Virus record (IMG/VR): IMGVR_UViG_3300030708_002673 | Location: 1 to 64,000 of that record | Reading direction: 5' to 3' (one strand) | Source: a virus | Lineage: Duplodnaviria; Caudoviricetes | Length of the DNA stretch: 64,000 nt | In this document: piece after piece, positions 1-64,000 of the stretch | Layout of the letters: each line of letters starts with the position of its first letter | How positions within the stretch are numbered: the stretch's first letter is position 1 | Program-made: the position numbers and the translations under genes | Notes under the pieces: generated by a model | What the model was told of the DNA's origin: nothing | The model's input: the letters and a program-made list of their open reading frames with translations, nothing else | The model's database searches: none

Positions 1-690
1 TCTACGGTGGACAACTACAACGTCCACAAAGATCTCAACGTTGATGTTGATACTAATCTTCGTCTCTTGTGTGATGTCCTAGAGCATTGCCGTAACGAAG
101 ACATTGAATTCAATTTCATCTCCTCTTGGTTCGTATATGGCAAGGGGTGTGAAGTGCCTGCTCATGAGGACGATGCCTGTAACCCCACGGGTTTCTATAG
201 CATCACCAAGAAGTGTGCTGAGGATCTGATCAAATCATTCTGTGATGTGTATCAGATGAAGTACCGCATCCTTCGTCTCTGTAATGTCATGGGTCATGAT
301 CCCAAGGCATCCCGTCAGAAGAATGCGATCATGTGGATGATCAATCAACTGAGGGAGCACAAACCAATTGCTCTGTATGACGGTGGCAGTCATCGTCGTG
401 ATGTGATGCACGTTGATGACGTGTGTCGTGCAATCAAAACTGTGATTGATGATGGTGATCTGAATACCACATACAACATTGGGTCAGGTAGACCCACGTC
501 TATTGCTGATATCGTTGACGCAGCAGTGCCTGTCTTGGGTAGTCTTTCTAACATAGATACGATTGATCCTCCCAAGTTTCATAAGGATGTCCAGACACAG
601 GACTTCTATCTTGACACTACTAAACTACAGAAGTTAGGATTCAAACCAAGCATGGATTATGTTGAGATCGTAGAGTCACTATGTCTTTGA
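1..690 (+). CDS. NAD-dependent nucleotide-sugar epimerase/dehydratase (5' end outside window)
   Basis: Frame open from base 1; extended-SDR features SSWFVYG, YSITKK (YxxxK), RDVMHVDDV, YNIGSG. Confidence 0.85.
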   Translation, partial: STVDNYNVHKDLNVDVDTNLRLLCDVLEHCRNEDIEFNFISSWFVYGKGCEVPAHEDDACNPTGFYSITKKCAEDLIKSFCDVYQMKYRILRLCNVMGHDPKASRQKNAIMWMINQLREHKPIALYDGGSHRRDVMHVDDVCRAIKTVIDDGDLNTTYNIGSGRPTSIADIVDAAVPVLGSLSNIDTIDPPKFHKDVQTQDFYLDTTKLQKLGFKPSMDYVEIVESLCL

Positions 691-1982
691 AAAATAAAGT
701 CGAAGATTTCGTCTCCTTTCTTGAGGCAGATGGAGAGAATCTGTTCCCCTTCATGGCAAACAAGGGGTGGAAGAAAGGTGACAACGTCTACTACTCTGGT
801 CCTTACTGGGACAAACAAGAACCTGTTGCTGCTATCACCACCATGCTGCAAGGCAAGTGGTTGCCTGCAGGTGAAGAAGTAAACAAGTTCGAGCGTGCCT
901 TCTCTAAGCAGTTTGGTTTTGACCACTCTGTGATGGTGAACAGTGGATCATCCGCCAACCTGGTGATGATCGCTGCACTCAAGAAGTATTTTGATTGGCA
1001 TGATGGTGATGAGATCATCGTCTGCACCTGTGGTTTCCCTACCACTATCAATCCCATCATTCAGAACGGACTGAAACCAGTCTTCGTTGACATCAACTAC
1101 GACGATCTCAACTGGGATCTTGATCAACTAGAAGATAAGATCAGTCCCAGGACCGTGGCGCTTTTTTCGTCTCCTGTTCTGGGAAATCCCTATGACTTCG
1201 ATAAGTTCATCGAGATTGTCAATAGGAATAACCTGAGGTATATCGCTGACAACTGTGACTCGCTCGGTTCCAAGTGGCGAGGAGAGTTGCTTACCAAACA
1301 TGCCGTCGCAGCGTCTTGTTCTTTCTATCCAGCGCACCATATCAGCACGATTGAAGGCGGGATGGTTTCCTCTAACATTGAGGAGATTGTTCAGATCGCC
1401 AGGTCTTTTGCCTGGTGGGGGCGAGGTTGTTATTGTGTAGGAGCCCAGAACAAACTGGCCAACGGTGTCTGTGGTGTCCGTTTCGATCGATGGTTGGAAG
1501 GGTACGACCAAGATGTCGATCATAAGTATGTCTTTGGCGTTCAGGGATACAACCTCAAGCCTGCCGATCTGCAGGGGTCTATCGGGTTGGTACAACTGAC
1601 TAAGCAAGACGAGATACATCGCATCCGTCGTAGCAACAAAGCTCGACTTCACGAGATCTTCAGTCAAATTCCTGGTGCTCGGGTTATTGAAGAGAAAGAG
1701 CATGCAGAGACAAGCTGGTTCGGTGTTCCCATCGTGTGTGATGATCACAAACACCGTCTTGTAAAATATTTAGAGGACCATAAGGTCCAAACTAGAAATT
1801 ATTTTGCAGGAAATATCCTTATGCACCCTGCATATAGGCACATTGAACCTGCATCTAACTACCCCAACGCATGCAAAGTCTTAGACAATGTATTCTTTGT
1901 TGGGTGTAGTCCGGTTATTACTGAACCTATGTTAGAATACATAGGTGAGGTTGTTTCTAATTACGTCAAAGAAAATTACTAA
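681..1982 (+). CDS. rfbH: RfbH/DdhC-like NDP-4-keto-6-deoxyhexose 3-dehydrase (DegT/DnrJ/EryC1/StrS fold)
   Basis: VNSGSSANL, DNCDSLGS, SFYPAHHISTIEGG (His at the usual Schiff-base Lys position), WGRGCYC...C, DHKY...GYNLK. Confidence 0.85.
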   Translation: MSLKNKVEDFVSFLEADGENLFPFMANKGWKKGDNVYYSGPYWDKQEPVAAITTMLQGKWLPAGEEVNKFERAFSKQFGFDHSVMVNSGSSANLVMIAALKKYFDWHDGDEIIVCTCGFPTTINPIIQNGLKPVFVDINYDDLNWDLDQLEDKISPRTVALFSSPVLGNPYDFDKFIEIVNRNNLRYIADNCDSLGSKWRGELLTKHAVAASCSFYPAHHISTIEGGMVSSNIEEIVQIARSFAWWGRGCYCVGAQNKLANGVCGVRFDRWLEGYDQDVDHKYVFGVQGYNLKPADLQGSIGLVQLTKQDEIHRIRRSNKARLHEIFSQIPGARVIEEKEHAETSWFGVPIVCDDHKHRLVKYLEDHKVQTRNYFAGNILMHPAYRHIEPASNYPNACKVLDNVFFVGCSPVITEPMLEYIGEVVSNYVKENY

Positions 1983-3082
1983 TGGATAGACAAAAGCGAG
2001 CGTTGGTTCTGGGTGCCGGTGGTTTCATCGGTAGTCATATGGTCAAGCGACTCAAGTCCGAGGGGTATTGGGTTCGCGGTGTAGACATCAAGATCCCTGA
2101 CTTCTCTGAATCAGCAGCGGATGAATTCATCCGTGGTGATCTTCGGGATTACTCTTTTGTCGAACGTGTAATTCAGTACAAGGGAGAGCAGGGTAACTTC
2201 TACGAGACTGTTCCCTACCAGTACATCGATACCTTCGATGAGATCTATCAGTTTGCTGCCGACATGGGTGGTGCTGGTTACATCTTTACTGGTGAGCATG
2301 ACGCTGACATCATGCACAACTCTGCCAGCATCAACCTGAACCTGCTGGAAGCAGTCCACAAATTCAATGAGACCTTTGATGGTCGCCTGAAGGAGTGGAC
2401 TGAGTGCAACCGTCCTAAGAAAGAACAACCTACGAAGATCTTCTACAGTTCTTCTGCTTGTATGTACCCCGAGCATAACCAGCTCGATCCTGATAACCCT
2501 GACTGTCGTGAAGAATCAGCGTACCCAGCAGCACCAGACTCAGAGTACGGGTGGGAGAAACTTTTCTCTGAACGTCTCTACTTTGCTTACAACAGGAACT
2601 ACGGCATTCCTGTTCGTGTTGCTCGTTACCACAACATCTTTGGTCCTGAAGGGACCTGGGACGGTGGAAGAGAGAAGGCACCAGCTGCAATCTGCCGTAA
2701 GGTCGCTTACCTCCCGCTCCAGGGTGGAGCAATCGAGGTGTGGGGAGATGGCTTACAGACTCGTTCCTTCCTGTTCATTGACGAATGCATTGAAGCGACT
2801 CGACGGTTGATGGACTCCGACTTCATGGGTCCAGTCAACATTGGTTCCGAGGAGATGGTCACCATCAACCAACTGGTTGAGGTTGCAGCAAAGGTTGCAC
2901 GTAAGGACGTGCAGAAGATTCACGTTGACGTTCCCCACACAGGTGTCCGAGGACGTAACTCCAATAACGATCTAATCCGAGAGAAATTAGGTTGGGATTA
3001 TTCACAAACCCTTGAAGAGGGGATCTCTCGAACTTACAATTGGATCATCCAACAAATCGGCAAGAACCTTGAGGGCGCATGA
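1982..3082 (+). CDS. GDP-mannose 3,5-epimerase-like NAD-dependent epimerase
   Basis: GAGGFIGSH, FAADMGGAGY, YSSSACMYPE, YGWEKLFSE, GGREKAPAAICRK, WGDGLQTRSF, GVRGRNSNN. Confidence 0.85.
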   Translation: MDRQKRALVLGAGGFIGSHMVKRLKSEGYWVRGVDIKIPDFSESAADEFIRGDLRDYSFVERVIQYKGEQGNFYETVPYQYIDTFDEIYQFAADMGGAGYIFTGEHDADIMHNSASINLNLLEAVHKFNETFDGRLKEWTECNRPKKEQPTKIFYSSSACMYPEHNQLDPDNPDCREESAYPAAPDSEYGWEKLFSERLYFAYNRNYGIPVRVARYHNIFGPEGTWDGGREKAPAAICRKVAYLPLQGGAIEVWGDGLQTRSFLFIDECIEATRRLMDSDFMGPVNIGSEEMVTINQLVEVAAKVARKDVQKIHVDVPHTGVRGRNSNNDLIREKLGWDYSQTLEEGISRTYNWIIQQIGKNLEGA

Positions 3083-3735
3083 ACACTACCTATAACTATG
3101 AACGAGACTCCCTGAAGAGTCCTTTCTCTGGACACACCAAAGTCTTTGAAAACTTCTCCCAGGCATACCAGGATCTGTTTGTCCTGACCATGCTGAAAGG
3201 AAAGAAGAATGGTAAGTATGTGGAGGTGGGTGCCAACCACCCCCAGACCATGAGCAATACCTTCCTTCTGGAGACTGTGTTTGGTTGGCGTGGGTTCTCG
3301 GTAGAGATTGAGCGATCAATGTGTGAGGTCTTCAACGGAGACATGGCACGACAGAACCACTGCTATGAAGCAGACGCCACTACGTTTGATTACTCTGAGG
3401 CAATTGCTAAAGAGAAGTGGCAGGGTCGTGTTGACTACTTCTCTGTTGACTGTGAACCTCCTGAGGTGACATTCAAGGCACTCAAAGCATTCCCCCACGA
3501 TGAGTTCCGTGCCAGTGTCATCACCTTTGAGCATGACTCATACAAGGATGGAGACACCATCCGTGACCACTCACGTCAGTTCCTGGAAGGTCTTGGATAT
3601 CAACTGGTGTGTGCCAGCGTCTGCAATGGTGGTAATCCTTATGAGGATTGGTGGGTTGATCCTGCTGTAGTGAAGGAGTCAGTATGGAAACCCTTCGAGT
3701 GTGTTGACAAAGAGGCAAGAAACATTTTTGTATGA
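3079..3735 (+). CDS. FkbM-like SAM-dependent methyltransferase
   Basis: YVEVGANHP...SNTFLLE...WRGFSVE, DYFSVDCE, VITFEHD, EDWWV. Confidence 0.7.
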   Translation: MNTTYNYERDSLKSPFSGHTKVFENFSQAYQDLFVLTMLKGKKNGKYVEVGANHPQTMSNTFLLETVFGWRGFSVEIERSMCEVFNGDMARQNHCYEADATTFDYSEAIAKEKWQGRVDYFSVDCEPPEVTFKALKAFPHDEFRASVITFEHDSYKDGDTIRDHSRQFLEGLGYQLVCASVCNGGNPYEDWWVDPAVVKESVWKPFECVDKEARNIFV

Positions 3736-4505
3736 AACTATCTCATTGGTACGGCAGACTCGGTAACAACATCCAACAATGTGCTATTGGGATGATGTGT
3801 GCTCAGGCATACAGCACCGAGTTCATCCAACCCCTAGAGCACGAGATCATTCCTACCTTCACTCAGAAGTTTGGTGACGTACCACGATCAGGATACAGCA
3901 AGTTCTTTTATTATGACGGACCATTCCGGGAAGTCCCGATTGATATTGCGAAAGTATATACGGAGATGCGAGCGTTCTGTAAGGAGCATATCGGACCCCG
4001 TCTTGTGCTCCCGCATGTGGATGTCGATCCTGATTGCCTTGTCATTCACATTCGTAGTGGAGATGTATTTGACAAAAGGGTTGATAACCCTGGTCAGTAT
4101 GTCCCTAATCCTTACTGTTTTTACAGTACACTACTTGAGGAGTTTGATAAGGCGATTGTCGTCACTGAACCTGACTGCCACAATCCGATCGTTGAAGAAC
4201 TCAAATGGCATCCAAAGGTTACAGTACAATCTAAGAGCGTGGCAGAGGACTTTGCTACCCTAATGGCAGCAAAACATGTTGCTACATCTGGAGTAGGGAC
4301 GTTTGGTATTGCTGCTGCACTTTGCAGTAACAAAATTACTGATCTTTACTGTACCGATGTGTGTATTGGTGAGCATCTGAACTATAAGATGCTGTATAAT
4401 ACTGATGTTGTCATCAACATGATGGTCCTAATGGACTACATCAAGACCGGAGAGTGGGCAAACACCGATGAACAACGAGACTTCTTGTTTAGTTACGAGG
4501 TATAG
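3732..4505 (+). CDS. GT11 (alpha-1,2-fucosyltransferase)-like protein
   Basis: YGRLGNNIQQ and IHIRSGD resemble the GT11 GRLGN and HVRRGD motifs. Confidence 0.6.
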   Translation: MKLSHWYGRLGNNIQQCAIGMMCAQAYSTEFIQPLEHEIIPTFTQKFGDVPRSGYSKFFYYDGPFREVPIDIAKVYTEMRAFCKEHIGPRLVLPHVDVDPDCLVIHIRSGDVFDKRVDNPGQYVPNPYCFYSTLLEEFDKAIVVTEPDCHNPIVEELKWHPKVTVQSKSVAEDFATLMAAKHVATSGVGTFGIAAALCSNKITDLYCTDVCIGEHLNYKMLYNTDVVINMMVLMDYIKTGEWANTDEQRDFLFSYEV

Positions 4506-5010
4506 ACTCAAGGTTACTCATCAGAAACTGATTGAGAACCTGTGCTATGAGATGCCCTACTATTTTTTCAAGGACTGTGCCTACGGCAACGTAGACCATC
4601 CCATGAGAAAAGAAATGAATCCTTACTTCAGTCATACGTTGTTGCACGTCAAGGGCACAACGTCTGACTTTTTTTATAAGTTCCCGTGGGATGAGATTGG
4701 TAAGGCAATCAACCTACCAGACAAGAAGATGTTCAGGGCACACATGACCCTGCAATACCCTAGACCTGACGCTGTGGGTGTCCCCCACAATGCTCACGTC
4801 GATGACGATCGTCCTCACCTGGTAGCACTCTACTATCCCAATCACTCAGATGGAGATACCTATTTCTTCAATCAATCTGGTGAGGTAATACATACAGAAG
4901 AACCTGAACGTGGTAAAATAATTGTGTTTGATGGCAGAACACTCCACTCAAGTTCTTCTCCTTCCACTAACGTACGCTTCTCTTTGAACATAAATTATGG
5001 CAATCTATGA
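4468..5010 (+). CDS. 2OG-Fe(II) oxygenase
   Basis: HVD (HxD), SDGDTYF, IIVFDG..LHSS, RFSLNIN; start uncertain (alternative ATG 4552). Confidence 0.75.
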   Translation: MNNETSCLVTRYRLKVTHQKLIENLCYEMPYYFFKDCAYGNVDHPMRKEMNPYFSHTLLHVKGTTSDFFYKFPWDEIGKAINLPDKKMFRAHMTLQYPRPDAVGVPHNAHVDDDRPHLVALYYPNHSDGDTYFFNQSGEVIHTEEPERGKIIVFDGRTLHSSSSPSTNVRFSLNINYGNL

Positions 5011-5842
5011 TGTGTTCACGTTCTACAATGAACTTGATCTTCTTGAACTGCGGATGAACATCCTTGGTAACGTAGTAGATTACTTTGTTATCAATGAATC
5101 CAACATCACATTCACCGGTAAACCCAAACCGATGTACTTCGCAGAGAACCGTAAGCGGTTCAAGAAGTGGGAAGACAAGATCATCTATCATGAGACGATT
5201 GATGACAACGAAACGCTAGAGAACTTTTGGGAGAATGTTCCGTACCACCGGAGCATGATGGAAGATGATATCTATAAACTACCACTGCCATACCAACGTG
5301 CATGCTTCCATAAGGACAGTGCAATCTATGCTCTGCTAGGCAAGGCAAAGGATAGTGACATCATCCTTACGAGTGATGCAGATGAGATTGCTAACCCCGA
5401 AGCACTGAAGTGTATTGATGAGTGGTTTGATCCTGCTAACCACTACGTCTTGACTGGTCCACTGTATTACTACTACCTCAACGTCAAGTGTGAGGACCAG
5501 TGGATGGGCACACGAGTGTGTGACTTCAAGACACTGAAGACAATGAGTGTTGACAAACTCCGTCAGTCACACCAAGATGCATACAAACTGGCAGACGCCT
5601 CATGGCACTGGAGTTTCTTTGGTGATGCTGACACTGTGCGGCAGAAGATGGATGCCTATGAGCACCAGGAAAACAACACTGAGGAGTTCCGTTCCAGTAT
5701 GGAGGACCGGATCAAGCACAACCTTGACCCCTATGGACGTACTTATCTCTACCAACCAACTGTCGTAGAGATTGACGACACCTTCCCTGCATACGTTAGG
5801 TCTCAGAAGAACCGTAAACTCAAGAAATTCGTCAAGGTATGA
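4997..5842 (+). CDS. GT17-like beta-1,4-N-acetylglucosaminyltransferase
   Basis: IYDVFTFYNELDLLELR...VDYFVINES..TFTG..KP, LTSDADEI, WHWSFFG. Confidence 0.8.
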   Translation: MAIYDVFTFYNELDLLELRMNILGNVVDYFVINESNITFTGKPKPMYFAENRKRFKKWEDKIIYHETIDDNETLENFWENVPYHRSMMEDDIYKLPLPYQRACFHKDSAIYALLGKAKDSDIILTSDADEIANPEALKCIDEWFDPANHYVLTGPLYYYYLNVKCEDQWMGTRVCDFKTLKTMSVDKLRQSHQDAYKLADASWHWSFFGDADTVRQKMDAYEHQENNTEEFRSSMEDRIKHNLDPYGRTYLYQPTVVEIDDTFPAYVRSQKNRKLKKFVKV

Positions 5843-6744
5843 AACTAATCTCTGGTCCTGCAGTCGCCAATCTATGTGACTACAGTTTCGGTGACCAGGC
5901 AGGCATGGTTGGTGGGGTTCATGGGGCATTCATGCATGATGCCAACCCTTCCAACACAGATTTCCTGTGTGATAAAGAGGTCATCAAACTTTTCATTGAT
6001 AACATACGTCTATACCATAGACCAATCAAGTGTAATAATAAACAGGATCAGATCTGGATCAACGGTCTGCAGAAACGCAATGACCTGATGAAACTCTGTG
6101 CTTCTTATCCAGATAAGAAGTTTGTAGTCTTCTGTAATAATGAAGACACTCCAGTCAATGAAGACATAGATATTCCAGACAATGTCTTGGGTGTCTTTGC
6201 TGCCAATGCCCTGGGTTTCGGTGGCAAACTTCACCCGTTCCCTTATGGGGTGGGGAGGAAGTTACATGCGAACGACGACAGGCAAAGCGTTCTACTCAAC
6301 GCTATGCAGACTGACCCAAAACCTAGAAAGCTTCTGTACATCAATCATGCAGAGCACACTAACCTCAGTGAACGTGGTAACATCCGTTCAATCTTTAGTG
6401 AAAGATCGTACGCCACCGTCAGAGACCGAGTAAACTACGAGACCTATGTGAGGGACATTCAGGATCATAAGTTTATGATCTGTCCTCAAGGTAATGCAGT
6501 CGATTGCCATAGGAACTGGGAGGTGTTGTACCTCAAACGTGTCCCTATCATGGTGAGGGATGAGTATCTGGAAGAACTTTATAAAGATTATCCTGTCCTG
6601 TGGGTAGATGACTTCGGCAAGATCAATAAAACGATGTTGTCTAATGCACAAGACCTGTGTGACAAAGCTAGAAATATTGACATCAATCTGCTAGACTTAT
6701 ACTCAGTGTTCAACCGAGCAGTGAAACGTGCGAAAGATTCCTGA
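5839..6744 (+). CDS. Exostosin (GT47)-like glycosyltransferase
   Basis: C-terminal KFMICPQGNAVDCHRNWEVLYLKRVPI. Confidence 0.65.
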   Translation: MKLISGPAVANLCDYSFGDQAGMVGGVHGAFMHDANPSNTDFLCDKEVIKLFIDNIRLYHRPIKCNNKQDQIWINGLQKRNDLMKLCASYPDKKFVVFCNNEDTPVNEDIDIPDNVLGVFAANALGFGGKLHPFPYGVGRKLHANDDRQSVLLNAMQTDPKPRKLLYINHAEHTNLSERGNIRSIFSERSYATVRDRVNYETYVRDIQDHKFMICPQGNAVDCHRNWEVLYLKRVPIMVRDEYLEELYKDYPVLWVDDFGKINKTMLSNAQDLCDKARNIDINLLDLYSVFNRAVKRAKDS

Positions 6745-7399
6745 TGTAACTCTGCTCATGTTGGCAGACGTTGACATTCCTGACGCCGTGTATGCGGTAA
6801 ATAAATCATGCGAAGCAATTGAATGGGGTGCTGTCAAGTTTCTTGGTAGCAAAGGAAAACCCGATGGTCTGTGTGATCAAGCACAGTATGAGGAAACCTA
6901 TCCAATCCAGAGTATCAATGATTTCAATTTTTATTGCATATATAATCTTCTCAATCATATTCGGACCTCGCATTGCCTCCTTATCCATCCTGACGGTTTT
7001 GTTATTCGACCTTGGCTTTGGGATGATGCGTGGTTACAATACGACTACATCGGTGCCCCGTGGAGAGATGACCCAGGTGCCTTCCTCGATCCCTGGGGTA
7101 AGAACCAACGAGTGGGCAATGGAGGGTTTTCCTTACGTTCAAGAAAACTACTGGAAGTCCCCAGCCGTGTCGTGATTCCTTGGGAGGTGAACGAAGGCAC
7201 CTTCTACAAACATATGAATGCCGGACTATATAATGAGGACGGAAACATATGCGTCCACAACCGGCATCTTTTTGAGGAGCAGGGATGCGTCTTTGCTCCA
7301 GTGGAAGTTGCCGCTAGGTTCTCTAAAGAAGTAGAGTGCCCAGAGCACGAAGGAATTGAGACCTTCGGTTTTCATTATCATTTTCAAGAGATACGATGA
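6728..7399 (+). CDS. DUF5672-like putative glycosyltransferase
   Basis: LLIHPDGFV, YDYIGAPW, RVGNGGFSLRS, NEDG, FGFH. Confidence 0.7.
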   Translation: MRKIPDVTLLMLADVDIPDAVYAVNKSCEAIEWGAVKFLGSKGKPDGLCDQAQYEETYPIQSINDFNFYCIYNLLNHIRTSHCLLIHPDGFVIRPWLWDDAWLQYDYIGAPWRDDPGAFLDPWGKNQRVGNGGFSLRSRKLLEVPSRVVIPWEVNEGTFYKHMNAGLYNEDGNICVHNRHLFEEQGCVFAPVEVAARFSKEVECPEHEGIETFGFHYHFQEIR

Positions 7400-8187
7400 C
7401 AGTAAAATACTATCCTCTGTGGTGGAACCCCTGGCAAGACAAGCATCTTGACCTTGGTGGTAAGTCTGTCAGCATCTCTATTGATAACCTTGATTATGAT
7501 CCGCAGGCAGACGTAAAGATTCTGTTCCTAGCGGAACCATACTCAATCCTTCCTACGGTCACTGAGGGAGCACTTCGTGGTGCTTATCACTTCGATAAGA
7601 TCTACACGTTCACTCAGAAGATCATCGACCAATACCCTCAAGCAGAATTGTTTGAGTGGGGATCCAGTTGGTTGAACTTCTCTGACCTTATTCTGGACAA
7701 GGGGAACAACATCTCCTTTGTTACCAGCAATAAGAGTCAAACTGTTGGTCACAAGATGCGTCTCGAAATTTTTGAGATGCTCAAAAAAGTTGACGTTTCC
7801 AATGGTTTGCAATACTATGCACATAAGTCACCTCCTTTCCATGATAGGAGGAACGATTTCTTTGAGACTGCCAAGTTCCATATCACAGTAGAGAATTCTC
7901 GTCAGCAGAATTACTTTACTGAAAAGATTATTGATTGCTTTGCGTCAAAAACGGTACCCATTTACTACGGTTGTCCTAACCTCGGTGACTGGTTCAACAT
8001 GGATGGAGTGATTGTATTCCATGACCTAGAAGAACTTGAATGCATCATGAAACATCTTGATGCAGACAAGTACGACTGGAGACAGAGTGCCATCGAAGAA
8101 AACTATGAGATTGCCAAGCAATTCCATAGTGAAAATGACGTAGTCCCTAGACTCACTAGAAAAATCAAGGAATTTGTCGGGAAATGA
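7396..8187 (+). CDS. GT10 (alpha-1,3-fucosyltransferase)-like glycosyltransferase
   Basis: KFHITVENSRQQNYFTEKIIDCF..KTVPIYYG. Confidence 0.8.
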   Translation: MTVKYYPLWWNPWQDKHLDLGGKSVSISIDNLDYDPQADVKILFLAEPYSILPTVTEGALRGAYHFDKIYTFTQKIIDQYPQAELFEWGSSWLNFSDLILDKGNNISFVTSNKSQTVGHKMRLEIFEMLKKVDVSNGLQYYAHKSPPFHDRRNDFFETAKFHITVENSRQQNYFTEKIIDCFASKTVPIYYGCPNLGDWFNMDGVIVFHDLEELECIMKHLDADKYDWRQSAIEENYEIAKQFHSENDVVPRLTRKIKEFVGK

Positions 8188-8867
8188 GGGTAAGTTTTTG
8201 CATTCCGACGCATGATAAGAACCCAAGGTGTCAGCAGTATCTGTTTGACATCTTCCATAGCTTGTCATTGCAGACGGAAATGAACTTCAACGTTTGGGTG
8301 TCAGACCATGGCACATCAAACAAAGTTCTACAAGCATGTGAAGAGTACGATGATCTTTTTGAGATCAACTACGTTCGCAATCCAAGTAAGGTGGGTAACA
8401 TCTCTGCTAATACTAATAACGCTTTGCGTTTAGCAGATGGTGAGATCTTGAAAATTATCTTCAGTGATGATATGATTCTTACTAAGAATCTAACCGCTGA
8501 ACTTGACGCTGCTTTTACCGAAGGAGTGGAGTGGGCAGTGACTGGATTTGCTCATACCCTAGATGATGGTAAGACTCATTACAACCCTAAGATTCCAGTC
8601 TATAACAATCGGTTGCTAGAGGGTGTCAACACCCTCAGTTCTCCATCTATTCTTGCTCTCCGTAATGGGTGCAAGGAATACTTTGATGAAGAACTCACCA
8701 TGCTGATGGACTGTGACATGTACTATCGGTTGTATAAGAACTATGGTGATCCAAAAGTTCTTACTCACTACCACATTTCTAACAGGGAACACCCCCATCA
8801 AACACAACGAAAGTTTGAAGACCTTTTACCTAAGGAGATTGAATACTTGAAGGAGAAGCATAAATGA
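8184..8867 (+). CDS. GT2 glycosyltransferase
   Basis: VSFCIPT, VWVSDHGT, NTNNALRLADGE, FSDD, FDEELTMLMDCDMY. Confidence 0.8.
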   Translation: MRVSFCIPTHDKNPRCQQYLFDIFHSLSLQTEMNFNVWVSDHGTSNKVLQACEEYDDLFEINYVRNPSKVGNISANTNNALRLADGEILKIIFSDDMILTKNLTAELDAAFTEGVEWAVTGFAHTLDDGKTHYNPKIPVYNNRLLEGVNTLSSPSILALRNGCKEYFDEELTMLMDCDMYYRLYKNYGDPKVLTHYHISNREHPHQTQRKFEDLLPKEIEYLKEKHK

Positions 8868-9652
8868 TTGGATTCAATCACCTTGGTCGTCATGGTCGTC
8901 TGGGTAACCAGATGTTCCAGTATGCAGGACTGCGTGGCATTGCTGCTAAGCATGGGTATGAGTTCTGTATTCCTCCTAGTGACTTCCAAGACCAGTGGAT
9001 GGACCACCAACTGTTTGAAGCATTCAAACTTCCTGGTCTGACTAACATCGCAGTATGTCCTGGTCCCTACGTACAGGAGGAGCACTTCCACTTTGATCAG
9101 AACCTGTTCGACAGGATGCCCGATGGACATAATGTCTACGGGTATCTGCAGAGTGAGAAGTGGTTCAAGCATATTGAATCAGAGATCCGTGAGGACTTTG
9201 AGTTCAAGAACAACATCAAAGAACCTTGTCAGGAGATGATTGGTTCGGTTGACCGACCAATTGCTCTACATGTTCGGAGAGGTGACTACATAACTAACTG
9301 CGATAACCACCCTCCGTGTTCTAAAGATTATTATGATCGTGCACTCTCGCACTTTGATAGTGACAGGACTGTCGTTGTTTTCTCTGACGATCCTGCTTGG
9401 TGTAACGAACAGTTTGAAGACGATCGTTTCTTGATCTCTGAGGGTGGTGACAATGTTGCCGACCTCTGCATGATGAGTCTTTGCCACGACTTCATCATTG
9501 CTAACTCATCATTCTCTTGGTGGGGTTCTTGGCTGAGTACAAACCCAGACAAGAAAATCATTGCTCCTAACCGTTGGTTCGGCACGGGGTATACCAAAGA
9601 CCATAACACTTCTGACCTTTATTGCCCTAACTGGGAATCTATCGATGTCTGA
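8864..9652 (+). CDS. GT11 alpha-1,2-fucosyltransferase
   Basis: GRLGNQMFQYA, GYLQSEKWF, LHVRRGDY, FSDDPAW, IIANSSFSWWG. Confidence 0.9.
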   Translation: MIGFNHLGRHGRLGNQMFQYAGLRGIAAKHGYEFCIPPSDFQDQWMDHQLFEAFKLPGLTNIAVCPGPYVQEEHFHFDQNLFDRMPDGHNVYGYLQSEKWFKHIESEIREDFEFKNNIKEPCQEMIGSVDRPIALHVRRGDYITNCDNHPPCSKDYYDRALSHFDSDRTVVVFSDDPAWCNEQFEDDRFLISEGGDNVADLCMMSLCHDFIIANSSFSWWGSWLSTNPDKKIIAPNRWFGTGYTKDHNTSDLYCPNWESIDV

Positions 9653-10607
9653 TACTATTCAACAGGAAGGTGTTGAGATCCAAGACCTCGGGATGTACGA
9701 GGATCTTCAGATCCAGCCGGTAAATTCCTGGGACCTGACTCAAACTACTTTCATCATCCCCCTGCGGATTGAAAGTGTTGATCGGATGCGTAACATCACG
9801 ACGACACTGATCTATCTGCTGCGTAACTTTGACACACAGATCATCATCAAGGAGCAAGACGTTGAGTCTATCTTCCTGAAGTCTGTGGTGCCGATGCTTG
9901 ATCAGGCATTGACTCCTGAGAAGATGACGAAGATTCATCACATCTTTGAGGAGAGTGAGGAAGAAGTCTTCCACCGCACTCGTCTGATCAACGACATGCT
10001 GATGCTGGTTCAGACTCCTGTGGTCTGTAACTATGACTGCGATGTTCTGTTGCCGATGAACAACTACATCCTGGCACAGAACGCCATTCTCTATGGTTGG
10101 ATTCCCCCGAACGAACCGAATGCAACTCCTGAACCTGTGAAGTGTGTCTACCCCTATGGGTATGGCGACTACCAGTATCAACTGCGAGTGACTGATGAGG
10201 ACTGCACTCGGTTCATCAACAGCAACTTCAACTTCAACGCATTCCAGTCGCATGCAACTCTGTATGACGCCAAGTTTGGTTTCGTGCAGTTCTTTGACAC
10301 CAAAGAATACCTCCGACTGGGTGGTGAGAACGAAGGGTTCATTGCCTACGGGTATGAAGATGACGAACGGTACATTCGTTTCAACACCTGCTCCCAGGTG
10401 CTGCGTCTGAATGACCTGGTGTACCACATGGAGCACCGTCGTACCCCTAACTCCTGGTTCAACAACCCCCACATCGAAGAGAACCGTTCTCTGTGGGAAG
10501 AACTTCGTAACTTTGGTAAGACAAAGTTTGAAGAATACTACAAGAACCCTCCTTACCTGAAGTATCGTGGTGTTCTCAACGGCAAGCGCCGGGGTATGAA
10601 TGACTGA
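9645..10607 (+). CDS. GT-A fold glycosyltransferase with GT7 C-terminal-like motif
   Basis: TFIIPLR, NYDCDV (DxD), GGENEGFIAYGYEDDE; start placed at ATG 9645, overlapping the upstream stop. Confidence 0.7.
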   Translation: MSDTIQQEGVEIQDLGMYEDLQIQPVNSWDLTQTTFIIPLRIESVDRMRNITTTLIYLLRNFDTQIIIKEQDVESIFLKSVVPMLDQALTPEKMTKIHHIFEESEEEVFHRTRLINDMLMLVQTPVVCNYDCDVLLPMNNYILAQNAILYGWIPPNEPNATPEPVKCVYPYGYGDYQYQLRVTDEDCTRFINSNFNFNAFQSHATLYDAKFGFVQFFDTKEYLRLGGENEGFIAYGYEDDERYIRFNTCSQVLRLNDLVYHMEHRRTPNSWFNNPHIEENRSLWEELRNFGKTKFEEYYKNPPYLKYRGVLNGKRRGMND

Positions 10608-11400
10608 CAGGAACAAGTCCATCGACAAACTGAAGGGGTTTCCTAAAGTTCTTTGGATCAACCTAGACCGTGTGCCCAAACGTCGGGCATACATGGAAGA
10701 ACAACTGGACTTCTGGGGACTCACTGACCACCACCGCATCAGCGGTGTTGACGGTGATGAATATGAGGAGCATCTGAAAGGATCTGTTCCTCATAATATG
10801 AACAAGGGTGAGATTGCATGTGTAATGTCTCACCTCAATGCTCTACGTTACTTTGTCGAAGAGACTGACCTGGATGAAGTCTTCATCATGGAAGACGACA
10901 TCGATCTCTCCACTGTCAAGCACTGGACCTTCACTTGGAAGGATGTCAGGAAGCGACTCCCCATCAACTGGGACTGCCTGCAACTGACCATCATCAATCC
11001 CAATGGGATCACTCTCAAGTTGCACCAGAGGTTCATCAATGACTTCTCTGCTGCTGGTTACTTGATCAGCAGGCACCATGCAACCAAGGTCCTCCGGTGT
11101 CACCTCCGTGGCAACCAGTGGAAACTGGATCAGAACATCAGACCTCGTGCAGTGTCAGAGGATTTGATTCTTGACAGTGGTAAGTCTTACTCCACTCCCT
11201 TATTCAATTACAGATTGGACATGGGTTCTTCAATTCATGAAGAACATATTGACATCTTCCATAAGGGTAGTAACGAAGCACTGGCACAGTTCTGGGAGAG
11301 GGATGCAAGAGAGCACACCATCGATCAGATTATGGAACTAGATGAATATTGTGGTAGAATACCACCATCTGTGTACATGGAACAAGCACAAAAACAATGA
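10600..11400 (+). CDS. GT25 glycosyltransferase
   Basis: WINLDRVPKRR, RISGVDG, GEIACVMSH, IMEDDI. Confidence 0.85.
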   Translation: MTDRNKSIDKLKGFPKVLWINLDRVPKRRAYMEEQLDFWGLTDHHRISGVDGDEYEEHLKGSVPHNMNKGEIACVMSHLNALRYFVEETDLDEVFIMEDDIDLSTVKHWTFTWKDVRKRLPINWDCLQLTIINPNGITLKLHQRFINDFSAAGYLISRHHATKVLRCHLRGNQWKLDQNIRPRAVSEDLILDSGKSYSTPLFNYRLDMGSSIHEEHIDIFHKGSNEALAQFWERDAREHTIDQIMELDEYCGRIPPSVYMEQAQKQ

Positions 11401-12143
11401 CAGAAGAGATCATCAAGCAACCTGACTTCACTGAACCAGTTTTCTATGATCACATCGGTGTGTTTGAGAACTTCGTCAAGTGGGAGTTCTGTGACTCTTT
11501 GTGTGAAGTCTTTGAATACTGGTACAACAAAAAGCATTTTGTAGGAGAGTCCTCCGAGCACACCATCACTTCCATCGCCAAAAATGATTTTACCATCGAC
11601 CACTTCAATGATGGGGAGTCTCAATTCCCTAAGGGTGGCATGGGTCGGAAAGATCACCAACTTTATCTCGAAGTATGTGACACGACGATGACCGCCCAGG
11701 TCAACCAGGCAATCGGTCAAGCATTTGAATTGTATGTTCAGAAATATAAAGGTCTTGTTGACTCGTGTGATCCAATTTCATCTTGGACTTGTAAGCTTCA
11801 GCGCACAGATCCAGGCGGTGGGTATCACGTATGGCACTGTGAGAATGGGAACTTCCTCTACCGAGACCGTGTGCTGACCTGGATGATCTATCTGAATGAC
11901 ATCCCCCCTGAGAATGGTGGTGGCACTGACTTCTACCATCAGGCAACCACGTTCCATCCTAAGAAGGGAACCATTGTTCTTTGGCCTGCTACGTACACCC
12001 ACATGCACCGTGGTGCCTTCTTGACGGGCGATAAATCTAAGTACATTGCCACTGGGTGGTTCCTCCGTGAACCTGGTAACGTCACCAACCGCACCGTCAG
12101 TGAAGCAATGGGTAAATCAAACCCTATTGACAAACTAAATTGA
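11397..12143 (+). CDS. 2OG-Fe(II) oxygenase (prolyl-4-hydroxylase-like)
   Basis: GGYHVWHCE, RVLTWMIYLND...GGGTDF, PKKGTIVLWPATYTHMHRG, KYIATGW. Confidence 0.85.
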   Translation: MTEEIIKQPDFTEPVFYDHIGVFENFVKWEFCDSLCEVFEYWYNKKHFVGESSEHTITSIAKNDFTIDHFNDGESQFPKGGMGRKDHQLYLEVCDTTMTAQVNQAIGQAFELYVQKYKGLVDSCDPISSWTCKLQRTDPGGGYHVWHCENGNFLYRDRVLTWMIYLNDIPPENGGGTDFYHQATTFHPKKGTIVLWPATYTHMHRGAFLTGDKSKYIATGWFLREPGNVTNRTVSEAMGKSNPIDKLN

Positions 12144-14626
12144 TTTTTTATACGTGCATCACCAACGGATACGACTCAGTTCCTGACGCATATGTTGAGG
12201 AAGGTTGTAGGTATGTTCTGTTCCATGATGGAAGCATCCCTACAACCAAAGGTCCGTGGGAGTATGTACATATAGATTCACTGATCCCTACTCTCCATCA
12301 TAAACTTCCTGACTGCCCTGTCAGGAAGTCTTATGTTATCAAGCATCAACCTCACATTTACTTCAGAGACCCTGATGCAAAACTTGTATGGGTAGACGCT
12401 GCATATAATATTGACAAAAATCTTGTTGATTACAGCAAGAAAATCTTTCAACATCCACATGGTTTTGTTGTACTGCAAGAGCATCCTGAACCGAGGACTC
12501 TGCTAGAAGAATTCAACAAACTATATGCCGATGGGTTCTCCAACAGCGTAGACATCACTAAGATGTCTCAGAAGATGCTCGCTGAGGAAAACCCATACCC
12601 CAAGAAGGACTATAAGCAGACCATCAACTGTGTTGTATGGAGACATAACTTTGAGGAGAACAGAAGGTGGAATCGATCATGGGCAAAATGGTATAGAAGA
12701 GGTGTCAACCGTGATCAGATTGCTAGTGCAATTGCTGAGCACGAAACAGGAGTGGTAGCACTGCGTGTACCGATGCAGGTCAGTCTTGACAACACCAATC
12801 GGGTCAAGAAGTACGAGGATTCTTATAATATTGATCGACCAAACAACAAACAGATCACTGACTTCCAAAAGAAATTAGTAAAGATCTGGGATACTGATAT
12901 TTCTGCTGCCAAAATGAAGGCAGCAGTGCCTACTCTGCCCCATGAGTTTGGGGAACCGATAGATCATAGTAAGTTGCACGTCTATACATGCATAACCAAT
13001 CAGCATGACATCCCTCAAAATAATTACTTCCACAACAAAGTAAACTACTGGATCTTCCACAATGGGATCAGTATCCCTGACACCCTGAAGAATGGTGAGT
13101 GGAAGTACATTGATGTCTCGAACCTTGGGATTGATAACCCGAGAGAGTTGGCGTTCTATGTCAAGTCAAATCCACAAGACTTCTTTCCACCCAACGCATA
13201 CACAGTATGGATTGATGGGTGCTTCGATCATACCTTTGACTTCATAGACAGATCCCGTGGGTGTTTCCCCTTCTCTGTCCTACGTCATGGAGGAGAGTTC
13301 TCTTACTACGATGAGTTGCTGGAAGGATTTACCTGTGCCTTCTACAAGTACAGCACAGCAGTCTGTTACACCCAGTCTCTAGCAGATAAGAATTACAGTT
13401 TCCTGAACTACTCCAGTCCACAGTGCTCTGCTGTCTGGAGACAGTTGACACCTGAGGTGATCAAGTTCAATGAGGAATGGTATGAGCAGGGCAAGTACAT
13501 CAACCGGGACACGATTCCTTTTGATGCTGCTATGCAGTTCACAGGTGTAACCCCACGGTTCTATGACAACCGGGATGATTGTGGCATCAAATTTGGATTC
13601 AAGAACAAGAAGGGCAGACTCAAGAAGCATGAGCAACTGGGTGACCTGGAGCAGTACAAAAAGGTAGATCAGTTTCTCAAAGACATTGATCGAGTCACTG
13701 GACTTGAGGCAAAACTGCACTCCAAGTACAAACTCCATGAGTTTTACATGAGGTACTACGGTATCGGTGGCAAGTTGGGACTGTCATTCAATACCTATCC
13801 GTACCAAGAAGGTGTACGTGTACGTAAGGAACAGGTTGTTATCTACACGTGCATCACTAACGGGCATGACAAAATTCCTAGCACCAACTACTACGACCCT
13901 GACATCAGGTATGTGTGCTTCCATGATGGAACCATTGATACCACCGAGGGACCATGGGAGTACATCAAACTAGATCTGGATATCGAATGCCCAAGAGACC
14001 TGGCGTTCTATCCGAAGTGTAATCCTCATGAGTTCTTTGACAAAGGAACCTACACAGTGTGGGTAGATGGATGCTTCGTACATACCAGAGAGTTTGTTGA
14101 GAAGAGTCTGTACTCCTTCCCCTTCACCACACTCAGAAACATCAGCAAGTTCTCCTACTACGACGAGTTGCTGGAAGGATTTACGTGTGCTTTCTTCCCC
14201 TATGAGGGAGGAGTAGAGATCACTGAGGCATTGAGCAACACAAACTATAAGTTCAACAAGTATTCCAGTCCTCAGTGCTCAATCGTATGGAGGTATCTGT
14301 ATGATGACACGATCAAGTTCAACAAAGAGTGGTATAATTGGAGTAAGAAAGGTATCAACAGGGATGCTATTCCTTTTGATGCTGCCGTTCAATTGACCGG
14401 TACCAAACCTCTGTACTATGAGAACAGGTCTGACTCTGGCATCAAGATGGGGTTCCAGCACAAGGTTGGTAGGGTCAAGAAGCATCCTCAGTATGGGGAA
14501 AAGACTCAGTACACCAAGGTCGATCAGTTCATAAAGGATCTAGAGAAGATCACCAAACTAAAACCACTCCTGTATATCAAGTACAAGTTTCATGAGTTCT
14601 ACATGAAACACTACGGCATCATATGA
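12140..14626 (+). CDS. Triple DUF616 (TOD1/MUCI70-like) putative glycosyltransferase
   Basis: Three copies of YTCITN..D / FH(D/N)G / W(V/I)D / RD(Q/T/A)I; TTG start overlapping the upstream stop. Confidence 0.7.
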   Translation: MIFYTCITNGYDSVPDAYVEEGCRYVLFHDGSIPTTKGPWEYVHIDSLIPTLHHKLPDCPVRKSYVIKHQPHIYFRDPDAKLVWVDAAYNIDKNLVDYSKKIFQHPHGFVVLQEHPEPRTLLEEFNKLYADGFSNSVDITKMSQKMLAEENPYPKKDYKQTINCVVWRHNFEENRRWNRSWAKWYRRGVNRDQIASAIAEHETGVVALRVPMQVSLDNTNRVKKYEDSYNIDRPNNKQITDFQKKLVKIWDTDISAAKMKAAVPTLPHEFGEPIDHSKLHVYTCITNQHDIPQNNYFHNKVNYWIFHNGISIPDTLKNGEWKYIDVSNLGIDNPRELAFYVKSNPQDFFPPNAYTVWIDGCFDHTFDFIDRSRGCFPFSVLRHGGEFSYYDELLEGFTCAFYKYSTAVCYTQSLADKNYSFLNYSSPQCSAVWRQLTPEVIKFNEEWYEQGKYINRDTIPFDAAMQFTGVTPRFYDNRDDCGIKFGFKNKKGRLKKHEQLGDLEQYKKVDQFLKDIDRVTGLEAKLHSKYKLHEFYMRYYGIGGKLGLSFNTYPYQEGVRVRKEQVVIYTCITNGHDKIPSTNYYDPDIRYVCFHDGTIDTTEGPWEYIKLDLDIECPRDLAFYPKCNPHEFFDKGTYTVWVDGCFVHTREFVEKSLYSFPFTTLRNISKFSYYDELLEGFTCAFFPYEGGVEITEALSNTNYKFNKYSSPQCSIVWRYLYDDTIKFNKEWYNWSKKGINRDAIPFDAAVQLTGTKPLYYENRSDSGIKMGFQHKVGRVKKHPQYGEKTQYTKVDQFIKDLEKITKLKPLLYIKYKFHEFYMKHYGII

Positions 14627-15564
14627 TCCTCTACACATCCATCACCAACGGATACTTTCAGTTACCACAATTAGATCTTGATTGTAGGTGTGTTTGTTTC
14701 CATGATGGAAGTGTAGAGGAGCAGGAAGGATGGGAACTGGAGTACATCCCTGGGTTCTCATCTGATCCTGTACGTATGTCACGTATAGTCAAGATGCTAT
14801 GCCCATTCGACGAACCGAATGTGTATATCGATGCGAGTAAACTTCATACACTAAACAATAAGTTTTGTGAAGTATCTGAATTCATACTTTCGCAGGATAG
14901 TTTTACTGTAATAGAGCATCCACACTGTCATAGGTACCTTGAAGAGTGTGCTGAATACATTTGTAGGGGACTGGTTCCCTTCGATGATGTGTATAAGTTC
15001 ACGGTTGCTGCTGCTGAGGCAGGGTATAACTTCAAAGACTATCTGTCACCACTGTGTACGATCCTCTGGAGGAGGGGCAAGACTGACTTCGATCAACTCT
15101 GGTGGGACTGGTACCTCAAGGGAGGTAGGAGAGATCAACTGTCCTTTGCAGTGGCATTGCAGATGGGTGAGGTGAAGTACAACACTGTTCCTGCTAGAGA
15201 TCTGATTGATGTCTGGTCAGATGCCAGCCATGGTGGCGAGTGGTGGGCGAACAAGGGTGGTAAGTATGGTGCTAAGTATCATGTCAACCCTGAGTGGGCA
15301 GTAGACATCCTGTGTAAGGTGACTGGTCTCGAAAAGAACTCAAGGAACTATCGCTGTGCTGTCGTTACTGAGGGTGATGAACCTGTCTGGTTGTTCGGAG
15401 ATATGTCATCTGATTTCGATTATAAGTATAAAAAATTGAACGTTTTGAACCCATACCATAGTCTCCTGTGGTATACGAATAGAAAGACTGGTGTCATGCG
15501 AAGACCCAATCGAACTATCAGGTCACACTTCGACGATCCTTTCTTCTTCCCACATCCAACATGA
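14623..15564 (+). CDS. DUF616-like putative glycosyltransferase
   Basis: YTSITNGY, FHDG, YIDA, EHP, RRDQLSF. Confidence 0.7.
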   Translation: MILYTSITNGYFQLPQLDLDCRCVCFHDGSVEEQEGWELEYIPGFSSDPVRMSRIVKMLCPFDEPNVYIDASKLHTLNNKFCEVSEFILSQDSFTVIEHPHCHRYLEECAEYICRGLVPFDDVYKFTVAAAEAGYNFKDYLSPLCTILWRRGKTDFDQLWWDWYLKGGRRDQLSFAVALQMGEVKYNTVPARDLIDVWSDASHGGEWWANKGGKYGAKYHVNPEWAVDILCKVTGLEKNSRNYRCAVVTEGDEPVWLFGDMSSDFDYKYKKLNVLNPYHSLLWYTNRKTGVMRRPNRTIRSHFDDPFFFPHPT

Positions 15565-16376
15565 TTATCTACACTTGCGTCACCAACGGATACGATAAGT
15601 TCTCTGATGAACATTATTACGATCCGGATGTCAGGTACGTTGCCTTCACTGACGGGACAGTAGAAGTTCCTGAGCAGTGGGAGTCCTACCCCATCAAGGT
15701 AGAGCACGAGTGTCCTCGGAGACGGTCTGCTCACCCCAAGATCTGTCCTCACCATTACTTTGAGGCAGGTCAGGAAACTGTATGGATTGATGGGTGCTAC
15801 ACCATCACCAAGGAGTTTGTTGACACCTCTAAGAGCATCCTGTCACGGTCTAAGTTGACCCACATGATCCATCCCTGCCGCTTCAACTTTGTTGAGGAGG
15901 TGATGGAAGGTTATGTGTCTTCCTTCAACACCAAGGAGCAGATGGTGGAGATCATGGAGGCGTTGATGGAGTTGGACTATGACTTCAGGGCATACTGTAG
16001 TCCTGTACTGGCATCAATCTGGAGACACATCATCCCTGAGATGTATGAGTTCCACGATATCTGGTGGAAGTATTCTTTGATTGGTCCCAACCGTGACCAG
16101 ATCTCCTTTGATACTGCACGGCAACTGACTGGAATCCCGTGGAAGACAATCAAACACCCAGCACAGAACTACTGGCCTGAGGTTGGTATTGATTTTGATC
16201 ACCGCACAGGTAAGAAGAACCGTCTGGGCAAGCACCCACAGGCAGGAGACCTGGAGCAGTACAAGCGTGAAGATGAGATGCTCAAGGAGATCCGTAGGTG
16301 CACTCGCTTGATTCCCAAGTTGTATTACAAGCACAACTTCCAGTCAATGATTGAGGCGAACGTATTGAACCGATGA
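15561..16376 (+). CDS. DUF616-like putative glycosyltransferase
   Basis: YTCVTNGYD, FTDG, WIDG, NRDQISF. Confidence 0.75.
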   Translation: MIIYTCVTNGYDKFSDEHYYDPDVRYVAFTDGTVEVPEQWESYPIKVEHECPRRRSAHPKICPHHYFEAGQETVWIDGCYTITKEFVDTSKSILSRSKLTHMIHPCRFNFVEEVMEGYVSSFNTKEQMVEIMEALMELDYDFRAYCSPVLASIWRHIIPEMYEFHDIWWKYSLIGPNRDQISFDTARQLTGIPWKTIKHPAQNYWPEVGIDFDHRTGKKNRLGKHPQAGDLEQYKREDEMLKEIRRCTRLIPKLYYKHNFQSMIEANVLNR

Positions 16377-17233
16377 TTATCTACTCTTGTATCACTAATG
16401 GATATGATGAGATCCCTGATGAGAATTACTACGATCCGGATGTCAAGTATGTGATGTTCACGGACGATACTGTTGAGAGGAAAGGACCATGGGAGTTCCG
16501 ACCCATCCCCTGTGTCCATACCTGTCCTCGTATCCGTTCCTCCTACGTCAAGATCAATCCTCATAAGGTTTTTGATGAGGGTGAGGAGGTCGTTTGGATT
16601 GATGGTTGCTACATCATGAACAAAGAGTATGTGGAGAACAGTAAGAGATACTTTGAAGAGGATTCCTTCACAGTCATCCGTCATGTGAATCGCTACTCAT
16701 ACTATGACGAGATCCTGGAGGGGTTCATGTCTTCCATGAACACCAAGGAGCAGCAACTACAGATCACTCGGGTCCTGAAGTGGATGGGGTATGACTTCAA
16801 GAAGTACAGCAGTCCTGTGCTGGGATCTATCTGGCGTCGTCTAGAGAACTATGAAGAGTTCGGTGATCTCTGGTGGAAGTATGCATTGATTGGTCCCAAC
16901 CGTGACCAGATCTCTTTCGATGCTGCTAAGCAGTTCACCAATAAGAAGATGACATTCATTGAAGATGGGTGGCATGAAGTATGGAGAGATAAGAGAGGAA
17001 AGTATTTGCACAGAGCAGGAAGTTGTGGTATATTGTTTGGACAGCAGGGTAAAAAGTATCGTCGCAAAAGACATCCACAAGCAGGACATCCTACTCAGTG
17101 GAAGGAGCGACGAGAAATCCTTGCTGAACTTAGAGAGATCACTGGACTACATCCATTTGTTTTTGCTAAACATGATCACTCTGAGTTCGTTGAACGTAAC
17201 GTAATCTCTCCTACTTTGCCTTTACAAAAGTAG
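16373..17233 (+). CDS. DUF616-like putative glycosyltransferase
   Basis: YSCITNGYD, FTDD, WIDG, NRDQISF. Confidence 0.75.
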   Translation: MIIYSCITNGYDEIPDENYYDPDVKYVMFTDDTVERKGPWEFRPIPCVHTCPRIRSSYVKINPHKVFDEGEEVVWIDGCYIMNKEYVENSKRYFEEDSFTVIRHVNRYSYYDEILEGFMSSMNTKEQQLQITRVLKWMGYDFKKYSSPVLGSIWRRLENYEEFGDLWWKYALIGPNRDQISFDAAKQFTNKKMTFIEDGWHEVWRDKRGKYLHRAGSCGILFGQQGKKYRRKRHPQAGHPTQWKERREILAELREITGLHPFVFAKHDHSEFVERNVISPTLPLQK

Positions 17234-17254
17234 GGTTATCCGTTATACTAAATA
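17221..17254 (+). promoter_or_regulatory. Overlapping sigma70-type and late promoters of psbA
   Basis: TTTACA(17221-26)-N17-TATACT(17244-49); TAAATA at 17249-54. Confidence 0.75.
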
Positions 17255-17278
17255 ACACGTTACAAAATGTAATGAACA

Positions 17279-17392
17279 CCCCGCAAACCGAGACCTCTAG
17301 GGTGTCTAAAGCACGTCTCTCATACCTCACCTGGAGGGTAGGTGAGGAATATTTTTTCAGTGTTCCCCGCACTATTACATAACCCTTTTTCA
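17279..17392 (+). ncRNA. Structured psbA 5' leader, probably PhotoRC-II-type motif
   Basis: GAGAC(17290-94)/GTCTC(17315-19) stem enclosing a GTGT/GCAC hairpin, then CCTCACCT(17325-32)/AGGTGAGG(17340-47); family name from recall only. Confidence 0.6.
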
Positions 17393-18469
17393 ATGTCTGC
17401 TACTCTTTCACGCTCCCGGCAATCGACCTGGGAGTCTTTCTGTGAGTGGACCACCAGCACCAACAACCGTCTGTATGTCGGTTGGTTCGGTGTCCTGATG
17501 ATCCCCACTCTTCTTGCTGCCACCATCTGTTTCGTTGTTGCTTTCGTCGCTGCTCCCCCCGTGGACATCGATGGCATCCGCGAACCTGTTGCTGGTTCTC
17601 TCATCTATGGCAACAACATCATCTCTGGTGCTGTTGTTCCTTCGTCCAATGCAATCGGTCTCCACTTCTATCCCATTTGGGAAGCTGCCTCTCTTGATGA
17701 GTGGTTGTACAACGGTGGTCCTTACCAGCTGGTTGTCTTCCACTTCCTGATTGGCGTTTTCTGCTACATGGGACGTGAGTGGGAACTCTCTTATCGTCTG
17801 GGCATGCGCCCATGGATCTGTGTTGCTTACTCCGCTCCGGTCGCTGCTGCATCCGCAGTTTTCCTTGTCTACCCGTTTGGGCAGGGCAGTTTTTCAGACG
17901 GCATGCCTCTTGGCATTTCCGGTACGTTCAACTACATGCTCGTCTTTCAGGCTGAACATAATATCCTTATGCATCCTTTCCATATGCTGGGTGTTGCCGG
18001 TGTATTTGGTGGGTCTTTGTTCTCTGCTATGCACGGCAGTCTGGTCACGTCGTCCCTCGTTCGTGAGACGACTGAGCAGGAGTCTCAGAACTATGGCTAC
18101 AAGTTTGGTCAAGAAGAAGAGACGTATAACATCGTGGCGGCGCACGGTTATTTCGGACGGCTTATTTTCCAATATGCTTCGTTCAATAACAGTCGCTCTC
18201 TTCATTTCTTCCTTGCTGCTTGGCCCGTTGTGGGCATTTGGTTTACTGCCCTTGGTGTTAGCACTATGGCTTTCAACCTCAATGGTTTCAACTTCAACCA
18301 GTCAATCCAAGACAACCAGGGTCACATCCTGAACACTTGGGCAGACGTGTTGAACCGTGCAGGTCTGGGCATGGAAGTTATGCACGAGCGTAATGCTCAC
18401 AACTTCCCCCTCGATCTTGCTGCTGCTGAGTCAACTCCTGTTGCACTCACCGCTCCTAGCATCGGTTGA
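17393..18469 (+). CDS. psbA: Photosystem II D1 protein
   Basis: [47 protein letters not shown]; uninterrupted 358 aa. Confidence 0.99.
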
Positions 18470-18491
18470 TACTATTTTTCTGTTATAATAT

Positions 18492-18518
18492 GGGGGTCTT
18501 AGGACCCCCTATTTTTTT
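18492..18518 (+). terminator. Rho-independent terminator after psbA
   Basis: GGGGGTC-TTAG-GACCCCC then TATTTTTTT. Confidence 0.85.
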
Positions 18519-18521
18519 GAC

Positions 18522-18803
18522 ATGAATATACGTCGCAATACTCTGCAACATCTTAGACAACAGTGCAGAGATATTATCGCTGAACAGAATGCAAAGATCG
18601 AACAACGTTTAGATCATCGCCTTCCTGCTCACGTTGCTGCTATCTACCCTGGTGCAGCAGATATGGAATCCTTACACATTATCAATCAGTGTTTGGATAA
18701 GATCGCCATTACCGAACAACGTCTACAGATCCTTGATCGGTTTGACTATGAACGGTTGAAAGAACATGACGATCGCCTCAACTACGACACTTACAGCAAA
18801 TAA
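18522..18803 (+). CDS. Hypothetical protein between psbA and psbD
   Basis: 93-aa ORF filling the interval; helical-looking, no motif recognised. Confidence 0.65.
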
Positions 18804-18804
18804 A

Positions 18805-19860
18805 ATGGTCGCATCAACGCTCCAACAACAACAAAGGGGTTGGTTCGATGTCCTTGATGACTGGTTGAAACGAGACAGGTTTGTCTTTGTTGGCTGGTCT
18901 GGACTTCTCCTCCTCCCTACTGCCTACTTGGCAATCGGTGGTTGGCTTACTGGCACCACCTTTGTTACCTCCTGGTATACCCACGGACTCGCTTCCAGTT
19001 ACCTCGAAGGTGCAAACTTTCTCACCGCTGCTGTCAGCACACCTGCTGATGCAATGGGTCACAGTCTCCTTCTCCTGTGGGGTCCTGAAGCACAGGGAGA
19101 CTTCGTCCGCTGGTGTCAACTCGGTGGACTCTGGGCATTCGTTGCCCTCCACGGTGCTTTCGCACTGATCGGATTCATGCTCCGTCAGTTTGAGATTGCA
19201 CGTCTTGTCGGTATCCGTCCTTACAATGCAATCGCTTTTTCTGGTCCCATTGCTGTCTTCGTTTCTGTTTTCCTCATCTATCCTCTGGGCCAGAGCAGTT
19301 GGTTCTTTGCTCCATCCTTCGGTGTCGCAGCAATCTTCCGCTTCCTACTTTTCTTGCAAGGATTTCATAACTGGACCTTGAATCCCTTCCACATGATGGG
19401 AGTTGCAGGTATCCTGGGGGGAGCATTGCTCTGCGCTATCCATGGTGCAACAGTTGAGAACACACTCTTTGAAGATGGTGAACAAGCGAACACGTTCAAA
19501 GCATTTGAACCGACACAGGAAGAAGAAACCTATTCAATGGTTACTGCCAATCGTTTCTGGTCTCAGATCTTTGGGATTGCTTTCTCCAACAAACGTTGGC
19601 TTCATTTCTTCATGCTATTTGTTCCTGTTATGGGCTTGTGGACATCCAGCATTGGCATCATTGGTCTTGCTCTCAACCTCCGTGCTTACGATTTCGTCTC
19701 TCAGGAGATCCGTGCAGCAGAAGATCCAGAGTTTGAAACCTTCTATACAAAGAACATCCTGTTGAATGAAGGACTCCGTGCTTGGATGGCACCTGCTGAC
19801 CAACCACATGAGAACTTTATCTTCCCAGAAGAAGTTCTTCCACGAGGCAACGCACTATAA
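18805..19860 (+). CDS. psbD: Photosystem II D2 protein
   Basis: [23 protein letters not shown]...[10 protein letters not shown]; start MVASTL at 18805 (alternative 18766). Confidence 0.99.
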
Positions 19861-19863
19861 ATA
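19856..19863 (+). promoter_or_regulatory. T4-type late promoter
   Basis: Exact TATAAATA overlapping the psbD stop. Confidence 0.75.
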
Positions 19864-19867
19864 AGAA

Positions 19868-19949
19868 CATATCGTCGCCGCATGGATACTGTCTGGCAAA
19901 ATCCAGATAGTTATGCTAAGATAGGGGAGTCGTAAGACCCCCTATTTTT
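19868..19949 (+). ncRNA. Candidate late small RNA (bulged hairpin plus terminator)
   Basis: Stem 19880-19916 (GCATG/TATGC, 3-nt bulge, ACTGTCTGG/CCAGATAGT, loop CAAAAT) between a late promoter and a terminator. Confidence 0.45.
19921..19949 (+). terminator. Rho-independent terminator
   Basis: ATAGGGG-A-GTC-GTAA-GAC-CCCCTAT then TTTT. Confidence 0.8.
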
Positions 19950-20627
19950 ATGTTCAAATATATTCTTGCCGGTTTTTTATTGGGAGCAGCACATGGTGCA
20001 ACTGTTCCAGTAGAAGCACATGAGGGCAAGATTACTAAGGGATGGAAAACCATGGATGCCATGGGGTGCATGCTCCTGAAGGAATGCACTGACGGAGTAG
20101 AAAAGATCAGTTCCATCGATGATGTAGCAAAACTCAACCCCGATCGGGACTGGGATGTTGTACGGGATGAGTTCCATCAGATGATGGATGCCTTCAATAA
20201 GATTGGAGTTGATGTGCATCTTGCTGATGATAAGTATTTCCCTCCCCTGCATCGTGGTGTCTATCACACAGTCAGTAATCATTTCTATTTGAACAGGGAT
20301 TACATGACTCGTCCCAGCGCATTCATGAGTGTGATGAGGCATGAGGGATGGCATGCTGCACAGGATTGTATGGCAGGTACCATCAAGAACAGCATGATTG
20401 CAATCATCCTCCCAACAGATACTGTTCCCCAACTGTGGCAGGACATTGTTGAGCGTGGGTATCCCAAGAGTGCATGGCCATGGGAGAAGGAAGCAACCTG
20501 GGCAGGTAAGACTGAAGGCATGACCCAGAAAGCATTGACTTCCTGTGCTGCTGGTACAATGTGGACTGACTATGAACCCACCCCATTGACTCGTCAGTAT
20601 CTTGAAGATGAGGGATTCATCAAGTGA
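19950..20627 (+). CDS. Signal-peptide protein with HExxH zincin-like motif
   Basis: Hydrophobic N-terminus; RHEGWHAAQDC; downstream WEKEA. Confidence 0.65.
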   Translation: MFKYILAGFLLGAAHGATVPVEAHEGKITKGWKTMDAMGCMLLKECTDGVEKISSIDDVAKLNPDRDWDVVRDEFHQMMDAFNKIGVDVHLADDKYFPPLHRGVYHTVSNHFYLNRDYMTRPSAFMSVMRHEGWHAAQDCMAGTIKNSMIAIILPTDTVPQLWQDIVERGYPKSAWPWEKEATWAGKTEGMTQKALTSCAAGTMWTDYEPTPLTRQYLEDEGFIK

Positions 20628-20890
20628 AAATCTGGGAAGTATGGAAGTATTCTCTAGGGAGTTTCTCTGATGACAGAACGAAACCCTATGACAACTACGT
20701 GGCTGGCGTACGGACTATTCTATTTCTCAGCGTTCTTTGTACTAATATTTTTATTGTTAGTGGGGTCATGAGGCACTGGAATGGTTCAACAAATCAAGTG
20801 GTTATCGGCAACGATCATCCTCATAGCCATGGTTTTTCATGTGATGGGGTGGACCCCTTGGAACAGTATCCTTCAACTGCTGGGCGCTAG
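20624..20890 (+). CDS. Hypothetical small membrane protein
   Basis: GTG start overlapping the upstream stop; one TM segment; 3' part overlaps the next gene by 110 nt. Confidence 0.55.
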   Translation: MKIWEVWKYSLGSFSDDRTKPYDNYVAGVRTILFLSVLCTNIFIVSGVMRHWNGSTNQVVIGNDHPHSHGFSCDGVDPLEQYPSTAGR

Positions 20891-20999
20891 TGGTTGGACC
20901 TACGTAGGAATCAAGTGGAAGGAACGTGCAATCGTCATGAATTTCCTTCCGCAGTTCTTTATTATCATCCCTGGACTCATCTACCTGCTCTCTAAATAG
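20781..20999 (+). CDS. Hypothetical small membrane protein (DUF6552-like)
   Basis: 72 aa with about three hydrophobic segments, KW...GW..VG..WKERA. Confidence 0.6.
   Translation: MVQQIKWLSATIILIAMVFHVMGWTPWNSILQLLGASGWTYVGIKWKERAIVMNFLPQFFIIIPGLIYLLSK
20993..20998 (+). promoter_or_regulatory. Late promoter upstream of amidinotransferase
   Basis: CTAAATA 21 nt before ATG 21019. Confidence 0.55.
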
Positions 21000-21018
21000 G
21001 GCAGGTTTCTTTTTTGAT

Positions 21019-22404
21019 ATGCCCTCCGCTTACCAACCTTGGGACAGACTGAAGACTTGTCTTGTAGGTAGATCATATCCCCCCGAGTTTTATTCATACA
21101 TCAAAGATCCCAAAGCACGTGCTGGGATGGAAAGGATCGCTCAGGAAACTGAGGAAGACTTCCAGAAACTCTCTGACAAACTGACGGAGTTGGGCGTCAA
21201 TGTTATCCGATGCAATATCTCTGACGACTGGGAGAAGGATCATAACTGGGGTTATCATTGTAAGTATCCTTCAGCAATGGTTCCACGGGATCACCTTGCA
21301 GTGATCGGTGAGAAACTGTACATGCCGAACAGTGATTACCTGAAGAACATCGACCTTCGAGAGATGGTCAATGCTATTCACAACCTAGACTGTAAGAAGG
21401 AGTGGATGCAACCTGGTTCTGAATTGGTTGCAGACTTCATCCTTGACATGATGAAACCCGCTAGGGGTGTCTCGAACATGGGTCCTATTGAGGAACTGCG
21501 AGACTTCTACTACAACAAATCTGATTCCAAGCGTCGGGACAAAACCGCCTACGGTATTGGCGTGCTGATGCAAGGATTGGATGCACAGGACATGGAGAAC
21601 CTGTGTCTGAGTGCTGTAACCAATACGATTGGTAACCCTCACCGGGTGAACAAAGAATATAATGAGTTCCAAGATGCAGAGAAGTGGTTCAAGGAACAGG
21701 GTGGCGAAGTTGTATACAATCAGTACGTCAACAGTGCTTCCGTCATCCGATGTGGTAGGGATCTATACTTCTCTATGAATAACATCATCAACTTGGCGAA
21801 CAAGGATGTATTCATGTCGAAGTGGAGGCGTCTGTTCCCTGAGTACAGAACTCATCCTCTGATGGTTCCTGGACATGGTGATGGTTCTTTGACTCCTGTC
21901 AAACCAGGACTGCTACTTACTATCGCTCAGGAAACATTCTTCCAAGATACATTCCCTGGATGGGAAGTTGTTCGTATTCCTGGTGCTGGATGGCAGCAGG
22001 TGGATGGTTTCTTGAAGATCAAAGAGAAGAACAAAGGACGTTGGTGGGTTCCTGGAGAGGAAAACAACGATGCGTTGACTGAGTTTGTGGAGACTTGGTT
22101 GAAAGACTGGGTGATCTATGTTGAAGAGACGGTCTTCGATATCAATATGCTGGTGGTGGATGAGAAGAATGTCATCTGCAACAACTACAATAAGAAAGTG
22201 TTCGATGCCTTTGAACGGCATGGCATCACAGGGCACATCGTGAACTTCAGGCACCGTTACTTCTGGGATGGTGGACTGCACTGCATCACCATGGACCTTG
22301 ATCGTGAGGGGTCGATGGTTGACTATTGGCCTGAGCGTGGGGATGAAAGCTATCTCATCATGGACCCACGGTCAAAAGAAAAGTCGAAGATGTATGGCAG
22401 GTAA
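21019..22404 (+). CDS. Amidinotransferase (AGAT/StrB1-like, pentein superfamily)
   Basis: WDRLKTCLVG, PRD, HGD (HxD), FDINML, FRHRYFWDGGLHCIT. Confidence 0.85.
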   Translation: MPSAYQPWDRLKTCLVGRSYPPEFYSYIKDPKARAGMERIAQETEEDFQKLSDKLTELGVNVIRCNISDDWEKDHNWGYHCKYPSAMVPRDHLAVIGEKLYMPNSDYLKNIDLREMVNAIHNLDCKKEWMQPGSELVADFILDMMKPARGVSNMGPIEELRDFYYNKSDSKRRDKTAYGIGVLMQGLDAQDMENLCLSAVTNTIGNPHRVNKEYNEFQDAEKWFKEQGGEVVYNQYVNSASVIRCGRDLYFSMNNIINLANKDVFMSKWRRLFPEYRTHPLMVPGHGDGSLTPVKPGLLLTIAQETFFQDTFPGWEVVRIPGAGWQQVDGFLKIKEKNKGRWWVPGEENNDALTEFVETWLKDWVIYVEETVFDINMLVVDEKNVICNNYNKKVFDAFERHGITGHIVNFRHRYFWDGGLHCITMDLDREGSMVDYWPERGDESYLIMDPRSKEKSKMYGR

Positions 22405-22405
22405 T

Positions 22406-22434
22406 CGAAAAAAAATCTCCGGCAAAAATTTTGG
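22406..22434. repeat. Dispersed A-tract repeat, short copy
   Basis: CGAAAAAAAATCTCCGGCAAAAATTTTGG, matching the core of the copies at 29323 and 37302. Confidence 0.5.
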
Positions 22435-22507
22435 TTCTAAGATTTTTTATGATACAATACTTAGTAAGGGATAATACTTAGATACATACTGTGTCTGCGA
22501 TTAGCAA

Positions 22508-22831
22508 ATGAAATTTATCTTTGCCCTCTTCGCTACATTATTCCTTGCATTACCTGCCTGGGCAGTTGATGTACAGATGGGTGCTAACGGGAACTTAGTT
22601 TTTGATCCCGCCGAAGTAACTATCAATGCCGGTGAGTCTGTTCACTTTGTGAACAACATGCTTCCTCCGCACAATGTAATCGTGGAAGGTCGTCCTGATC
22701 TTGCACACGAATCTCTCGCCATGCTCCCAGGCGAAGAGTTTGAAATTACCTTTAGTGATGCTGGAGATTACACGTATTGGTGTGCACCTCATAAAGGTGC
22801 AGGTATGATAGGTACTGTTCACGTTCAATAA
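22508..22831 (+). CDS. petE: Plastocyanin
   Basis: Signal peptide [22 protein letters not shown] copper ligands. Confidence 0.97.
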
Positions 22832-22836
22832 ATCTT

Positions 22837-23124
22837 ATGTTCACTGTTACTCTCAAGACTTCTGAAGGAGATCACACTATCGAGTGTGCTCCTGATCAAT
22901 ACATTCTCGACGCTGCTGATGAGGCAGGCATCGATCTCCCTTACTCCTGCCGTGCAGGTGCATGCTCCAGTTGTGCAGGCAAGATTGAATCTGGTACTGT
23001 CAACCAAGAAGATCAATCATTCCTGGATGATGATCAGATTGAAGCAGGTTTCCTCCTGACCTGTGTCTCCTATCCGACTTCCGATGTGACCATCGTCACT
23101 GAGCAGGAGGAAAACCTTTACTAA
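22837..23124 (+). CDS. petF: Plant-type [2Fe-2S] ferredoxin
   Basis: [31 protein letters not shown]. Confidence 0.97.
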
Positions 23125-23127
23125 ATA
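23122..23127 (+). promoter_or_regulatory. Late promoter
   Basis: CTAAATA overlapping the petF stop. Confidence 0.55.
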
Positions 23128-23157
23128 CCTCTGTATAACAGTCGTAAAAACATAGAA

Positions 23158-23514
23158 ATGTCGGTTTCTAAGAGCTGTAATTCACTTTCATCCTCCGAGG
23201 TTAGGAGTGAATTGAGAGTTGACGAGAAGGGACACCTTACACTTGACGGAAGCGGCGAGGTAGTTGATCGCACCGGCAAGTCCCCCATGTGGCGTTTCCG
23301 TGAGCGTATCTGGAAGCGTATCGATCGTGAGCAGCATGATATCAGCATGGATCTGTACCGTAAGCAAGAACTTGCTGTCAAGATGGTCCAAGCTGACGTT
23401 GAATATATGGAGCGTGAGAAGGCCAAGACTGGTTCCTACCCTGAGCGTTCAGGTGATCCGGTTCCTTCTAAGGAATCCTTGAACGAGTATGCCGATAAGG
23501 TTATCGGTGACTGA
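23158..23514 (+). CDS. Hypothetical protein
   Basis: 118-aa ORF after a late promoter, phage-like codon usage. Confidence 0.7.
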   Translation: MSVSKSCNSLSSSEVRSELRVDEKGHLTLDGSGEVVDRTGKSPMWRFRERIWKRIDREQHDISMDLYRKQELAVKMVQADVEYMEREKAKTGSYPERSGDPVPSKESLNEYADKVIGD

Positions 23515-23517
23515 TAA

Positions 23518-23546
23518 TTGACAGGGTAACCAAGGTATCCTATAAT
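23518..23546 (+). promoter_or_regulatory. Consensus sigma70 (early) promoter
   Basis: TTGACA(23518-23)-N17-TATAAT(23541-46). Confidence 0.85.
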
Positions 23547-23566
23547 ATCTTAGTTACCTTTTTGTA

Positions 23567-23812
23567 ATGACCAAACGACATCAGGTCAAATCAAGATACT
23601 ACTATTGGTTCTGGGGCGTTGCGACAGTCTCAGTGGTGGCGGGGCAAATCTATGTTGGTTCAGGCTATCGGCGCATGGCATCTGCCATTGAGTCGATAGT
23701 CTCTGCTGTTGGTGACATTGATGTGACGCTGATTATTCCAGAAAATGATCCTTTACTCAGAGAAGTGGGAGCACCCGCCGGAACTGATCCAAACTCTCAA
23801 GCAGAGGTATGA
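23567..23812 (+). CDS. Hypothetical single-pass membrane protein
   Basis: TM segment ending GQIYVGS; first gene after the promoter. Confidence 0.65.
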   Translation: MTKRHQVKSRYYYWFWGVATVSVVAGQIYVGSGYRRMASAIESIVSAVGDIDVTLIIPENDPLLREVGAPAGTDPNSQAEV

Positions 23813-24320
23813 TGATCCCTTCTTCCTGAAAGGAGGGGAAGATTCAATCGAGAATAGAAAGAACTGGGGACAACACTACACAGGTTTCCATAAGAATCCA
23901 AACAATAAAGCACCGACTGTTGAGGGTAACTTTATTGACAAGGATCTTCTACAACTTTACGTCCCTAAACTAAAGAAAATTCTCGGTGACATTGGTCTTC
24001 CTATGGGTAAGACCATCTATAGTTACAGTAGTATATGGGGTCAACTATATAAACTTGACCTCGAAGCAGTGATTGATGTCCACAATCACTACGAGGACCC
24101 ACGTCAACTGATTTCGTGGGTGCATTTTGTTGATGTCCCCGACACCAAACTGTTTTACTTTCAGGTAGGAGATAACAAATTCTATCCTGAGTGTCAAAAG
24201 AGTGGGGATCTCATGCTATATCCTTCTTACGCCATGCATGGCGTAGACAAGATGACTGAGGGTCTTGACCGCTTCGTCGTCGTAGGCAACATCGTAAAAC
24301 TCAACCAAAACCGCTGGTAA
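23745..24320 (+). CDS. 2OG-Fe(II) oxygenase-like protein
   Basis: VHNH, SWVHFV, GDLMLYPSYAMHGV, RFVVVGN. Confidence 0.7.
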   Translation: MILYSEKWEHPPELIQTLKQRYDDPFFLKGGEDSIENRKNWGQHYTGFHKNPNNKAPTVEGNFIDKDLLQLYVPKLKKILGDIGLPMGKTIYSYSSIWGQLYKLDLEAVIDVHNHYEDPRQLISWVHFVDVPDTKLFYFQVGDNKFYPECQKSGDLMLYPSYAMHGVDKMTEGLDRFVVVGNIVKLNQNRW

Positions 24321-24321
24321 A

Positions 24322-24558
24322 ATGCAAGCAGTTCTGTATTCCAAAGATAATTGTCAATGGTGTGACCGAGTTCGTCAACTGTTTACGGCAGTTGACATCG
24401 AGTATCTTGAATACAAACTTGACAAAGACTTTACCCGGCAACAGTTCTACGATGAGTTTGAGGAGGGTGCTACCTTCCCACAAGTCTCTATCAACAACAA
24501 AGCAATTGGTGGATGCAAAGAGACACTGCAACATCTTCAAAGTTTGGAGATGATCTGA
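24322..24558 (+). CDS. nrdC: Glutaredoxin
   Basis: CQWC, TFPQV, IGGCKET. Confidence 0.92.
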   Translation: MQAVLYSKDNCQWCDRVRQLFTAVDIEYLEYKLDKDFTRQQFYDEFEEGATFPQVSINNKAIGGCKETLQHLQSLEMI

Positions 24559-24671
24559 TAAACAAGGGCACCCTTCTGATGTATAATCGGAAGAAGCGTG
24601 CACCAAAACTCATTCCTCTTTTCAAAATATTTGGGAAGAGATTTTCGCTACATATAGAAAGGGAGAATTAG
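24513..24671 (+). CDS. Small basic hypothetical protein (52 aa, below the ORF-track cutoff)
   Basis: My translation MQRDTATSSKFGDDLINKGTLLMYNRKKRAPKLIPLFKIFGKRFSLHIEREN; fills the gap to 24673; alternative start 24579. Confidence 0.4.
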   Translation: MQRDTATSSKFGDDLINKGTLLMYNRKKRAPKLIPLFKIFGKRFSLHIEREN

Positions 24672-24672
24672 C

Positions 24673-24903
24673 ATGACGCTCGATTCAACTGCTGTCTTAC
24701 TTGCAATGGGTGCAGTGATCTTACTGCAAACGATTGGAATAGGTTTAGTGATTGGATATCTAGTTCGTGCCTACATCCACGATGTAACTCCCCAATATTC
24801 TCACCCCGAGATGTTCGATGAGAATGGTAACCCAGTTGCCGACACTCTAATCTCTTTCCGATTTGAAGGTGAGACCCCCTACCTCGATGAATTTGACGAC
24901 TAA
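24673..24903 (+). CDS. Conserved cyanophage membrane protein
   Basis: N-terminal TM, HPEMFDENGN, acidic tail. Confidence 0.75.
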   Translation: MTLDSTAVLLAMGAVILLQTIGIGLVIGYLVRAYIHDVTPQYSHPEMFDENGNPVADTLISFRFEGETPYLDEFDD

Positions 24904-24905
24904 TC

Positions 24906-25355
24906 ATGGCAAAACTTCCTAACAATCCACTGGTCTCCGAACTGTTCAAAGCAGTGCACGGTGCTAAGACTGTGGATAAGAAGGTTGAACTACTGGAATC
25001 TCATAAACGGGATGACGTAAAGGCAATCCTTATCTGGAACTTTGATAAGGGTATCAAGTCTGCCATCCCTGAGGGTGACGTTCCTTACAAGAAGAACGAA
25101 TCACCTGCTGGTACTGATGGACACACCCGTCTGGTGCATGAGTGGCGGTCACTGTATAACTTTATCCGTGGCGGCAACGATAAGATCTCTCAGATGCGTC
25201 GGGAGACCCTGCTGATTCAACTGTTGGAGTCACTCCATGCTGATGAGGCAGAGATTGTTACCCTGGTCAAGGATGGTGAACTGCAAAGCAAGTATCGCAT
25301 CACTCGTAGTGTTGTAGAGAAAGCATACCCAGAGATCCACTGGCGTGATAAGTGA
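24906..25355 (+). CDS. Conserved T4-like cyanophage protein (DUF6433-like)
   Basis: LVSELF..V..AKT, ILIWNFD, PEGDVPY, LLESLHADEAE. Confidence 0.75.
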   Translation: MAKLPNNPLVSELFKAVHGAKTVDKKVELLESHKRDDVKAILIWNFDKGIKSAIPEGDVPYKKNESPAGTDGHTRLVHEWRSLYNFIRGGNDKISQMRRETLLIQLLESLHADEAEIVTLVKDGELQSKYRITRSVVEKAYPEIHWRDK

Positions 25356-26464
25356 AGTTTCTCATTGATCTAACAGATCATTGCAACTCCAAGTGTCCTC
25401 TGTGTGCCAGACATAAGACATCATATAACGATGAGGTTGCGGTGCTCGCACCCGATCCATCAATGAACCTGTCAAAGATTTCACTTGAACAGTGGAAGAC
25501 ATGGTTCCCACAAGAGACCCTTGAGAAGACAGAGTTGATCTACTTCCAAGGGTCTTTTGGTGAGCCAACATTATGTGATGATCTGCTTGAGATATATGCC
25601 TACACCCTGAAGTCCAACCCCAACATCGTCTTCCAGATGAGTACCAATGGTGGTACCCGTGACGATGCATTCTGGGGAAGACTTGGTGCTCTCATGGGAG
25701 CATCACACAAAGATAGTTTCCTCATCTTTTCTATTGATGGTCTAGAAGATACCCTGCAGCAATACCGTGTGGGTGTGGACTATAAGAAGGTGATGCAGAG
25801 TGCTAAAGCATTCATCAAGGCAGGTGGTCCTGCTGTGTGGAGGATGCTGGTCTTCAAGCACAACCAACATCAGATACAAAGATGTAAAACATTGAGCAAA
25901 CTATGGAAGTTCAAAGACTTCCAACACACTCGTGTCAATGATATGTATGACGCTAGTGGACGTGGAGACGGTAAGTTTACGTATTCCTACAGGGATAAGG
26001 TGCACACCCTGCAGGTAGCAGATGATCCCAACCAAACGTACCGTCCAGACCCTGTAGCAGAGGACTCAGAGGTCGTGTGTCGCTATGGTCATACCAAAGG
26101 TAGTCCTGGGCAACTGAGGATCGATAGTAGGGGTGTGGTGCACGCCTGCTGCTTCCACCAGTCACGTCTCAGGTTCTTCTACCCTGGATATTATATTGAC
26201 AATAACCCTGATGCACCTGCGGTCTTCCGTGACATCAACAACCCGAACAAGGGAGTGGGTGCAGAGTATATGCAGAAGGTCTTCTGGGACAACGTGATTC
26301 CCTTGATTGAGGAGCAGGGTGGTATCAAATCCATCTCCTTAGAGCACCACTCATTACATGATGTGTTGCAGACTCCCTTTTTCCAACATACTCTGGTAGA
26401 ATCGTGGAGTAATAGACCGCACATCTGTGCAGACTATTGCGGTAAGAAAAGATGTATCCGTTGA
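25352..26464 (+). CDS. Radical SAM protein with C-terminal Cys cluster (SPASM/twitch-like)
   Basis: CNSKCPLC (CxxxCxxC), FQGSFGEP, STNGG, SIDGL, ACC, ICADYCG. Confidence 0.9.
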   Translation: MKFLIDLTDHCNSKCPLCARHKTSYNDEVAVLAPDPSMNLSKISLEQWKTWFPQETLEKTELIYFQGSFGEPTLCDDLLEIYAYTLKSNPNIVFQMSTNGGTRDDAFWGRLGALMGASHKDSFLIFSIDGLEDTLQQYRVGVDYKKVMQSAKAFIKAGGPAVWRMLVFKHNQHQIQRCKTLSKLWKFKDFQHTRVNDMYDASGRGDGKFTYSYRDKVHTLQVADDPNQTYRPDPVAEDSEVVCRYGHTKGSPGQLRIDSRGVVHACCFHQSRLRFFYPGYYIDNNPDAPAVFRDINNPNKGVGAEYMQKVFWDNVIPLIEEQGGIKSISLEHHSLHDVLQTPFFQHTLVESWSNRPHICADYCGKKRCIR

Positions 26465-26468
26465 TACA
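26453..26468. promoter_or_regulatory. NtcA-binding palindrome overlapping a -35 box
   Basis: TGTA-TCCGTTGA-TACA fits TGTA-N8-TACA, with 6-bp arms TGTATC/GATACA. Confidence 0.7.
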
Positions 26469-26488
26469 GTTTTCCTTTTCTATATAAT
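26461..26488 (+). promoter_or_regulatory. Sigma70 promoter of the riboswitch unit
   Basis: TTGATA(26461-66)-N16-TATAAT(26483-88). Confidence 0.75.
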
Positions 26489-26503
26489 ACTACATCATGA
26501 AAT

Positions 26504-26724
26504 CGTTCATCCCTTCGGGGACGCAAGTAAGTCGCGGAACGGAGCGTTCATCCCATGATTGATCTTCTTCTCTACACGGGCATGCTTTGCACTGACGCTG
26601 AGGACATAATCCGACGTGCCAGTACACATGATGCCATTAGTGCAGCAGTTCAAGCTGAGGTGGTAGCGACCGTAAAGGAAGCAACGCCTGAGTGCAATTG
26701 GGACGCAAACGACTGAAGGAACGG
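26504..26724 (+). ncRNA. Doubled glutamine riboswitch (glnA/Downstream-peptide type) with an ORF inside a loop
   Basis: P1 CGUUC/GAACG, P2 UCCC-UUCG-GGGA, CGCA, E-loop AGUA...GAA, P3 AGUCG(26530-34)/CGACU(26710-14); second CGUUCA-UCCCA...UGGGA-CGCA core inside. Confidence 0.85.
26555..26716 (+). CDS. 53-aa peptide encoded within the riboswitch loop
   Basis: GGAG at 26541-44; MIDLLLYTGMLCTDAEDIIRRASTHDAISAAVQAEVVATVKEATPECNWDAND*. Confidence 0.7.
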   Translation: MIDLLLYTGMLCTDAEDIIRRASTHDAISAAVQAEVVATVKEATPECNWDAND

Positions 26725-26756
26725 GGCAAAAATCCCATTCTTTTAGGAGACCTACC

Positions 26757-26921
26757 ATGAACACACTGAAGATGATCCGCCGCCAGATCGAGAAGGCAGC
26801 TGCCCTTCACGATGCACAGATCACTCACACTGCTTACCGTGGTGTGAAGTATGAGTGCAAGCAACCCATTGAGGAAGCTCATGGGAACTTCTGCTATCGC
26901 GGACGGACCTACACCAAGTGA
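26757..26921 (+). CDS. DUF4278-like small protein (54 aa)
   Basis: AGGAGA RBS at 26745-50; two YRG motifs (AYRGVKY, CYRGRTY); position downstream of a glutamine riboswitch. Confidence 0.8.
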   Translation: MNTLKMIRRQIEKAAALHDAQITHTAYRGVKYECKQPIEEAHGNFCYRGRTYTK

Positions 26922-26947
26922 TGAGGTTGTAACAATCTCATATAAGT

Positions 26948-26975
26948 AAGGGAAGGTTTGACACCTTCCCTTTTC
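26948..26975 (+). terminator. Rho-independent terminator closing the riboswitch unit
   Basis: AAGGGAAGGT-TTGAC-ACCTTCCCTT then TTC. Confidence 0.85.
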
Positions 26976-26986
26976 TGTTTTATAAT
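26958..26986 (+). promoter_or_regulatory. Consensus sigma70 promoter of the thyX operon
   Basis: TTGACA(26958-63)-N17-TATAAT(26981-86); -35 lies in the terminator loop. Confidence 0.85.
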
Positions 26987-26992
26987 AAGACC

Positions 26993-27145
26993 ATGGAACG
27001 AGACAAACTCAAACTAATCGTTTCCGACTTGGAAATGCTGCTTAGTGCCCTCAAAGCAGAGGTCTACTCAGATGTAGAAGCGTATCGCTTCGATCAGATT
27101 GACCCTGTTGAAATTGATTACGACGAAACTTACGAAGGTCCATGA
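26993..27145 (+). CDS. Small acidic hypothetical protein (50 aa)
   Basis: MERDKLKLIVSDLEMLLSALKAEVYSD...; ATGA overlap with thyX. Confidence 0.75.
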   Translation: MERDKLKLIVSDLEMLLSALKAEVYSDVEAYRFDQIDPVEIDYDETYEGP

Positions 27146-27789
27146 GCGTCAAACTTATTAGCGTCACTCCCGATGCGGAGCAGACGATGGCATACATTGC
27201 CCGCGTAAGCAACCCTGCAAACCAAGAAAACGAAAAGTATGCAGGACTTCTGAAGTATTGCATCAAGCACAATCATTGGAGTGTATTTGAACAGTCTTCA
27301 ATGACACTAGAGATTCAAACTACACGTGCAATTTCAGCTCAAATATTGAGACATAGGAGCTTCACATTTCAAGAGTTTTCACAACGCTACGCTGATACTC
27401 AGCTCCTAAAGGATAACATTCCCCTGCCAAAGATGCGTCGGCAGGATACAAAGAACAGACAGAACTCTATTGATGATCTGGATGAATATATTGTCCAGAG
27501 ACTAGAGTTGCAGATGCAAACGCTGTTCTCTTCTGCTCAGGCACTGTACAACCAGATGCTGGATGCAGGTGTGGCAAAGGAGTGTGCAAGAAATGTGCTT
27601 CCTTTATGCTCGCCCACCAAAATGTACATGACAGGATCATGTAGGTCATGGGCGCATTATATTGCCCTGCGTACTGCTAACGGTACACAGCAGGAGCACA
27701 TGGACATCGCTAACGAGTGTAAGGAGATCTTCATCGAACAATTCCCTGCTGTTAGTGAGGCACTGGAATGGGTCGAATCTGCGGAATAA
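27142..27789 (+). CDS. thyX: FAD-dependent thymidylate synthase
   Basis: HWSVFE, QILRHRSFTFQEFSQRY, KECARNVLP, TQQEH. Confidence 0.97.
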   Translation: MSVKLISVTPDAEQTMAYIARVSNPANQENEKYAGLLKYCIKHNHWSVFEQSSMTLEIQTTRAISAQILRHRSFTFQEFSQRYADTQLLKDNIPLPKMRRQDTKNRQNSIDDLDEYIVQRLELQMQTLFSSAQALYNQMLDAGVAKECARNVLPLCSPTKMYMTGSCRSWAHYIALRTANGTQQEHMDIANECKEIFIEQFPAVSEALEWVESAE

Positions 27790-28760
27790 ATCTTTCACAC
27801 AATGGATCTCTTGCCATCCTTGAGGATGGGGAGGTCCAATTTTATGTGGAGGAGGAGAGATTGAGTCGTGTCAAGCGGGACAGGTCTGCCTACACTGCTG
27901 CGACTCAATTTTTAGATGATTCTATTGACGTGGTCACCATCAGTGACTGCTTCACCAAATATAACTTAGAAAAATACCTGCTTAGAACCAAGCAGGCAAA
28001 CAAAATCATCGACCTGGTCAAGGAAAGGGGACTTCCTCTCAAGGATTATCGTGACAGGCATCATGAATGTCATGCAGCGAACGCCTACTACAACTCTGGG
28101 TTCGATAATGCTGCTGTCATTGTCATGGATGGCAAAGGTTCCCTCCATCCACACAAGGACTGGAAGTTCTGTGAGACTGAAAGCATCTATGATGTAAGCA
28201 ATGGTAAGTTCGAGTCAGTCTTCAAACACTACTCAACATTCTGGAGTGAAGAGGAGTCTAAGAAGTTAGGTTCTTCCTTCTGGGATGGTAGAAACTTCTA
28301 CAGCAACAGGACCAGCGTCGGTCAGGCATACCGCAGGGTGTCACGATACTGTGGGTTTGATGAGACACATGCTGGTAAAACCATGGGTCTGTCAACGTAT
28401 GGTGCAGCACCTGAAGACCTGTTCGAGATTCACAATGGACACAGCGTGTGCTCCACTGAACTCAGTGCAGAAGGTAACACTACTCGTTACACAGGCATTG
28501 AATACCACCCTGAAGACTTAGCATACCGACTCCAGAAGTCTGCTGAGAAGCATGCCTTATTCATGTTGGAGAAGGCGTATGAGTTGACCGGCAGGGAGAA
28601 TGTGGTACTGACAGGAGGATTCTTCCTCAACTGCATTGCCAACTACCAACTCCTGAAGAGTGGCATAAATCTCTATGTAGATCCACTTGCATATGATGGC
28701 GGACTCGCCATTGGTTCTGCCCTTTTAGAACATTATGAGAACACTTTATCTCGGTCCTGA
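27768..28760 (+). CDS. Carbamoyltransferase (NodU/CmcH) N-terminal Kae1-like domain
   Basis: GINLSHNGS, EEERLSRVK, HHECHA, MDGKG, AGKTMGLS, GGFFLNC, DGGLAIG. Confidence 0.9.
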   Translation: MGRICGINLSHNGSLAILEDGEVQFYVEEERLSRVKRDRSAYTAATQFLDDSIDVVTISDCFTKYNLEKYLLRTKQANKIIDLVKERGLPLKDYRDRHHECHAANAYYNSGFDNAAVIVMDGKGSLHPHKDWKFCETESIYDVSNGKFESVFKHYSTFWSEEESKKLGSSFWDGRNFYSNRTSVGQAYRRVSRYCGFDETHAGKTMGLSTYGAAPEDLFEIHNGHSVCSTELSAEGNTTRYTGIEYHPEDLAYRLQKSAEKHALFMLEKAYELTGRENVVLTGGFFLNCIANYQLLKSGINLYVDPLAYDGGLAIGSALLEHYENTLSRS

Positions 28761-29331
28761 ATACGATCTCTCCTCAATCAAAGGCGAGGATGTAACTTAC
28801 GATGATGTAGCAGAGATCATTGCAGGTAGAGAACTAGTTGCTCTGTTCCAAGGTAGGTCAGAGGCAGGTCCTCGTGCCCTTGGCAATCGCTCTTTGCTTT
28901 ATGACCCTCGTGATCATGAAGCACAGAAAGTAGTAAACAAAATCAAAAAGCGTGAGGAGTGGAGACCATTTGCTGCCAGCGTCATGCTTGAGTATGCGAA
29001 TGATTGGTTTGACATGCAGGGACTCGACGAGTCACCCTTCATGATGTATGCCATGGATGCACGTCCACCTGGTTGGCATCTAATCCCAGGTGTCCTGCAC
29101 ATCGACAAGACTTGTCGCATCCAAACTGTTACTGAGCAACAGAACGAGCACTATTACAAACTGATCCGTGCATTCTGGGACAGGACGAGCATCCCAATGC
29201 TGTTCAACACTTCGTTCAACCTGGCAGGTCAACCTCTGGTAGAGACACCGCAAGATGCATTCGCTACCTTCAACATGTCAGACATACCTTACCTTTACTT
29301 CCCAGAGATCGGAAAGCTGGTACGAAAATGA
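28735..29331 (+). CDS. Carbamoyltransferase C-terminal (YrdC-like) domain
   Basis: FQGRSEAGPRALGNRSLL, KKREEWRPFA, HIDKTCRIQTV, NTSFNLAGQPLVET. Confidence 0.92.
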   Translation: MRTLYLGPEYDLSSIKGEDVTYDDVAEIIAGRELVALFQGRSEAGPRALGNRSLLYDPRDHEAQKVVNKIKKREEWRPFAASVMLEYANDWFDMQGLDESPFMMYAMDARPPGWHLIPGVLHIDKTCRIQTVTEQQNEHYYKLIRAFWDRTSIPMLFNTSFNLAGQPLVETPQDAFATFNMSDIPYLYFPEIGKLVRK

Positions 29332-29382
29332 CCTTTGAGTTACCGGAAACTGGAAAAAAAACTCGGGCAAAAAATTTGCTCC
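29323..29382. repeat. Dispersed A-tract repeat, long copy
   Basis: 39 of the first 45 nt identical to 37302 onward, including exact GAAACTGGAAAAAAAACTCGGG. Confidence 0.75.
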
Positions 29383-30143
29383 TAGGGTTGAACCTATCCA
29401 ACAATGGTTCGGCATGTGTTTTAGAGGATGGTAAACCTGTCTGGTACCTGGAGGCAGAGCGTGCTTCCTATGTCAAGTATGACTATGACATCAGGATTCT
29501 CCTGGACAGGTTGCCCAAGGGCATAGAGCACATTGCTCTGGCAGATTCCTTTTGGCAGCGAGGTAACAAGCAGGTCGATAACGTCAAGATGTTGTCTGCT
29601 GTCAAGAAAAAGTTCCCCGGTGCCACACTGTATGACTACAGGAAGAAGCACCACATGACGCATGCAGCGTGTGGTTTCTACAACTCTGGGTTCACCAGTG
29701 CCACCTGCATTGTGGTTGATTCCAACGGATCAAAGACACCAGATGGACTAGAGATTGAGTCTGTCTTCTTTGCTCCCACCTGGGACACCATTCACAAGAC
29801 GATGTTCTCTCCTGACAACATAGGTTTTGGTAGGAGATTTGAAGAGGCATGTGTCCACTATGGGTGGCACTACATGGATGCAGGTAAGGTCATGGGCAAG
29901 AGTGCATATGATTCTGAACCTGCCAAGTCTCTACAGGCAGAGTGGGAGGAGAGGGTGCTGGATCTGATCTGTACGGCACCTACAAAGGACATTGTTCTGG
30001 CAGGTGGATGCTTCCTGAACTGTGTAGCAAACTACAAAGCACTCAAAAGATTCCCTGACTACAGGTTCTATGCAGAACCACTAGCGAATGATGGAGGCAC
30101 TGCTATGGGTGCTGCTTACTTGGCATATCATGGCATCGATTGA
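29328..30143 (+). CDS. Second carbamoyltransferase N-terminal domain
   Basis: GLNLSNNGS, EAERAS, HHMTHA, VDSNGS, AGKVMGKS, GGCFLNC, DGGTAMG. Confidence 0.88.
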   Translation: MTFELPETGKKTRAKNLLLGLNLSNNGSACVLEDGKPVWYLEAERASYVKYDYDIRILLDRLPKGIEHIALADSFWQRGNKQVDNVKMLSAVKKKFPGATLYDYRKKHHMTHAACGFYNSGFTSATCIVVDSNGSKTPDGLEIESVFFAPTWDTIHKTMFSPDNIGFGRRFEEACVHYGWHYMDAGKVMGKSAYDSEPAKSLQAEWEERVLDLICTAPTKDIVLAGGCFLNCVANYKALKRFPDYRFYAEPLANDGGTAMGAAYLAYHGID

Positions 30144-30921
30144 CATCCTAGACATCAGTGCATCGATTGGATGTAACCTTCAGTGCAAAGGTTGCAACCA
30201 TTTCAGTAATTATTTTGCTCCTGGTAGCAAGATTGATACGGATAGTTTACTCAAAGATATTGAAACGCTATTGCCCAGGGTAAATATTGGTAGGGTATCT
30301 GTTATTGGTGGTGAACCCCTACTGAATCCACGTTGCAGAGAGATTCTCGATGCATGTACAGCAAACACTGATTCTCCTGTTTATCTATACAGCAATGGTC
30401 TATTGCTCCTGGAGAATGAAACGTGGATCAAAGAGGTCTTAGAGAATCCTCAAGTGTTCCTTAGGATCAGCATTCATTTAGAAAGAGTAGAAGATATCAT
30501 CAAAGAGTTCAACCATCCCAAGGTTCTCGTCACTGAGCACCACACAGGTAAGGATAGGTGGTTCAACTCAATCAAGAAGAGGGATGGCAAGGTCTACCCT
30601 TACACCCACAAGAATCCAGCAAAGAGTTTCAAGGTGTGCTCCTGCCCCAACGCACAGTTGTATGGAGGAAGACTATGGAAGTGTCCTAACACAGCATTCC
30701 TGAGGGAACTATTGTATGTAACAGAACAGCAGGATGATCCTGAGTGGCAGGAGTATCTTGTCGATGGTCTTCCTGTTACTTGCAGTGATGATGAGTTGAC
30801 AAAATTCTGTAGTAATAGTAAACTACCTGAGAGTGTATGTAACATGTGTACTGCCAAACCAATAAAGTTCAGTGCTGCACTGCAAGAACGCAGTAAACGA
30901 AAGGTCATTCTTCCAAAATAA
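30130..30921 (+). CDS. Radical SAM protein
   Basis: CNLQCKGC, VIGGEPLL, SNG, CSCPN..LY.G.LWKCP, VCNMC; start at ATG 30130. Confidence 0.9.
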   Translation: MASIDILDISASIGCNLQCKGCNHFSNYFAPGSKIDTDSLLKDIETLLPRVNIGRVSVIGGEPLLNPRCREILDACTANTDSPVYLYSNGLLLLENETWIKEVLENPQVFLRISIHLERVEDIIKEFNHPKVLVTEHHTGKDRWFNSIKKRDGKVYPYTHKNPAKSFKVCSCPNAQLYGGRLWKCPNTAFLRELLYVTEQQDDPEWQEYLVDGLPVTCSDDELTKFCSNSKLPESVCNMCTAKPIKFSAALQERSKRKVILPK

Positions 30922-30924
30922 ATA
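30919..30924 (+). promoter_or_regulatory. Late promoter
   Basis: AATAAATA overlapping the radical SAM stop. Confidence 0.55.
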
Positions 30925-30942
30925 CCCAAAACTACCCCCCAC

Positions 30943-31194
30943 ATGCCAACATACCCCGTAAAAAATTTAGAAACAGGTGAGACAAAGGAATTGTCCATGA
31001 CTGTCGCTGAGTATGATCAGTGGAAGAAAGACAATCCTGCCTGGGATAAAGACTGGTCTAAAGGTGTTGCCTCTGCCGTTAGTGGCACAGGTGATGTCTA
31101 TAGCAGAACTGATGGCGGATGGAACGAAGTCCTGTCAAAGGTTGCACAAGTCCCCGGTTCCAAAGTCAAACCCCAGAAAACTACCCATTCATGA
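30943..31194 (+). CDS. Conserved T4-like cyanophage protein (FmdB-like N-terminus without Cys)
   Basis: MPTYPVKN..TGE, W.EVLSKV; lies directly upstream of phoH. Confidence 0.7.
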   Translation: MPTYPVKNLETGETKELSMTVAEYDQWKKDNPAWDKDWSKGVASAVSGTGDVYSRTDGGWNEVLSKVAQVPGSKVKPQKTTHS

Positions 31195-31946
31195 CCGCAC
31201 GTCGTAAGAAAATTTCGTCATCTGTTGGTGCTGGTATGACTGCTAAGCAAATGCGACGCAAGAAACCAATCAATTCTGATTCGATGGTAGAGATCCTACC
31301 AATCACCGACAATCAGGAGACAGTCTTTCAGAAGTACAAGGAAGATCAGAACCTGTTTCTGTATGGGTGTGCTGGCACGGGTAAGACATTTATCACTCTC
31401 TACCTGGCATTGAGGGATGTACTTGATCCCCTGACCCAATACAACAAGGTCGTTCTTGTTCGCTCGTTGGTGTCTACTCGGGAGATTGGTTTTCTTCCTG
31501 GTGATCATGAGGATAAGTCTGCTCTTTACCAGATTCCTTACAAGAATATGGTGAAGTACATGTTCGAGATGCCTACGGACAATGACTTTGAGATGCTCTG
31601 GGGTAACCTCAAGACACAGGAGTCAGTGACGTTCTGGTCTACTAGTTTCATCCGTGGTACCACACTGGATGATGCTATTATTATCGTAGATGAGTCTCAG
31701 AACCTGAACTTCCACGAACTTGACAGTATCATCACCCGTGTTGGTGAAGGTTCTAAGATCATGTTCTGTGGTGACGTAGCACAGACTGACCTTGTCAAGA
31801 CCAATGAGAAGAATGGAATCCTAGATTTCATGAAGATCATTCAGCGTATGCCTGAGTTTGATGCCATTGAATTTGGTATCGAAGACATCGTCCGCTCTGG
31901 TCTTGTCAAGTCTTATCTCACCAGCAAAATCGAACTTGGTATGTGA
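31191..31946 (+). CDS. phoH: PhoH-like ATPase
   Basis: GCAGTGKT, EIGFLPG, SFIRGTTLDDAIIIVDESQN, FCGDVAQTD, IVRSGLV. Confidence 0.95.
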   Translation: MTARRKKISSSVGAGMTAKQMRRKKPINSDSMVEILPITDNQETVFQKYKEDQNLFLYGCAGTGKTFITLYLALRDVLDPLTQYNKVVLVRSLVSTREIGFLPGDHEDKSALYQIPYKNMVKYMFEMPTDNDFEMLWGNLKTQESVTFWSTSFIRGTTLDDAIIIVDESQNLNFHELDSIITRVGEGSKIMFCGDVAQTDLVKTNEKNGILDFMKIIQRMPEFDAIEFGIEDIVRSGLVKSYLTSKIELGM

Positions 31947-32611
31947 TGTTTGATCATGTAGAATGTGAACTTCCGCGACTCTCGCGGAAGAATATTGATG
32001 GAGTTCGTTTCTACACAGTCAATGAGAGACCGATGGTGTCCATCACCTCGGTCACTTCTCATTGGAATGCTAAGAAGTTTGTAGAGTGGCGGAAGCGTGT
32101 CGGTGATGAAGAAGCAAACCGCATCACCAAGCGTGCCACCAGTCGTGGTACTGAATGTCACGAGTTGATCGAGACATTCATGCTGAATAAAGAGGTTCAA
32201 TATAAGAATCCTGGACCGAAGATGCTCTTCCTCCAGGCGAAGAAGACGTTGGAAAAGATAAATAATATCTACGCATTAGAAAAAAGTCTCTACAGCGAAG
32301 AGCTTGGGGTAGCAGGCACAGTAGATTGCATCGCTGAGTACGAAGGCGAGCTTGCTATCATTGACTTCAAAACATCAGCAAAACCTAAACCTAGATCTTG
32401 GATTGAAGGTTACTTTGTACAGGCAGCTGCATATGCTTGTATGTTCTTCGAGCGTACTGGTATTCCCGTCAAAAAACTTGTCATCATTATGACATGTGAG
32501 AACGGAGAGGTGCAAGTATACGAAGAGTATGATAAAATGAAATATATGAAACTTCTTGTTCTATACATCGAGAAATTCGTTGAAGAAAAAATCACAGCAC
32601 TCCAAGTCTGA
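31946..32611 (+). CDS. PD-(D/E)xK exonuclease
   Basis: SITSV, RGTECH, GVAGTVDCIA, IIDFKTS, YFVQAAAY. Confidence 0.88.
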   Translation: MFDHVECELPRLSRKNIDGVRFYTVNERPMVSITSVTSHWNAKKFVEWRKRVGDEEANRITKRATSRGTECHELIETFMLNKEVQYKNPGPKMLFLQAKKTLEKINNIYALEKSLYSEELGVAGTVDCIAEYEGELAIIDFKTSAKPKPRSWIEGYFVQAAAYACMFFERTGIPVKKLVIIMTCENGEVQVYEEYDKMKYMKLLVLYIEKFVEEKITALQV

Positions 32612-32612
32612 A

Positions 32613-32861
32613 ATGAAATCAATTTTGAAGAGTAAGTTCTTGTGTCAAGACAAGTTCACGAATGACATTGAGAACTTAGTCAAAGACAATGCTGACATGA
32701 ACTACATCGAGGCGATTTGTTTCTATTGTGAGACAAACAACATCGAGATCGAGTCAGTGTCTAATCTCATCACCAAACCCTTGAAAGAAAAACTCAAAGG
32801 GAATGCGATGAACCTAAATTATTTGAAGAGGACATCCAGAGCAAAGTTCTTTAGTATCTAA
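32613..32861 (+). CDS. 33: Late-promoter transcription coactivator gp33
   Basis: F...IE.LV....NYIEAI..YCE.N.IE.ESV..LI...LKEKL...A..LN.LK; start uncertain (32556 TTG or 32613). Confidence 0.85.
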   Translation: MKSILKSKFLCQDKFTNDIENLVKDNADMNYIEAICFYCETNNIEIESVSNLITKPLKEKLKGNAMNLNYLKRTSRAKFFSI

Positions 32862-33937
32862 TGGACAAACGAGAGTTCAAACTATCTCAGATCAAGAGTC
32901 ACCTATCAGTAGAGAGACTTCGAGAAGTATCTGAGAGTGTGGACTTCGTTAGACAACAGAAAGGATTCTGGACAACAAACTTCAAGCAGGTTACTCCTGA
33001 AGAGATTGCATCTCTTGAGGCGGAGCGACCTACCACAAGACTGTTGAGCATACATGTCATCAACGGATGCAACCTGGCATGTCGTGCGTGTAACCATAAC
33101 AGTAGTCTTCTTGGTGTCAAGAGTGGGGTAGACATCGATGCTTTGATGGAAGACATCAAAGAATTCTTGCCCAAAGTATATGTGTGGAGTCATATCAGCA
33201 TCATTGGTGGTGAACCTTTACTAGAACCACGTACCAGAGAGGTCGTGAAGGTCACCAGAGAGGTCGCAGAGGCAACGGGGCAGACCTGTAACATAAAACT
33301 GTTTAGCAACGGTTCACGCCTCTTACAGGAGCAGGAGTGGATCGCTGATGAAATGTTGAAAGGTGTCAACTTCAGACTCACTTTTCATAAACCCTGGTAC
33401 ACTGAGCAAGGATCAGTGAACTGGTGTAATGCTGCAAAGTTCATCAGGTATCTTCAGTCCAGAGACGTGGACATCGATAACCTGTTGGAGTTCAGTGAAG
33501 CATTCCGTCAACTGGATGGCAAACCCAGGCAGTGGTTTGACATCGTGCGGTACGAGATCACAAAAGATCAGATCAAATACTATCCATTCGAGGAAGGGAA
33601 TCCTGAAGAAAGTTTTCAGCATTGCACCTGTCCCAATAGTCAGTTGTATAATGGACACCTGTGGAAGTGTCCCATGATCTCTTACCTCAGGGAATCATTG
33701 GATGCCACAGATCAACTCAATGATCCTGAATGGCAGAAGTATCTGGCGTACAAACCCACCAGCATCTCTGCTTCCACAGATGACATCCGAGCATCGTTTG
33801 ATGAGGTAACAAAACCTCATGAGATCTGCTCCATGTGTCCTCGCAACCCTGTGTGGTTCACAGCAACCAAACAGTTGGATGCGAAATTGAAAAAGAACGT
33901 CGCAATGCACGATGAAGCAACCTATGACACCGTTTGA
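32861..33937 (+). CDS. Radical SAM protein (paralog of 30130-30921)
   Basis: CNLACRAC, IIGGEPLL, FSNG, CTCPNSQLYNGHLWKCP, ICSMC. Confidence 0.9.
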   Translation: MDKREFKLSQIKSHLSVERLREVSESVDFVRQQKGFWTTNFKQVTPEEIASLEAERPTTRLLSIHVINGCNLACRACNHNSSLLGVKSGVDIDALMEDIKEFLPKVYVWSHISIIGGEPLLEPRTREVVKVTREVAEATGQTCNIKLFSNGSRLLQEQEWIADEMLKGVNFRLTFHKPWYTEQGSVNWCNAAKFIRYLQSRDVDIDNLLEFSEAFRQLDGKPRQWFDIVRYEITKDQIKYYPFEEGNPEESFQHCTCPNSQLYNGHLWKCPMISYLRESLDATDQLNDPEWQKYLAYKPTSISASTDDIRASFDEVTKPHEICSMCPRNPVWFTATKQLDAKLKKNVAMHDEATYDTV

Positions 33938-34520
33938 TACTTACAAAGAGTATCTGGCGTACAAGAATCACTTCTCCAAGGAGAAGTATGATTACTTTGT
34001 GTATGGTGGCAAGTCCAGAGCAAGTCTTGACTCCTTCTACAAGAGGAAGGACAGGTACTTCTTTGAGAAGACATCCAGGAAGTACAAGGACGAGGACATC
34101 CGAAACTTCTTCCTTGCTAACTTTGTGAGCACTGATAATCCACAGGGTCTGTGGATTGGTAACATCATCCGTGGTGGTGAGGGAGTTTACGTAGCGTGGC
34201 AGCGTCGTCAGCAGAGTTTGTTCTACAACTTCAAGAGCACCAACAAAACCATGCTGGAACAGTATGGGTTGCAGGACTTCATTGAAGTAAAGGGTGGTCA
34301 CCCACCACTCCTCAAAGAATATCTGGCAGGCAACCTCAGCATTGAGGAGGCAGTGATCTATGAGAAGTTGTTTGGATACTGTAAAGACTACGACAAGAAA
34401 CTAGATGACCCGGTGTGGCATCAGATCGGAATGAAGATCAAAAAGTATCTACCGTTTCTAAATATTGACAAAGAAAAGTATCGCAAGCAAGTAATTGCTG
34501 AGGTCAACGATCAATTCTAA
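33924..34520 (+). CDS. 59: Helicase loader gp59
   Basis: Y..YLA.KNHF...KYDY..Y.GK, F.KRKDRYFFEK..RKY. Confidence 0.88.
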   Translation: MTPFDTYKEYLAYKNHFSKEKYDYFVYGGKSRASLDSFYKRKDRYFFEKTSRKYKDEDIRNFFLANFVSTDNPQGLWIGNIIRGGEGVYVAWQRRQQSLFYNFKSTNKTMLEQYGLQDFIEVKGGHPPLLKEYLAGNLSIEEAVIYEKLFGYCKDYDKKLDDPVWHQIGMKIKKYLPFLNIDKEKYRKQVIAEVNDQF

Positions 34521-34849
34521 TGAGCAAATTTTTTGAGAACGAGAATGTCCGCCGTGAAATGGAGGACATCTATGACATCCAAAAAGAACTGTACAATGTG
34601 ATCATGCAGTTCCCCTCCATGTCTGATGCTGCGAAGTGGGAGCACATTGAAACGTTGAAGAGTTTGATTGAGAAGCAGCAGATCATGTGGACCAGGGTCT
34701 CGTACTCCGAAGACCCTGAAGCAGTTGACATGAAGAAAAAGATTCAGGAGTCTGCCAAACAGATTGGTTTTGGTAATGCAGACATGAATACTATCTTCAG
34801 CAACATGAAGAACACCTTGAACCTCATGCAGACCCAACTGAAGAGGTAA
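34520..34849 (+). CDS. Conserved cyanophage protein (DUF1825-like)
   Basis: Helical protein, FF..E.V..EM..I..Q, LIEKQ.IM.TR.S.S.DP.A. Confidence 0.65.
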   Translation: MSKFFENENVRREMEDIYDIQKELYNVIMQFPSMSDAAKWEHIETLKSLIEKQQIMWTRVSYSEDPEAVDMKKKIQESAKQIGFGNADMNTIFSNMKNTLNLMQTQLKR

Positions 34850-34855
34850 TAAATA
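34850..34855 (+). promoter_or_regulatory. Late promoter
   Basis: AATAAATA right after the stop at 34849. Confidence 0.5.
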
Positions 34856-34872
34856 AGTTTTTATTCACTCCT

Positions 34873-35145
34873 ATGATCTCTGTTTTATTTGTTGGTAAGG
34901 TGAAGGAGTTCACTGATGAATACAATGAATACAATAACACCCTGCTGGATAGTGCACAAAAGATCCCAGGGTTTATTGGTATGGAAAGTGAGATGGTAGA
35001 TGACATTGAAATCACCATCAGTCAGTGGCAGAGTGAAGATGACGTGCGGGAGTGGGCACGTGATCCAACGCACATGAAAGCAAAGCGAAGGGTCAAAAAG
35101 TGGTACCACTGGTACCGCGCTAAGCATTTTACGTCTAACCAATGA
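34873..35145 (+). CDS. Antibiotic biosynthesis monooxygenase (ABM)-like protein
   Basis: IPGFIG, ISQWQSED.V..W...P.H..A....K.WY. Confidence 0.7.
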   Translation: MISVLFVGKVKEFTDEYNEYNNTLLDSAQKIPGFIGMESEMVDDIEITISQWQSEDDVREWARDPTHMKAKRRVKKWYHWYRAKHFTSNQ

Positions 35146-35369
35146 ACGACGACGATCTGTATCCCGTATTTGAGGATGATTGGTATGCATCCTTGAATAT
35201 GGGCATACAGGAACTCCGTATGTTGTACGACCATATCGAGTATTCAATCAAGATGTGGCCGGGTTCTCCTGCTCGTCCGGCAGAGGAGCAAGAATATCTT
35301 CACAGATTGAGATCAAGAATTGCAAGTGTAATAATGCAATACAATTTTGACATGCTGGAAATGGAGTGA
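35142..35369 (+). CDS. Conserved hypothetical protein
   Basis: WPGSPARPAEEQEYL; ATGA-coupled. Confidence 0.7.
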   Translation: MNDDDLYPVFEDDWYASLNMGIQELRMLYDHIEYSIKMWPGSPARPAEEQEYLHRLRSRIASVIMQYNFDMLEME

Positions 35370-35373
35370 TAGA

Positions 35374-35736
35374 ATGCACTTGTATCATGCATTCCGCACT
35401 GAAATGGCAAAGGGTTTCAAAGAACTTCGGAACGTAAAACCACGTCCCGATCTGACACCACAGACCACTGCCCTTGAGACTCCGGACAAAGACAAAAAGA
35501 AACCTCAAACCTTGCTGAACAGCAAGCACCTTGCCTTTGATAAAGATGGCAATGTGGTAAACCCAAGGGATCTGAGAGAGAAAGAAGCATTGGAAACGAG
35601 TAAGCGTATGAATGTGATCCTTGCCACTGGACTGCTGTTCATTGTCTTTGGTCAGATCTATCTTGGTTCTGCCATCAATGGCATGACAAGAACCATCACT
35701 CGTCTTGCTGAAACTTCCTTGACAGGTGCTAAATAA
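35374..35736 (+). CDS. Hypothetical C-terminally anchored membrane protein
   Basis: TM segment ending GQIYLGS; ATG 35374. Confidence 0.65.
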   Translation: MHLYHAFRTEMAKGFKELRNVKPRPDLTPQTTALETPDKDKKKPQTLLNSKHLAFDKDGNVVNPRDLREKEALETSKRMNVILATGLLFIVFGQIYLGSAINGMTRTITRLAETSLTGAK

Positions 35737-35747
35737 ACCGCTATATT
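35719..35747 (+). promoter_or_regulatory. Nested early and late promoters of gene 32
   Basis: TTGACA(35719-24)-N17-TATATT(35742-47) with TAAATA(35730-35) in the spacer. Confidence 0.8.
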
Positions 35748-35792
35748 ATGTAAGCGGTGACAATCTTACAAATCCACCGAATCTAATCCAAT

Positions 35793-36731
35793 ATGTCTTT
35801 TGCAGACCTCAAAAAGCAATCTCGACTTGGTTCTCTGACTTCAAAGTTGACCAAGGAAATCGAGAAGATGAATACCAGCGGAGCTGGTAACGCAGACGAA
35901 CGTCTGTGGAAACTTGAAGTCGATAAGGCAGGCAATGGTTATGCCGTCATCCGATTCTTGCCCGCTCCTGAGGGAGAAGAACTCCCTTGGGCGAAGGTGT
36001 GGTCACACGCCTTCCAAGGACCCGGAGGTTGGTATATCGAAAACAGCCTGACCACCCTAGGACAGAAAGATCCTGTCTCTGAGTACAACCGTCTCCTTTG
36101 GAACAGTGGTACTGATAGTGACAAGGATTTGGCACGTAAGCAGAAGCGAAAGCTCACTTACATTGCGAACATCTACGTTGTCAAGGATCCGACCAACCCC
36201 CATAACGAAGGACAAGTTTTCCTTTATAAGTTCGGAAAGAAGATCTTTGACAAGATCACTGCTGCCATGCAGCCTGAGTTTGAAGACGAAGAAGCAATCG
36301 ACCCGTTCGATTTTTGGCAAGGTGCGAACTTCAAACTGAAGGCAAAGAATGTTGCGGGTTACCGTAACTATGACAGTAGTGAGTTTGCTGCTGCATCTCC
36401 GGTGCTGGACGACGACGATGCCCTTGAGGCATTGTGGAAGAAACAGTATTCTCTAGAAGAATTTACTCGCCCTGATCAGTTCAAGGCATATGGGGAACTA
36501 GAGAAGCGTTTGAATTCCGTGTTGAACAACACCCGGAAACCAGTTGACCCTGAGACCTTCGATGAGGAGGAAGCAGCGGTCACTAAATCTCGCCAGCAAA
36601 TGGATGAGGAAGATCGTATCGTCAAAAGAAGTCCTGCCCCTGTTGAGTCTGCTGTCGCGACCGGATCAACAGATGCTGATGACTCAGATGACGATGCCCT
36701 GTCCTACTTTCAGAGACTTGCCGAGAGCTGA
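35793..36731 (+). CDS. 32: Single-stranded DNA-binding protein gp32
   Basis: D.R.WK..VDKAGNGYAVIRFLP, HAFQGPGGWYIENS, YKFGKKIFDKI, GANFKLK, acidic tail. Confidence 0.97.
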   Translation: MSFADLKKQSRLGSLTSKLTKEIEKMNTSGAGNADERLWKLEVDKAGNGYAVIRFLPAPEGEELPWAKVWSHAFQGPGGWYIENSLTTLGQKDPVSEYNRLLWNSGTDSDKDLARKQKRKLTYIANIYVVKDPTNPHNEGQVFLYKFGKKIFDKITAAMQPEFEDEEAIDPFDFWQGANFKLKAKNVAGYRNYDSSEFAAASPVLDDDDALEALWKKQYSLEEFTRPDQFKAYGELEKRLNSVLNNTRKPVDPETFDEEEAAVTKSRQQMDEEDRIVKRSPAPVESAVATGSTDADDSDDDALSYFQRLAES

Positions 36732-36734
36732 GGC

Positions 36735-37301
36735 ATGAAGTTCTACAGCTTCAACGAGCTGATTGGAGTCTGGGATGGGGATCTCCCCATCCTGGACTTT
36801 TCTCTTAGGAAGATCTATGAATGGAGGGACGAGTTCCCTGAGTCCGAAGGCAATTCTAACATCGAGGGTTGGCAACGCACTGGTATGCATAAGGATGGAC
36901 GATTCAGTCCACTGATGTCACTCATCGCAAATAAGTCTCGGGAATACATCGATCAGCATGATGTAAAACCACCCCGCTACATGGAGATTGTCCATGCCTT
37001 CGCCAACATCAATGGACCTGGTGCATCAAACTGCATGCATCATCACACCTATGGTCAGATCAGTGGGGTGTATTGGTTGAAGACCCCACGTAATAGTGGT
37101 GATCTAATCATCATGAGTCCTTTCCACAACCAATACCTGAACACCTCGTGTGTATCTAAGATTGACCGCAATGCGATGGTCATTGAACCCAAAGCAAACA
37201 CAGGGGTATTTTTCAACAGCAATCTAGTTCACTACGTAGATCAGAACCGATCAGGTAAAGACAGGGTGTCTGTAGCATTTCACATCCTTCTTCACCCGTA
37301 G
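36735..37301 (+). CDS. 2OG-Fe(II) oxygenase (TIGR02466-like)
   Basis: NINGPGASN..HHH, ISGVYWL, FFNSNLVHYV, RVSVAF. Confidence 0.8.
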   Translation: MKFYSFNELIGVWDGDLPILDFSLRKIYEWRDEFPESEGNSNIEGWQRTGMHKDGRFSPLMSLIANKSREYIDQHDVKPPRYMEIVHAFANINGPGASNCMHHHTYGQISGVYWLKTPRNSGDLIIMSPFHNQYLNTSCVSKIDRNAMVIEPKANTGVFFNSNLVHYVDQNRSGKDRVSVAFHILLHP

Positions 37302-37360
37302 CGAAAACGGACTTTCATTTACCAGAAACTGGAAAAAAAACTCGGGGCAAAAATCGCCCC
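37302..37360. repeat. Dispersed A-tract repeat, long copy (intergenic)
   Basis: CGAAAACGGACTTTCATTTACCAGAAACTGGAAAAAAAACTCGGGGCAAAAATCG; matches 29323-29382. Confidence 0.75.
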
Positions 37361-37371
37361 TATAGGCTTTT

Positions 37372-37920
37372 ATGTACAAAAACATAGTCATCATAGAACG
37401 GAATATCGATGTGACGCCGTTTTTGGAGGAATTGAACCCAGATCACTGGGACTGGGTTTCGCAGCAAACGGGAAATAACCTCGGAGGCGACAGAAACCCA
37501 TATGGGTTCTTACCGCTAGTTTGGGCAAAAGTCCAAAAAGGCGAAGATCCGCATGATGCGATGGGACAAGAAAAAACGGCACTTTACGACTTATACCCCA
37601 AAGTGCACGAATTTTGGAAAAAGCACAATATCACCGAAACTGGCAGAGCGGCATTTTTCCGATTACAACCCGGAAAACGTGTTTTGGAGCATATTGACCG
37701 TGGTGAGTATTATAAGAAAAAGGACCGATATCACTTATCTCTGCAAGGCACCTATTTGTACCGTGTTGGTGATGAAAGCATGATTGTGCCACCTGGCACG
37801 TTTTTCTGGTTCCACAACAAATTACCCCACGAGGCATTCAACGTGGGGGATGTTGATAGGTACTCATTGGTTTGGGACGTTCCTCACAGTCCCAATAACC
37901 CACATTTAGCGAAGTGCTAA
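37372..37920 (+). CDS. Aspartyl/asparaginyl beta-hydroxylase-like oxygenase
   Basis: FFRLQPG..V..HIDRG, RYHLSL, FWFHNKLPHEA.N.G..DR..LVWD. Confidence 0.8.
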   Translation: MYKNIVIIERNIDVTPFLEELNPDHWDWVSQQTGNNLGGDRNPYGFLPLVWAKVQKGEDPHDAMGQEKTALYDLYPKVHEFWKKHNITETGRAAFFRLQPGKRVLEHIDRGEYYKKKDRYHLSLQGTYLYRVGDESMIVPPGTFFWFHNKLPHEAFNVGDVDRYSLVWDVPHSPNNPHLAKC

Positions 37921-38562
37921 AAGACGAAGATTATCGCCTTTCTTCATCTTACGGTCAATGTACTGACTAGAATCTTCATAAGTCATGATGTCCCTCATGT
38001 CTTCGATAATGGTATCGATGTACATTGACTTGAGAGTGTAGATGTTCCGCTTCGCATCATTTTTGCGAGTCTCATACTCCAAGTTACTGACCGACTGAGT
38101 TCCTGTATCAGTGTAGTTGATGCCTCTGTATGAGTAAGTGAACGTGGCATCTCCATCAACCACGAGACCACCTTGCTGCAAGAGTTTCCCCTCAGGATCA
38201 CGACGCTCTACACTTTCGTAGTGATGAATCTCAGCAAGTTGCTGAGGAGTATAGTTGTTGTTGATATAACGTTGGAAGTCAATCTCACTCATAGGCCATT
38301 CATCACGAATGTTCAGAATGTTGTTGGAGATTAGGATAATCCAATCGTATTCTGGATTGCCATACAACTCATCTGCCACATTATCGGGACGATCATCGCC
38401 ACGAATAGAAAACTTGTCAAAGGCAGCAGCGACCTGGAAGATGTCGTCTCGAATCTTGCCTCTTTTGAAGATATTGGTGCTTTCAACGTAATCGGAACTA
38501 GATGACCGATTGTCGGAAAATGAAAGCAGAGATACTTTGGGAAAGTCGTCGAAATAAGCCAT
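37906..38562 (-). CDS. 53: Baseplate wedge protein gp53
   Basis: YFDDFP, NIF.R, DRPDNVA.ELYG...YDWIIL..NNI.N...EWP, IHHYE. Confidence 0.9.
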   Translation of the reverse strand: MAYFDDFPKVSLLSFSDNRSSSSDYVESTNIFKRGKIRDDIFQVAAAFDKFSIRGDDRPDNVADELYGNPEYDWIILISNNILNIRDEWPMSEIDFQRYINNNYTPQQLAEIHHYESVERRDPEGKLLQQGGLVVDGDATFTYSYRGINYTDTGTQSVSNLEYETRKNDAKRNIYTLKSMYIDTIIEDMRDIMTYEDSSQYIDRKMKKGDNLRLLALR

Positions 38563-40055
38563 TAGAATCCGATGTCCTCCTCGGTAATTTTGTTATCGCC
38601 CATGAGAGGACCTTGGAACCTAAGCAGATCTTCAGTAGAAGCAGTCCGATCTTCGCCCAACTTATAATCATCACGGAAGATTGGAGTAAGCTCAGTGAAA
38701 CTGAGCATCATGGTTGTTCTGACTGGTTGGGAGATTGTCGTGCTGTCGGCATATGACTGATAGACACCTCCATCAGTGTAGTTGAACCCAATATTGGTCA
38801 AAGCACACATCTTATGGATAGGCAGTGCCCTAATTCGTCGCTGCCCATTGAAGTATGAGATTCGGAAGATATCTGGAGAACCAATGAAGATGCCAGTACC
38901 AGTCTTCATGGGAGTCATGCCCTCCTTGAAGAATCTTGAAATGCGATTTGCTTGTTTGGCATCCTCTTCACTATTGGGAGCAAACTCATACTTGAACACA
39001 AATTGTCTCAGTTTAGGACCTGAGAATAACAACTCCATATTGGGGTTCAAGACCTGACCATTTTTCCTGGCAATGAATTGTGCAGGATCAACATTGATGC
39101 CAACCTTAGACAAAAGTATCTTGGCAATTTGACCACTGATTGCTTGATTGACATCCCCGCCAGAAGTTGTCCCCTGGGCTAGAGTTTTACCAGTGTTCAT
39201 TATATCTGACAATCCATCTGTTATGAATTGAGATACGTTTTTCTCGCCACTAAACACCTTAGAAAGTTCACTTTGTGCCTTTATGAACGCACCCGCTTCC
39301 ACGATATTGGCAGTTCCTTGACCCCAGTTCATGCCTTGACTAGCTTGGAGGTCATTTGGGATTGGTAGACGGACACCACCAATAAATTTTTGTGTTTGAA
39401 CGGACCTGGTTAGACCATCAGTAAAAATTTTCGATAAGTCAGTTGCTACACTGGGATTTGGGGCACTATATTCAAACCGCTCAATCTTCATGTAATCCTG
39501 AGCACCTTTATCGTAAAGTGCATCATGAGGATATTGATAAAACGGTGGCGGTTCACCTTTTGTTGACGTAAACACCTTAGCAGCAGCTTCTTCTGCGGCG
39601 GGGGGTACTACTGGGATCGGCACAACGTCGCCATTGTAAGCAGCGTCAGGGTGGATAAAATTCTTTGCTTGGAAAGATGGAATTACCTGAGACACGTCAT
39701 ATTCACTTTTTCCTAAGTTTGCAGTAAGGCGGGCGATAGTATTACCATCATAAGCAAACGAGGTACCTGCTTTGTTGGCAGCGTCTTGTAACTCAGATAG
39801 CATGCCTGACTTCGATGCCAGGTCATATGCACTGTCTAATGCACGAACCAATCCTCTTTCTAAGGCAGGATCATCTAGCAATTTTCTATTATTACTCTGA
39901 TTCAGGTCTAGACTTACTCCAGCAGCATCCACAAGACCTCTAATCGTTCCAAACTGATTATCCAGTTTGGTGCTCATAAGCAGTCGATGGGCAGCACCTT
40001 GGATAGTAACCTTCTGGTTCAGAAGACAGCTTTTACCAATACATTTGTTACTCAT
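38562..40055 (-). CDS. 48: Baseplate tail-tube cap gp48
   Basis: RLPIPNDL, NPNMELLFSGPKLRQF.F.Y.FAP.S..DA, PDIF.I.Y, ALTNI..NYT, L.F.EL.PI. Confidence 0.85.
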   Translation of the reverse strand: MSNKCIGKSCLLNQKVTIQGAAHRLLMSTKLDNQFGTIRGLVDAAGVSLDLNQSNNRKLLDDPALERGLVRALDSAYDLASKSGMLSELQDAANKAGTSFAYDGNTIARLTANLGKSEYDVSQVIPSFQAKNFIHPDAAYNGDVVPIPVVPPAAEEAAAKVFTSTKGEPPPFYQYPHDALYDKGAQDYMKIERFEYSAPNPSVATDLSKIFTDGLTRSVQTQKFIGGVRLPIPNDLQASQGMNWGQGTANIVEAGAFIKAQSELSKVFSGEKNVSQFITDGLSDIMNTGKTLAQGTTSGGDVNQAISGQIAKILLSKVGINVDPAQFIARKNGQVLNPNMELLFSGPKLRQFVFKYEFAPNSEEDAKQANRISRFFKEGMTPMKTGTGIFIGSPDIFRISYFNGQRRIRALPIHKMCALTNIGFNYTDGGVYQSYADSTTISQPVRTTMMLSFTELTPIFRDDYKLGEDRTASTEDLLRFQGPLMGDNKITEEDIGF

Positions 40056-40480
40056 TAGTTCTTGAGGGTGCCTTTACGATAAACCGTGTCAGGATCAATA
40101 TCAATTTCAACGGACCCGAAGTCCCTAACAAATTTTTCAGAATCAAGGTTGACTGCTTTATCCCACTCTTCTGTTGCAATAGTGAGGAAGGGACTGCGGA
40201 CGTAGGATTTTAGGTATTTATGGAACCCCCGCAATCTTGCTAAATCTTCTCCAGCATCAATATATCTCATTATTGACAATCTATTCTCTGGTTTATGGTA
40301 ATGTAGGTTGACACCCCAAAATACTGTGCCTCTTTCTACCGCAATCAGATAGCACAATGGGTTGCGGTCATAGAAAGGCAATTGCTCTGCTGTTTTTGCT
40401 GTATATTGAAACAGAGCAATTTTGCCAGGGATTGGTCTTCCTTCCAAAGTTGACTTTGGGAATTCATCTCTATATTCCAA
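40055..40480 (-). CDS. 2: DNA end-protector gp2-like protein
   Basis: FQY.AKT...LPFYDRNPL, FWGVNLHY, HKYL...V. Confidence 0.7.
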   Translation of the reverse strand: MEYRDEFPKSTLEGRPIPGKIALFQYTAKTAEQLPFYDRNPLCYLIAVERGTVFWGVNLHYHKPENRLSIMRYIDAGEDLARLRGFHKYLKSYVRSPFLTIATEEWDKAVNLDSEKFVRDFGSVEIDIDPDTVYRKGTLKN

Positions 40481-40901
40481 GTTCCTTCTCCGTCATGACT
40501 TGAAACTCCCATCGGCGGTCAGCACAGAACTCTTCTGCTGCCTTCCACTTTGCTTGGTTTTTGGCATATTCGAGAGTTTCATAGATATGCTTTTTGGTCT
40601 TCCTTTTTGTTGTTGGAGGAGCACACTGCTTAGCAGGTTTGATCTCAATAATCTTCTCAACAATTTGACCCTTTACATTCTTGTATTTGATGTAAAAGTC
40701 AGGGAAGTACCTACGGACACGTTTGGTCGTAGGGTCATAATATGGAATATGAAACTCTTCAGATGCCCAGAACAAAATGTTCTCATTCTTGTCGCAATAA
40801 ACCATAAACTTACGTTCCCAGAGAGAACGATAGATTATGTTTCTTGAATCCCCCTTATACTTCCTCGGATTCGATGGTCTATACCGACCTTGATATGACA
40901 T
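40470..40901 (-). CDS. 4: Head completion nuclease gp4
   Basis: MSYQGRYRPSNPRKYKGD, YRSLWE..FM.YCD, RYFPDF, EIKP, NQAKW.AA. Confidence 0.9.
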   Translation of the reverse strand: MSYQGRYRPSNPRKYKGDSRNIIYRSLWERKFMVYCDKNENILFWASEEFHIPYYDPTTKRVRRYFPDFYIKYKNVKGQIVEKIIEIKPAKQCAPPTTKRKTKKHIYETLEYAKNQAKWKAAEEFCADRRWEFQVMTEKELGI

Positions 40902-40924
40902 ACATAGTATACTAGACCACTCTA

Positions 40925-40930
40925 TATTTA
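40925..40930 (-). promoter_or_regulatory. Late promoter for the gene 4-2-48-53 operon
   Basis: TATTTAG on + strand = CTAAATA on - strand, 24 nt upstream of the gene 4 ATG. Confidence 0.55.
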
Positions 40931-40935
40931 GAGGC

Positions 40936-41847
40936 ATGGCAGAAAGAGCCGAAGTTATAAGTGATCCTAAAAGGAGGATTCTAAGAACTGATGACCTCTA
41001 CCTTGGTAGGACTAGGGCAGGCGGTATTGTGCCCGCCTTCAACAACATTTATGATGTAACGATTGATTTTTCAGGTGATAAGGCAAGCACCTTGAGAGGG
41101 CACATCAAATCGACTGTGCTGTACGAGACTGAGGAACCTCCTGGAAGTTACCTTTCTCTGTTTTGCTCAGAGGCACTTCTTCCTGGAAGTCAGTTTCAAA
41201 CTTCCTCTGTTGATGGACTTCGCCAGGGTTTGCAACAGCAATACGCTTTGTATCGTAGATATCCCGATATCAACCTGACGTGGTATTCTCAAAGAGATTA
41301 CTTTACTAATGATGTGTTCAATGCCTGGATGGAATTTATGTCTCCTCCGGATTTTGGTCAAGACATGGTAACTTTGGATCAAAAACTGAAAGGGAGTAAT
41401 GCTGCTAGAAGGTTGAGATATCCAGATCAGTACAAGTGTAATATGGAGATCACATCATTTAGTCGTGACGCTAACAATCCCAGTTACATCACATATCATA
41501 TTAGAAGAGCATTCCCAAATAACATTGTTGCTGCTCCTTTGGCATATGGAAAAGCAGAATTGATCAAGACTACAGTATCTTTTGCTTACGAAACATACTA
41601 CATTGGTCGTCAAGGTAGTTCTGCTAATGTTACCAAAGCAAACAGTGATGGGATTCTCTTACCTCTCAACCCTGAAACAGTAATCGACGGAACTGACGGT
41701 CCGTTACCTAGGAGTAATGAGGAACCAACCCGCCCCGGAGCAGACGCTGGCACAAATCTTGATTCCAAACCCCTACCCCCTGCCGCTACTAAACCGCTCC
41801 CCGATGTATTCAACAGTCCTGGAGAGAGATCTTTCGGGACACCCTAA
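40936..41847 (+). CDS. Tail-tube-like baseplate protein (gp54/gp19-like initiator)
   Basis: C....LPG, R.Y..I.LT.Y, F.AWM.F, AFP.NI, TVSF.YE; typical position before gene 26. Confidence 0.6.
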   Translation: MAERAEVISDPKRRILRTDDLYLGRTRAGGIVPAFNNIYDVTIDFSGDKASTLRGHIKSTVLYETEEPPGSYLSLFCSEALLPGSQFQTSSVDGLRQGLQQQYALYRRYPDINLTWYSQRDYFTNDVFNAWMEFMSPPDFGQDMVTLDQKLKGSNAARRLRYPDQYKCNMEITSFSRDANNPSYITYHIRRAFPNNIVAAPLAYGKAELIKTTVSFAYETYYIGRQGSSANVTKANSDGILLPLNPETVIDGTDGPLPRSNEEPTRPGADAGTNLDSKPLPPAATKPLPDVFNSPGERSFGTP

Positions 41848-41853
41848 TAAATA
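41848..41853 (+). promoter_or_regulatory. Late promoter
   Basis: AATAAATA 22 nt before gene 26. Confidence 0.6.
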
Positions 41854-41874
41854 CCTGTACTGAATTGAATTGTT

Positions 41875-42603
41875 ATGCCACTGCCTAAGGTTGTAACACC
41901 TGTTTTTGAGGTGAATCTGCTATCGACTGGTAAACCAGTCAGATATCGACCATTCCTGGTCAAAGAAGAGAAAGCACTATTGATTGCACTTGAAAGTGGT
42001 AATGATAAAAACATCATTGCTACTGTAAAAGATGTTCTCAAAGCATGTGTAGTCACTCGGGGAGTAAAGATTGATACTCTCCCCTCATTTGATCTTGAAT
42101 ACCTATTCTTGAACATCCGAGGCAAGTCAGTTGGTGAGACTGTAGAACTGCTGGTCACTTGTGCTGACGATGAGGAAGTCAAGGTTCCTCTGATGATTCA
42201 TATGTCAGAGATCGGTCTGGATGTTCCTGATGGTCACACTGACACTATTGAACTTGATGGAGGAATCTCTATCAAGATGAAGTATCCATCTATGGATGAG
42301 TTCCTGAAAAACAACTTCAGTGTTACTCAACAAACCAACAAAGACACGGTGGATGAGGCATTCAAGGTAATTGCCAAGTGCATTGACACTGTGTTTACTG
42401 AAGAGGAAGCATGGTCTGCTAGTGATTGCACTCAAACAGAACTGGTGAAGTTCATTGAGCAGTTGAGTTCAGCACAGTTCCAGAAGATTGAGAACTTTTT
42501 CTCCAGCATGCCCAAATTGAGGTATGAGGGGAAGGTGACTAACCCAAATACTGAAGTTGTGACTGATGTAGTTGTTGAGGGTATGTCAAATTTTTTCGGA
42601 TAA
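41875..42603 (+). CDS. 26: Baseplate hub assembly protein gp26
   Basis: MPLPK...P, YRPFLVKEEKALL, FDLEYLFLNIRGKSVGE, FF.SMPKL. Confidence 0.93.
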   Translation: MPLPKVVTPVFEVNLLSTGKPVRYRPFLVKEEKALLIALESGNDKNIIATVKDVLKACVVTRGVKIDTLPSFDLEYLFLNIRGKSVGETVELLVTCADDEEVKVPLMIHMSEIGLDVPDGHTDTIELDGGISIKMKYPSMDEFLKNNFSVTQQTNKDTVDEAFKVIAKCIDTVFTEEEAWSASDCTQTELVKFIEQLSSAQFQKIENFFSSMPKLRYEGKVTNPNTEVVTDVVVEGMSNFFG

Positions 42604-42791
42604 TGCTATATCACACGACCATTGATGTGTGCATGGAAGTCAATTTTGCTCTCATGCAGCATCACGGGTGGTCATTGAGTGATATAGAAAGTTTATACCC
42701 GTGGGAAAAAGACGTATACATAAAGTATCTCACAAATTATCTTGAGAAACAAAGACTAGAGGCAGCACAGGACGCTAATGCCGGATTCTAA
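42603..42791 (+). CDS. 51: Baseplate hub assembly catalyst gp51
   Basis: NFALMQHHGWSLSDIE...PWEK.VY. Confidence 0.88.
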   Translation: MLYHTTIDVCMEVNFALMQHHGWSLSDIESLYPWEKDVYIKYLTNYLEKQRLEAAQDANAGF

Positions 42792-44364
42792 CGTACAGTC
42801 TGTTACTCCCATGATTGCCCCTTTGCGGGACAAGGTGGAGGAACAAGCTGTTGCGTTGAATGATAATGTAGATAGAACGAATGATAATATCAGACGTTTG
42901 GGACGTATTGTCCTAGACATGGAAAGAATGGATGCAAGCATGAAAGTCATGCGTGCAGACATCAGGAAAGATCTTAGGGCACGAAGGAGATACTTTAGAG
43001 AAGAGCAGAAACTTATAAAGAAGGATATCAAGCAGACAGAGAAACTTGGTAACTCTTTTATTGGATTTAGAGCAACCCTTGCCGGTTTAGCTGCTCTCAG
43101 TGCTGGAAGAGAGTTTGGTCAAGGTGATATAATCGGTGGGTTACAGGATAGTGCAATTGCTGTTACAGCAATGCTACCTGAAATCACAAGTACAGTTTTA
43201 GGAGCAGTAGGTTTGGCATTAGGTTTGAAAGGTGGAGGCGGGCGCGGACCAACCGCCGGTCCTAGAGCAGCAGCACCTCGTGGGAGAATGCGTGGTGGTC
43301 CAGGGTTTATGGCTCTGTTACCACTGGCACTTCTTGGTAGTTCTATGTTGATGGGTGGTCCTGCAAAAGGAGATCAGACCCGTGTAGAGATGATTCAACA
43401 GCAATCTATTGAAGATAGTTTGATCAGTCCTAAAGAAGTAAATTTTTTCAGTGCCACAGTTGGTAGATTCAACCGTATTCTGGACAGACTTCTGGGCAGG
43501 GAGGTCAAAGATCCCAATATCAATATCAATGATCCTGACAAAAAACCAAAAAAACCAAAAAAACTTGATCCACCGGATGACGACGATGATTCACCGGCAA
43601 AGGTTGATCCTATTGACTCGATGTTGCCTGGTATCAATAGAACTCCTCTAGATGATTCTCAAAAAGAAGCACTCATTCAACTCGTAAGAGAAGGTGAGGG
43701 CACTGCTGATGCTCAAGGATATAACAAATGGTTTGGTGGTGATACCAGTCTTGATATCACCAAGATGACTGGTAATGAAGTGATGCAGGAGCAAATCCGT
43801 CGCCTTGATGCTGGCGAAACTCCTAAGTTTACTGATGCTTTCGGTGTGACATCGACCAGTGCTGCTGTTGGTGCAGGTCAGTTTATGAAACCTGAGCAGG
43901 TCATGATCGACATGGGTCTAGATCCTGCAACCACCAAAATGACTCCTGAGGTTCAGGATGCGATGATCCTGCATCTGGCAATGAACACACGTGGTGTGGA
44001 TCTTTCTGATGGGATTGACATGGCTGAGATGAGGAGATTGGGTAAGGAGTGGGCAAGTCTCACTTCATACCATGGTCAAAAAGATATCACTCCTCAGGAG
44101 TCGATTGACAGGTATAACACGATCTTAGAAGGTATCAGGAAGCGTAAAGGAGAGACTAAAACTGACCCGCTGGGTCCTCAGTCATCTCTGCCAATGCCGA
44201 GTATTCAACCTTCTACTCCTGCTCCCCAGATTGCTGCTGTTGCACCCGAACCGCCATCTCCTGCATCAATCACGATTGATCCAAACTCTGCTGGCACCAC
44301 GGGATCTGAGATTGCATCTACGGCATTGCTGAGTCAGTATAACATCCCAGCAATGTTCTCATGA
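42778..44364 (+). CDS. Tail/baseplate protein with lysozyme-like domain
   Basis: Coiled-coil N-terminus, hydrophobic Gly-rich middle, EGT...GYN..FGG...SAAVGAGQF...EWASL. Confidence 0.65.
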   Translation: MPDSNVQSVTPMIAPLRDKVEEQAVALNDNVDRTNDNIRRLGRIVLDMERMDASMKVMRADIRKDLRARRRYFREEQKLIKKDIKQTEKLGNSFIGFRATLAGLAALSAGREFGQGDIIGGLQDSAIAVTAMLPEITSTVLGAVGLALGLKGGGGRGPTAGPRAAAPRGRMRGGPGFMALLPLALLGSSMLMGGPAKGDQTRVEMIQQQSIEDSLISPKEVNFFSATVGRFNRILDRLLGREVKDPNININDPDKKPKKPKKLDPPDDDDDSPAKVDPIDSMLPGINRTPLDDSQKEALIQLVREGEGTADAQGYNKWFGGDTSLDITKMTGNEVMQEQIRRLDAGETPKFTDAFGVTSTSAAVGAGQFMKPEQVMIDMGLDPATTKMTPEVQDAMILHLAMNTRGVDLSDGIDMAEMRRLGKEWASLTSYHGQKDITPQESIDRYNTILEGIRKRKGETKTDPLGPQSSLPMPSIQPSTPAPQIAAVAPEPPSPASITIDPNSAGTTGSEIASTALLSQYNIPAMFS

Positions 44365-46148
44365 GAAATATAAAACCACTAACTAGCGTAATAAAACAAA
44401 GAAATCTACAGGTTTCTAGACTTGAAGAACAAAGTCTGAGACTGAGGAAGAAACTTGTAAAGACGCGGGGAGAAGCATTTGAGAAGATCCAGGGACAACT
44501 TGGTAATACTTCTTCCTCTTCTGGTGGTGGTATTGGTCAGGGTCTTTTAGGTCTGGGTGGTGCTGCCCTTGGTGGCAGAATGCTTAGAGGTCTCAGGAAT
44601 AGGTTTAGAACACCTCCGAGAACTAAACCTGCCAATAAGATTGTTCCGACTAGGGGTCTTAGAGGTGGTGCTAAACCACGCATTCCATCTATCCGTGGTG
44701 GACTGCGAATGGGCAGGTTCAATGCCATTGCCACCACAGCACTGACTGGGGTTGATTATGGACTGAGACGGGCAGAGGGTCAAACCCAAACCCAGGCAGT
44801 CAGTGGTGCACTTAGTACAACAGCAGGTGGTTTGGCAGGTTTTGCCGCTGGTGCCAAAGGCGGTGCTCTACTTGGCGGATCTATTGGTGCACTTTTTGGT
44901 GGAGTTGGTGCTGCCCCTGGTGCTGCTATTGGCGGTCTTTTAGGTGGTTTACTTGGTAGTTTTGGTGGTGCAAACTTGGGTGCCGCTATTTCTGACAAGG
45001 TAACAGGAGCAGATCAACGGAGAAAGGTAGAGGAAAAGAAATCAAGACTTTCTGCGAGGACGAGTAAATTTGGTCGTACTGTTGAAGAATTTGATAATGC
45101 CTTAGATCGCTTTGATCTACTTACGAAGAAGAAAATTTACTTCATTGATGATGAGTACAATATTGATGTTGATGTAGATGGTGATGACGGTCCTCTTGAT
45201 CCTCGGATACCACGTCCACGTGGACCAAGACCTGGGGGACCAAAACCCGTCAAACTAGAGAAACCAGATAACATCTTTGAGGCAGAGATCCCTGGTGTAT
45301 CTGAGGAACACAAGGATGGGCGGAAGTTTAGGTATTCACGTGACTATGTTCCCACTGGACTTGACTACAGTGAGATTCCCAGCACACCTAGTAATAAGGT
45401 GGTGCCAGTTGATAACCTGCCTATACTTGTCAGACCATTCACTGAAAAGTTTGACCTTGAGGAAGGTAAGGGTGAACGACAACAAATTGACACTCCTTAT
45501 GGTGTACTAGTCCGTAAACCAGCAACGTTGTTTGCCCCGGCAGGTTTTCAGTTCTTGAACCGGGATGCTACAGAAGACAAGCGGTTCAGAACAGAGCAAA
45601 CAATCAAGTCTGCACCTGTGCAAGCAGTTGGTGGAGCGACTGGATTCTTGAGTTTTCTTAGCGTTTTCAGGGGTCTTAGGGGTCGTAGATCAACTACTAG
45701 GACAAGGAGCAACACGGAGATATTGGGTAAGGATGCTAAACCTACTCAACCACCTACGACTGCTCCTCCACGATCAGTCAAACGACGCACACGTGTTCGT
45801 CAGACAAACGTAAATCCAATCACGAAAAGACGGCAGACTGTACGAGAACAATTAGAAGAATCTAAAACAGGAGAAGTTACCGTTTCTAATCTTCGGATGT
45901 CCCAGGAGCAACTTGAAAACCTGTTCCGATCGCCATCTGCCTCAGCAACTGGCGGTACCAACTTCAATGCGATGATTCTTCCTTTGCTTGCCGGTGCCGC
46001 TGCTTTGGGAACACAGCAGGGGCAGGGATCTCAACAGATGCCATTCATGGTGTCTCCACCAGAATCTGAGAGTGTCATTACACCAGAAACTTCCATGCCT
46101 TACTCTAAATACCTTGAGTACGAATCTTATATGAAGGTCTGGAAATGA
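44361..46148 (+). CDS. Tape-measure-like protein with glycine-zipper segments
   Basis: GAKGGALLGGSIGALFGGVGAAPGAAIGGLLGGLLG; position in the hub operon. Confidence 0.55.
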   Translation: MRNIKPLTSVIKQRNLQVSRLEEQSLRLRKKLVKTRGEAFEKIQGQLGNTSSSSGGGIGQGLLGLGGAALGGRMLRGLRNRFRTPPRTKPANKIVPTRGLRGGAKPRIPSIRGGLRMGRFNAIATTALTGVDYGLRRAEGQTQTQAVSGALSTTAGGLAGFAAGAKGGALLGGSIGALFGGVGAAPGAAIGGLLGGLLGSFGGANLGAAISDKVTGADQRRKVEEKKSRLSARTSKFGRTVEEFDNALDRFDLLTKKKIYFIDDEYNIDVDVDGDDGPLDPRIPRPRGPRPGGPKPVKLEKPDNIFEAEIPGVSEEHKDGRKFRYSRDYVPTGLDYSEIPSTPSNKVVPVDNLPILVRPFTEKFDLEEGKGERQQIDTPYGVLVRKPATLFAPAGFQFLNRDATEDKRFRTEQTIKSAPVQAVGGATGFLSFLSVFRGLRGRRSTTRTRSNTEILGKDAKPTQPPTTAPPRSVKRRTRVRQTNVNPITKRRQTVREQLEESKTGEVTVSNLRMSQEQLENLFRSPSASATGGTNFNAMILPLLAGAAALGTQQGQGSQQMPFMVSPPESESVITPETSMPYSKYLEYESYMKVWK

Positions 46149-47398
46149 AGTGGTTGAACGGCTATCAAGCTAAGACACTAAATGTATTTCCAGAAGGCAA
46201 AGAACCCTTTTCCTTGATCGGTCAGTTTCAGGGTCTTAGGTATGAGGAGGGAGTTGGTAGGACTCTAAAGGTCACTATCATGATTGCCGACACCTTTGGG
46301 TTGTCGCAAGCATTGCCTATTAGAGCTGGCAATAAGGTTGAGGTTTCATTTACTCACCCTAGTGTCAAAGAACCATTCGAGTTCTCTGCTAAGAAGAAGA
46401 ATGAGTTGCTGATTGCAAATATCGCCAGTGAGATGGGCAACTCCAAGCGACACATGTATATCTTGGAGTGTGTTACCAAGACAACCATGTCTAACTTGAC
46501 TACTAGGGTAATCAAGAGATATAAGGGCAAGATTACTGATAGTGTTGAGAAGGTTCTAAAAGATGTGCTGGAGGTTGATCCTAGTAGGATTGATATCCCA
46601 CATCCTGCCATGAATGAATATACATTCACTGGTAACTACAATCCACCACTGAAGCAGATCAGCAGACTGGCATCTAAATGTGTTGGTGAGCAGAAGGGCA
46701 AGTCATCTGCCGAGAGTGGTAGTGCTGGTTATGTCTTATGTGAGAGTGAGCGTAAAGGATATAAGTTCTTCTCTGTCGATAAGGCATTGCAGGAAGAAGC
46801 AACACATGGTTACGAGCAACTTGCACACTTTGATTCAACAAAGATCAATAACTTTGCTGCTGTAGATACACCAAGATTTGTGGAAAGTCATGATATCATC
46901 AAAAAGTTGATGGTAGGACAATACAAGTCTGCTAACTGGTACTATAATATTATTGATCGCACTCCACACTTCGTAGAATATAGTTACAAGGATAGTAAAC
47001 TGGATTCTGCAAACGAAGATCAGTATATCCCCAATGACATTGATGAGAAGTATTCAAGAATCTTTCTAAATGTTCTTGATGTTGGTGCGATGAGTGAGAA
47101 GAAGGCAGAACTGAAGACCCCTGCGGAGACCATTGCCTGGCGTCAGGCACATGCAACCGGAAGATTTCAGTCTCTTTTCTCTCAGTCACTGGAGTTGACT
47201 GTCCCGATGAACTTGGATTTACAAGTTGGAATGATCATAAAAATGGCATTCCCACTACTAAATAGTGAGTCAACGGGCATGAACCCCTCATCCGGTAACT
47301 ACATGGTCGCTAAACTCGCCCATGTATTCGGGGACCCCCGTGGTGATGTTACCGGACTCTCATTAGTCAGAGATTCTTTCGCATTCTATTCCAAATGA
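46145..47398 (+). CDS. Baseplate hub protein (gp27/late control D-like)
   Basis: Size, position before gene 5, LTVPMNLDLQVGMII and SGNYMV..L.H motifs. Confidence 0.6.
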   Translation: MKWLNGYQAKTLNVFPEGKEPFSLIGQFQGLRYEEGVGRTLKVTIMIADTFGLSQALPIRAGNKVEVSFTHPSVKEPFEFSAKKKNELLIANIASEMGNSKRHMYILECVTKTTMSNLTTRVIKRYKGKITDSVEKVLKDVLEVDPSRIDIPHPAMNEYTFTGNYNPPLKQISRLASKCVGEQKGKSSAESGSAGYVLCESERKGYKFFSVDKALQEEATHGYEQLAHFDSTKINNFAAVDTPRFVESHDIIKKLMVGQYKSANWYYNIIDRTPHFVEYSYKDSKLDSANEDQYIPNDIDEKYSRIFLNVLDVGAMSEKKAELKTPAETIAWRQAHATGRFQSLFSQSLELTVPMNLDLQVGMIIKMAFPLLNSESTGMNPSSGNYMVAKLAHVFGDPRGDVTGLSLVRDSFAFYSK

Positions 47399-47604
47399 GC
47401 GAATTCATTGACAAGGACGGGAAAGAGCACGTCAATCACGGCATGCTTGAGTACACACAAGACGATCTCAAAATGCACGGTTTCATGGATAAGCATGAAG
47501 GCGAGGAAGATGATGGGTGGAAAGCACGTCATCGTGACCAAGTTTTAGAAAAGTATTGCGATAACCATCCCGATGCTCTCGAATGCCGTGTATATGACGA
47601 GTGA
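47395..47604 (+). CDS. CP12-like small protein
   Basis: C-terminus LEKYCDNHPDALECRVYDE matches the CP12 C-terminal Cys-pair motif. Confidence 0.7.
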   Translation: MSEFIDKDGKEHVNHGMLEYTQDDLKMHGFMDKHEGEEDDGWKARHRDQVLEKYCDNHPDALECRVYDE

Positions 47605-49805
47605 TGATTGACGACCGGGGTATTGAATCTAAATTTGCAGGACGTGACGGGTTTCACTGGTTCATTGGCCAGGTTCCTGTTGATCCTGCATGGAGAGAAT
47701 TTCCTGGCGACAAACAATCACGTAAGTATGGTTATCGCGTCAAGGTAAGAGTTCTAGGCAAACATCCAGGCACAGATGATGTCAAGGATGAAGAGTTGCC
47801 ATGGGCACACATCCTGGTCCCTGCTAGTCAGGGTGCAGGTGTGAACTATGCTGGTGTTAGTAACTTCATCCAGGGTGGAGAAACTGTTATCGGTTTCTAT
47901 GCTGACGGTGAAGATGCTCAACAACCAATCATTCTTGGCGCTTTATACCAACATTCTCTGATCAAGGATGTACTGAAGTGGGACGATGTTCTAGAAAAAG
48001 GAACATCTGGATTCTCAGCGATCACAGTTGATTCTGTGTTAGAGACTGGTGGTTCAGAGACTGCTCTGGGTGCCAGTGTCCGTCCTACACACAAACTCAG
48101 ACCTGCTGAGGTTGGCAGTATTCCTAATAATGATCAAGAGATTGATGATGACAACGGCAAACCAATACAGACGACTGCTCGTCACATTTTAGACAAACCT
48201 GTTGAGATCAGGAAAGCAGTCAAATGTGACGTTCCCAAGTCTGCTATGGGTGACGTTGCAAAGACCATGTCGTCTTTCATTGAAGTCATCAAAGGTCTTG
48301 AGGAGACTAAAGAGGGATTCATTGACCCTATCCTGAATAGGGCGGTGAACATCGATAAGATCATTGATGAGGCATCTGCCAGAATCTCTGGCAACATGAG
48401 TGGTTTCATCAGACGAGCACGCTCAGACCTGTTTGCAAACATTGATGAGGAAGTCGGTAAGGCACTGACCTTCCTGTCTCCAGATAATTTGATCAAGAAA
48501 ATTGAACTAAAGAAGCAGAAGGACATTGCCTACTGCTTGATGGAGAACGTTATCAACGGTCTCCGTGACATGATCGGTGGATTCCTGAAAGGAATGCTTG
48601 GCAAGATCATCAACTTCCCACTCTGCGCGGCGGAACAGTTTTTGGGTGGTTTGATCTCCAAGATTACTGACACGATCCAGGGTGTTCTTGGTCCGGTGAT
48701 GGGTGCTATTGGATCATTGGCAGGTATCGCTCTGCCTAACTTCAGCAATATCATGAACAAAGCAACCGGTGCACTTCAGGCAGGTCTGAAGTTGATGAAG
48801 TGTGAAGGATCTGAGTGTGATCCCCAACCCTTCGACTGGGCAGCAAACGTTGGACCTGATCCGAAGAAGGTTCTGGACCTGAAGCGTATGTTGGACGTGG
48901 GTGGTTTGATTGATGGTATTGATAAGGGCGTAGAAGGTTTCCTTGAAGATACTTTCCCATTCATTGGACAAGCGAAGGGAATCGCTGATTCCATTACCGG
49001 TTCTGTTGGGCAGGTTGCTGGTGTTGTTGACACCATCCAAGGAACAGTGGAGCGAGTCGGTAGTGCTGGCAAGATCCTGGGTGGTGTAACTGCTGAACTG
49101 GCAGGTGGTTGTAATACCAGTGCATTTGAGTGTGGACCACCAAGCATCGAAATCTTCGGTGGCGGCGGAATTGGTGCTGCTGCTAAGGCAGTGGTCAATT
49201 CAGTTGGTGAAGTTGTCGGTGCAAATATGGAAGATCTCGGGTTAGGGTTCGACGATGTACCATTTGTTTCTATTGTTGACCGTTGTAATAATGGTCGGGG
49301 TGCTACAGGCACCGCTGTCGTCAAAGACGGTAAAGTTACTAACATTATTATTACTAACCCTGGTTCTGGGTATCTTGGTGGGGGAACTGTCACTGTCGAT
49401 ACACTTACGCCTACAGGGGTGGACTCTGATGGCAATGTGATTCAGGAAGTAGTCCAGACTGAAACGCAAAGACCTGGTGGATCTGCCGATGGTGAACAAG
49501 TAATTGGACAGGTTGAGGGCATTCAAGTCATCAATACTGGTAATGATTATGAGGAAGGTGATACTATTGTCACTGAAAATGGTGGGGTATTGACTCCAAT
49601 TATTGAAAATGGTAGAATTCTAGGTGCAACAGGTGTCGTAGACGTTGGTCTCGACAGAATTCCTGCACTGAAAATCAAGTCTAAGACTGGTTTTGGTGCA
49701 TATATTCGACCCATAACTAAGTTTACGAAGATTGAGCAGTATGAGAAACCTCTGCTGCCGACCGCTCAGGTCATCACTGTCATTGACTGCCCGAAAGGTT
49801 ACTAA
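47604..49805 (+). CDS. 5: Baseplate hub/spike protein gp5 (OB-fold, no lysozyme domain seen)
   Basis: GRDGFHWFIG, RVKVRVLG.H, LPWA.I..P, GETVIGFY.DGEDAQQPII.G. Confidence 0.85.
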   Translation: MIDDRGIESKFAGRDGFHWFIGQVPVDPAWREFPGDKQSRKYGYRVKVRVLGKHPGTDDVKDEELPWAHILVPASQGAGVNYAGVSNFIQGGETVIGFYADGEDAQQPIILGALYQHSLIKDVLKWDDVLEKGTSGFSAITVDSVLETGGSETALGASVRPTHKLRPAEVGSIPNNDQEIDDDNGKPIQTTARHILDKPVEIRKAVKCDVPKSAMGDVAKTMSSFIEVIKGLEETKEGFIDPILNRAVNIDKIIDEASARISGNMSGFIRRARSDLFANIDEEVGKALTFLSPDNLIKKIELKKQKDIAYCLMENVINGLRDMIGGFLKGMLGKIINFPLCAAEQFLGGLISKITDTIQGVLGPVMGAIGSLAGIALPNFSNIMNKATGALQAGLKLMKCEGSECDPQPFDWAANVGPDPKKVLDLKRMLDVGGLIDGIDKGVEGFLEDTFPFIGQAKGIADSITGSVGQVAGVVDTIQGTVERVGSAGKILGGVTAELAGGCNTSAFECGPPSIEIFGGGGIGAAAKAVVNSVGEVVGANMEDLGLGFDDVPFVSIVDRCNNGRGATGTAVVKDGKVTNIIITNPGSGYLGGGTVTVDTLTPTGVDSDGNVIQEVVQTETQRPGGSADGEQVIGQVEGIQVINTGNDYEEGDTIVTENGGVLTPIIENGRILGATGVVDVGLDRIPALKIKSKTGFGAYIRPITKFTKIEQYEKPLLPTAQVITVIDCPKGY

Positions 49806-50335
49806 TGTCTAAGTCACCCCCATATATCATCAACCATCCTGAGGATGGTTCTTTCCGTATTGGTAGGGAAGAAGATGGCAAGGCAGTGCGGAAGGCACAA
49901 GTCTGTGCTGTTGCTGGATCTGCTGCATCCTTGCGGATCTTCGAGGATGGTGGGTGGGAACTACGTGCCACCGAAAACGACCAAGGTTCCAACATTATTC
50001 AGACTGGTGCCGGTCCCATCAATATCAAGTCTGATGGGGATGTGAACATCGACTGCAAGGGAACGTTTTCGGTGATGGCAAAGGACATCATCATGAAAGC
50101 AACTGATGCGAAGATTGGTGACATCTTCTTGCATGCCGAGCATGACATTCATTTGCAGGGCAAAAACTTTGCTAAATTGATTGGGCACAACACCACGGTC
50201 ACTGCAAATGACAAGTTGATTACGAACTCTAAAGGTTTCAACTTTATTATTGGAGACATGGTTCGTATCCATGAACCACAGTCTAAACTCATTCCTGGTC
50301 CACTCGGGGACTACATCAACTCTCTCGTAGAATAA
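49805..50335 (+). CDS. Gp5-associated beta-helix-like structural protein
   Basis: Short beta repeats (INIKSDGDVNIDCKG..., IHLQG); coupled to gene 5. Confidence 0.55.
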   Translation: MSKSPPYIINHPEDGSFRIGREEDGKAVRKAQVCAVAGSAASLRIFEDGGWELRATENDQGSNIIQTGAGPINIKSDGDVNIDCKGTFSVMAKDIIMKATDAKIGDIFLHAEHDIHLQGKNFAKLIGHNTTVTANDKLITNSKGFNFIIGDMVRIHEPQSKLIPGPLGDYINSLVE

Positions 50336-51156
50336 TGGCAGGCATTAGAGACATTGAGACCGGCAAGGTCTACATCGGCAGAGAAATCCCAGCGAAACTG
50401 GATACTGCTGCTGACACCTTGGACGGTGATGCACCCTTCAATGGCACGTTGGTTGCTACTGGACCTGTTATAGCAGGGAAGCATTCCGGATATGCTAAAG
50501 CAACTGTAAATATTGGGACGGATCTCGATAAGTTCAAGTCTGGTGTCAGTGGCAGAGCACTCCAGGTTGACGGCGATGTTGAGGTCATCGGTGAAGAAGC
50601 GGTAAACGCTGTATACATCGACGGTGATGTATATGTTACGGGTGCAGTTGACTGTTTGAACAAGGGAAGACTGGCATCCAGGTTCTCTACAGCAGACTCT
50701 CTGGGTAAGTCATTCGACATCCAGCACCCCACTCAGGAAGGTCGCAGACTTCGCTACGCATGTATCGAGGGACCGGAAGTCGCTGTGTATCACCGTGGCA
50801 GACTGACTGGTAGCAATGAGATCACCCTGCCTGAATACTGGGTGAACCTGGTGCATGAAAACAGCATCACAGTTTCTATTACATGTATTGGTTCACAGCA
50901 GGACATCATTGTCACAGACTTTGACAATGTCCGTGTTGTGCTGAAGCATGTCGGTGGCAATGCTTCTGGTGCAGATATCGACTGTTTTTACCATGTTTAC
51001 GGTGAGAGGAAGGATATCAACCCCCTCATCACCAATTACGAAGGCAAAACTTGGGAAGATTATCCCGATCCCAACGTGTTTATGGCACCCGATGATGAAG
51101 AACGGAACATTTTGGATGAACGTTATCGCGGACCACAGAACACAATTACAAAATAG
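50335..51156 (+). CDS. Structural protein with C-terminal intramolecular-chaperone-like domain
   Basis: KSFDIQHP..EGRRLRYACIEGPE..VY.RG.L, I.LPEYW..LV. Confidence 0.65.
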   Translation: MAGIRDIETGKVYIGREIPAKLDTAADTLDGDAPFNGTLVATGPVIAGKHSGYAKATVNIGTDLDKFKSGVSGRALQVDGDVEVIGEEAVNAVYIDGDVYVTGAVDCLNKGRLASRFSTADSLGKSFDIQHPTQEGRRLRYACIEGPEVAVYHRGRLTGSNEITLPEYWVNLVHENSITVSITCIGSQQDIIVTDFDNVRVVLKHVGGNASGADIDCFYHVYGERKDINPLITNYEGKTWEDYPDPNVFMAPDDEERNILDERYRGPQNTITK

Positions 51157-51188
51157 TATGCTATAATAGAAGAAATATCATACTTTAG

Positions 51189-51428
51189 ATGACAACAATT
51201 GAATTTCGAGGAAAAGTAACTGTTGATGGGATCATTGATCTCCCTGAGGAGTGGTATGGCAAAGTGGATGAAAATAACATCCACGTTCAACTGACCCCGA
51301 ACTCTTGCTTCCAGGAATTGTTTGTGGAGTCAATCCCTTATGGTAGAACTGTAAAGGTTCGTAATCAAGGCGGTGGGAAAATCGACGCATTTTTTACTGT
51401 TACAGCGGTGTTGACAACAGAAGACTGA
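51189..51428 (+). CDS. Stand-alone short homolog of the preceding C-terminal domain
   Basis: FRGKV...GIIDLPEEWYGKVDENNIHVQLTP aligns by eye with HRGRL..SNEITLPEYWVNLVHENSITVSIT; extended -10 TGCTATAAT at 51159-67. Confidence 0.6.
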   Translation: MTTIEFRGKVTVDGIIDLPEEWYGKVDENNIHVQLTPNSCFQELFVESIPYGRTVKVRNQGGGKIDAFFTVTAVLTTED

Positions 51429-51439
51429 AGAAGTATAAT
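51411..51439 (+). promoter_or_regulatory. Consensus sigma70 promoter inside the structural module
   Basis: TTGACA(51411-16)-N17-TATAAT(51434-39). Confidence 0.8.
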
Positions 51440-51464
51440 AATAGAGTTCCAGCATAGGACGCTT

Positions 51465-51653
51465 ATGTTTGATTCCGAGCACGTGACTAAGATCGAAGTC
51501 AACGTTCCTGCTCGAAAGTTTACAATCCACGGGTCTGATGGGGCGATCAGAGAACTGGAATGTCCAGAAACAGAACAATTTATGAATGTCTGGGAGGTAG
51601 CACAGCTAGCGGTCGAGATTGATGATGAAATCGAGATGACTAGTTGCATTTGA
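51465..51653 (+). CDS. Small acidic hypothetical protein
   Basis: 62 aa directly after the promoter. Confidence 0.7.
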   Translation: MFDSEHVTKIEVNVPARKFTIHGSDGAIRELECPETEQFMNVWEVAQLAVEIDDEIEMTSCI

Positions 51654-51673
51654 CCTGGTCCAGACACTGTTCC

Positions 51674-51679
51674 TAAATA
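51674..51679 (+). promoter_or_regulatory. Late promoter
   Basis: CTAAATA 33 nt before ATG 51712. Confidence 0.6.
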
Positions 51680-51711
51680 ATCTGAAGGAATGGTGTCTGG
51701 ACTCATAGGTA

Positions 51712-54700
51712 ATGCCTCTCAGTAGACTTGAAAACTTCCTGAAGAATATTCAGGGCAATGTCATCTACGTCAATCCAGAAGAACTGGATGCCACAGATGA
51801 TATTAGTAACACGGGTAATTCGAGAACCCGTCCGTTCAAGACTATCCAGCGGGCTCTTATTGAGTCCGCTAGATTTTCTTACCAATTGGGTAAGAACAAC
51901 GACAAGTTTGACAAGACTACGATTGTAGTTTCGCCTGGTGTTCACTATGTTGATAACCGTCCTGGTTATCAGATCAACACCTCAGGTACTGTCACTGACG
52001 TAACCGGTGCTTCGCAAAGTATCGCAGAACTTGGTGTCGGTGCCAACTTCAATATTCAAGACTCCAACAACGTACTGTACCACTTCAACAGTGCGAATGG
52101 TGGTGTCATCATGCCACGTGGTACTTCAATCTGTGGTTCTGATCTACGTAAGACAAAGATTAGACCAAAGTATGTACCAGATCCACTAAACAACAGCATT
52201 CCTTCCACCGCACTGTTCCGTGTAACTGGCGGTTGTTACTTCCGGGAGTTTACCCTGTTTGATGGTGATCCTGCTGACAGGATCTATAAAGATTACACCA
52301 CAAACGTCTACGCTCCTACCTATTCTCACCACAAACTCACCTGCTTTGAGTATGCAGATGGTGTGAATAAGATGGATGGTAAGGGTCTGACCGACCTTGA
52401 CATGTATTATGCCAAGTTGACTCTGGCATATGGTAATGCATCTGGTCGTGCGATCCCCACTTATCCTACTAACGACGACTTTGAGCAAGTTGTTGATGAA
52501 TCTCGGATTGTTGGTGCCATTTCTAACGTTGGTGCGATCCGGATTCAGGATATTTACTCTGGTGTCAACTCTTCTGACCCCACTGCGACCACTATTGTAA
52601 CTGTCCGTACCAGTGAGACACATGGTCTTACTGTTGCTACACCTATCAACATCAAGGGTGTTGCTGGCAATAGTAATGTCAATGGCACTGAATATGATGG
52701 TGTGCATGTTGTTTCTCAGGTTCTGAGCGACACACTGTTCACTTATTCTGTAACTACTGCCCCTGCAACTACTGCTACTCCTAACCTTAGTGGTCTTTCT
52801 CCCACTGTCACGGTTGAGAGTGACACTGTTACTAGTGCATCCCCCTATATTTTCAACTGCTCTCTCCGTTCTGTCTTTGGCATCAACGGTCTGCATGCTG
52901 ATGGTAGCAAGGCAACTGGATTCAAATCCATGGTGCTTGCACAGTTCACGGGTGTGTCCCTGAACAAAGATGACAATGCATTTGTAAAATATAATGTAAC
53001 CAGTGGTGTTTATGAAGATCAGGCAGCATTAGGAACCAGCACCATCCTGCACACGGATGGTATGGCACGCCATAAACCTGATTGGCAGAACTTCCACATC
53101 AAGGCATCCAACAACGCACAACTTCAGTTGGTGTCTGTGTTTGCCGTGGGTTGTGGACACCACTTCATCAATGAGTCTGGTTCTGACTCCTCCATCACCA
53201 ACTCTAACTCCAACTTTGGTGCGTGCGCCCTGTTGTGTGACGGTTTCAAGGATGATGCATTCCAGAAAGATGACCAAGGTTACATCACTGGAATCCTTCC
53301 TACTCAAAAGAACTTTGGTAAAGAGACTACATTCAACTGGTTGAAACTGGATGTAGATGATACTGCTGCTGCGGCAGATACGAAACTGTATCTCCGCGAC
53401 TTCAAGCAACGTGATGATGTTCCTATCGTTACTGCATCAAAATACTTTGTTGGTAACAAAGTTGGTGACCTCCTGCAACTGAACATCAACGGTCAGGTCA
53501 CCTCTGCTGAGATCATGATGACTGTGCCAAATGGCACAACTGCTGCAAGTGGTAAGAAGGAGTTCCTAGTTGGACGTGCTTCTGGTATCAGCAGTATCTC
53601 CAGTGACATCCTGACACTGCAATGCCCTGGGCAGACTCACAACCTGTTCACTGGTGAATCCGTCTGCTTCTATGCTGATGACGGTGCACTTCCTGATGGT
53701 ATTGATTACAACCGGAAGTATTATGTAATCGCTAACCCGGTTGCAAATGAGAACGATAAGATCAAGATTGCAACCAGTAAGGACAATGCCCTTGCTAATG
53801 TTGCTCTCACTGGCATCAACAATGCTGGTGGTCAACTGAGAGTTGTCTCTCGCGTTATTGACAAAGAACCCGGAGAACCGGGTCACCCCATTCAGTATGA
53901 TGCTACTGGTTGGTATGTGAATGTCAAGACTGGCAACACACTACACGATAAGGTCAAGGTCAACCAGTCCTCCATCAGTCCTGAGACTCCTGCAACCTTC
54001 ATCACTCGTAAGATTGATGACCGCCAGGACATCGAGGCAATCTACCGTCTGCGGTATGTGCTGCCTGATGCTTCTGCTATTGCAGCACCTCCACAGAATG
54101 GTTATGTCATTCAAGATAGTGGCACAGTCATTGATGACACCAACTTCCAGAACGAGAATAATGTTCTGAGCAGTGATCTGGATCTCCGCACGGAGACTTA
54201 TATCACCAATGCTTCATGGAACGGCAACATTGGTTTCATCACCTGTCGCCATCCCCACCGCCTGCATCATGGTCAGTTGATTCAGATCAACAGACTGCGT
54301 TCCGAGAATAACGTCCATGGCGAAGCAAACTCAGGTTATAACGGTCTGCACTATGTTTCGCAGATCATTGATAAGAAGTCTTTCCGAATCGGTATCAACA
54401 CGGATCCGGGCGGTATTACTACCATCTCCACGGGTATTCCTTACACGACTCATGATAACAGTGTCGTTGGTTCTGGTCGCACGTTCTCTCCTTACTTTGT
54501 AAGGAAAGAGTATGGTAATGCCTATCAGATTTTCAACCATGAGGTAGTCCAGGAGCACAAACCTGGTGTTCAGGATGGTGTGTATGACCTCACCATGCTG
54601 GGTTACCACTCCACTCCTGACCTGGCACCATTCAACATTGACAGGAACCGGTTCCCCCAGAACATCAACTATCTGAAACCAGTTGTTGATGTTGATGCTG

Positions 54701-57312
54701 TTGTAGATGATCCTCTGGATGCTCAATCTTATGCTGTCCGTGATGACATTGGACATGTTGAGAGCAGCAATCCTGAGCACAGCATCACCAAGGAATCAAC
54801 TTATAAGTTGATTGATGACATGGGTATCGGTAAGAAAATTACCGATGCAACTGTCTCTGGTGCCACAGTAACACTGAATACTGAGGTTGACCATGGACTG
54901 AATGGCGTTCTTCAGTTTGGTTCTCTGCAAGGTGGTGCTGGTTTCGGTGTCAACACCAATGCTGGTGAGTATTACTTTGGTTGCCACTTTACTGGTGGTA
55001 GTGGTCAAGGTGCTACCGCTGATGTTGTTGTCAACGCTGCAGGCAATATCTCTGAAGTCACCCTGGTTGACCGTGGATCGGGTTATGCTGTTGGTGACAC
55101 CCTGACCCTTGCGGGTTGTCCTAAGTATGATCCAGGTGGTGCTAACTCCACCATCAGCGTCACTGAGATCAGCAACGTTGTCGGTGATATTGTCCAGGTT
55201 GTGGGCGTGGGTAGCACCGGTTTCAACGGTCTGCATCGCATCACCCAGGTCACTGATCCTAAGAACCTGCTTTACACCGCTGGTGGAGTCTCTGTAGCAT
55301 CTACAGGTGGTTTTATCTACCACGTTGGTGTTACCACTTCTATCACCAACATTGTTCACAATGCGACGACGAAGATCGCAACCGTGACAATGAACACGGA
55401 CATCGGTCTGAGACGTGGTGATCAGATTGTTATCAATGGTGCTAATACTGAATACAATGGCACCTGGTCCATTCAGGATCGTATTGGTTATGGATCATCA
55501 CTGAGTGTCCTGATTGATTCTGATACTGCTCCTACATTCTCTGGTGCTGGTGCATATGCACACGGTAACGGTATCAACTTCCGTGCCAATGGTCAAACTA
55601 TCCCCATCTATGATGGTGCAATCAGTGAGATCAGTGCAGGACTGAGCACCACTTCAACAAGCATCACACTGAAGAACCCCCACGCATTCAACCGTGGTGA
55701 CTTCCTTCAGATTGAGGATGAGATTGTTCGCATCACCAACGCACAGAAGGATCAGATTGCACGGGGTACCATGGGTACCAACGCTGCTTCCCACCTTCAG
55801 TACGTTGCTGCACAGCGTATCAAGGTTATTCCTGTTGAGCAACGTCGCCACTCAACTATCCGTGCCTCGGGTCACACGTTTGAATACGTGGGTTATGGAC
55901 CTGGTAACTACAGCACGGGCATGCCTCAGACACAAACCCGTGTCTTGGATGACAATCAGCAGTTGTTGGCACAGTCCATCAACACACGTGGTGGCACGGT
56001 TGTCTACTCTGGTATGAATGACCGGGGTGAGTTCTTCATCGGTCGTAAGAAGATTGATGCTCTGACTGGTGAAGAGATCAGCACCATCACCAAGTTTGAC
56101 TCAACCCCAGTCCTCAAGGTTCCTGTAACAGCAGACTTTGATGACCTGACTGTCAAGAACAACCTGTACAGTTTGGGTAACACTGAACTGATTGACCTGC
56201 AACTCAAGGGCAACCGTTCAGGTCCTGTTGGTGCCAGCGTCATCGTTGGTATCAATGGTAGTTCCACCAACGCAGTTCCTACCAGTTCAATTGACCAGAT
56301 TCTTCTCAATCTGTCATTTGATAAGGGTGGTTACATTGGTTATGTTAGAACTGGCGACAGTTCCCCGTGGAAGAAGTGGGGTCCGATTACGGTTGACGCC
56401 ACTGATCACTACGCCTTTGACAAACTTGCATTAGGCAACAACACTGGTACCACTGCTCACCGTGTGTTTGATGCAACTGGTGATGGTTACATCAGTGGTG
56501 GTCTGACTGTTGGTGCTGCATCCACGATTGCAAGTCTTGCGGTCAGTGATCTGACCAATCAGCGGATTGTGTTTGCTGGTGCTGGTGGAGAATTGCAGGA
56601 CAACGGAGTCCTCTACTTCTCTGGTTCTACGCTGTACTCCCACACTCAGGTGGCATCCAACACCATCACTGCTGGTGAGTTCATTGGACCTGGCACCATT
56701 CCTCTTGGTGGCATCATCATGTGGTCTGGTAGCAGTGTTCCCACTGGATGGTCACTGTGTAATGGTAGCAACGGTACACCTGACCTCAGAAACCGCTTTA
56801 TTGTTGGTTCTGGTGATAGTTACAACACTGGTGCCACGGGTGGTGATGACTCCTACAGTCTGACCCTGGGTCAACTGCCGAGTCACTTCCACAGTCAACC
56901 AACCCACACTCACCCTGCTGGAACTCTGAATGTGAATGGTGACACTGGCAACCAGAGCGCCAATCACAGTCACAACGCATCGCTGTCCGTCACTATCAAT
57001 AACAACACCACTGGTATTGAGATCAGAGGTGGTGGATCAAATGATGACGGTGGTAATGAAGTTCCTGGCGGTAACCATGGCAATAATCAACGGGTCAGCA
57101 ACGCGGTTGTGGATCCAGGTCACGGTCACACCGGTAGTGCATCAGGCACCACTGATAACAACAACGCCAACCACACTCACAACATCAGTCTCAGCGTTGC
57201 TGGTTCCACTGGAGACGGTGGTAACCAGAATACTGGAACGCTTGGTAACGGTGATGCGATTGACAACCGACCTCAATACTATGCACTCGCATATATCATG
57301 CGGACTACCTGA
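51712..57312 (+). CDS. Large virion structural/tail-fibre protein with C-terminal tail-collar domain
   Basis: MPLSRLENFLKN start, Ubi-activating-like GSGY.VGD beta repeats, IPLGGIIMWSG...GWSLCNG..GTPDLRNRFIVG, HxH motifs, PQYYALAYIMR end. Confidence 0.85.
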   Translation: MPLSRLENFLKNIQGNVIYVNPEELDATDDISNTGNSRTRPFKTIQRALIESARFSYQLGKNNDKFDKTTIVVSPGVHYVDNRPGYQINTSGTVTDVTGASQSIAELGVGANFNIQDSNNVLYHFNSANGGVIMPRGTSICGSDLRKTKIRPKYVPDPLNNSIPSTALFRVTGGCYFREFTLFDGDPADRIYKDYTTNVYAPTYSHHKLTCFEYADGVNKMDGKGLTDLDMYYAKLTLAYGNASGRAIPTYPTNDDFEQVVDESRIVGAISNVGAIRIQDIYSGVNSSDPTATTIVTVRTSETHGLTVATPINIKGVAGNSNVNGTEYDGVHVVSQVLSDTLFTYSVTTAPATTATPNLSGLSPTVTVESDTVTSASPYIFNCSLRSVFGINGLHADGSKATGFKSMVLAQFTGVSLNKDDNAFVKYNVTSGVYEDQAALGTSTILHTDGMARHKPDWQNFHIKASNNAQLQLVSVFAVGCGHHFINESGSDSSITNSNSNFGACALLCDGFKDDAFQKDDQGYITGILPTQKNFGKETTFNWLKLDVDDTAAAADTKLYLRDFKQRDDVPIVTASKYFVGNKVGDLLQLNINGQVTSAEIMMTVPNGTTAASGKKEFLVGRASGISSISSDILTLQCPGQTHNLFTGESVCFYADDGALPDGIDYNRKYYVIANPVANENDKIKIATSKDNALANVALTGINNAGGQLRVVSRVIDKEPGEPGHPIQYDATGWYVNVKTGNTLHDKVKVNQSSISPETPATFITRKIDDRQDIEAIYRLRYVLPDASAIAAPPQNGYVIQDSGTVIDDTNFQNENNVLSSDLDLRTETYITNASWNGNIGFITCRHPHRLHHGQLIQINRLRSENNVHGEANSGYNGLHYVSQIIDKKSFRIGINTDPGGITTISTGIPYTTHDNSVVGSGRTFSPYFVRKEYGNAYQIFNHEVVQEHKPGVQDGVYDLTMLGYHSTPDLAPFNIDRNRFPQNINYLKPVVDVDAVVDDPLDAQSYAVRDDIGHVESSNPEHSITKESTYKLIDDMGIGKKITDATVSGATVTLNTEVDHGLNGVLQFGSLQGGAGFGVNTNAGEYYFGCHFTGGSGQGATADVVVNAAGNISEVTLVDRGSGYAVGDTLTLAGCPKYDPGGANSTISVTEISNVVGDIVQVVGVGSTGFNGLHRITQVTDPKNLLYTAGGVSVASTGGFIYHVGVTTSITNIVHNATTKIATVTMNTDIGLRRGDQIVINGANTEYNGTWSIQDRIGYGSSLSVLIDSDTAPTFSGAGAYAHGNGINFRANGQTIPIYDGAISEISAGLSTTSTSITLKNPHAFNRGDFLQIEDEIVRITNAQKDQIARGTMGTNAASHLQYVAAQRIKVIPVEQRRHSTIRASGHTFEYVGYGPGNYSTGMPQTQTRVLDDNQQLLAQSINTRGGTVVYSGMNDRGEFFIGRKKIDALTGEEISTITKFDSTPVLKVPVTADFDDLTVKNNLYSLGNTELIDLQLKGNRSGPVGASVIVGINGSSTNAVPTSSIDQILLNLSFDKGGYIGYVRTGDSSPWKKWGPITVDATDHYAFDKLALGNNTGTTAHRVFDATGDGYISGGLTVGAASTIASLAVSDLTNQRIVFAGAGGELQDNGVLYFSGSTLYSHTQVASNTITAGEFIGPGTIPLGGIIMWSGSSVPTGWSLCNGSNGTPDLRNRFIVGSGDSYNTGATGGDDSYSLTLGQLPSHFHSQPTHTHPAGTLNVNGDTGNQSANHSHNASLSVTINNNTTGIEIRGGGSNDDGGNEVPGGNHGNNQRVSNAVVDPGHGHTGSASGTTDNNNANHTHNISLSVAGSTGDGGNQNTGTLGNGDAIDNRPQYYALAYIMRTT

Positions 57313-57318
57313 TAAATA
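57313..57318 (+). promoter_or_regulatory. Late promoter
   Basis: GATAAATA spanning the stop at 57312. Confidence 0.55.
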
Positions 57319-57344
57319 CACTTATAAAAGGAGTATTTTGGTAA

Positions 57345-59684
57345 ATGGCATCGGTAAATAAAAAGTTTGCTGTCGAAAAGGGTCTGGAAGTTGGCGACCA
57401 GGCTCTTGTCGTTGATGCCGACAATGAACGTACTGGTATTGGTAAAACAAATCCAGAGTACGGTCTTGATGTTGCAACTACGGCACGTTTTGACGGCATT
57501 GTTACTGCCGCTCAGGTAGGTATTGGTAGTACACAACCTGCTAAGGATGTTGACTTCAATGCGGACATGGCAGTCCGTAAGAAGTTATATGACATGAACG
57601 ACAGTGCCGGATCAGACCATAAGGTTCTGGTCTCTGTTGGTACTGGTGTTTCTTGGTCTAACTCCGCTGACATCACTGCTCTTGCAGATGGTCGTCCGGA
57701 TCAAGTACAATATAAGAAAGATGATGGCACCTTTGGTGGTGCTTCTCAATTTGTATATGACGATGGTAATGACCGCGTCGGTATAGGTATTACCACACCG
57801 TTCTATACCTTGGACGTTGATGGTACTGTCCGGCTTGACGGTGTATTCTATGACTCCAACTCTCAAGTTGGTGTTGCGAAATCTGTTCTTGCTGCTAGTG
57901 ATACTGGTCAACTCCAGTGGGTTGGTGCTGGTGCATCAACGCTGAACATCATCTATGTTGCAGAAGATGGTAATGATAACAATGATGGCAGGTCACTGAG
58001 TAGTGCTAAGAGATCCATCAAAGCAGCAACTGAAGTCTCCAGTGCTGGTGATGTGATCCGTGTTGCTGGTGGTGTTTACAGTGAGCAGAACCCCATCACT
58101 GTGCCACGTAACGTGTCCATTGATGGTGATGACCTGAGAAACACCCAGGTTATCCCAGCAAACGTTGGACAAGATCTGTTCAAGGTTCACAATGGTGTTC
58201 TGATTCAGAACATGTCCTTTGTTGGTGCTGCCAACACTGGTGCAATGATTACATTCCCTCCTGAGGGTGTGGTCAACCGTCACCGTTTCTCTAGTGCCAA
58301 CGCTAATTCATTCAAGATTGGACCTAACTGGCACACTGGTGTGTCCACCACACCTACGTTCATCAACTACGATCCCATCAGTGGTGTTACCACTGCCACG
58401 ATTGTGGGTCATGGTCTGACACTTGCTGACAGTATTGGTATTGTCACTGGTGGTTTTGCAATGACCTGTGACAGTGATGATCATGCCACTCTGCACTCAT
58501 ACCCACGGGCAACTGATCCCCTTGCTGGTATCTTCACTGGCATTACATCATTCACTGCTGACACCATTACTTTCCAGGCAGGTGATGCTGGAAGTGGTGC
58601 ACGAATCACTGGTATCATCACCCAGTCCCCATATGTAAGGAACTGCACGAACTTTGTTCCTGACAGTATTGGCATGAGGATCAATGGTAACCACGCTGGT
58701 GGTACCAAGTCCATGGTGGTTGACTCCTACACCCAGTACAATCAGGGTGGTATTGGTGTCACAATCTCCAACGATGGTTATGCACAGTTGGTGTCTATCT
58801 TCACGGTGTGTGATGAGTACGCCATCTCCTGTGTGTCAGGTGGTCAGTGTGACCTGAACAACTCTAACGCCTCGTTCGGTACCTTTGGTATCGTGGCATC
58901 CGGCGTTGGTACTGTCACAGACACTGGTTCACTGGCAGTGGAGGCAGTTGAAGAAGACAATACTGTTGTTATCAGTGGTCTTACCCAACGTCCTTACTCT
59001 GGTCAGGTCTTCTACCTTGGAGAACTGTTCAATGAAGTTATCAGGGTCAATGTAACCAACGCAGGTAGTGGTTACACCAGTTCCAACCCACCAACAGTCA
59101 CCATCGGTGCTCCGTCTGGTCCTAATGGTGCTAGTGCTGAAGGAACAGCAGTTGTGAACGGGTACGGACAAGTCACTGCTGTCAACCTGTTTGCAACTGG
59201 CACGCAGTATCGCAGTGCTCCTTCCGTCACTATTGCTGGTGGTAGTGGTACTACAGCGACAGCAACTGCTGAGATTGGACCTACTTACTACACTATAAAT
59301 ACTGCTACGCCGGTTACCGCAGGCGTTTCGACCGTTACTATTGACCAAACACTACCTGCAAATGTTGGTGTTGGTTCAGCGATCCCCCTCCAGCGACAAT
59401 CTCTGATTCTTGCATCCTCATATACATTTGAATTTGTTGGTGCTGGTCTCACGATTGCTAACGCATTGCCCCGTAAAGGTGGCGTTACTATTCCTGAGAA
59501 TGAAACTGTATCTGAGGGTGGTGGTCGAGTTGTTTATACCTCCACAGATGAGAGAGGTAACTTGAAAGTTGGTGATGGGTTTACTATCAACCAGCAAACA
59601 GGCACCATCACAGGTGACGCTTTCAATAAGAGCATCCAAGCAACCCTTACACCACTAATCATTGCACTCGGAGGTAATGTCTAA
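57345..59684 (+). CDS. Virion structural protein (fibre-like N-terminus, pectin-lyase-like middle)
   Basis: (T/V)GIG(K/S/I)T repeats, YVAEDGND.NDG, I.VAGG.Y.E.NPI.VP, SPYVRNCT. Confidence 0.75.
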   Translation: MASVNKKFAVEKGLEVGDQALVVDADNERTGIGKTNPEYGLDVATTARFDGIVTAAQVGIGSTQPAKDVDFNADMAVRKKLYDMNDSAGSDHKVLVSVGTGVSWSNSADITALADGRPDQVQYKKDDGTFGGASQFVYDDGNDRVGIGITTPFYTLDVDGTVRLDGVFYDSNSQVGVAKSVLAASDTGQLQWVGAGASTLNIIYVAEDGNDNNDGRSLSSAKRSIKAATEVSSAGDVIRVAGGVYSEQNPITVPRNVSIDGDDLRNTQVIPANVGQDLFKVHNGVLIQNMSFVGAANTGAMITFPPEGVVNRHRFSSANANSFKIGPNWHTGVSTTPTFINYDPISGVTTATIVGHGLTLADSIGIVTGGFAMTCDSDDHATLHSYPRATDPLAGIFTGITSFTADTITFQAGDAGSGARITGIITQSPYVRNCTNFVPDSIGMRINGNHAGGTKSMVVDSYTQYNQGGIGVTISNDGYAQLVSIFTVCDEYAISCVSGGQCDLNNSNASFGTFGIVASGVGTVTDTGSLAVEAVEEDNTVVISGLTQRPYSGQVFYLGELFNEVIRVNVTNAGSGYTSSNPPTVTIGAPSGPNGASAEGTAVVNGYGQVTAVNLFATGTQYRSAPSVTIAGGSGTTATATAEIGPTYYTINTATPVTAGVSTVTIDQTLPANVGVGSAIPLQRQSLILASSYTFEFVGAGLTIANALPRKGGVTIPENETVSEGGGRVVYTSTDERGNLKVGDGFTINQQTGTITGDAFNKSIQATLTPLIIALGGNV

Positions 59685-60022
59685 TGGCTGCAATCCCACT
59701 CAATAAATTTAGAACCATCACGCATGTAGTCACTGATGCTGCTGTTGGTATCTACACATGCCCTCCAGGTGTGGCATCGCTGCTGATTTACGGCAACGTA
59801 TCTAATGTGGGACAGGGATCCTCTGTGACTACATTTACTGTTGCTCATAAGCGTGGTTCGGTAGACACTGAAGTTGTACGCGACGCACGCATCCCCCATC
59901 AAGATGCTATGTCATTCCTTGATGGTCGTCTGGCACTGGAGACCGGTGACATTCTTACTATCAAAGGTAATGAAAACGATACCATGAAGTGCATTATTTC
60001 TGTTCTCGAAAACGCTAAGTAA
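59684..60022 (+). CDS. Small virion-associated protein
   Basis: 112-aa beta-rich ORF coupled between fibre genes. Confidence 0.65.
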   Translation: MAAIPLNKFRTITHVVTDAAVGIYTCPPGVASLLIYGNVSNVGQGSSVTTFTVAHKRGSVDTEVVRDARIPHQDAMSFLDGRLALETGDILTIKGNENDTMKCIISVLENAK

Positions 60023-60024
60023 AA

Positions 60025-61890
60025 ATGAGACTGCTCTCCGGGCGTGTAGGCGTTACATCCTACTCAGGTCTATCCACTGAACGTAAACAAACTGACGGTT
60101 TCCCCAGTTTCCTTGGAATGGAGGAGGTGGAACCAAATCTTGGTCTGCCCGGAAATAATAACTATGTGTTGTATGGCAGCACTGATGGTACGAGATATTG
60201 GGGAGCACCATCTGGTGCACCATCCGGTAGCGTTGATGGTATTGATGTTCAGAAAGATGGTGTAACTCCAGTTGGTTTTGGTGGTTCTACCACTATTATC
60301 AACTTTACTGGTAATGGTGTAGATTTCTCTGCCACCAAGCAAGACAATGGTGGTGTTGAGGTTGGTGTTGCCACCCTCACAATCAACCGGTCTGCTAACG
60401 ACTTCCAAGACGCTAACGAGTTTACTCGGGTCACTGGGGTTACCACGTTCCGTGTGGGAACTGGTCTCTCATTCACAGAGATTGCTGGTAAAACTGGTAT
60501 TGTTTCTATCTTTGCGACTGGTGCAATCATCGCCGTCCAGAATGGTGATGGCAGCAGTGCTGTTGAGAACGTAAGTTTTGTCCGTGTGGGCAAAGGTCTC
60601 ACAGCATCTCAGGTCTCTGTTGGTATTGCAACCATTGATGTATCAGGTGACTTTGATAACATCCGTGCCGCCGGTATTATTACTGCTGACCAATACTACA
60701 GTGGTAACGTAGTTGGAACAGCACTGACTGCATCCATCTTCGATGGTGGTATCTTCAATGGCAACCTGCTGGGTAATGTAACTGGTAACCTGCTTGGTAT
60801 CACCACAGGTACCCACAATGGTGATGTTCTTGGAAATATTGTTGGTGACCTGAACTCTACTGGTGTTTCTACCATCAGTTATCTTCAGAGTGTCAACGTC
60901 AACGCTTCTGGTATTGTCACTGCCACCAACTTTGATGGTGATCTCGCAGGTGCAGTCACTGGTAGTTTGACTGGTAATGTAACCGGTAATGTAACCGGCA
61001 ACCTGACTGGTAATGTAATTGGTAACGTCACCAGCAGTGGTAGTAACTCATTCAATCAGGTAACAGTAAGTGGCGTTACAACTTCTACTGGCGGTTTTGT
61101 TGGTGATGTTACTGGCGATGTAACTGGTAATGTCGTCGGTGATCTGAACGGCAACATCAACGCCACCACTGGCATCAACACTATCACCAACCACCTGAAG
61201 ATCCTGGTTGATGATGGATCTCCTGCACGTATTGACTACTACTGCGAGACTTCCAACATCCACTACACTCGGGTGAAGTCTGCACCCCACAGTGAGTACA
61301 GTGGCAATGTAGAACTGACTCTGGGAACCAAGAGCGGTGACTTCATCATTGGTGACACTGTTGGTGCTATCACTCAGAACATCCACACCACTGGTATTGT
61401 CACTGCATCACACTTCCATGGTAATGGTGCAAACCTGACTGACATTGTTGCTGGTAACAGCACACTGACTGCAACTAACACCACAAATGCTAATCACTAC
61501 CTGATTTTCGCTGCTGGTGCGACTGGTACTGAACCGTTCCGGACTGACGTTGACCTCAACTACAACCCTGCAACCAACACTCTGACTGCTGTCAAGTTTG
61601 CTGGTAATGCAACTGGTCTGGTTGATGATCCATCCATCTCAGTGTCCGGCATCACACTGAAGGGCAACATGATTGCCGATGCTGATGCTACACGTAACCT
61701 GGGTGCTTCTGGCACACGCTGGGCAAACGTTTACACCGCTGACATGCACTTCAGCAATGTGGGCACAGGTGGCAACGATGTTGATGGCACTGAAGGTAAC
61801 TGGACACTTCAGGAAGGTGAGAACGACATCTTCATGATCAACAATAAAACTGGAAAACGATTCAAGATTGCACTAACCCCTGTGGATTGA
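60025..61890 (+). CDS. Tail fibre protein
   Basis: G(N/D)(V/L)T tetrapeptide repeats; C-terminal NLGASGTRWANVYT...EGNWTLQEGEND. Confidence 0.8.
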   Translation: MRLLSGRVGVTSYSGLSTERKQTDGFPSFLGMEEVEPNLGLPGNNNYVLYGSTDGTRYWGAPSGAPSGSVDGIDVQKDGVTPVGFGGSTTIINFTGNGVDFSATKQDNGGVEVGVATLTINRSANDFQDANEFTRVTGVTTFRVGTGLSFTEIAGKTGIVSIFATGAIIAVQNGDGSSAVENVSFVRVGKGLTASQVSVGIATIDVSGDFDNIRAAGIITADQYYSGNVVGTALTASIFDGGIFNGNLLGNVTGNLLGITTGTHNGDVLGNIVGDLNSTGVSTISYLQSVNVNASGIVTATNFDGDLAGAVTGSLTGNVTGNVTGNLTGNVIGNVTSSGSNSFNQVTVSGVTTSTGGFVGDVTGDVTGNVVGDLNGNINATTGINTITNHLKILVDDGSPARIDYYCETSNIHYTRVKSAPHSEYSGNVELTLGTKSGDFIIGDTVGAITQNIHTTGIVTASHFHGNGANLTDIVAGNSTLTATNTTNANHYLIFAAGATGTEPFRTDVDLNYNPATNTLTAVKFAGNATGLVDDPSISVSGITLKGNMIADADATRNLGASGTRWANVYTADMHFSNVGTGGNDVDGTEGNWTLQEGENDIFMINNKTGKRFKIALTPVD

Positions 61891-61891
61891 C

Positions 61892-62704
61892 ATGATCAAA
61901 TTTTATGATGATCTGATTGACGATACTTTAGCGGACGAGATCCATAATTATTGTCAGGGTATATCTTGGTATCACAAGTGGTATGGTCTCGACATGGAGA
62001 CCAACCACTGTACTAGGAAGTTGAATGAATATATTCCTAATGAGGATGGTAATGACGTTCGGCGTCACATCCTGTCGCAGGAGGCAGGATTGTTTGGGAT
62101 GATGCAACTCTTGCAGTTCTCATCATACAGGCACCCATTTGGGTGGAATACAGAATCATTGAAAGAACGTAATGATTTGATCTGGTCACTGTGGACTAAG
62201 ATCAATCACCAAGTATTTGATGGTAAGGCAACGCTAGATGGCATTGGTGATTTTGTTGATGGATTGAGAGTGGGTAACCACTTCTTCAAAGATCAAACAG
62301 ATTTCTTTGACAAGTATCATGCTCCTCGCGACATAGAGCATTGGACCTCATACTTCAGTGCCAGGGCATGTGAACCCATTGGGTTGGTAAGAGAAAAGAA
62401 GCAGTACAAGATGATCCATAAGGATACTCGCCCAGAATTTGAGGGTGAGTATTATACAGTATTATATGTGGTGAATAGGAAGTGGAAACCCACTTGGGGT
62501 GGTGAGATTATTTTCTATGGTGATGAATATACTGGTGGCAAACACCGTAAATATAAGTACGATATTGGGTATCCAACACATATCATAGGAAATAAACCCG
62601 GTAGGGTCTTCGTATATCATCATAATGATATACATAAAGCAACGCCCCCTAGTTCTGAAGCAAATGAGATGACTCAGCGCATAGGATTTAGAGTAAAACT
62701 GTAA
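61892..62704 (+). CDS. 2OG-Fe(II) oxygenase
   Basis: IHKD, YTVLYV.N..W...WGGE, GR.F.Y.....HKA, TQRIGFR. Confidence 0.8.
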   Translation: MIKFYDDLIDDTLADEIHNYCQGISWYHKWYGLDMETNHCTRKLNEYIPNEDGNDVRRHILSQEAGLFGMMQLLQFSSYRHPFGWNTESLKERNDLIWSLWTKINHQVFDGKATLDGIGDFVDGLRVGNHFFKDQTDFFDKYHAPRDIEHWTSYFSARACEPIGLVREKKQYKMIHKDTRPEFEGEYYTVLYVVNRKWKPTWGGEIIFYGDEYTGGKHRKYKYDIGYPTHIIGNKPGRVFVYHHNDIHKATPPSSEANEMTQRIGFRVKL

Positions 62705-62762
62705 TAACGGGACACCGCACAACTCCCAATAGTAGTGCCAACTGAATACCCCTTGTAGTAGG

Positions 62763-63584
62763 ATGGTTACTGTTCACGACGGTCTCATCACAGATTCTCT
62801 GTCTAAATCTGTGTACGATTATTGTCAGACAATCTCCTGGTATCAGGAGTGGCTTGGGTTCAAGCATCTGCTCAATGATCCTAAAAAATCTTTTCAAGAG
62901 TACATTCCAGCAACAGATGGCAAGACATCTAGTCGCCATTTTTTAGATAAAGACTTAGGACCAATGGGAGTCCTAGGTCTTATGGAGTTTTCAATGTATC
63001 GGCATCCATTTGGAAGAAATGCCGAGGATTTGAAAGAACATCCTCCCATTGAAGAACTCTGGAATACTATCAATCACAAAGTATTTGACGGCAAAGCATC
63101 TCCGGATGGTATCCGAGAGAACTGTGCTGGATTATCTGGTAATAGAAAGGGATACAAGGATAGGAAAACTTTCTATGAGAAGTATGGGTTTGAGATGGAT
63201 AATGGGTTCACTGTCATGCTCAATGCAAGGTGTGCTGATCCCATAGAGTCGCGTCCAATTGGTCTTCGCAATGGGCAACTACATAAAGACACAGATCCAA
63301 ATATTGGTCCCGACGATAACAGTTGGTTCACTGTATTATACATTGCTAACAGGGAATGGCAACCTGATTGGGGTGGCGATTTTTACTATTACAGTAATGA
63401 AAATACAGGTGCTAAACACTGGAAACATGGGTATGATATTGGGTGGGCAAGCGACATTGTGAGCAACGTACCAGGGAGGATAATTGTATATCCTCATACC
63501 CAGATACATAGGACAGCAGCTCCAAATGCTGGGGCACCTGAGATGACACAGCGAATTGCGTTCAGAGTCCGAGTAACTAAATAA
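62763..63584 (+). CDS. 2OG-Fe(II) oxygenase (paralog of 61892-62704)
   Basis: LHKD, FTVLYI.N..W...WGGD, GRII.Y.....HRT, TQRIAFR. Confidence 0.8.
   Translation: MVTVHDGLITDSLSKSVYDYCQTISWYQEWLGFKHLLNDPKKSFQEYIPATDGKTSSRHFLDKDLGPMGVLGLMEFSMYRHPFGRNAEDLKEHPPIEELWNTINHKVFDGKASPDGIRENCAGLSGNRKGYKDRKTFYEKYGFEMDNGFTVMLNARCADPIESRPIGLRNGQLHKDTDPNIGPDDNSWFTVLYIANREWQPDWGGDFYYYSNENTGAKHWKHGYDIGWASDIVSNVPGRIIVYPHTQIHRTAAPNAGAPEMTQRIAFRVRVTK
63578..63583 (+). promoter_or_regulatory. Late promoter
   Basis: CTAAATA overlapping the oxygenase stop. Confidence 0.6.
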
Positions 63585-63616
63585 TACCAGCACCTAACCT
63601 GTACTAATAATACGCC

Positions 63617-64000
63617 ATGTCAAGAGCCAGGGAACTAGCTAAGGTAGGTGGAAAGAATCAACAAGTTATTGCTGGTCTTTCTTCCCACGTTGGCGTCTCC
63701 ACTTTCGCAGCAGACGTGTTTATGTACAGTAACCTAGAGGTTACTGGCACAACCACTTTCAATGGAGGCACCCTGACCCTCGGGGATGCTGCATCTGATA
63801 ATGTTGTATTTGGCGCAGATGTGAATTCTCACATCATTCCGAATTCGGATGATACTTATGATCTGGGTTCAGCTTCACAACAGTGGCGGAACTTGCATCT
63901 TGATGGAGTAGCAAATATTGATACTCTGAATGTTGAAGGTACTGCAACTTTTAGTACCGCACTTGCTAATAGTAACTTACAGAACAGCAGCATCAGTCTC
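63617..64000 (+). CDS. Tail fibre protein, N-terminal part (runs off the window)
   Basis: My translation MSRARELAK...TLGDAASDNVVFGADVNSHIIPNSDDTYDLGSASQQWRNL; open to the last base; not in the ORF track. Confidence 0.8.
   Translation, partial: MSRARELAKVGGKNQQVIAGLSSHVGVSTFAADVFMYSNLEVTGTTTFNGGTLTLGDAASDNVVFGADVNSHIIPNSDDTYDLGSASQQWRNLHLDGVANIDTLNVEGTATFSTALANSNLQNSSISL

Follow-up and report, generated by a model that had tools for sequence, protein, structure and literature searches.

How a cyanophage cassette of a few small parts might read the nitrogen status of its host, and in particular how its RNA leader is built, is the question raised by the DNA beginning at position 26453 of the window (the whole stretch analysed, 64,000 nt of virus record IMGVR_UViG_3300030708_002673). 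The initial annotation described a self-contained phage unit with an NtcA-type box, a glutamine-riboswitch-class RNA and a DUF4278-like gene, laid out as one aptamer followed by two genes. Every element it listed (palindrome, promoter, aptamer-like RNA, 53-aa ORF, 54-aa ORF and terminator) is present at the coordinates first given, all on the plus strand except the palindrome, to which no strand is assigned. The two ORFs are referred to here as ORF1 and ORF2.

Distribution and genomic context of the cassette

DNA resembling the cassette was found in 426 cyanophage records, and 154 unique related phage loci preserve the sequence promoter, RNA, ORF1, ORF2. The synteny among related phages that had been proposed as a check bears out the self-contained unit. 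The palindrome and the Rfam scores are weak when taken singly, and are credited as more than chance because they are conserved across relatives. The neighbours of the cassette differ from phage to phage: it is flanked by radical-SAM and thyX genes in the studied phage, by nrdB and talC in S-SM1, and by a SAM decarboxylase gene and thyX in S-H9-2. The evidence supports a phage unit that is self-contained, conserved and mobile; it mirrors the host nitrogen-sensing circuit and may be viewed as an early-gene cassette of T4-like cyanophages. In host genomes, the exact phage-type junction was found only on phage-like or apparently mis-binned contigs, and the remaining 17 of the 24 host-genome matches are due to chance. 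Three other reading frames, two on the minus strand (85 and 81 aa) and a 42-aa frame on the plus strand (26430–26558), have no family matches and were taken as spurious.

Promoter and NtcA-type palindrome

A sigma-70-type early promoter is predicted at 26461–26488, with a -35 hexamer TTGATA (26461–66) and a -10 hexamer TATAAT (26483–88) that together give 11 of 12 matches across a 16 nt spacer, and it places the transcription start at about 26495. Promoters with at least 10 of 12 matches occur in 114 of 146 related loci, and the distance from the -10 to the RNA is mostly 7–8 nt among relatives and 15 nt in the studied phage. Reading of the sequence gives a palindrome, TGTATC-N4-GATACA, at 26453–26468. 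It fits the NtcA-type pattern TGTA-N8-TACA (GTA-N8-TAC core at 26454–67), includes the codon that ends the upstream radical-SAM gene, and extends over the -35 hexamer. Chance predicts one TGTA-N8-TACA per 64 kb, as many as were observed. Of 148 unique related upstream regions, 88 (59%) contain GTA-N8-TAC, 50–61 nt before the RNA; the background rate is 0.37 per kb, and the recurrence near the RNA exceeds it more than 100 times.

In canonical NtcA activation, the box lies near -41.5 and is combined with a TAN3T-type -10 and no -35. The phage loci have a different geometry. A near-consensus -35 is present in all loci where the box could be placed, and the box centre lies at about -34.5 relative to the predicted +1 in the studied phage and, in the other 76 placed loci, mostly at about -50.5 (48 loci) or about -45 (17 loci), which puts it upstream of the -35 in most relatives. 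The initial annotation had read the box over the -35 as a sign of repression. The overlap is real in the studied phage, but such a repressor geometry, with the box on the core promoter, recurs only in its close relative L002 (2 of 78 placed-box loci) and is absent from the other 76. Since the overlap is atypical among relatives, the sign of control may be repression or activation.

An alternative that we consider unlikely, though it deserves some weight, is that the palindrome is not an NtcA site at all and instead binds another dimeric factor or acts as a weak terminator for the radical-SAM gene. In the studied phage its 6-bp arms reach into the stop codon of the preceding gene and have a U-rich stretch after them, its single occurrence in the window is what chance predicts, and its spacing fits neither the canonical -41.5 activator nor any fixed repressor position in relatives. 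However, the U-run after the box is absent in most relatives, and the recurrence of GTA-N8-TAC with a variable N8 at narrow positions in 59% of the unique relatives is the pattern of a protein-binding site. NtcA sites are also on record for cyanomyophages (PMC3037559) and for the host IF17-like genes (PMC6212724).

Structure of the leader RNA

The pair counts, a covariation alignment and the Rfam alignment of a relative describe the RNA as a nested double aptamer of the glutamine class (26504–26723). The earlier layout of one aptamer and then two genes is not upheld by the pair counts, which place ORF1 within the nested core and so make it something other than a simple downstream target. The second core, which had been overlooked, is split between 26545–54 and 26699–26723. 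Outer P1 joins the 5'-most strand to the 3'-most one (26504–08 with 26719–23), and is followed by the P2a hairpin (26510–13 with 26518–21) and by J2/3, CGCAAGUA (26522–29). A shared P3 (26530–34 with 26710–14) spans the inner core, which consists of the inner P1 hairpin with its GAG loop (26537–41 with 26545–49), P2b, which closes around ORF1 (26551–55 with 26699–703), and the inner junction CGCAAA (26704–09). J3/1, GAAG (26715–18), then connects P3 to outer P1. The junction ACGCAAGUA at 26521–29 shows one G-to-C difference from the class consensus ACGGAAGUA, GAAGG (E-loop) is found at 26715–19, and both junctions flanking P3 are invariant or nearly so in an alignment of 100 sequences (A1).

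In A1, 99.2% of the cells of the nested model are paired, nine pairs have changed on both sides, and covariation as high was reached by none of 500 shuffles. Outer P1 is 100% paired in this alignment, with a variable pair that is C-G in 95 sequences and U-A in 5 (144 and 5, respectively, over the 154 loci); the sides of this change are about 220 nt apart, and it represents at least two events on the ORF1 tree. The variable pair of inner P1 is G-C in 140 of the 154 loci and C-G in 14, with no mismatches. Four of the five P2b pairs have changed on both sides in A1, the P2a stem has many variants among relatives with pairing kept, and the variants AGUCA/UGACU and AGACU/AGUCU of P3 among the 154 loci are compensatory for AGUCG/CGACU. 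Minimum-free-energy folding of 26495–26775 did not recover the aptamer and gave a stability no better than that of shuffled sequence (z = -0.79).

Could the same RNA be two ordinary, independent glutamine aptamers in tandem, each with its own P1, the second tolerating ORF1 in its P2 loop? A published review tallies 157 doublets and 4 triplets as tandem units (PMC9481103), the P2a and P2b pairings are identical in the two models, and the Rfam model aligns 26502–26545 as a small stand-alone aptamer (28.9 bits). The pair counts, however, run against side-by-side pairing. It leaves the variable P1 pair unpaired, and uncompensated, in 13 and 14 of the 100 A1 sequences, as against none in the nested model, and produces 15–18 mismatches over the 154 loci. 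It also provides no P3 for either aptamer, yet AGUCG/CGACU shows compensatory changes, and the relative L012 is scored higher by Rfam in the nested alignment (37.8 bits). Side-by-side pairing was rejected on these counts and we regard tandem aptamers as improbable, in a comparison that depends on few positions because each P1 has only one variable pair, and in which the sides of inner P1, being 13 nt apart, could have been transferred jointly by recombination. A purely permuted unit, with pairing between the P2 strands of neighbouring halves, was also rejected; by eye, the complementarity runs a-a/b-b and not a-b.

The search suggested for this RNA in the initial annotation, using Infernal with the Rfam glnA and Downstream-peptide models, had a divided outcome: both models match 26502–26545, but both fall under their cut-offs (Glutamine, 28.9 bits against 35; Glutamine-II, 25.9 bits against 33), with an Rfam E of about 4e-4 for 801 nt searched. 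Nothing in the cassette reached the cut-offs in a scan of the whole window with Rfam, and the low Glutamine score is attributed to the insert of about 175 nt between the P3 strands. For the compact relative L012, the Rfam alignment shows an outer aptamer whose P3 carries a 40-nt insert; it scores 37.8 bits, above the cut-off of 35, and this was the only one of 10 related loci to pass. Rfam scans therefore miss most copies, and many published 'tandem' glutamine riboswitches may be nested. Cyanophages are already known to carry glnA RNAs (PMC2864571, PMC9964418). The outer core is assigned to the type-1 (glnA-type) aptamers and, by class homology, would be expected to bind glutamine. The inner core does not have the AGUA/GAA E-loop of type-1 aptamers, so that glutamine binding by this core may fail.

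Two further readings of the RNA do without a nested sensor. In one, a single aptamer at about 26502–26545 would switch on a plain ORF1-ORF2 operon while NtcA represses the promoter. All the listed parts exist, the box does lie over the -35 hexamer in the studied phage, and host gifB is regulated likewise (PMC6212724). We nevertheless give this little credence: the conserved half-sites (26545–54 and 26699–26723) and the long-range compensatory changes are left unexplained, the conserved ORF2 sequestor helix (described below) is given no role, and the box covers the -35 in just 2 of the 78 placed-box loci. In the other, the repeated half-sites would be recombination junctions of a mobile, non-sensing cassette with constitutive early small genes, likened to the promoter-stem-loop junctions of T4-type phages. 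The differing neighbours in S-SM1, S-H9-2 and the studied phage fit this, as do the modular loop contents among relatives (none, ORF0, ORF1 or an alternative ORF family) and the inner-P1 state, which is scattered over the ORF1 tree in a way that suggests recombination. Against it, the core nucleotides that are invariant in a validated riboswitch class are present in the half-sites, the helices stay paired through two-sided changes, some of them 220 nt apart, and the RNA core imposes a D-A-N/H-D C-terminus on two unrelated loop proteins. Mere recombination junctions are, in our judgement, highly improbable.

ORF1 and other genes of the aptamer loops

ORF1 (26555–26716; 53 aa) is an ORF inside the P2b loop, and its two ends are part of the RNA structure. 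The A of its AUG forms the last pair of P2b, and its UGA stop codon (26714–16) straddles the boundary between P3 and J3/1. The frame is open in 147 of the 154 loci, with the stop at the same position of the RNA in 140 of those 147. Differences at the three codon positions are 0.36, 0.16 and 0.48, a signature by which ORF1 is a real coding gene. As to function, the only family assignment was phrog_504 (function unknown), and the protein atlas gave unnamed phage clusters. An AlphaFold model consists of three helices (pLDDT 77), and a fold search with it returned no match at E ≤ 0.001. In relatives that carry ORF0, the start codon of that gene is fully paired within P2a in 34 of 44 loci.

Expression platform, ORF2 and terminator

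The expression platform (26713–26746) belongs to the minimum-free-energy fold and shows covariation. It comprises an alternative, sequestor helix, formed by CUGAAGGAA (26713–21) and UUCUUUUAG (26738–46), which is stacked on hairpin P4 (26723–26 with 26733–36). The helix uses the end of P3, J3/1, the 3' strand of outer P1 and the first two bases of the ORF2 ribosome-binding site. Its six core pairs are 99.3% paired in an alignment of 96 sequences (A4), in which the variable pair is G-C in 42, A-U in 29, G-U in 25 and unpaired in none; over 131 loci, the corresponding counts are G/C 62, G/U 39, A/U 30 and A/C 0. In the nearest-neighbour model, enforcing the aptamer costs about 10 kcal/mol. The sequestor covers only two of the five ribosome-binding-site bases, and its position is compatible with a glutamine switch of presumed ON direction. 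The ribosome-binding site itself, AGGAG (26745–26749), is 7 nt before the AUG and nearly invariant across related loci.

ORF2 (26757–26921) specifies a 54-aa protein with two YRG motifs that is DUF4278-like (IF17-like) by comparison with Pfam and phrog families. It scores 22.5 bits against Pfam DUF4278 (PF14105), slightly under the cut-off of 25.3 (E = 1.5e-4), and matches phrog_545 at 3.4e-31. Among 40 close relatives, 29 match DUF4278 at E ≤ 0.01 (best 5.5e-6), and Y27-R28-G29 and Y47-R48-G49 are invariant in all 40; some database relatives also have a precomputed PF14105 match. The 336 ORF2-related clusters have names only from phage records, as hypothetical proteins. A comparison with solved structures gave no homologue, the matches to kringle domains being chance only, and the AlphaFold model is weak (pLDDT 69).

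Past ORF2, a hairpin with a 10-bp stem and 5-nt loop (26948–26972), followed by a T-run, reads as an intrinsic terminator (26948–26982), whose loop and 3' arm hold the -35 of the next gene's promoter. A hairpin and T-run within 110 nt of the ORF2 stop were found in 76 of 146 unique loci.

Proposed mechanism

Transcription would start at the strong sigma-70-type promoter, which bears an NtcA-type operator that NtcA may bind, and the leader and first gene would form one large RNA of the glutamine-riboswitch class. The inner core of this RNA would be circularly permuted and spanned by the shared P3, with its P2 closing around ORF1. When glutamine is absent, the 3' side of the aptamer would pair with the pyrimidine tract and first ribosome-binding-site bases of ORF2, which would be poorly translated; when glutamine is present, the nested aptamer would close, the ribosome-binding site would be freed, and ORF2 would be made. 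Because the start and stop codons of ORF1 lie within P2b and P3, translation of ORF1 and folding of the sensor would be mutually exclusive on one RNA molecule, and this would couple the output of ORF1 to the control of ORF2. For the nested-aptamer cassette as the overall explanation, in which we infer that the RNA binds glutamine and switches ON, that NtcA binds with one sign or the other, and any action on glutamine synthetase, we estimate a probability of roughly 65%. The initial annotation went further in proposing that the small effectors would be made only in N-replete hosts and might tune glutamine synthetase.

More tentatively, and at less than even odds, ORF1 may be no passenger but part of the sensor, with ribosomes unwinding P2b and P3 as they translate it and covering J3/1 and outer P1 once they reach the stop codon. 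Translation activity and glutamine level would then jointly set the ratio of ORF1 to ORF2, and in relatives this would extend to ORF0. In the searchable literature, no riboswitch class is described as being controlled in this way by ribosome plus ligand.

Relation to known glutamine-responsive systems

In cyanobacteria, the circuit is made up of NtcA, a riboswitch that glutamine turns ON, and IF17 (Klahn et al. 2018, PMC6212724). Like the gifB leader of Synechocystis sp. PCC 6803 and the picocyanobacterial IF17-like genes, the phage cassette has an NtcA-type box at the promoter, a leader of the glutamine-riboswitch class that is expected to turn translation ON, and a small DUF4278 product (PMC6212724). 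It differs from them in several respects. The position of the phage box is unlike that of host repressor sites, ORF2 is short (54 aa) and slightly below the Pfam cut-off, and host IF17-like leaders have a single aptamer with an ordinary short P3 (two marine Synechococcus examples, L232 and L235) whereas the phage RNA has a second, nested core and a gene in P2b. IF17-like proteins of Prochlorococcus are without the residues that Synechocystis IF17 uses for binding glutamine synthetase (PMC6212724).

The phage RNA shares with Glutamine-I (RF01739; Weinberg et al. 2010, PMC2864571) the core CGUUCA, P2, ACG(G/C)AAGUA, P3 and GAAGGAACG, as well as a 5' leader site and an occurrence in cyanophages, where T4-like copies have been reported (PMC9964418). 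Unlike Glutamine-I, it has about 175 nt (the inner core and ORF1) between the P3 strands, so that the 28.9 bits reflect a truncated reading, and a C for the consensus G in J2/3. With the tandem 'pseudo-cooperative' doublets (Sherlock et al. 2022, PMC9481103; Weinberg 2010) it has in common two glutamine-type cores per leader; those doublets, however, are described as discrete units with an expression platform apiece (PMC9481103), whereas the P1 strands of the phage RNA cross-pair (first with last, second with third) and one P3 and one platform are shared. There is also a likeness to Glutamine-II/Downstream-peptide (RF01704), which has CGUUCA...GGG-CGCA...GGAACG, no E-loop, as in the inner core, and a tie to short YRG (DUF4278) peptides. 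Host Glutamine-II closes P1 as a pseudoknot in a 3' hairpin, while the phage inner core closes it with a 3-nt loop and leaves P3 open. Published work already covers the host circuit, 'tandem' glutamine aptamers, and the presence of both glutamine riboswitches and NtcA sites in cyanophages; a literature search turned up neither the nested fold nor a gene inside the aptamer.

Riboswitch aptamers are usually regarded as compact, non-coding domains located 5' of the genes they control. In the arrangement favoured here, two interlocked cores of a validated riboswitch class surround a gene, and this layout is common to hundreds of ocean viruses, abundant ones. Should the fold sense glutamine, these phages would read the nitrogen status of the host directly by RNA, and perhaps also via NtcA, and would respond with IF17-like peptides, for which glutamine synthetase in the infected cell is a possible target. 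This would bear on nitrogen management by cyanophages, a long-standing topic in marine virus ecology.

Phage source and cassette elements

The source of the window is a T4-like cyanomyophage. An Rfam scan of the whole window found a PhotoRC-II RNA at 17264-17360 (+) (75.3 bits, cut-off 39), which marks this sequence as cyanomyophage DNA, and of the 426 phage records with DNA resembling positions 26400-27000, almost all bear the name of a Synechococcus phage, a Prochlorococcus phage or another cyanophage. The cassette follows a radical-SAM gene (25352-26464) and is followed by a small ORF and then thyX. Since the flanking genes differ from phage to phage, the cassette is mobile.

The initial annotation had listed an NtcA box, a promoter, a single glutamine riboswitch, two small genes and a terminator. 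All six elements were found in the window: the palindrome TGTATC-N4-GATACA (26453-26468), a promoter with TTGATA and TATAAT spaced by 16 nt (26461-26488), aptamer-like RNA, ORF1 (26555-26716), ORF2 (26757-26921) and a terminator hairpin (26948-26972). The aptamer-like stretch at 26502-26545 matches the Rfam Glutamine and Glutamine-II models, but at 28.9 and 25.9 bits these matches are below the respective cut-offs of 35 and 33, and a gathering-threshold Rfam scan of the whole window gave no pass at the cassette. Since a stretch of 64 kb should hold one TGTA-N8-TACA by chance, the case rests on comparison with related phages.

A nested aptamer RNA

Two scans, one at protein level with ORF2 and one for a DNA pattern in viral contigs, yielded 200 loci, 154 of them with a unique RNA region. 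Nearly all share the half-site layout of the window, in which a CGUUCA-type 5' half and an ACGCA...GGAACGG-type 3' half are followed by a further 5' half and a further 3' half. The window has its second 5' half at 26545-26554, directly before the ORF1 AUG, and its second 3' half (26699-26723) spans the last ORF1 codons and the stop. The two halves adjoin, without ORF1, in the related loci L012 and L013, while the first pair of halves is also split in about a third of loci, by about 212 nt carrying a further gene, ORF0 (phrog_6471).

Such a layout could be read as two tandem aptamers, each 5' half pairing with its own nearest 3' half, but this gives 15-18 mismatches across the 154 unique loci, and in a 100-sequence alignment (A1) the sole variable P1 pair then fails to form in 13 and 14 sequences; the tandem reading was rejected. 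Instead, the first 3' half covaries with the second 5' half across related loci, the variable pair of the resulting inner P1 being G-C in 140 and C-G in 14 of the 154 loci with no mismatches, and the first 5' half pairs with the last 3' half (C-G in 144, U-A in 5). This nested structure is 99.2% paired in A1, with nine pairs changed on both sides, a result reached by none of 500 shuffles.

In the window, the nested fold consists of outer P1 (26504-26508 with 26719-26723), P2a (26510-26513 with 26518-26521), P3 (26530-26534 with 26710-26714), inner P1 (26537-26541 with 26545-26549, loop GAG) and P2b (26551-26555 with 26699-26703). P3 pairs AGUCG with CGACU, and its variants include AGUCA/UGACU and AGACU/AGUCU, plus G-U intermediates. 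Four of the five pairs of P2b, which surrounds ORF1, have changed on both sides (e.g. UCCC/GGGA, UCCU/AGGA and CCCC/GGGG). On a tree built from ORF1 columns alone, the change in outer P1, whose sides are about 220 nt apart, requires a minimum of two events. The state of inner P1 is scattered on this tree, where well-supported branches force six or more changes; its sides, only 13 nt apart, may travel together. Rfam's own model, applied to the compact relative L012, aligned it as an outer aptamer whose P3 holds an insert of 40 nt, at 37.8 bits and above the cut-off; none of nine other loci tested with it passes, as in the window. The outer junction bears the type-1 signature ACGCAAGUA...GAAGG. 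No E-loop is present in the inner junction, which consists of CGCAAA and a single C, so a second glutamine may or may not bind there.

Genes within the RNA

Judged by its sequence pattern, ORF1 is a real gene. Its frame is open in 147 of the 154 unique loci (49-66 codons), with the stop at the same RNA position in 140 of these 147, and differences at the three codon positions (0.36, 0.16 and 0.48) show a coding pattern. It belongs to phrog_504, is annotated as a hypothetical protein in deposited genomes, and conserves two cysteines and a C-terminal W-D-A-N-D. A structure model depicts a three-helix protein (pLDDT 77), for which a fold search gave no informative match. The A of the ORF1 AUG takes part in P2b as its fifth pair, and each of the 146 loci compared has one or more bases of the start codon paired.

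ORF0 (about 65 aa) is enclosed by P2a in L004, L006, L008, L024 and about 45 other loci (e.g. L004:1016-1229). Its AUG pairs with bases just 5' of its own stop codon (UCUCAUG/CAUGAGA, UCUUAUG/CAUAAGA), with all three start-codon bases paired in 34 of 44 cases. Another locus, L048, has a single aptamer with a loop of about 330 nt made up of ORF0 and further sequence. In L018, L021, L049, L067 and others, the P2b loop encodes, in place of ORF1, a protein of another family (about 64 aa, MLSL... start). Its last codons are those of the RNA core, so that it still ends in D-A-H-D-stop, or else it stops inside P2b, showing that the C-terminus of the loop protein is dictated by the RNA.

Expression platform and ORF2

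In the minimum-free-energy fold, CUGAAGGAA (26713-26721) pairs with UUCUUUUAG (26738-26746), stacked on the small hairpin P4 (26723-26736). On its 5' side this helix uses the end of P3, J3/1 and the 3' strand of outer P1, and on its 3' side it reaches up to the second base of the ribosome-binding site AGGAG (26745-26749); helix and aptamer are mutually exclusive. In the 96 relatives with a short platform, pairing reaches 99.3% over the six core pairs and the variable pair, which doubles as the second base of the ORF1 stop codon, is G-C in 42, A-U in 29, G-U in 25 and never unpaired. The A/C combination is found in 0 of 131 loci, whereas independent sides would give about 14. By a nearest-neighbour model, forcing the aptamer to form costs about 10 kcal/mol. 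The platform would fit a glutamine ON switch for ORF2, a direction that we infer; such a switch was shown for the host gifB leader (PMC6212724).

About 30 loci of the L004 type have a longer platform (e.g. L004:1418-1500), in which a conserved element, consisting of AAACGGAUCC, a variable hairpin and GAGAAGGUUAA, is inserted between the P4 arms; it matched no Rfam family at cut-off. Separately, the predicted 5' end UCAUG (26495-26499) is complementary to, and pairs in the minimum-free-energy fold with, CAUGA at the ORF2 start codon (26756-26760), possibly by coincidence.

The ORF2 protein (54 aa; phrog_545) matches DUF4278 at 22.5 bits, under the cut-off of 25.3, and 29 of 40 relatives match this domain (best E = 5.5e-6). 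Its two YRG motifs are invariant among relatives, and the 336 related clusters are named solely as phage hypothetical proteins. A link to glutamine synthetase might be drawn by analogy with IF17 only.

NtcA-type box, promoters and terminator

Of 148 unique upstream regions, 88 contain the motif GTA-N8-TAC, clustering 50-61 nt 5' of the RNA, against a background of 0.37 per kb in other parts of the loci. The box is a genuine, conserved site and is probably bound by NtcA. Most loci have a near-consensus sigma-70 promoter, with the -10 element ending 7-8 nt 5' of the RNA. Measured from the predicted start, the centre of the box falls at about -50.5 in 48 loci and about -45 in 17, and only in the window and L002 at -34.5, over the -35 hexamer. 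The canonical NtcA activator position is -41.5, which none of these equals. Repression by NtcA is plausible for the window phage but hypothetical for the family. NtcA sites are on record for cyanomyophages (Sullivan et al. 2010, PMC3037559). The palindrome also holds CGTTGAT (26458-26464), which resembles the aptamer 5' half-site, possibly by coincidence.

The cassette ends at the hairpin and T-run (26948-26982), as do about half of the relatives under a strict test. The terminator loop and 3' arm carry the -35 of a perfect consensus promoter (TTGACA, 17 nt, TATAAT; 26958-26986) serving the next small gene (26993-27145; phrog_878), an overlap (26948-26993) that resembles the promoter-stem-loop junctions of T4-type phages.

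Host counterparts and circuit logic

Among "cellular" assemblies, the exact phage-type junction was seen solely in phage-like or evidently mis-binned contigs. Those in a Nonlabens xiamenensis isolate assembly (L218), a Euryarchaeota MAG (L219, L224), a Verrucomicrobiales MAG (L212) and a Synechococcus MAG (L205, 194 kb) are most likely mis-binned or contaminant cyanophage contigs. The type-1 Glutamine model (RF01739) has at least one match in 40 of 46 marine Synechococcus genomes, above cut-off in 15, reaching about 40 bits. The two above-cut-off examples examined, at loci L232 and L235 (1501-1576 in each) on marine Synechococcus chromosomes, are single aptamers with an ordinary short P3, unlike the phage RNA, and each precedes a gene whose product carries repeated YRG motifs. 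Four Glutamine-II copies are also present in one of these genomes, contrary to the statement that the two types never co-occur (PMC6212724).

Glutamine riboswitches have been listed in T4-like cyanophages (PMC2864571, PMC9964418, PMC9602691), and "tandem" glutamine aptamers (157 doublets, 4 triplets) were described as pseudo-cooperative separate units (PMC9481103). The host circuit of NtcA, riboswitch and IF17 is described in PMC6212724, from which phages are absent. A search of the literature on cyanophage, NtcA, riboswitch and DUF4278 combined turned up no account of the phage cassette, of its nested fold or of an aptamer that encloses a gene. Ligand binding and the sign of NtcA control, like any function of ORF1 and ORF2, are at this stage hypothetical. 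The initial interpretation is sustained in part, for its host-type logic but not for its single-aptamer sensor: the architecture of the sensor, with nested cores and a gene within P2, appears undescribed, while the circuit logic of the cassette is that of the host.

Follow-up and report, generated by a model that had tools for sequence, protein, structure and literature searches.

A probable nested, strand-swapped double glutamine riboswitch, enclosing a small gene, heads a two-gene cyanophage operon

The window analysed here, a 64-kb stretch of cyanophage DNA, contains a small operon of two genes, ORF53 and ORF54, which is headed by a predicted glutamine-sensor RNA. The features of the unit are as follows.

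26454..26467, + strand: putative NtcA-type palindrome GTA-N8-TAC, read from the sequence; overlaps the -35 box
26461..26488, + strand: predicted sigma-70-type promoter, TTGATA, 16 nt, TATAAT (consensus scan, 11/12 matches)
26504..26508, + strand: outer P1 5' strand CGUUC, partner of 26719-26723
26510..26521, + strand: P2 hairpin, UCCC (26510-13), UUCG loop, GGGA (26518-21), with compensatory changes at pairs 1, 3 and 4
26522..26529, + strand: junction CGCAAGUA, with CGC (26522-24) as ligand-site strand and AGUA (26526-29) as E-loop strand
26530..26534, + strand: shared P3 5' strand AGUCG, covarying with its partner 26710-26714
26536..26549, + strand: inner P1' hairpin, GAACG (26537-41), loop GAG (26542-44), CGUUC (26545-49), with covariation
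26551..26555, + strand: P2' 5' strand UCCCA, 100% paired in 52 sequences
26555..26716, + strand: ORF53, a 53-aa protein of PHROG phrog_504 (PHROG E 3e-22)
26699..26703, + strand: P2' 3' strand UGGGA, paired with 26551-55
26704..26709, + strand: junction CGCAAA, with CGC (26704-06) as inner ligand-site strand; encodes Asp-Ala-Asn of ORF53
26710..26714, + strand: shared P3 3' strand CGACU, covarying with AGUCG
26713..26746, + strand: alternative hairpin, candidate expression platform, CUGAAGGAA (26713-21) with UUCUUUUAG (26738-46) and GGGG (26723-26) with UCCC (26733-36)
26715..26718, + strand: junction GAAG, the E-loop strand GAA plus G, matching the Rfam consensus GAAGGAACG
26719..26724, + strand: outer P1 3' strand GAACG plus G26724, the proposed long-range partner of C26524
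26745..26749, + strand: ribosome site AGGAG of ORF54, 7 nt before its AUG, conserved in most relatives
26757..26921, + strand: ORF54, a 54-aa DUF4278-like (IF17-like) protein with two YRG motifs, PHROG phrog_545 (PHROG E 3e-31)
26948..26982, + strand: terminator-like hairpin with U tract at the end of the unit (consensus scan: 10-bp stem, then TTCTGTTTTA)

We consider it probable that these elements, in the order promoter, riboswitch with ORF53, ORF54 and terminator, constitute a self-contained phage unit whose leader is one nested, strand-swapped double glutamine riboswitch. BLAST recovered the cassette from 426 phage records, its layout is kept in many hundreds of related phage sequences, and our covariation sample comprised more than 250 related cyanophage loci. 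In 103 of 142 distinct relatives a GTA-N8-TAC palindrome precedes the first CGUUCA by no more than 70 nt, most relatives carry a -10-like box 13-18 nt before CGUUCA, and the promoter prediction leads us to expect a transcription start a few nucleotides 5' of 26504. A scan of genome contigs for the junction motif returned mostly chance matches; the sole real locus among the matches listed, L294, is located on a 194-kb contig that is binned as Synechococcus and is probably phage. The genome carrying L294 was the only positive one among the 301 genomes of its family that were searched.

ORF54 matches Pfam DUF4278 (PF14105) with an E-value of 1.5e-4 and 22.5 bits, which is under the gathering score of 25.3, and 16 of the 17 members of its family match DUF4278 at E <= 0.01. 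Cyanobacterial DUF4278/IF17 genes are turned on by glutamine riboswitches through unmasking of a ribosome site adjoining P1 (PMC6212724). For ORF53, searches of Pfam and the ESM Atlas returned nothing; conservation at the three codon positions is 0.79, 0.85 and 0.71 across codons 5-37, and the structure model contains two helices (pLDDT 78). Its ribosome site was placed at GGAG (26541-44), A26555 of its AUG contributes the fifth P2' pair, and its end traverses the P2' 3' strand, CGCAAA and CGAC to reach the UGA at 26714-16. Position 26715 is always G or A in the relatives, giving a UGA or UAA stop. Aptamer nucleotides make up the ribosome site and start codon of ORF53 as well as its last four codons and its stop, an arrangement newly described here. 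The initial annotation had the whole gene enclosed by P2'; ORF53 is indeed a real gene closed by this helix, but the A of its AUG is part of the helix and its last codons reach past it.

Direct inspection of the sequence located every motif of that annotation, including the 175-nt insert of P3 (26535-26709). Within the 64 kb, CGTTCATCCC occurs twice, at 26504 and 26545 only (0.12 expected), and GGGACGCAA-N8-10-GGAACGG twice, at 26518 and 26700 only (0.00 expected). A single A (26509) lies between the outer P1 5' strand and P2; C26535 lies between AGUCG and GGAACGG (26536-42), after which AG precedes CGUUCA (26545-50). The spacing from P2 to GAACG is 15 nt in both units.

The outer core had been assigned to the class I (glutamine-I) plan, which is borne out by covariation, by folds and by alignment of the Rfam model in compact relatives. 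P1 is identical to the Rfam consensus and paired in 100% of 52 sequences, its fifth pair being CG in 49, UA in 3 and unpaired in 0; a last strand GAAACG comes with a first strand CGUUUA in 11 of 11 parsed modules. Covariation is limited to this one of the five P1 pairs and corresponds to a single evolutionary event. P2 follows directly 3' of CGUUCA, and about one third of the sampled relatives carry a 66-codon gene inside its loop. The junction CGCAAGUA equals the Rfam Glutamine consensus CGGAAGUA except for a G to C change and is invariant in alignments A3 and A6, and the two E-loop strands, AGUA (26526-29) and GAA (26715-17), agree with the Rfam consensus at the sequence level. The roles of these junction strands (ligand site, E-loop and long-range pair) are taken from solved structures (PMC6698751). 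The proposed long-range pair C26524:G26724 has the glutamine-II form (CGC...GGAACGG), whereas glutamine-I has CGG...GGAACGC; both nucleotides are invariant in A3 and A6 and hence show no covariation either way.

P3 of this core is not a short hairpin: another three-way junction follows at its distal end, and the insert inside it measures 175 nt in the window versus 39-43 nt in compact relatives. Among 52 sequences, P3 pair 5 is GC in 38, AU in 12 and UA in 2, and pair 3 is UA in 49, AU in 2 and UG in 1. Variants at position 5 are compensated in 63 of 64 cases (AGUCA with UGRCY in 60, AGUCU with AGACU in 3, one exception), as are all 5 true variants at position 3 (AGACU with AGUCU); a variant scan of the relatives at position 4 found nothing. 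RNAalifold on the ORF-containing alignment A1 had placed GCG/CGC as the closing helix in place of AGUCG/CGACU; those columns are all invariant, the variant scans favoured AGUCG/CGACU, and we rejected the candidate.

The inner core, which had been proposed to be a permuted copy located inside P3 and sharing this helix with the outer core, is upheld by covariation, RNAalifold, single-sequence folds and the Rfam alignment; covariation across homologs, on which the proposal had in part been staked, was found for both P3 and P2'. The fifth pair of P1' is GC in 48 and CG in 4 of the 52 sequences and is never unpaired, and GCAACG is accompanied by CGUUGA in 121 of 121 modules, in which the outer strands are CGUUCA/GGAACG (92) or CGUUUA/GAAACG (15), with the last strand not found in 14. 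Of 93 distinct ORF-bearing versions, 92 preserve 4 or more bp of P2', and the exchanges UA/CG, CG/UA and CG/UA occur. The extension of P2' by AUUG/CAAU that had also been suggested is specific to the window, as relatives carry CAAC or UAAC there. Of the 98 cores that carry an ORF in P2', 82 have GAG as the P1' loop, versus 5 of the 24 cores without one, and nearly all relatives keep CGCA[A/C]A as the inner junction.

Two CGUUC and two GAACG strands could in principle pair in more than one way, and comparison of the relatives supports the nested register, with 26504/26719, 26537/26545, P3 (26530/26710) and P2' (26551/26699). This structure is 99.9% paired in the 52 sequences and contains 7 pairs changed on both sides, which was reached in 0 of 500 shuffles; the tandem register leaves 4 + 5 unpaired cells in the same sequences. 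Independent events, counted on a tree from the ORF53 interior only, number 4 for inner P1', 1 for outer P1, 3 and 2-3 for P3 and 4 for P2, and paired columns always change together. RNAalifold, given 28 compact relatives and no structural input, reproduced the nested structure exactly, 8 of its pairs being compensated; the single-sequence minimum is the same structure in 6 of 8 compact relatives, and Rfam RF01739 aligns to compact relatives in the nested register, from first CGUUCA to last GGAACG, with 40.2, 39.4 and 37.8 bits (cut-off 35).

An ordinary side-by-side tandem, in which mini-aptamers at 26504-42 and 26545-26724 each form their own P1 without P3 and the middle hairpin is a mere competitor, is already disfavoured by these data and in our judgement very improbable. 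It draws on the equal P2-to-GAACG spacing of the two units, on the completion of the first unit during transcription some 180 nt ahead of the last strand, and on the listing of 157 doublets as pseudo-cooperative tandems by Sherlock et al. 2022 (PMC9481103). In addition, the sub-threshold Rfam matches in the window use the proximal GGAACG: RF01739 scores 28.9 bits, below its gathering score of 35 and in the proximal register only, and RF01704 scores 25.9 bits, below its gathering score of 33, while in the compact relative L138 RF01704 reaches 35.7 bits for the first unit. We attribute the low RF01739 score to the 175 nt held by P3. Against separate aptamers, the fifth-pair variants break both tandem P1 helices (C-C, G-G, U-C, G-A, C-A) in 121 + 11 modules with 0 exceptions, such that the side-by-side register is mismatched in every P1 variant and the nested register in none; moreover, P3 covariation links the two units, and three approaches (RNAalifold, single-sequence folds and the Rfam model) recover compact relatives as nested. 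The first core seemed to be missing from L015, L017 and L111, but this reading was wrong; L341 has its first half some 600 nt upstream, the inner hairpin loop being occupied by a gene.

The initial annotation had further suggested two conserved, mutually exclusive registers, with the RNA toggling between the nested and the tandem or pseudoknot form and both being functional. Constrained energies for the window are indeed close (-68.0 kcal/mol nested, -65.5 kcal/mol tandem), its four strands are all mutually compatible, and a transient tandem fold during transcription remains conceivable. However, each natural fifth-pair variant keeps the nested register and breaks the tandem one: selection maintains the nested pairs alone, and large clades carry combinations unable to form the tandem fifth pairs, so that we accord a bistable switch scarcely any probability. 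The unconstrained window fold (-81.1 kcal/mol) lies well below the nested one, and tertiary contacts and ligand would have to close this gap; the fold of the full-length window RNA has z = -0.73, which alone is uninformative. As a separate observation, the predicted window fold pairs GUUCA (26505-09) with UGAAC (26758-62) at the start of ORF54.

Could the repeated core motifs be DNA-level recombination or homing sites flanking mobile small genes, rather than RNA structure? Genes are gained and lost in all three loops, six modules carry a homing-endonuclease-like gene in the inner hairpin loop, and the cores are conserved far better than their cargo. Yet the sequence changes compensate for RNA pairing, P2', P3 and the platform hairpin tolerate strand-specific G-U pairs, for which DNA has no equivalent, and compact relatives match a validated riboswitch class at Rfam's cut-off. 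The two explanations are also mutually compatible, and to an exclusively DNA-level element we assign next to no probability at all.

In both solved glutamine aptamer classes, the ligand is contacted by C1:G40, G2:C39, the CGC strand and the G that follows GAACG (PMC6698751), and these nucleotides are present for both cores and unvarying in all alignments, part of the sample having been retrieved or parsed with the motifs fixed. It is conceivable, although unlikely in our view, that glutamine is bound by the outer core alone and that P3 is merely decorated, the inner junction then being a structural or regulatory module with the ribosome site and start codon of ORF53, and a relic of an old duplication. 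Several features agree with a single ligand: the inner core has no AGUA/GAA E-loop and shorter junctions (CGCAAA and C), a full Rfam match is obtained for the outer core only, and the proposed long-range partner of C26706, G26542, sits in a 3-nt loop that may be sterically tight. As one exception, the inner core of L159 reads CGG without a compensating change, and L097 retains an outer-type junction and a 7-bp P3 of quite different sequence, but its inner junction lacks CGCA. On the other hand, the inner contacts (C26545, G26546, C26540, G26541, G26542 and CGC 26704-06) are invariant or nearly so, while the coding sequence adjoining them drifts to 33-66% protein identity, and glutamine-II binds its ligand without an E-loop (PMC6698751).

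The hairpin at 26713-46 shares bases with P3, the E-loop and the outer P1 3' strand, and it also takes in the two leading bases of the ORF54 ribosome site. It appears in the unconstrained minimum-energy fold of the window RNA, where its helix includes three G-U pairs, and in the RNAalifold consensus of 52 relatives, with the G/A pair being GC in 29, GU in 13, AU in 9 and broken in 1. The hairpin covaries with the UGA/UAA stop of ORF53: CUAAA tails come with UUUAG in 32 of 32 distinct cases when listed (31 of 32 in a count by pattern, from which L100 dropped out through a matching error), and CUGAA tails with UUCAG in 55 and UUUAG in 27. Since the covarying helix 26713-18/26741-46, which encloses GAACG, overlaps P3 and the E-loop, themselves covarying, it may represent an alternative state. 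From these comparisons, it is likely that the hairpin competes with P3, the E-loop and P1 and serves as a newly described ON-switch platform. By analogy to the P2 helix of glutamine-II, it could also coexist with P1 instead of competing.

Comparison of the relatives thus supports five helices and a probable competing hairpin, from which the following mechanism can be proposed. The outer core would consist of P1 (26504-08/26719-23), P2, CGCAAGUA, P3 (26530-34/26710-14) and GAAG, and the far end of P3 would enter a second junction with the same core in circular permutation: the GAG-capped P1' (26537-49), P2' (26551-55/26699-703) and CGC (26704-06). Owing to this permuted nesting, the GAACG partner of each CGUUC belongs to the other unit, and since the junction strands of both units pair as P3, one ligand pocket would be located at each end of the helix, with both pockets presumably binding L-glutamine. 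When glutamine is absent, the hairpin at 26713-46 would form at the expense of the two final P3 pairs, the GAA of the E-loop and the 3' strand of the outer P1, and would cover the first bases of the ORF54 AGGAG. When glutamine is present, the nested fold would be stabilised, the hairpin blocked and ORF54 translated; the RNA would act as an ON switch, as has been shown for cyanobacterial gifB. The folded state buries the GGAG and AUG of ORF53, whose translation is therefore expected mainly before closure or when the structure is open. A ribosome ending ORF53 at its UGA must unwind P2', P3 and P1, which would reset the sensor. We put forward only tentatively the complete picture of a single, cooperative fold with two strand-exchanged pockets, in which ORF53 is turned off and ORF54 on, translation of ORF53 resets the sensor, and the three terminal loops serve as tolerated insertion sites for a homing endonuclease and for small phage genes.

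The glutamine-I riboswitch (glnA RNA, RF01739) was reportedly described by Ames and Breaker in 2011, and its structure by Ren and colleagues in 2015. In the riboswitch papers covered here, such RNAs are described only as side-by-side tandems, and the nested layout was not found. Group I and group II introns carry ORFs in peripheral loops. Similarly, whole genes, including a homing-endonuclease-like one in some relatives, here occupy terminal loops closed by long-range helices; in contrast to introns, the host RNA is a riboswitch rather than a ribozyme, and the ribosome site, start, last four codons and stop of the cargo double as sensor nucleotides. Tandem glycine riboswitches and the kissing hairpins of guanidine-II combine two sites with a single platform. 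They resemble our system in forming two similar ligand sites from interacting motif repeats, with cooperativity possible, but their domains fold alone and then dock, whereas here the pocket helices mix strands of both repeats.

With glutamine-I (RF01739; gifB leader, PMC6212724), the outer core shares the three-way junction with near-consensus CGUUCA, P2, CG-AAGUA, P3 and GAAGGAACG, the location upstream of a DUF4278/IF17-like gene and, likely, an ON-type translational platform adjoining P1; it differs in that P3 leads to a permuted second core and here encloses 175 nt with a gene, and in its proposed C:G long-range pair. Glutamine-II, the Downstream-peptide motif (RF01704; structure 6QN3, PMC6698751), has the same CGC...GGAACGG long-range pair and ligand-contact nucleotides, and the inner core resembles it in lacking an E-loop. 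In marine picocyanobacteria it is found upstream of short DUF4278-like peptides, a context similar to that found here, and it also has a helix flanking GGAACG, with the 5' strand just before and the 3' strand after (here 26713-18/26741-46, which may be an alternative state). Glutamine-II crystallised as a dimer in which domains are swapped and the ligand-site helices are hybrids, and glutamine leads to assembly of a form supplied in two pieces (PMC6698751). Unlike in this dimer, the strand swap in the phage RNA is intramolecular and evolutionarily fixed, and the topology is that of a nested junction instead of an H-type pseudoknot. Tandem glutamine riboswitches (doublets and triplets) were listed by Weinberg et al. 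2010 (PMC2864571) and Sherlock et al. 2022 (PMC9481103) as separate serial riboswitches, each with its own platform; the 157 doublets of the latter probably include our compact relatives. Like these tandems, the phage leader has two core motifs in a row before one gene. However, since its cores exchange P1 strands and share P3, neither folds alone.

If many doublets turn out to be one interlocked fold with two pockets, their dose-response would have to be rethought as cooperative instead of pseudo-cooperative. Domain swapping within a single aptamer molecule would then also have a natural example, reminiscent of the swapped dimer of the class II crystal. Surveys have found just two glutamine aptamers in cyanophages (PMC5473149); given that the RNA scores under the Rfam cut-off when its loops carry genes, this may account for the count. 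Genes whose ribosome site, start and stop are at the same time sensor nucleotides constitute a compact overlapping code. Finally, the cassette resembles a phage copy of the host circuit in which glutamine controls IF17, the glutamine synthetase inhibitor, and makes phage control of host nitrogen assimilation testable.

The window forms part of an 82-kb IMG/VR contig from a T4-like cyanophage. BLAST searches with the stretch around the element matched 426 GenBank phage records at ~68-73% identity, among them 352 Synechococcus phage, 65 'Cyanophage' and 8 Prochlorococcus phage entries. The surroundings of the element are as follows:

25352-26464: radical-SAM gene, upstream of the element
26461-26488: near-consensus promoter (TTGATA, 16 nt, TATAAT; consensus scan)
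26948-26972: terminator-like hairpin, plus U tract (consensus scan)
downstream of the element: 50-codon ORF, then thyX

Promoter and terminator-like hairpin bracket a ~480-nt unit comprising the RNA element, ORF53 (26555-26716) and ORF54 (26757-26921). An NtcA-type palindrome, GTA-N8-TAC, lies at 26454-26467 and overlaps the -35 box TTGATA of this promoter; in most relatives, the NtcA-type box is instead found upstream of a TTGACT -35. Among 142 distinct upstream regions, 103 have one within 70 nt. A perfect promoter match (TTGACA, 17 nt, TATAAT; 26958-26986) is located inside the terminator, just 5' of a small ORF at 26993, and a PhotoRC-II RNA scores above the Rfam cut-off (75.3 bits) at 17264-17360.

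All motifs of the initial annotation are present at the positions it proposed. In 64 kb, CGTTCATCCC occurs twice (26504 and 26545; 0.12 expected), as does GGGACGCAA-N8-10-GGAACGG (26518 and 26700; 0.00 expected). For the element itself, Rfam yields sub-threshold matches only, at 26502-26548 via the proximal GGAACG: the Glutamine model scores 28.9 bits against a cut-off of 35, and Glutamine-II 25.9 bits against 33. Compact relatives, in which P2 and P2' are both short (85-100 nt), exceed the cut-off of the Glutamine model with 40.2, 39.4 and 37.8 bits; the alignment starts at the first CGUUCA, ends at the last GGAACG and leaves 39-43 nt within P3. Because these relatives align in the nested register above the cut-off, the outer core is a class I aptamer by the Rfam criterion in all cases where the model can accommodate the insert, which bears out the class I assignment of the outer fold.

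Related loci were gathered by ORF53 (44 loci), by ORF54 (80 retained out of 567 matching stretches), by targeted variant patterns and, for one locus, by a genome scan. An anchor-based parse yielded 178 modules with 142 distinct cores, and later scans added ~130. The cores are nearly invariant, whereas the ORF53 proteins diverge down to 33-66% identity. One Synechococcus-labelled genome was compared with 300 further sampled genomes of its family, and none of these 300 yielded the junction motif.

The initial annotation proposed two alternative registers: a nested one, pairing the first CGUUC with the last GAACG and the middle GAACG with the second CGUUC, and a tandem one, in which each unit closes its own P1. 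Variation in P1 is restricted to the fifth pair, which is decisive. In an alignment of 52 sequences, 99.9% of cells are paired in the nested and 99.1% in the tandem register. The pair involving the first CGUUC reads CG 49 and UA 3 when nested, against CG 47, UG 1 and 4 unpaired in tandem; for the second CGUUC, the counts are GC 48 and CG 4 against CG 47 and 5 unpaired. None of 500 shuffles reached the nested covariation score. Targeted scans make this case much stronger: a GCAACG middle strand is followed by CGUUGA in 121/121 modules, and the first and last strands of the same modules match as CGUUCA/GGAACG (92) or CGUUUA/GAAACG (15), the last strand not being found in 14. Likewise, wherever a parsed module has GAAACG as its last strand (11 modules), its first strand is CGUUUA. 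On a tree built from the ORF53 interior only, four changes map to the inner pair and one to the outer, and each time both columns changed together. Covariation hence favors the nested register, while the tandem alternative leaves cells unpaired.

The proposed pairing of AGUCG with CGACU across the insert, the shared helix P3, is matched by covariation. A partner could be read for 64 position-5 variants: 60 combine AGUCA with UGRCY and three AGUCU with AGACU, leaving one uncompensated; true position-3 variants are all compensated (5/5, AGACU with AGUCU), and a targeted scan found no position-4 variants. RNAalifold, given a plain MAFFT alignment of 28 compact relatives, reproduced the nested structure exactly (24 pairs, 8 compensated), which 6/8 compact RNAs also reached by single-sequence folding. 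L018 has two G-U pairs in the AGUCG/CGACU helix. L142 (reverse strand, ~2470-3340) carries two cassettes ~500 nt apart on one contig, one compact and the other with each P3 strand extended by 3 nt (both sides reading AGCCGACU; 6/8 positions able to pair). L097:360-470 is aberrant: its 7-bp P3 (GAGCAUA/UAUGCUC) bears little resemblance to the usual sequence, its inner junction lacks CGCA, and no first CGUUCA was found within 330 nt.

The two solved classes share their glutamine contacts: C1:G40, C39 of the G2:C39 triple and the 2'-OH of the G in the CGC/CGG strand. The ligand is stacked between this G and the long-range pair (PMC6698751). Equivalents are predicted in both cores:

C1:G40: outer C26504:G26723; inner C26545:G26541
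G2:C39: outer G26505:C26722; inner G26546:C26540
CGC-strand G: outer G26523; inner G26705
long-range pair: outer C26524:G26724; inner C26706:G26542

These positions are invariant in every alignment; for part of the sample, retrieval or parsing presupposed these motifs. In line with the suggested permuted core, the inner core follows the class I plan circularly permuted, opened in P3 and closed at P1; unlike glutamine-I, it has no E-loop. That the pocket tolerates strand exchange is shown by class II, which crystallized as a domain-swapped dimer and of which a two-piece form comes together on glutamine (PMC6698751). Tandem glutamine riboswitches (157 doublets) have been reported as separate units (Weinberg 2010, PMC2864571; Sherlock 2022, PMC9481103), and just two glutamine aptamers were found in cyanophages (McCown 2017, PMC5473149). 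In the literature surveyed, which did not include Ames & Breaker 2011 or Ren 2015, neither the nested register nor the presence of genes in the loops is described.

ORF53 is coding, given its codon-position pattern (conservation of 0.79, 0.85 and 0.71 at positions 1, 2 and 3 of codons 5-37), the lack of frameshifts across the family and its match to PHROG phrog_504. Over codons 38-53, conservation is high at every codon position (0.96, 0.99, 0.91), suggesting that an RNA constraint overlaps the coding one. At 26668-26698, the stretch GUAAAGGAAGCAACRCCUGAG resembles GAAGGAACG and may be a further RNA element or decoy strand. That P2' closes around the ORF is corroborated by pair exchanges (UA/CG, CG/UA, CG/UA) and by at least four pairs in 92/93 distinct ORF-bearing versions; some have long extensions, e.g. 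10 bp in L071. P2 and P2' can each carry a hairpin or an ORF, and every one of the four possible combinations exists (66, 39, 24 and 5 distinct cores; biased sampling), the occupants representing at least four PHROG families or proteins without family. In six modules, the 597-nt inner-hairpin loop holds a 192-aa homing-endonuclease-like gene (phrog_314, E 9e-9; no Pfam match), and both swapped P1 pairs are kept:

L341:2256-2834: homing-endonuclease-like gene; likewise L343, L348, L349, L351; probably L015, L017, L111

The invariant core may serve as homing site. A26555, the A of the ORF53 AUG, forms the fifth P2' pair in the window, and GGAG at 26541-26544 (inner P1' and its loop) lies 10 nt 5' of this AUG. 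The inner loop is GAG in 82/98 ORF-bearing versus 5/24 hairpin-only cores (Fisher p = 9e-9, kinship ignored). Loop proteins from different families all end in DAND, DAHD or DAQV, encoded by CGCAAA plus P3 nucleotides, with the UGA or UAA stop at the P3/E-loop border.

In long-tailed relatives (e.g. L049:640-700, L006, L025), the last GGAACGG is followed, ahead of the ribosome site, by an extra conserved element consisting of AACGGAUCC, a 4-5 bp covarying hairpin and GAGAAGGUUAA; it has no Rfam match and is absent from the window. The minimum-energy fold pairs GUUCA (26505-26509) with UGAAC (26758-26762) in ORF54's invariant AUGAAC start; covariation is uninformative here. The same fold includes a 13-bp hairpin (26713-26721/26738-26746 plus 26723-26726/26733-26736), recovered by RNAalifold as the consensus of 52 relatives (CURAAG with YUUYAG, GGG with CCY). 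Its pair at 26715 is GC 29, GU 13, AU 9 and broken 1; distinct CUAAA tails have a UUUAG partner in 32/32 cases, read from the tail listing (31/32 by pattern count, where L100 is a pattern-matching error), and CUGAA tails have UUCAG in 55 cases and UUUAG in 27 (Fisher p = 9e-11, uncorrected). Formation of the hairpin would engage nucleotides of the outer aptamer: two P3 pairs (the last ones), the GAA of the E-loop, the G preceding GAACG, the final nucleotide of P1 and the long-range G, joined in the window by three further P1 nucleotides. The hairpin ends on the AG of AGGAG. Because both structures use the same P3, E-loop, P1 and long-range nucleotides, hairpin and complete outer aptamer cannot coexist. 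Nearest-neighbour energies favor the hairpin state by ~13 kcal/mol. Alternatively, P1 and the hairpin helix may form together in a class II-like state. Competition between hairpin and outer aptamer fits the ON mechanism described earlier, where a short helix next to P1 hides the ribosome site until glutamine melts it (PMC6212724), and the hairpin would then represent the OFF state.

Follow-up and report, generated by a model that had tools for sequence, protein, structure and literature searches.

The locus considered here raises the question of how a protein gene can lie inside a metabolite-sensing RNA, with its start and stop codons among the nucleotides of the sensor, and of whether the phage makes use of this arrangement. 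The window, by which we mean the whole stretch of 64,000 nucleotides that was analysed, is part of a T4-like cyanophage genome, and the record from which it was taken is an 82-kb fragment with one glutamine-riboswitch match in its entire length. An earlier note on this DNA had described a peptide (ORF-B in what follows) whose ribosome-binding site, start and stop codons were all aptamer nucleotides, and had suggested that translation and ligand binding would compete, that this could set the expression of the downstream YRG gene, and that the peptide might also act as a protein. The positions that it gave for the GGAG, the AUG and the stop codon were all borne out by the sequence, and the features of the locus are collected in Table 1.

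Table 1. Features of the riboswitch locus, in window coordinates.
Feature	Position	Strand	Remarks
Sigma-70-type promoter of the unit (predicted)	26461..26488	+	-35 TTGATA, 16-nt spacer, -10 TATAAT; 11/12 in a consensus scan
Outer core, P1 5′ strand CGUUC	26504..26508	+	Pairs with 26719-26723; fifth pair C-G/U-A
Outer core, P2 hairpin UCCC-UUCG-GGGA	26510..26521	+	3/4 pairs changed on both sides
Outer core, ACGCA third strand and AGUA E-loop half	26521..26529	+	AGUA at 26526-29; invariant in 67 sequences; aligns to the Rfam Glutamine consensus
P3, 5′ strand AGUCG	26530..26534	+	Pairs with 26710-26714 across the gene; common to both cores; covariation
Inner core, P1-like hairpin GAACG-GAG-CGUUC	26537..26549	+	Stem covariation; GGAG at 26541-44 is a possible Shine-Dalgarno of ORF-B
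Inner core, P2 5′ strand UCCC and start-codon A	26551..26555	+	Pairs with 26699-26703; 100% paired in 67 sequences
ORF-B, embedded gene	26555..26716	+	53 codons and UGA; phrog_504 / T4-GC_430
Inner core, P2 3′ strand UGGGA (Trp49 codon and first Asp50 bases) and CGCAAA strand	26699..26709	+	Invariant at all codon positions
P3 3′ strand CGACU, E-loop GAAG and outer P1 3′ strand GAACG	26710..26723	+	UGA at 26714-16; same bases in relatives L058 and L070
Expression platform	26713..26746	+	26713-21 with 26738-46 and 26723-26 with 26733-36; MFE fold
Shine-Dalgarno AGGAG of the downstream gene	26745..26749	+	Conserved before the start in relatives
Downstream YRG gene, 54 codons	26757..26921	+	phrog_545, PHROG E 3e-31; IF17-like
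Intrinsic terminator closing the unit	26948..26982	+	10-pair stem, then a U-rich tail

At 60-99% identity, the riboswitch region aligns with 426 records of phages of Synechococcus and Prochlorococcus, and the unit is carried by isolates such as S-BM1, S-SM1 and S-ShM2. The sole Rfam family scoring above threshold in the window is the PhotoRC-II RNA (17264-17360, 75.3 bits). A TATAAT box stands upstream of the first core strand at an equal distance in the relatives and, as predicted from these signals and those of Table 1, the riboswitch heads a self-contained phage transcription unit made up of promoter, riboswitch, ORF-B, IF17-like gene and terminator.

An ORF of 370 codons lies upstream of the unit (25352-26464). 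It has at its start a C-x3-C-x2-C motif of the kind usual in radical SAM enzymes, and it ends with a stop codon within the promoter region of the unit. A perfect GTA-N8-TAC palindrome resembling an NtcA box (26454-26467) overlaps both the last codons of this ORF and the -35 hexamer of the unit promoter, and the 15 nt from the end of the palindrome to the -10 box are a tighter spacing than is usual for NtcA activation. At the other end of the unit (26948-26986), the terminator loop contains a perfect TTGACA that is the -35 of the next promoter (TATAAT at 26981-86; 12/12 match), so that the terminator and the next promoter overlap. When 185,579 species genomes were scanned for the junction motif, 63 matches were obtained, about the chance number by our own estimate, and the full unit was found in just 4 of these genomes, on phage-like contigs in all 4. 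Because the junction pattern is phage-specific, this cellular scan says little about host riboswitches.

The pairing supported below is that of two nested glutamine-type cores. Its predicted helices make the outer core a three-way junction of the canonical glutamine-I form, in which a single A (26509) precedes P2, as in glutamine-I, and in which P3 encloses the inner core and the gene. On the same grounds, the inner core is circularly permuted and has P3 in common with the outer core; its P1 is capped by a loop of 3-4 nt, and its P2 loop is ORF-B. Two bases link the P3 5′ strand to the inner hairpin, and a single A links this hairpin to P2.

Whether the cores are nested or stand side by side as two independent aptamers was evaluated by covariation in an alignment of 67 sequences. 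This alignment was enriched for variants by a targeted scan, and its counts are of sequences or loci and not of independent compensatory events. It was found that 99.1% of cells were paired under the nested structure. Four pairs of the outer P1 were invariant; the fifth was C-G in 59 sequences and U-A in 8 and was never broken, and the inner hairpin pair next to the single A was G-C in 41 and C-G in 26, with none unpaired, whereas in the side-by-side pairing the same two P1 pairs were broken in 41 and 42 of the 67 sequences. The targeted scan collected loci whose first GAACG starts with a base other than G, of which 105 could be parsed; all 105 loci with CAACG carried CGUUG opposite, and the loops that join the two strands are of at least 9 different sequences. 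Where the last GAACG was changed, the change was compensated in the first CGUUC in 10/10 loci.

The remaining helices behaved in the same way. P3 was paired in 99.4% of cells (67 sequences), and three loci carry an AGACU:AGUCU variant with three pairs altered on both sides; wobble variants were seen as well. In the fully paired inner P2, C-to-U changes are retained as G-U wobbles, the fourth pair is U-A in four relatives (L065, L095, L096 and L113), and in several relatives the helix stretches to 7-10 pairs and takes in the whole AUG. The contiguous inner P2 helix had a mean of 5.67 pairs, compared to 5.36 with shuffled partners, and 0 of 2000 shuffles were as high. Unconstrained RNAalifold gave exactly the five nested helices.

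The side-by-side tandem is rejected by this covariation. It is the placement chosen by the Rfam Glutamine model on the window (26502-45), at 28.9 bits against a threshold of 35; the model cannot span the stretch of about 175 nt that P3 encloses in the window. On the compact relative L058, with an insert of 40 nt in P3, the same model finds the nested outer core at 37.8 bits. A Glutamine-II aptamer (RF01704), in which CGUUC would form a pseudoknot with GGAACG in a 3′ hairpin loop, scored 25.9 bits against 33 and was likewise rejected, since the covariation supports the nested helices.

ORF-B has the properties of a protein gene. It matches phrog_504, a phage family to which no function is assigned, over residues 1-53 on profile positions 1-53 (E 3.1e-22), and it is annotated as a CDS for a hypothetical protein in phage records, with the note T4-GC_430 in that of S-BM1. 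Among 45 distinct relatives of 53 codons, dN/dS (Nei-Gojobori) was 0.29-0.32 with dS near 1.1, and the entropies at the three codon positions over codons 2-47 were 0.87/0.49/1.24, the third position being the most variable and the second the least. The 126 distinct ORF-B sequences range from 52 to 64 codons, all in frame, and their lengths differ by whole codons alone. Cys12, Cys47 and nine further residues (11 in total) were invariant in 34 sequences.

The earlier note had named frameshifts in homologs and a dN/dS near 1 as signs that would speak against a translated protein. No frameshifts were found and dN/dS was about 0.3, and therefore ORF-B is a protein gene; a non-coding ORF-B is rejected by this dN/dS together with the codon-position pattern. 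From the way in which these sequences have evolved, we are highly confident that ORF-B is a genuine protein-coding gene, and this confidence applies to the coding and structural statements taken together. AlphaFold predicted a two-helix hairpin for the product (pLDDT 74.8), and a Foldseek search of this model against the PDB gave no match at E <= 0.001; no Pfam domain was matched in the protein. Its matches in a large protein database were to 'hypothetical' clusters only, of 52-54 residues plus one of 73, and those in the Atlas were to unnamed viral clusters only.

The boundaries of this gene are written in sensor bases. The AUG (26555-57) directly abuts the 4-nt P2 strand UCCC (26551-54), and its A pairs with U26699, a pairing with the U of the Trp49 codon that is present in 67/67 sequences. 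There is no spacer between the P2 strand and the AUG in 123/126 distinct ORF-B sequences, and the stop codon is at the same core position in 126/126. At its end, the gene reads W-D-A-N-D-UGA, and the UGA (26714-16) consists of the last P3 base (U26714) and the GA of the E-loop GAAG (26715-18). Over codons 49-53 the entropies in the 45 relatives were 0.09/0.03/0.06, i.e., near-invariant at all three positions. The 113 relatives that were parsed have the same 5′ half of the core before the ORF start and the same 3′ half over the ORF end; therefore, the overlap is far beyond chance. The helices obtained from covariation and RNAalifold thus confirm what the earlier note had read from the sequence alone, namely a start in the P2 5′ strand, a W-D-A-N-D-stop in the 3′ half of the aptamer and a UGA at the junction of P3 and the E-loop.

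The same tail bases, including the UGA, are present in the compact relatives L058 and L070, in which there is no gene and the hairpin is a plain tetraloop. Because these bases exist without the gene, the aptamer sequence is the older of the two, with the gene reading into it until the first in-frame stop. The stop codon varies among loci: in 12 of them UGA is replaced by UAA, which turns the E-loop GAAG into AAAG, and in others it is replaced by CCA or CGA, and the ORF extends five codons to a UAA in the next hairpin loop.

The GGAG that had been proposed as the Shine-Dalgarno of ORF-B (26541-44) is indeed made up of the last G of the GAACG strand (26537-41) and the GAG loop of the GAACG/CGUUC hairpin (26537-49). 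This loop was GAG or GAGC in 103/113 loci of the unbiased sets. It was GUUC, GAA, GAAC, GAU or others in 44/142 unique units, which hence lack the GGAG, and the conserved trait of the loop is a length of 3-4 nt with G as the first base. The position of the GGAG therefore holds, but it is not a conserved Shine-Dalgarno, and an essential role as such is not supported.

Downstream of ORF-B, the YRG protein matched Pfam DUF4278 at 22.5 bits (E 1.5e-4; cut-off 25.3), and more than 584 relatives of its gene were found in viral contigs. The platform strand 26713-21 runs from the last part of P3 through the E-loop into outer P1, and it contains the UGA of ORF-B. The platform helix competes with P3, the E-loop and outer P1, and it covers the first two bases of the YRG Shine-Dalgarno. 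This helix was present in the MFE fold of 112/115 distinct platforms, and a UAA-type strand always had the matching U opposite. Constrained folds gave -77.3 kcal/mol for the platform, -67.6 for the nested and -65.1 for the side-by-side structure, tertiary and ligand terms being excluded, so that the platform state lies about 10 kcal/mol below the nested fold in nearest-neighbour energies without those terms. The inner hairpin and inner P2 are compatible with the platform fold, which is the OFF, ligand-free state, and therefore burial of the ORF-B start need not depend on glutamine. Many relatives have a structured insert of about 30 nt in the platform hairpin (L001 ~1722-1765; L058 ~645-690), in which conserved flanks, ACGGAUCC and GAGAAGGUU, surround a small hairpin with a covarying stem; the window has the short form.

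Because the start, last codons and stop of ORF-B coincide with core strands, translation and sensor folding are mutually exclusive by geometry, as judged from the predicted helices. A ribosome at the first few or the last ten codons, or at the stop, would cover P2, the inner ACGCA strand, P3, the E-loop and the outer P1 strand, and neither core should form while a ribosome is initiating, finishing or terminating on ORF-B. The folded inner core would in turn bury the ORF-B start and hinder initiation. When the aptamer is not folded, the switching strand would pair with the tract before the YRG Shine-Dalgarno; glutamine would stabilise the nested fold and free the downstream ribosome-binding site, which would make the unit an ON switch as at gifB. 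Ribosomes on ORF-B would be expected to keep both sensors open, and a ribosome terminating at the UGA could open the platform helix transiently, by which the two genes would be coupled. Repression of ORF-B by the folded state and coupling to the downstream gene are thus what we infer from the arrangement of the strands. Such coupling could not be a general rule, because the stops of two other loop genes, ORF-A and ORF-C, precede the ACGCA strand and leave the terminating ribosome short of the platform strand.

Of the competition between ribosome and aptamer proposed earlier, the mutual exclusion is upheld by this geometry, and its use in regulation would be a further step, which we judge to be somewhat more probable than its opposite. 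Similarly, for the proposal that translation of the ORF could set YRG expression, the stop codon does lie in a strand that alternates between the aptamer and the helix masking the ribosome-binding site, and the coupling itself may follow from this. A reading in which the gene is a passenger of the RNA accounts about as well for the gene-free relatives and for the various other families found in these loops.

Among 113 units, the loop contents were compact+B in 66, A+B in 44, compact+compact in 2 and A+compact in 1, and of the 80 loci retrieved solely via the downstream gene, 77 have a gene-bearing inner loop. ORF-A (phrog_6471, 66 codons) occupies the outer P2 loop of 38/142 unique units. Examples are L012:765-962, L005, L070 and L083; the stop codon of ORF-A is part of the P2 3′ strand, and in L006 and L007 the P2 strands around it are changed on both sides. 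These loops also house at least three further gene families, whose boundaries are identical, the inner slot holding B, C, D or D′ and the outer slot A. The inner-loop families that replace ORF-B have 57-64 codons (L065:58-249, L095:434-616, L096:446-616, L174:2258-2443), and some of them end in the RNA-dictated D-A-N-D tail, others at a UAG inside the P2 strand. The distance between start codon and P2 strand is 0-4 nt across families, with the gene taking up the entire loop, and all loop proteins have a hydrophobic N-terminus and two conserved Cys. Comparison of loop-protein profiles gave P 0.005 for B-D, with a score that comes partly from the RNA-dictated tail, P 0.0015 for D-A and nothing for B-A, which is at most suggestive of a common ancestry.

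Other arrangements were also observed. In L094 (~290-650), a single core surrounds about 340 nt that hold two ORFs. L017, L019 and L101 have lost the outer 5′ half, which leaves the gene-bearing core on its own, and the upstream gene ends 1 nt before the inner CGUUC (CGUUG in L101). In L049:408-460, L072, L173 and others, the outer P2 carries, in place of a tetraloop or a gene, a conserved non-coding extension of about 45 nt that forms a long irregular hairpin.

The compact L058 and L070 show that the switch does not need a gene, and the loops may simply tolerate long insertions, with ORF-B merely expressed from the riboswitch transcript. The invariant core halves would then serve as homology arms for the exchange of small-gene cassettes between co-infecting phages; overlap with the core would result from compaction and from read-through to the first in-frame stop, and interference between ribosome and fold would be a tolerated side effect. 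This account agrees with the existence of all four loop combinations with and without genes, with the B, C, D, D′ and A families sharing identical boundaries, with the two ORFs in the single core of L094, and with a UGA that is present without any gene and a stop that can shift five codons downstream. It is less easily reconciled with start codons held within 0-4 nt of the P2 strand across families in genes that fill the entire loop, with the P2 helices of 7-10 pairs that include the full AUG in several relatives, or with the large majority of gene-bearing loci (77/80). The N-terminus and the two Cys common to all loop proteins may also hint, if faintly, at a related function and not at random cargo. 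On balance, we consider the gene as passenger to be a serious but rather unlikely explanation.

The regulatory use of the competition could go further than described above, with the unit acting as a logic device that has two outputs and takes glutamine and ribosome traffic as joint inputs. At high glutamine, the inner permuted core would turn the loop gene off and the outer core would turn the IF17-like gene on; ribosomes on the loop gene would veto or reset both sensors by occupying the shared strands; and the loops would be exchangeable slots for small two-cysteine proteins wanted in the opposite nitrogen state. As a whole, this proposal is speculative and we think it doubtful.

Regulation by glutamine presupposes that the cores still sense it. 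In the solved glutamine aptamers, the ligand is contacted by two pairs, C1:G and G2:C, and by the ACGCA G (PMC6698751). Both cores have all of these bases, which are invariant across 67-140 relatives. By analogy, the ACGCA G may be equated with the ligand-contacting G of the solved aptamers, and each core may bind glutamine. Alternatively, the core halves could have ceased to be glutamine sensors and be kept for translational coupling, for RNA stability or processing, or for protein binding. The Rfam scores of the window below threshold would agree with such a loss, as would three traits of the inner core: it has no E-loop, its P1 loop sits directly over the pair equivalent to a ligand-contacting pair, and flipping of its P1 pair leaves the ACGCA strand unchanged. 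However, every base that contacts glutamine in the solved structures is invariant in both cores, the compact L058 passes the Rfam threshold, and the downstream gene is IF17-like, the kind controlled by glutamine riboswitches in cyanobacteria, and we regard a loss of sensing as improbable. Finally, that ORF-B is untranslated and conserved as a structured RNA loop is very improbable, since, although the SD-like GGAG is not universal, the third codon position is the most variable, dN/dS is about 0.3, lengths change by whole codons, Cys12, Cys47 and other residues are invariant, and RNAalifold on the alignment of relatives found no conserved pairing inside the ORF, such as might join the P2 strands.

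ORFs in folded RNAs are known from other settings. In the Mg2+-sensing leader of Salmonella mgtA, which contains mgtL, and in attenuation leaders with their leader peptides, the position of the ribosome on the leader ORF decides the fold of the RNA; these ORFs are very short and act via regulatory codons, and the sequence of the peptide is mostly unimportant. ORF-B is likewise embedded in a ligand-sensing leader, but it has 53 residues, all of its length is subject to purifying selection, and it takes up a hairpin loop of the aptamer. An attenuation-type uORF is ruled out by the 53 codons, the dN/dS of about 0.3 and the 11 residues invariant in 34 sequences. Group I introns of T4-like phages are ribozymes that carry homing endonuclease genes in peripheral loops, and the ends of these ORFs can overlap the core. 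There, too, a complete ORF can loop out of one helix of an RNA that still folds and functions, whereas the RNA of the window is predicted to be a metabolite sensor, and its cargo consists of tiny proteins to which no function is assigned.

Among glutamine riboswitches, the closest comparison is with glutamine-I (RF01739), such as the leader of Synechocystis gifB, a proposed ON switch with a DUF4278 (IF17-like) gene downstream (PMC6212724). The outer core of the window has the CGUUC:GAACG P1, the single A, P2, the ACGCA-type strand, the AGUA/GAAG E-loop and P3 of this class; the next gene is small and DUF4278-like by a match below the cut-off; and the ribosome-binding site is hidden by an alternative helix, which is what one would expect of a translational ON switch. 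It differs in that P3 encloses about 175 nt made up of a second, permuted core and an entire gene, in that the E-loop and P3 elements are met in the window only when paired across the gene, and in that the host of the riboswitch is a phage.

Tandem glutamine riboswitches have been described (PMC9481103; Weinberg 2010, PMC2864571) as adjacent, independent units with pseudo-cooperative control, and 157 doublets have been catalogued (PMC9481103). The window shares with them the presence of two glutamine-type cores in one leader, but here the cores are nested with a shared P3, and the covariation rejects the side-by-side arrangement. Glutamine-II has been crystallised as a dimer with a swapped pseudoknot helix, and a two-piece aptamer works (PMC6698751), which makes the connectivity of nested and permuted cores physically plausible. 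In that case also, a CGUUC:GAACG helix between separately connected parts still builds a glutamine site; it is an in vitro or crystal arrangement of a pseudoknot aptamer, whereas the topology found here is natural, conserved and of the glutamine-I type. The literature mentions glutamine riboswitches in T4-like cyanophages and tandem arrangements, and our search of it, which covered the key papers in part, brought up no account of nested glutamine cores or of a glutamine aptamer that contains a gene.

Riboswitch aptamers are seen as compact domains without coding content, and glutamine riboswitches in tandem as neighbours that act independently. The locus described here is a natural sensor of two nested cores, present in hundreds of ocean cyanophages, in which one hairpin encloses a protein gene whose C-terminus is dictated by the bases of the sensor. 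Because scans with covariance models miss or mis-pair the nested form, counts of phage riboswitches are likely to be too low. The unit comprises about 480 nt and is small enough for direct reporter and probing work. If it is functional, a single short RNA would tie the sensing of a metabolite to the translation of one gene and to the unmasking of the gene after it, and the unit bears on how cyanophages read the nitrogen status of their hosts.
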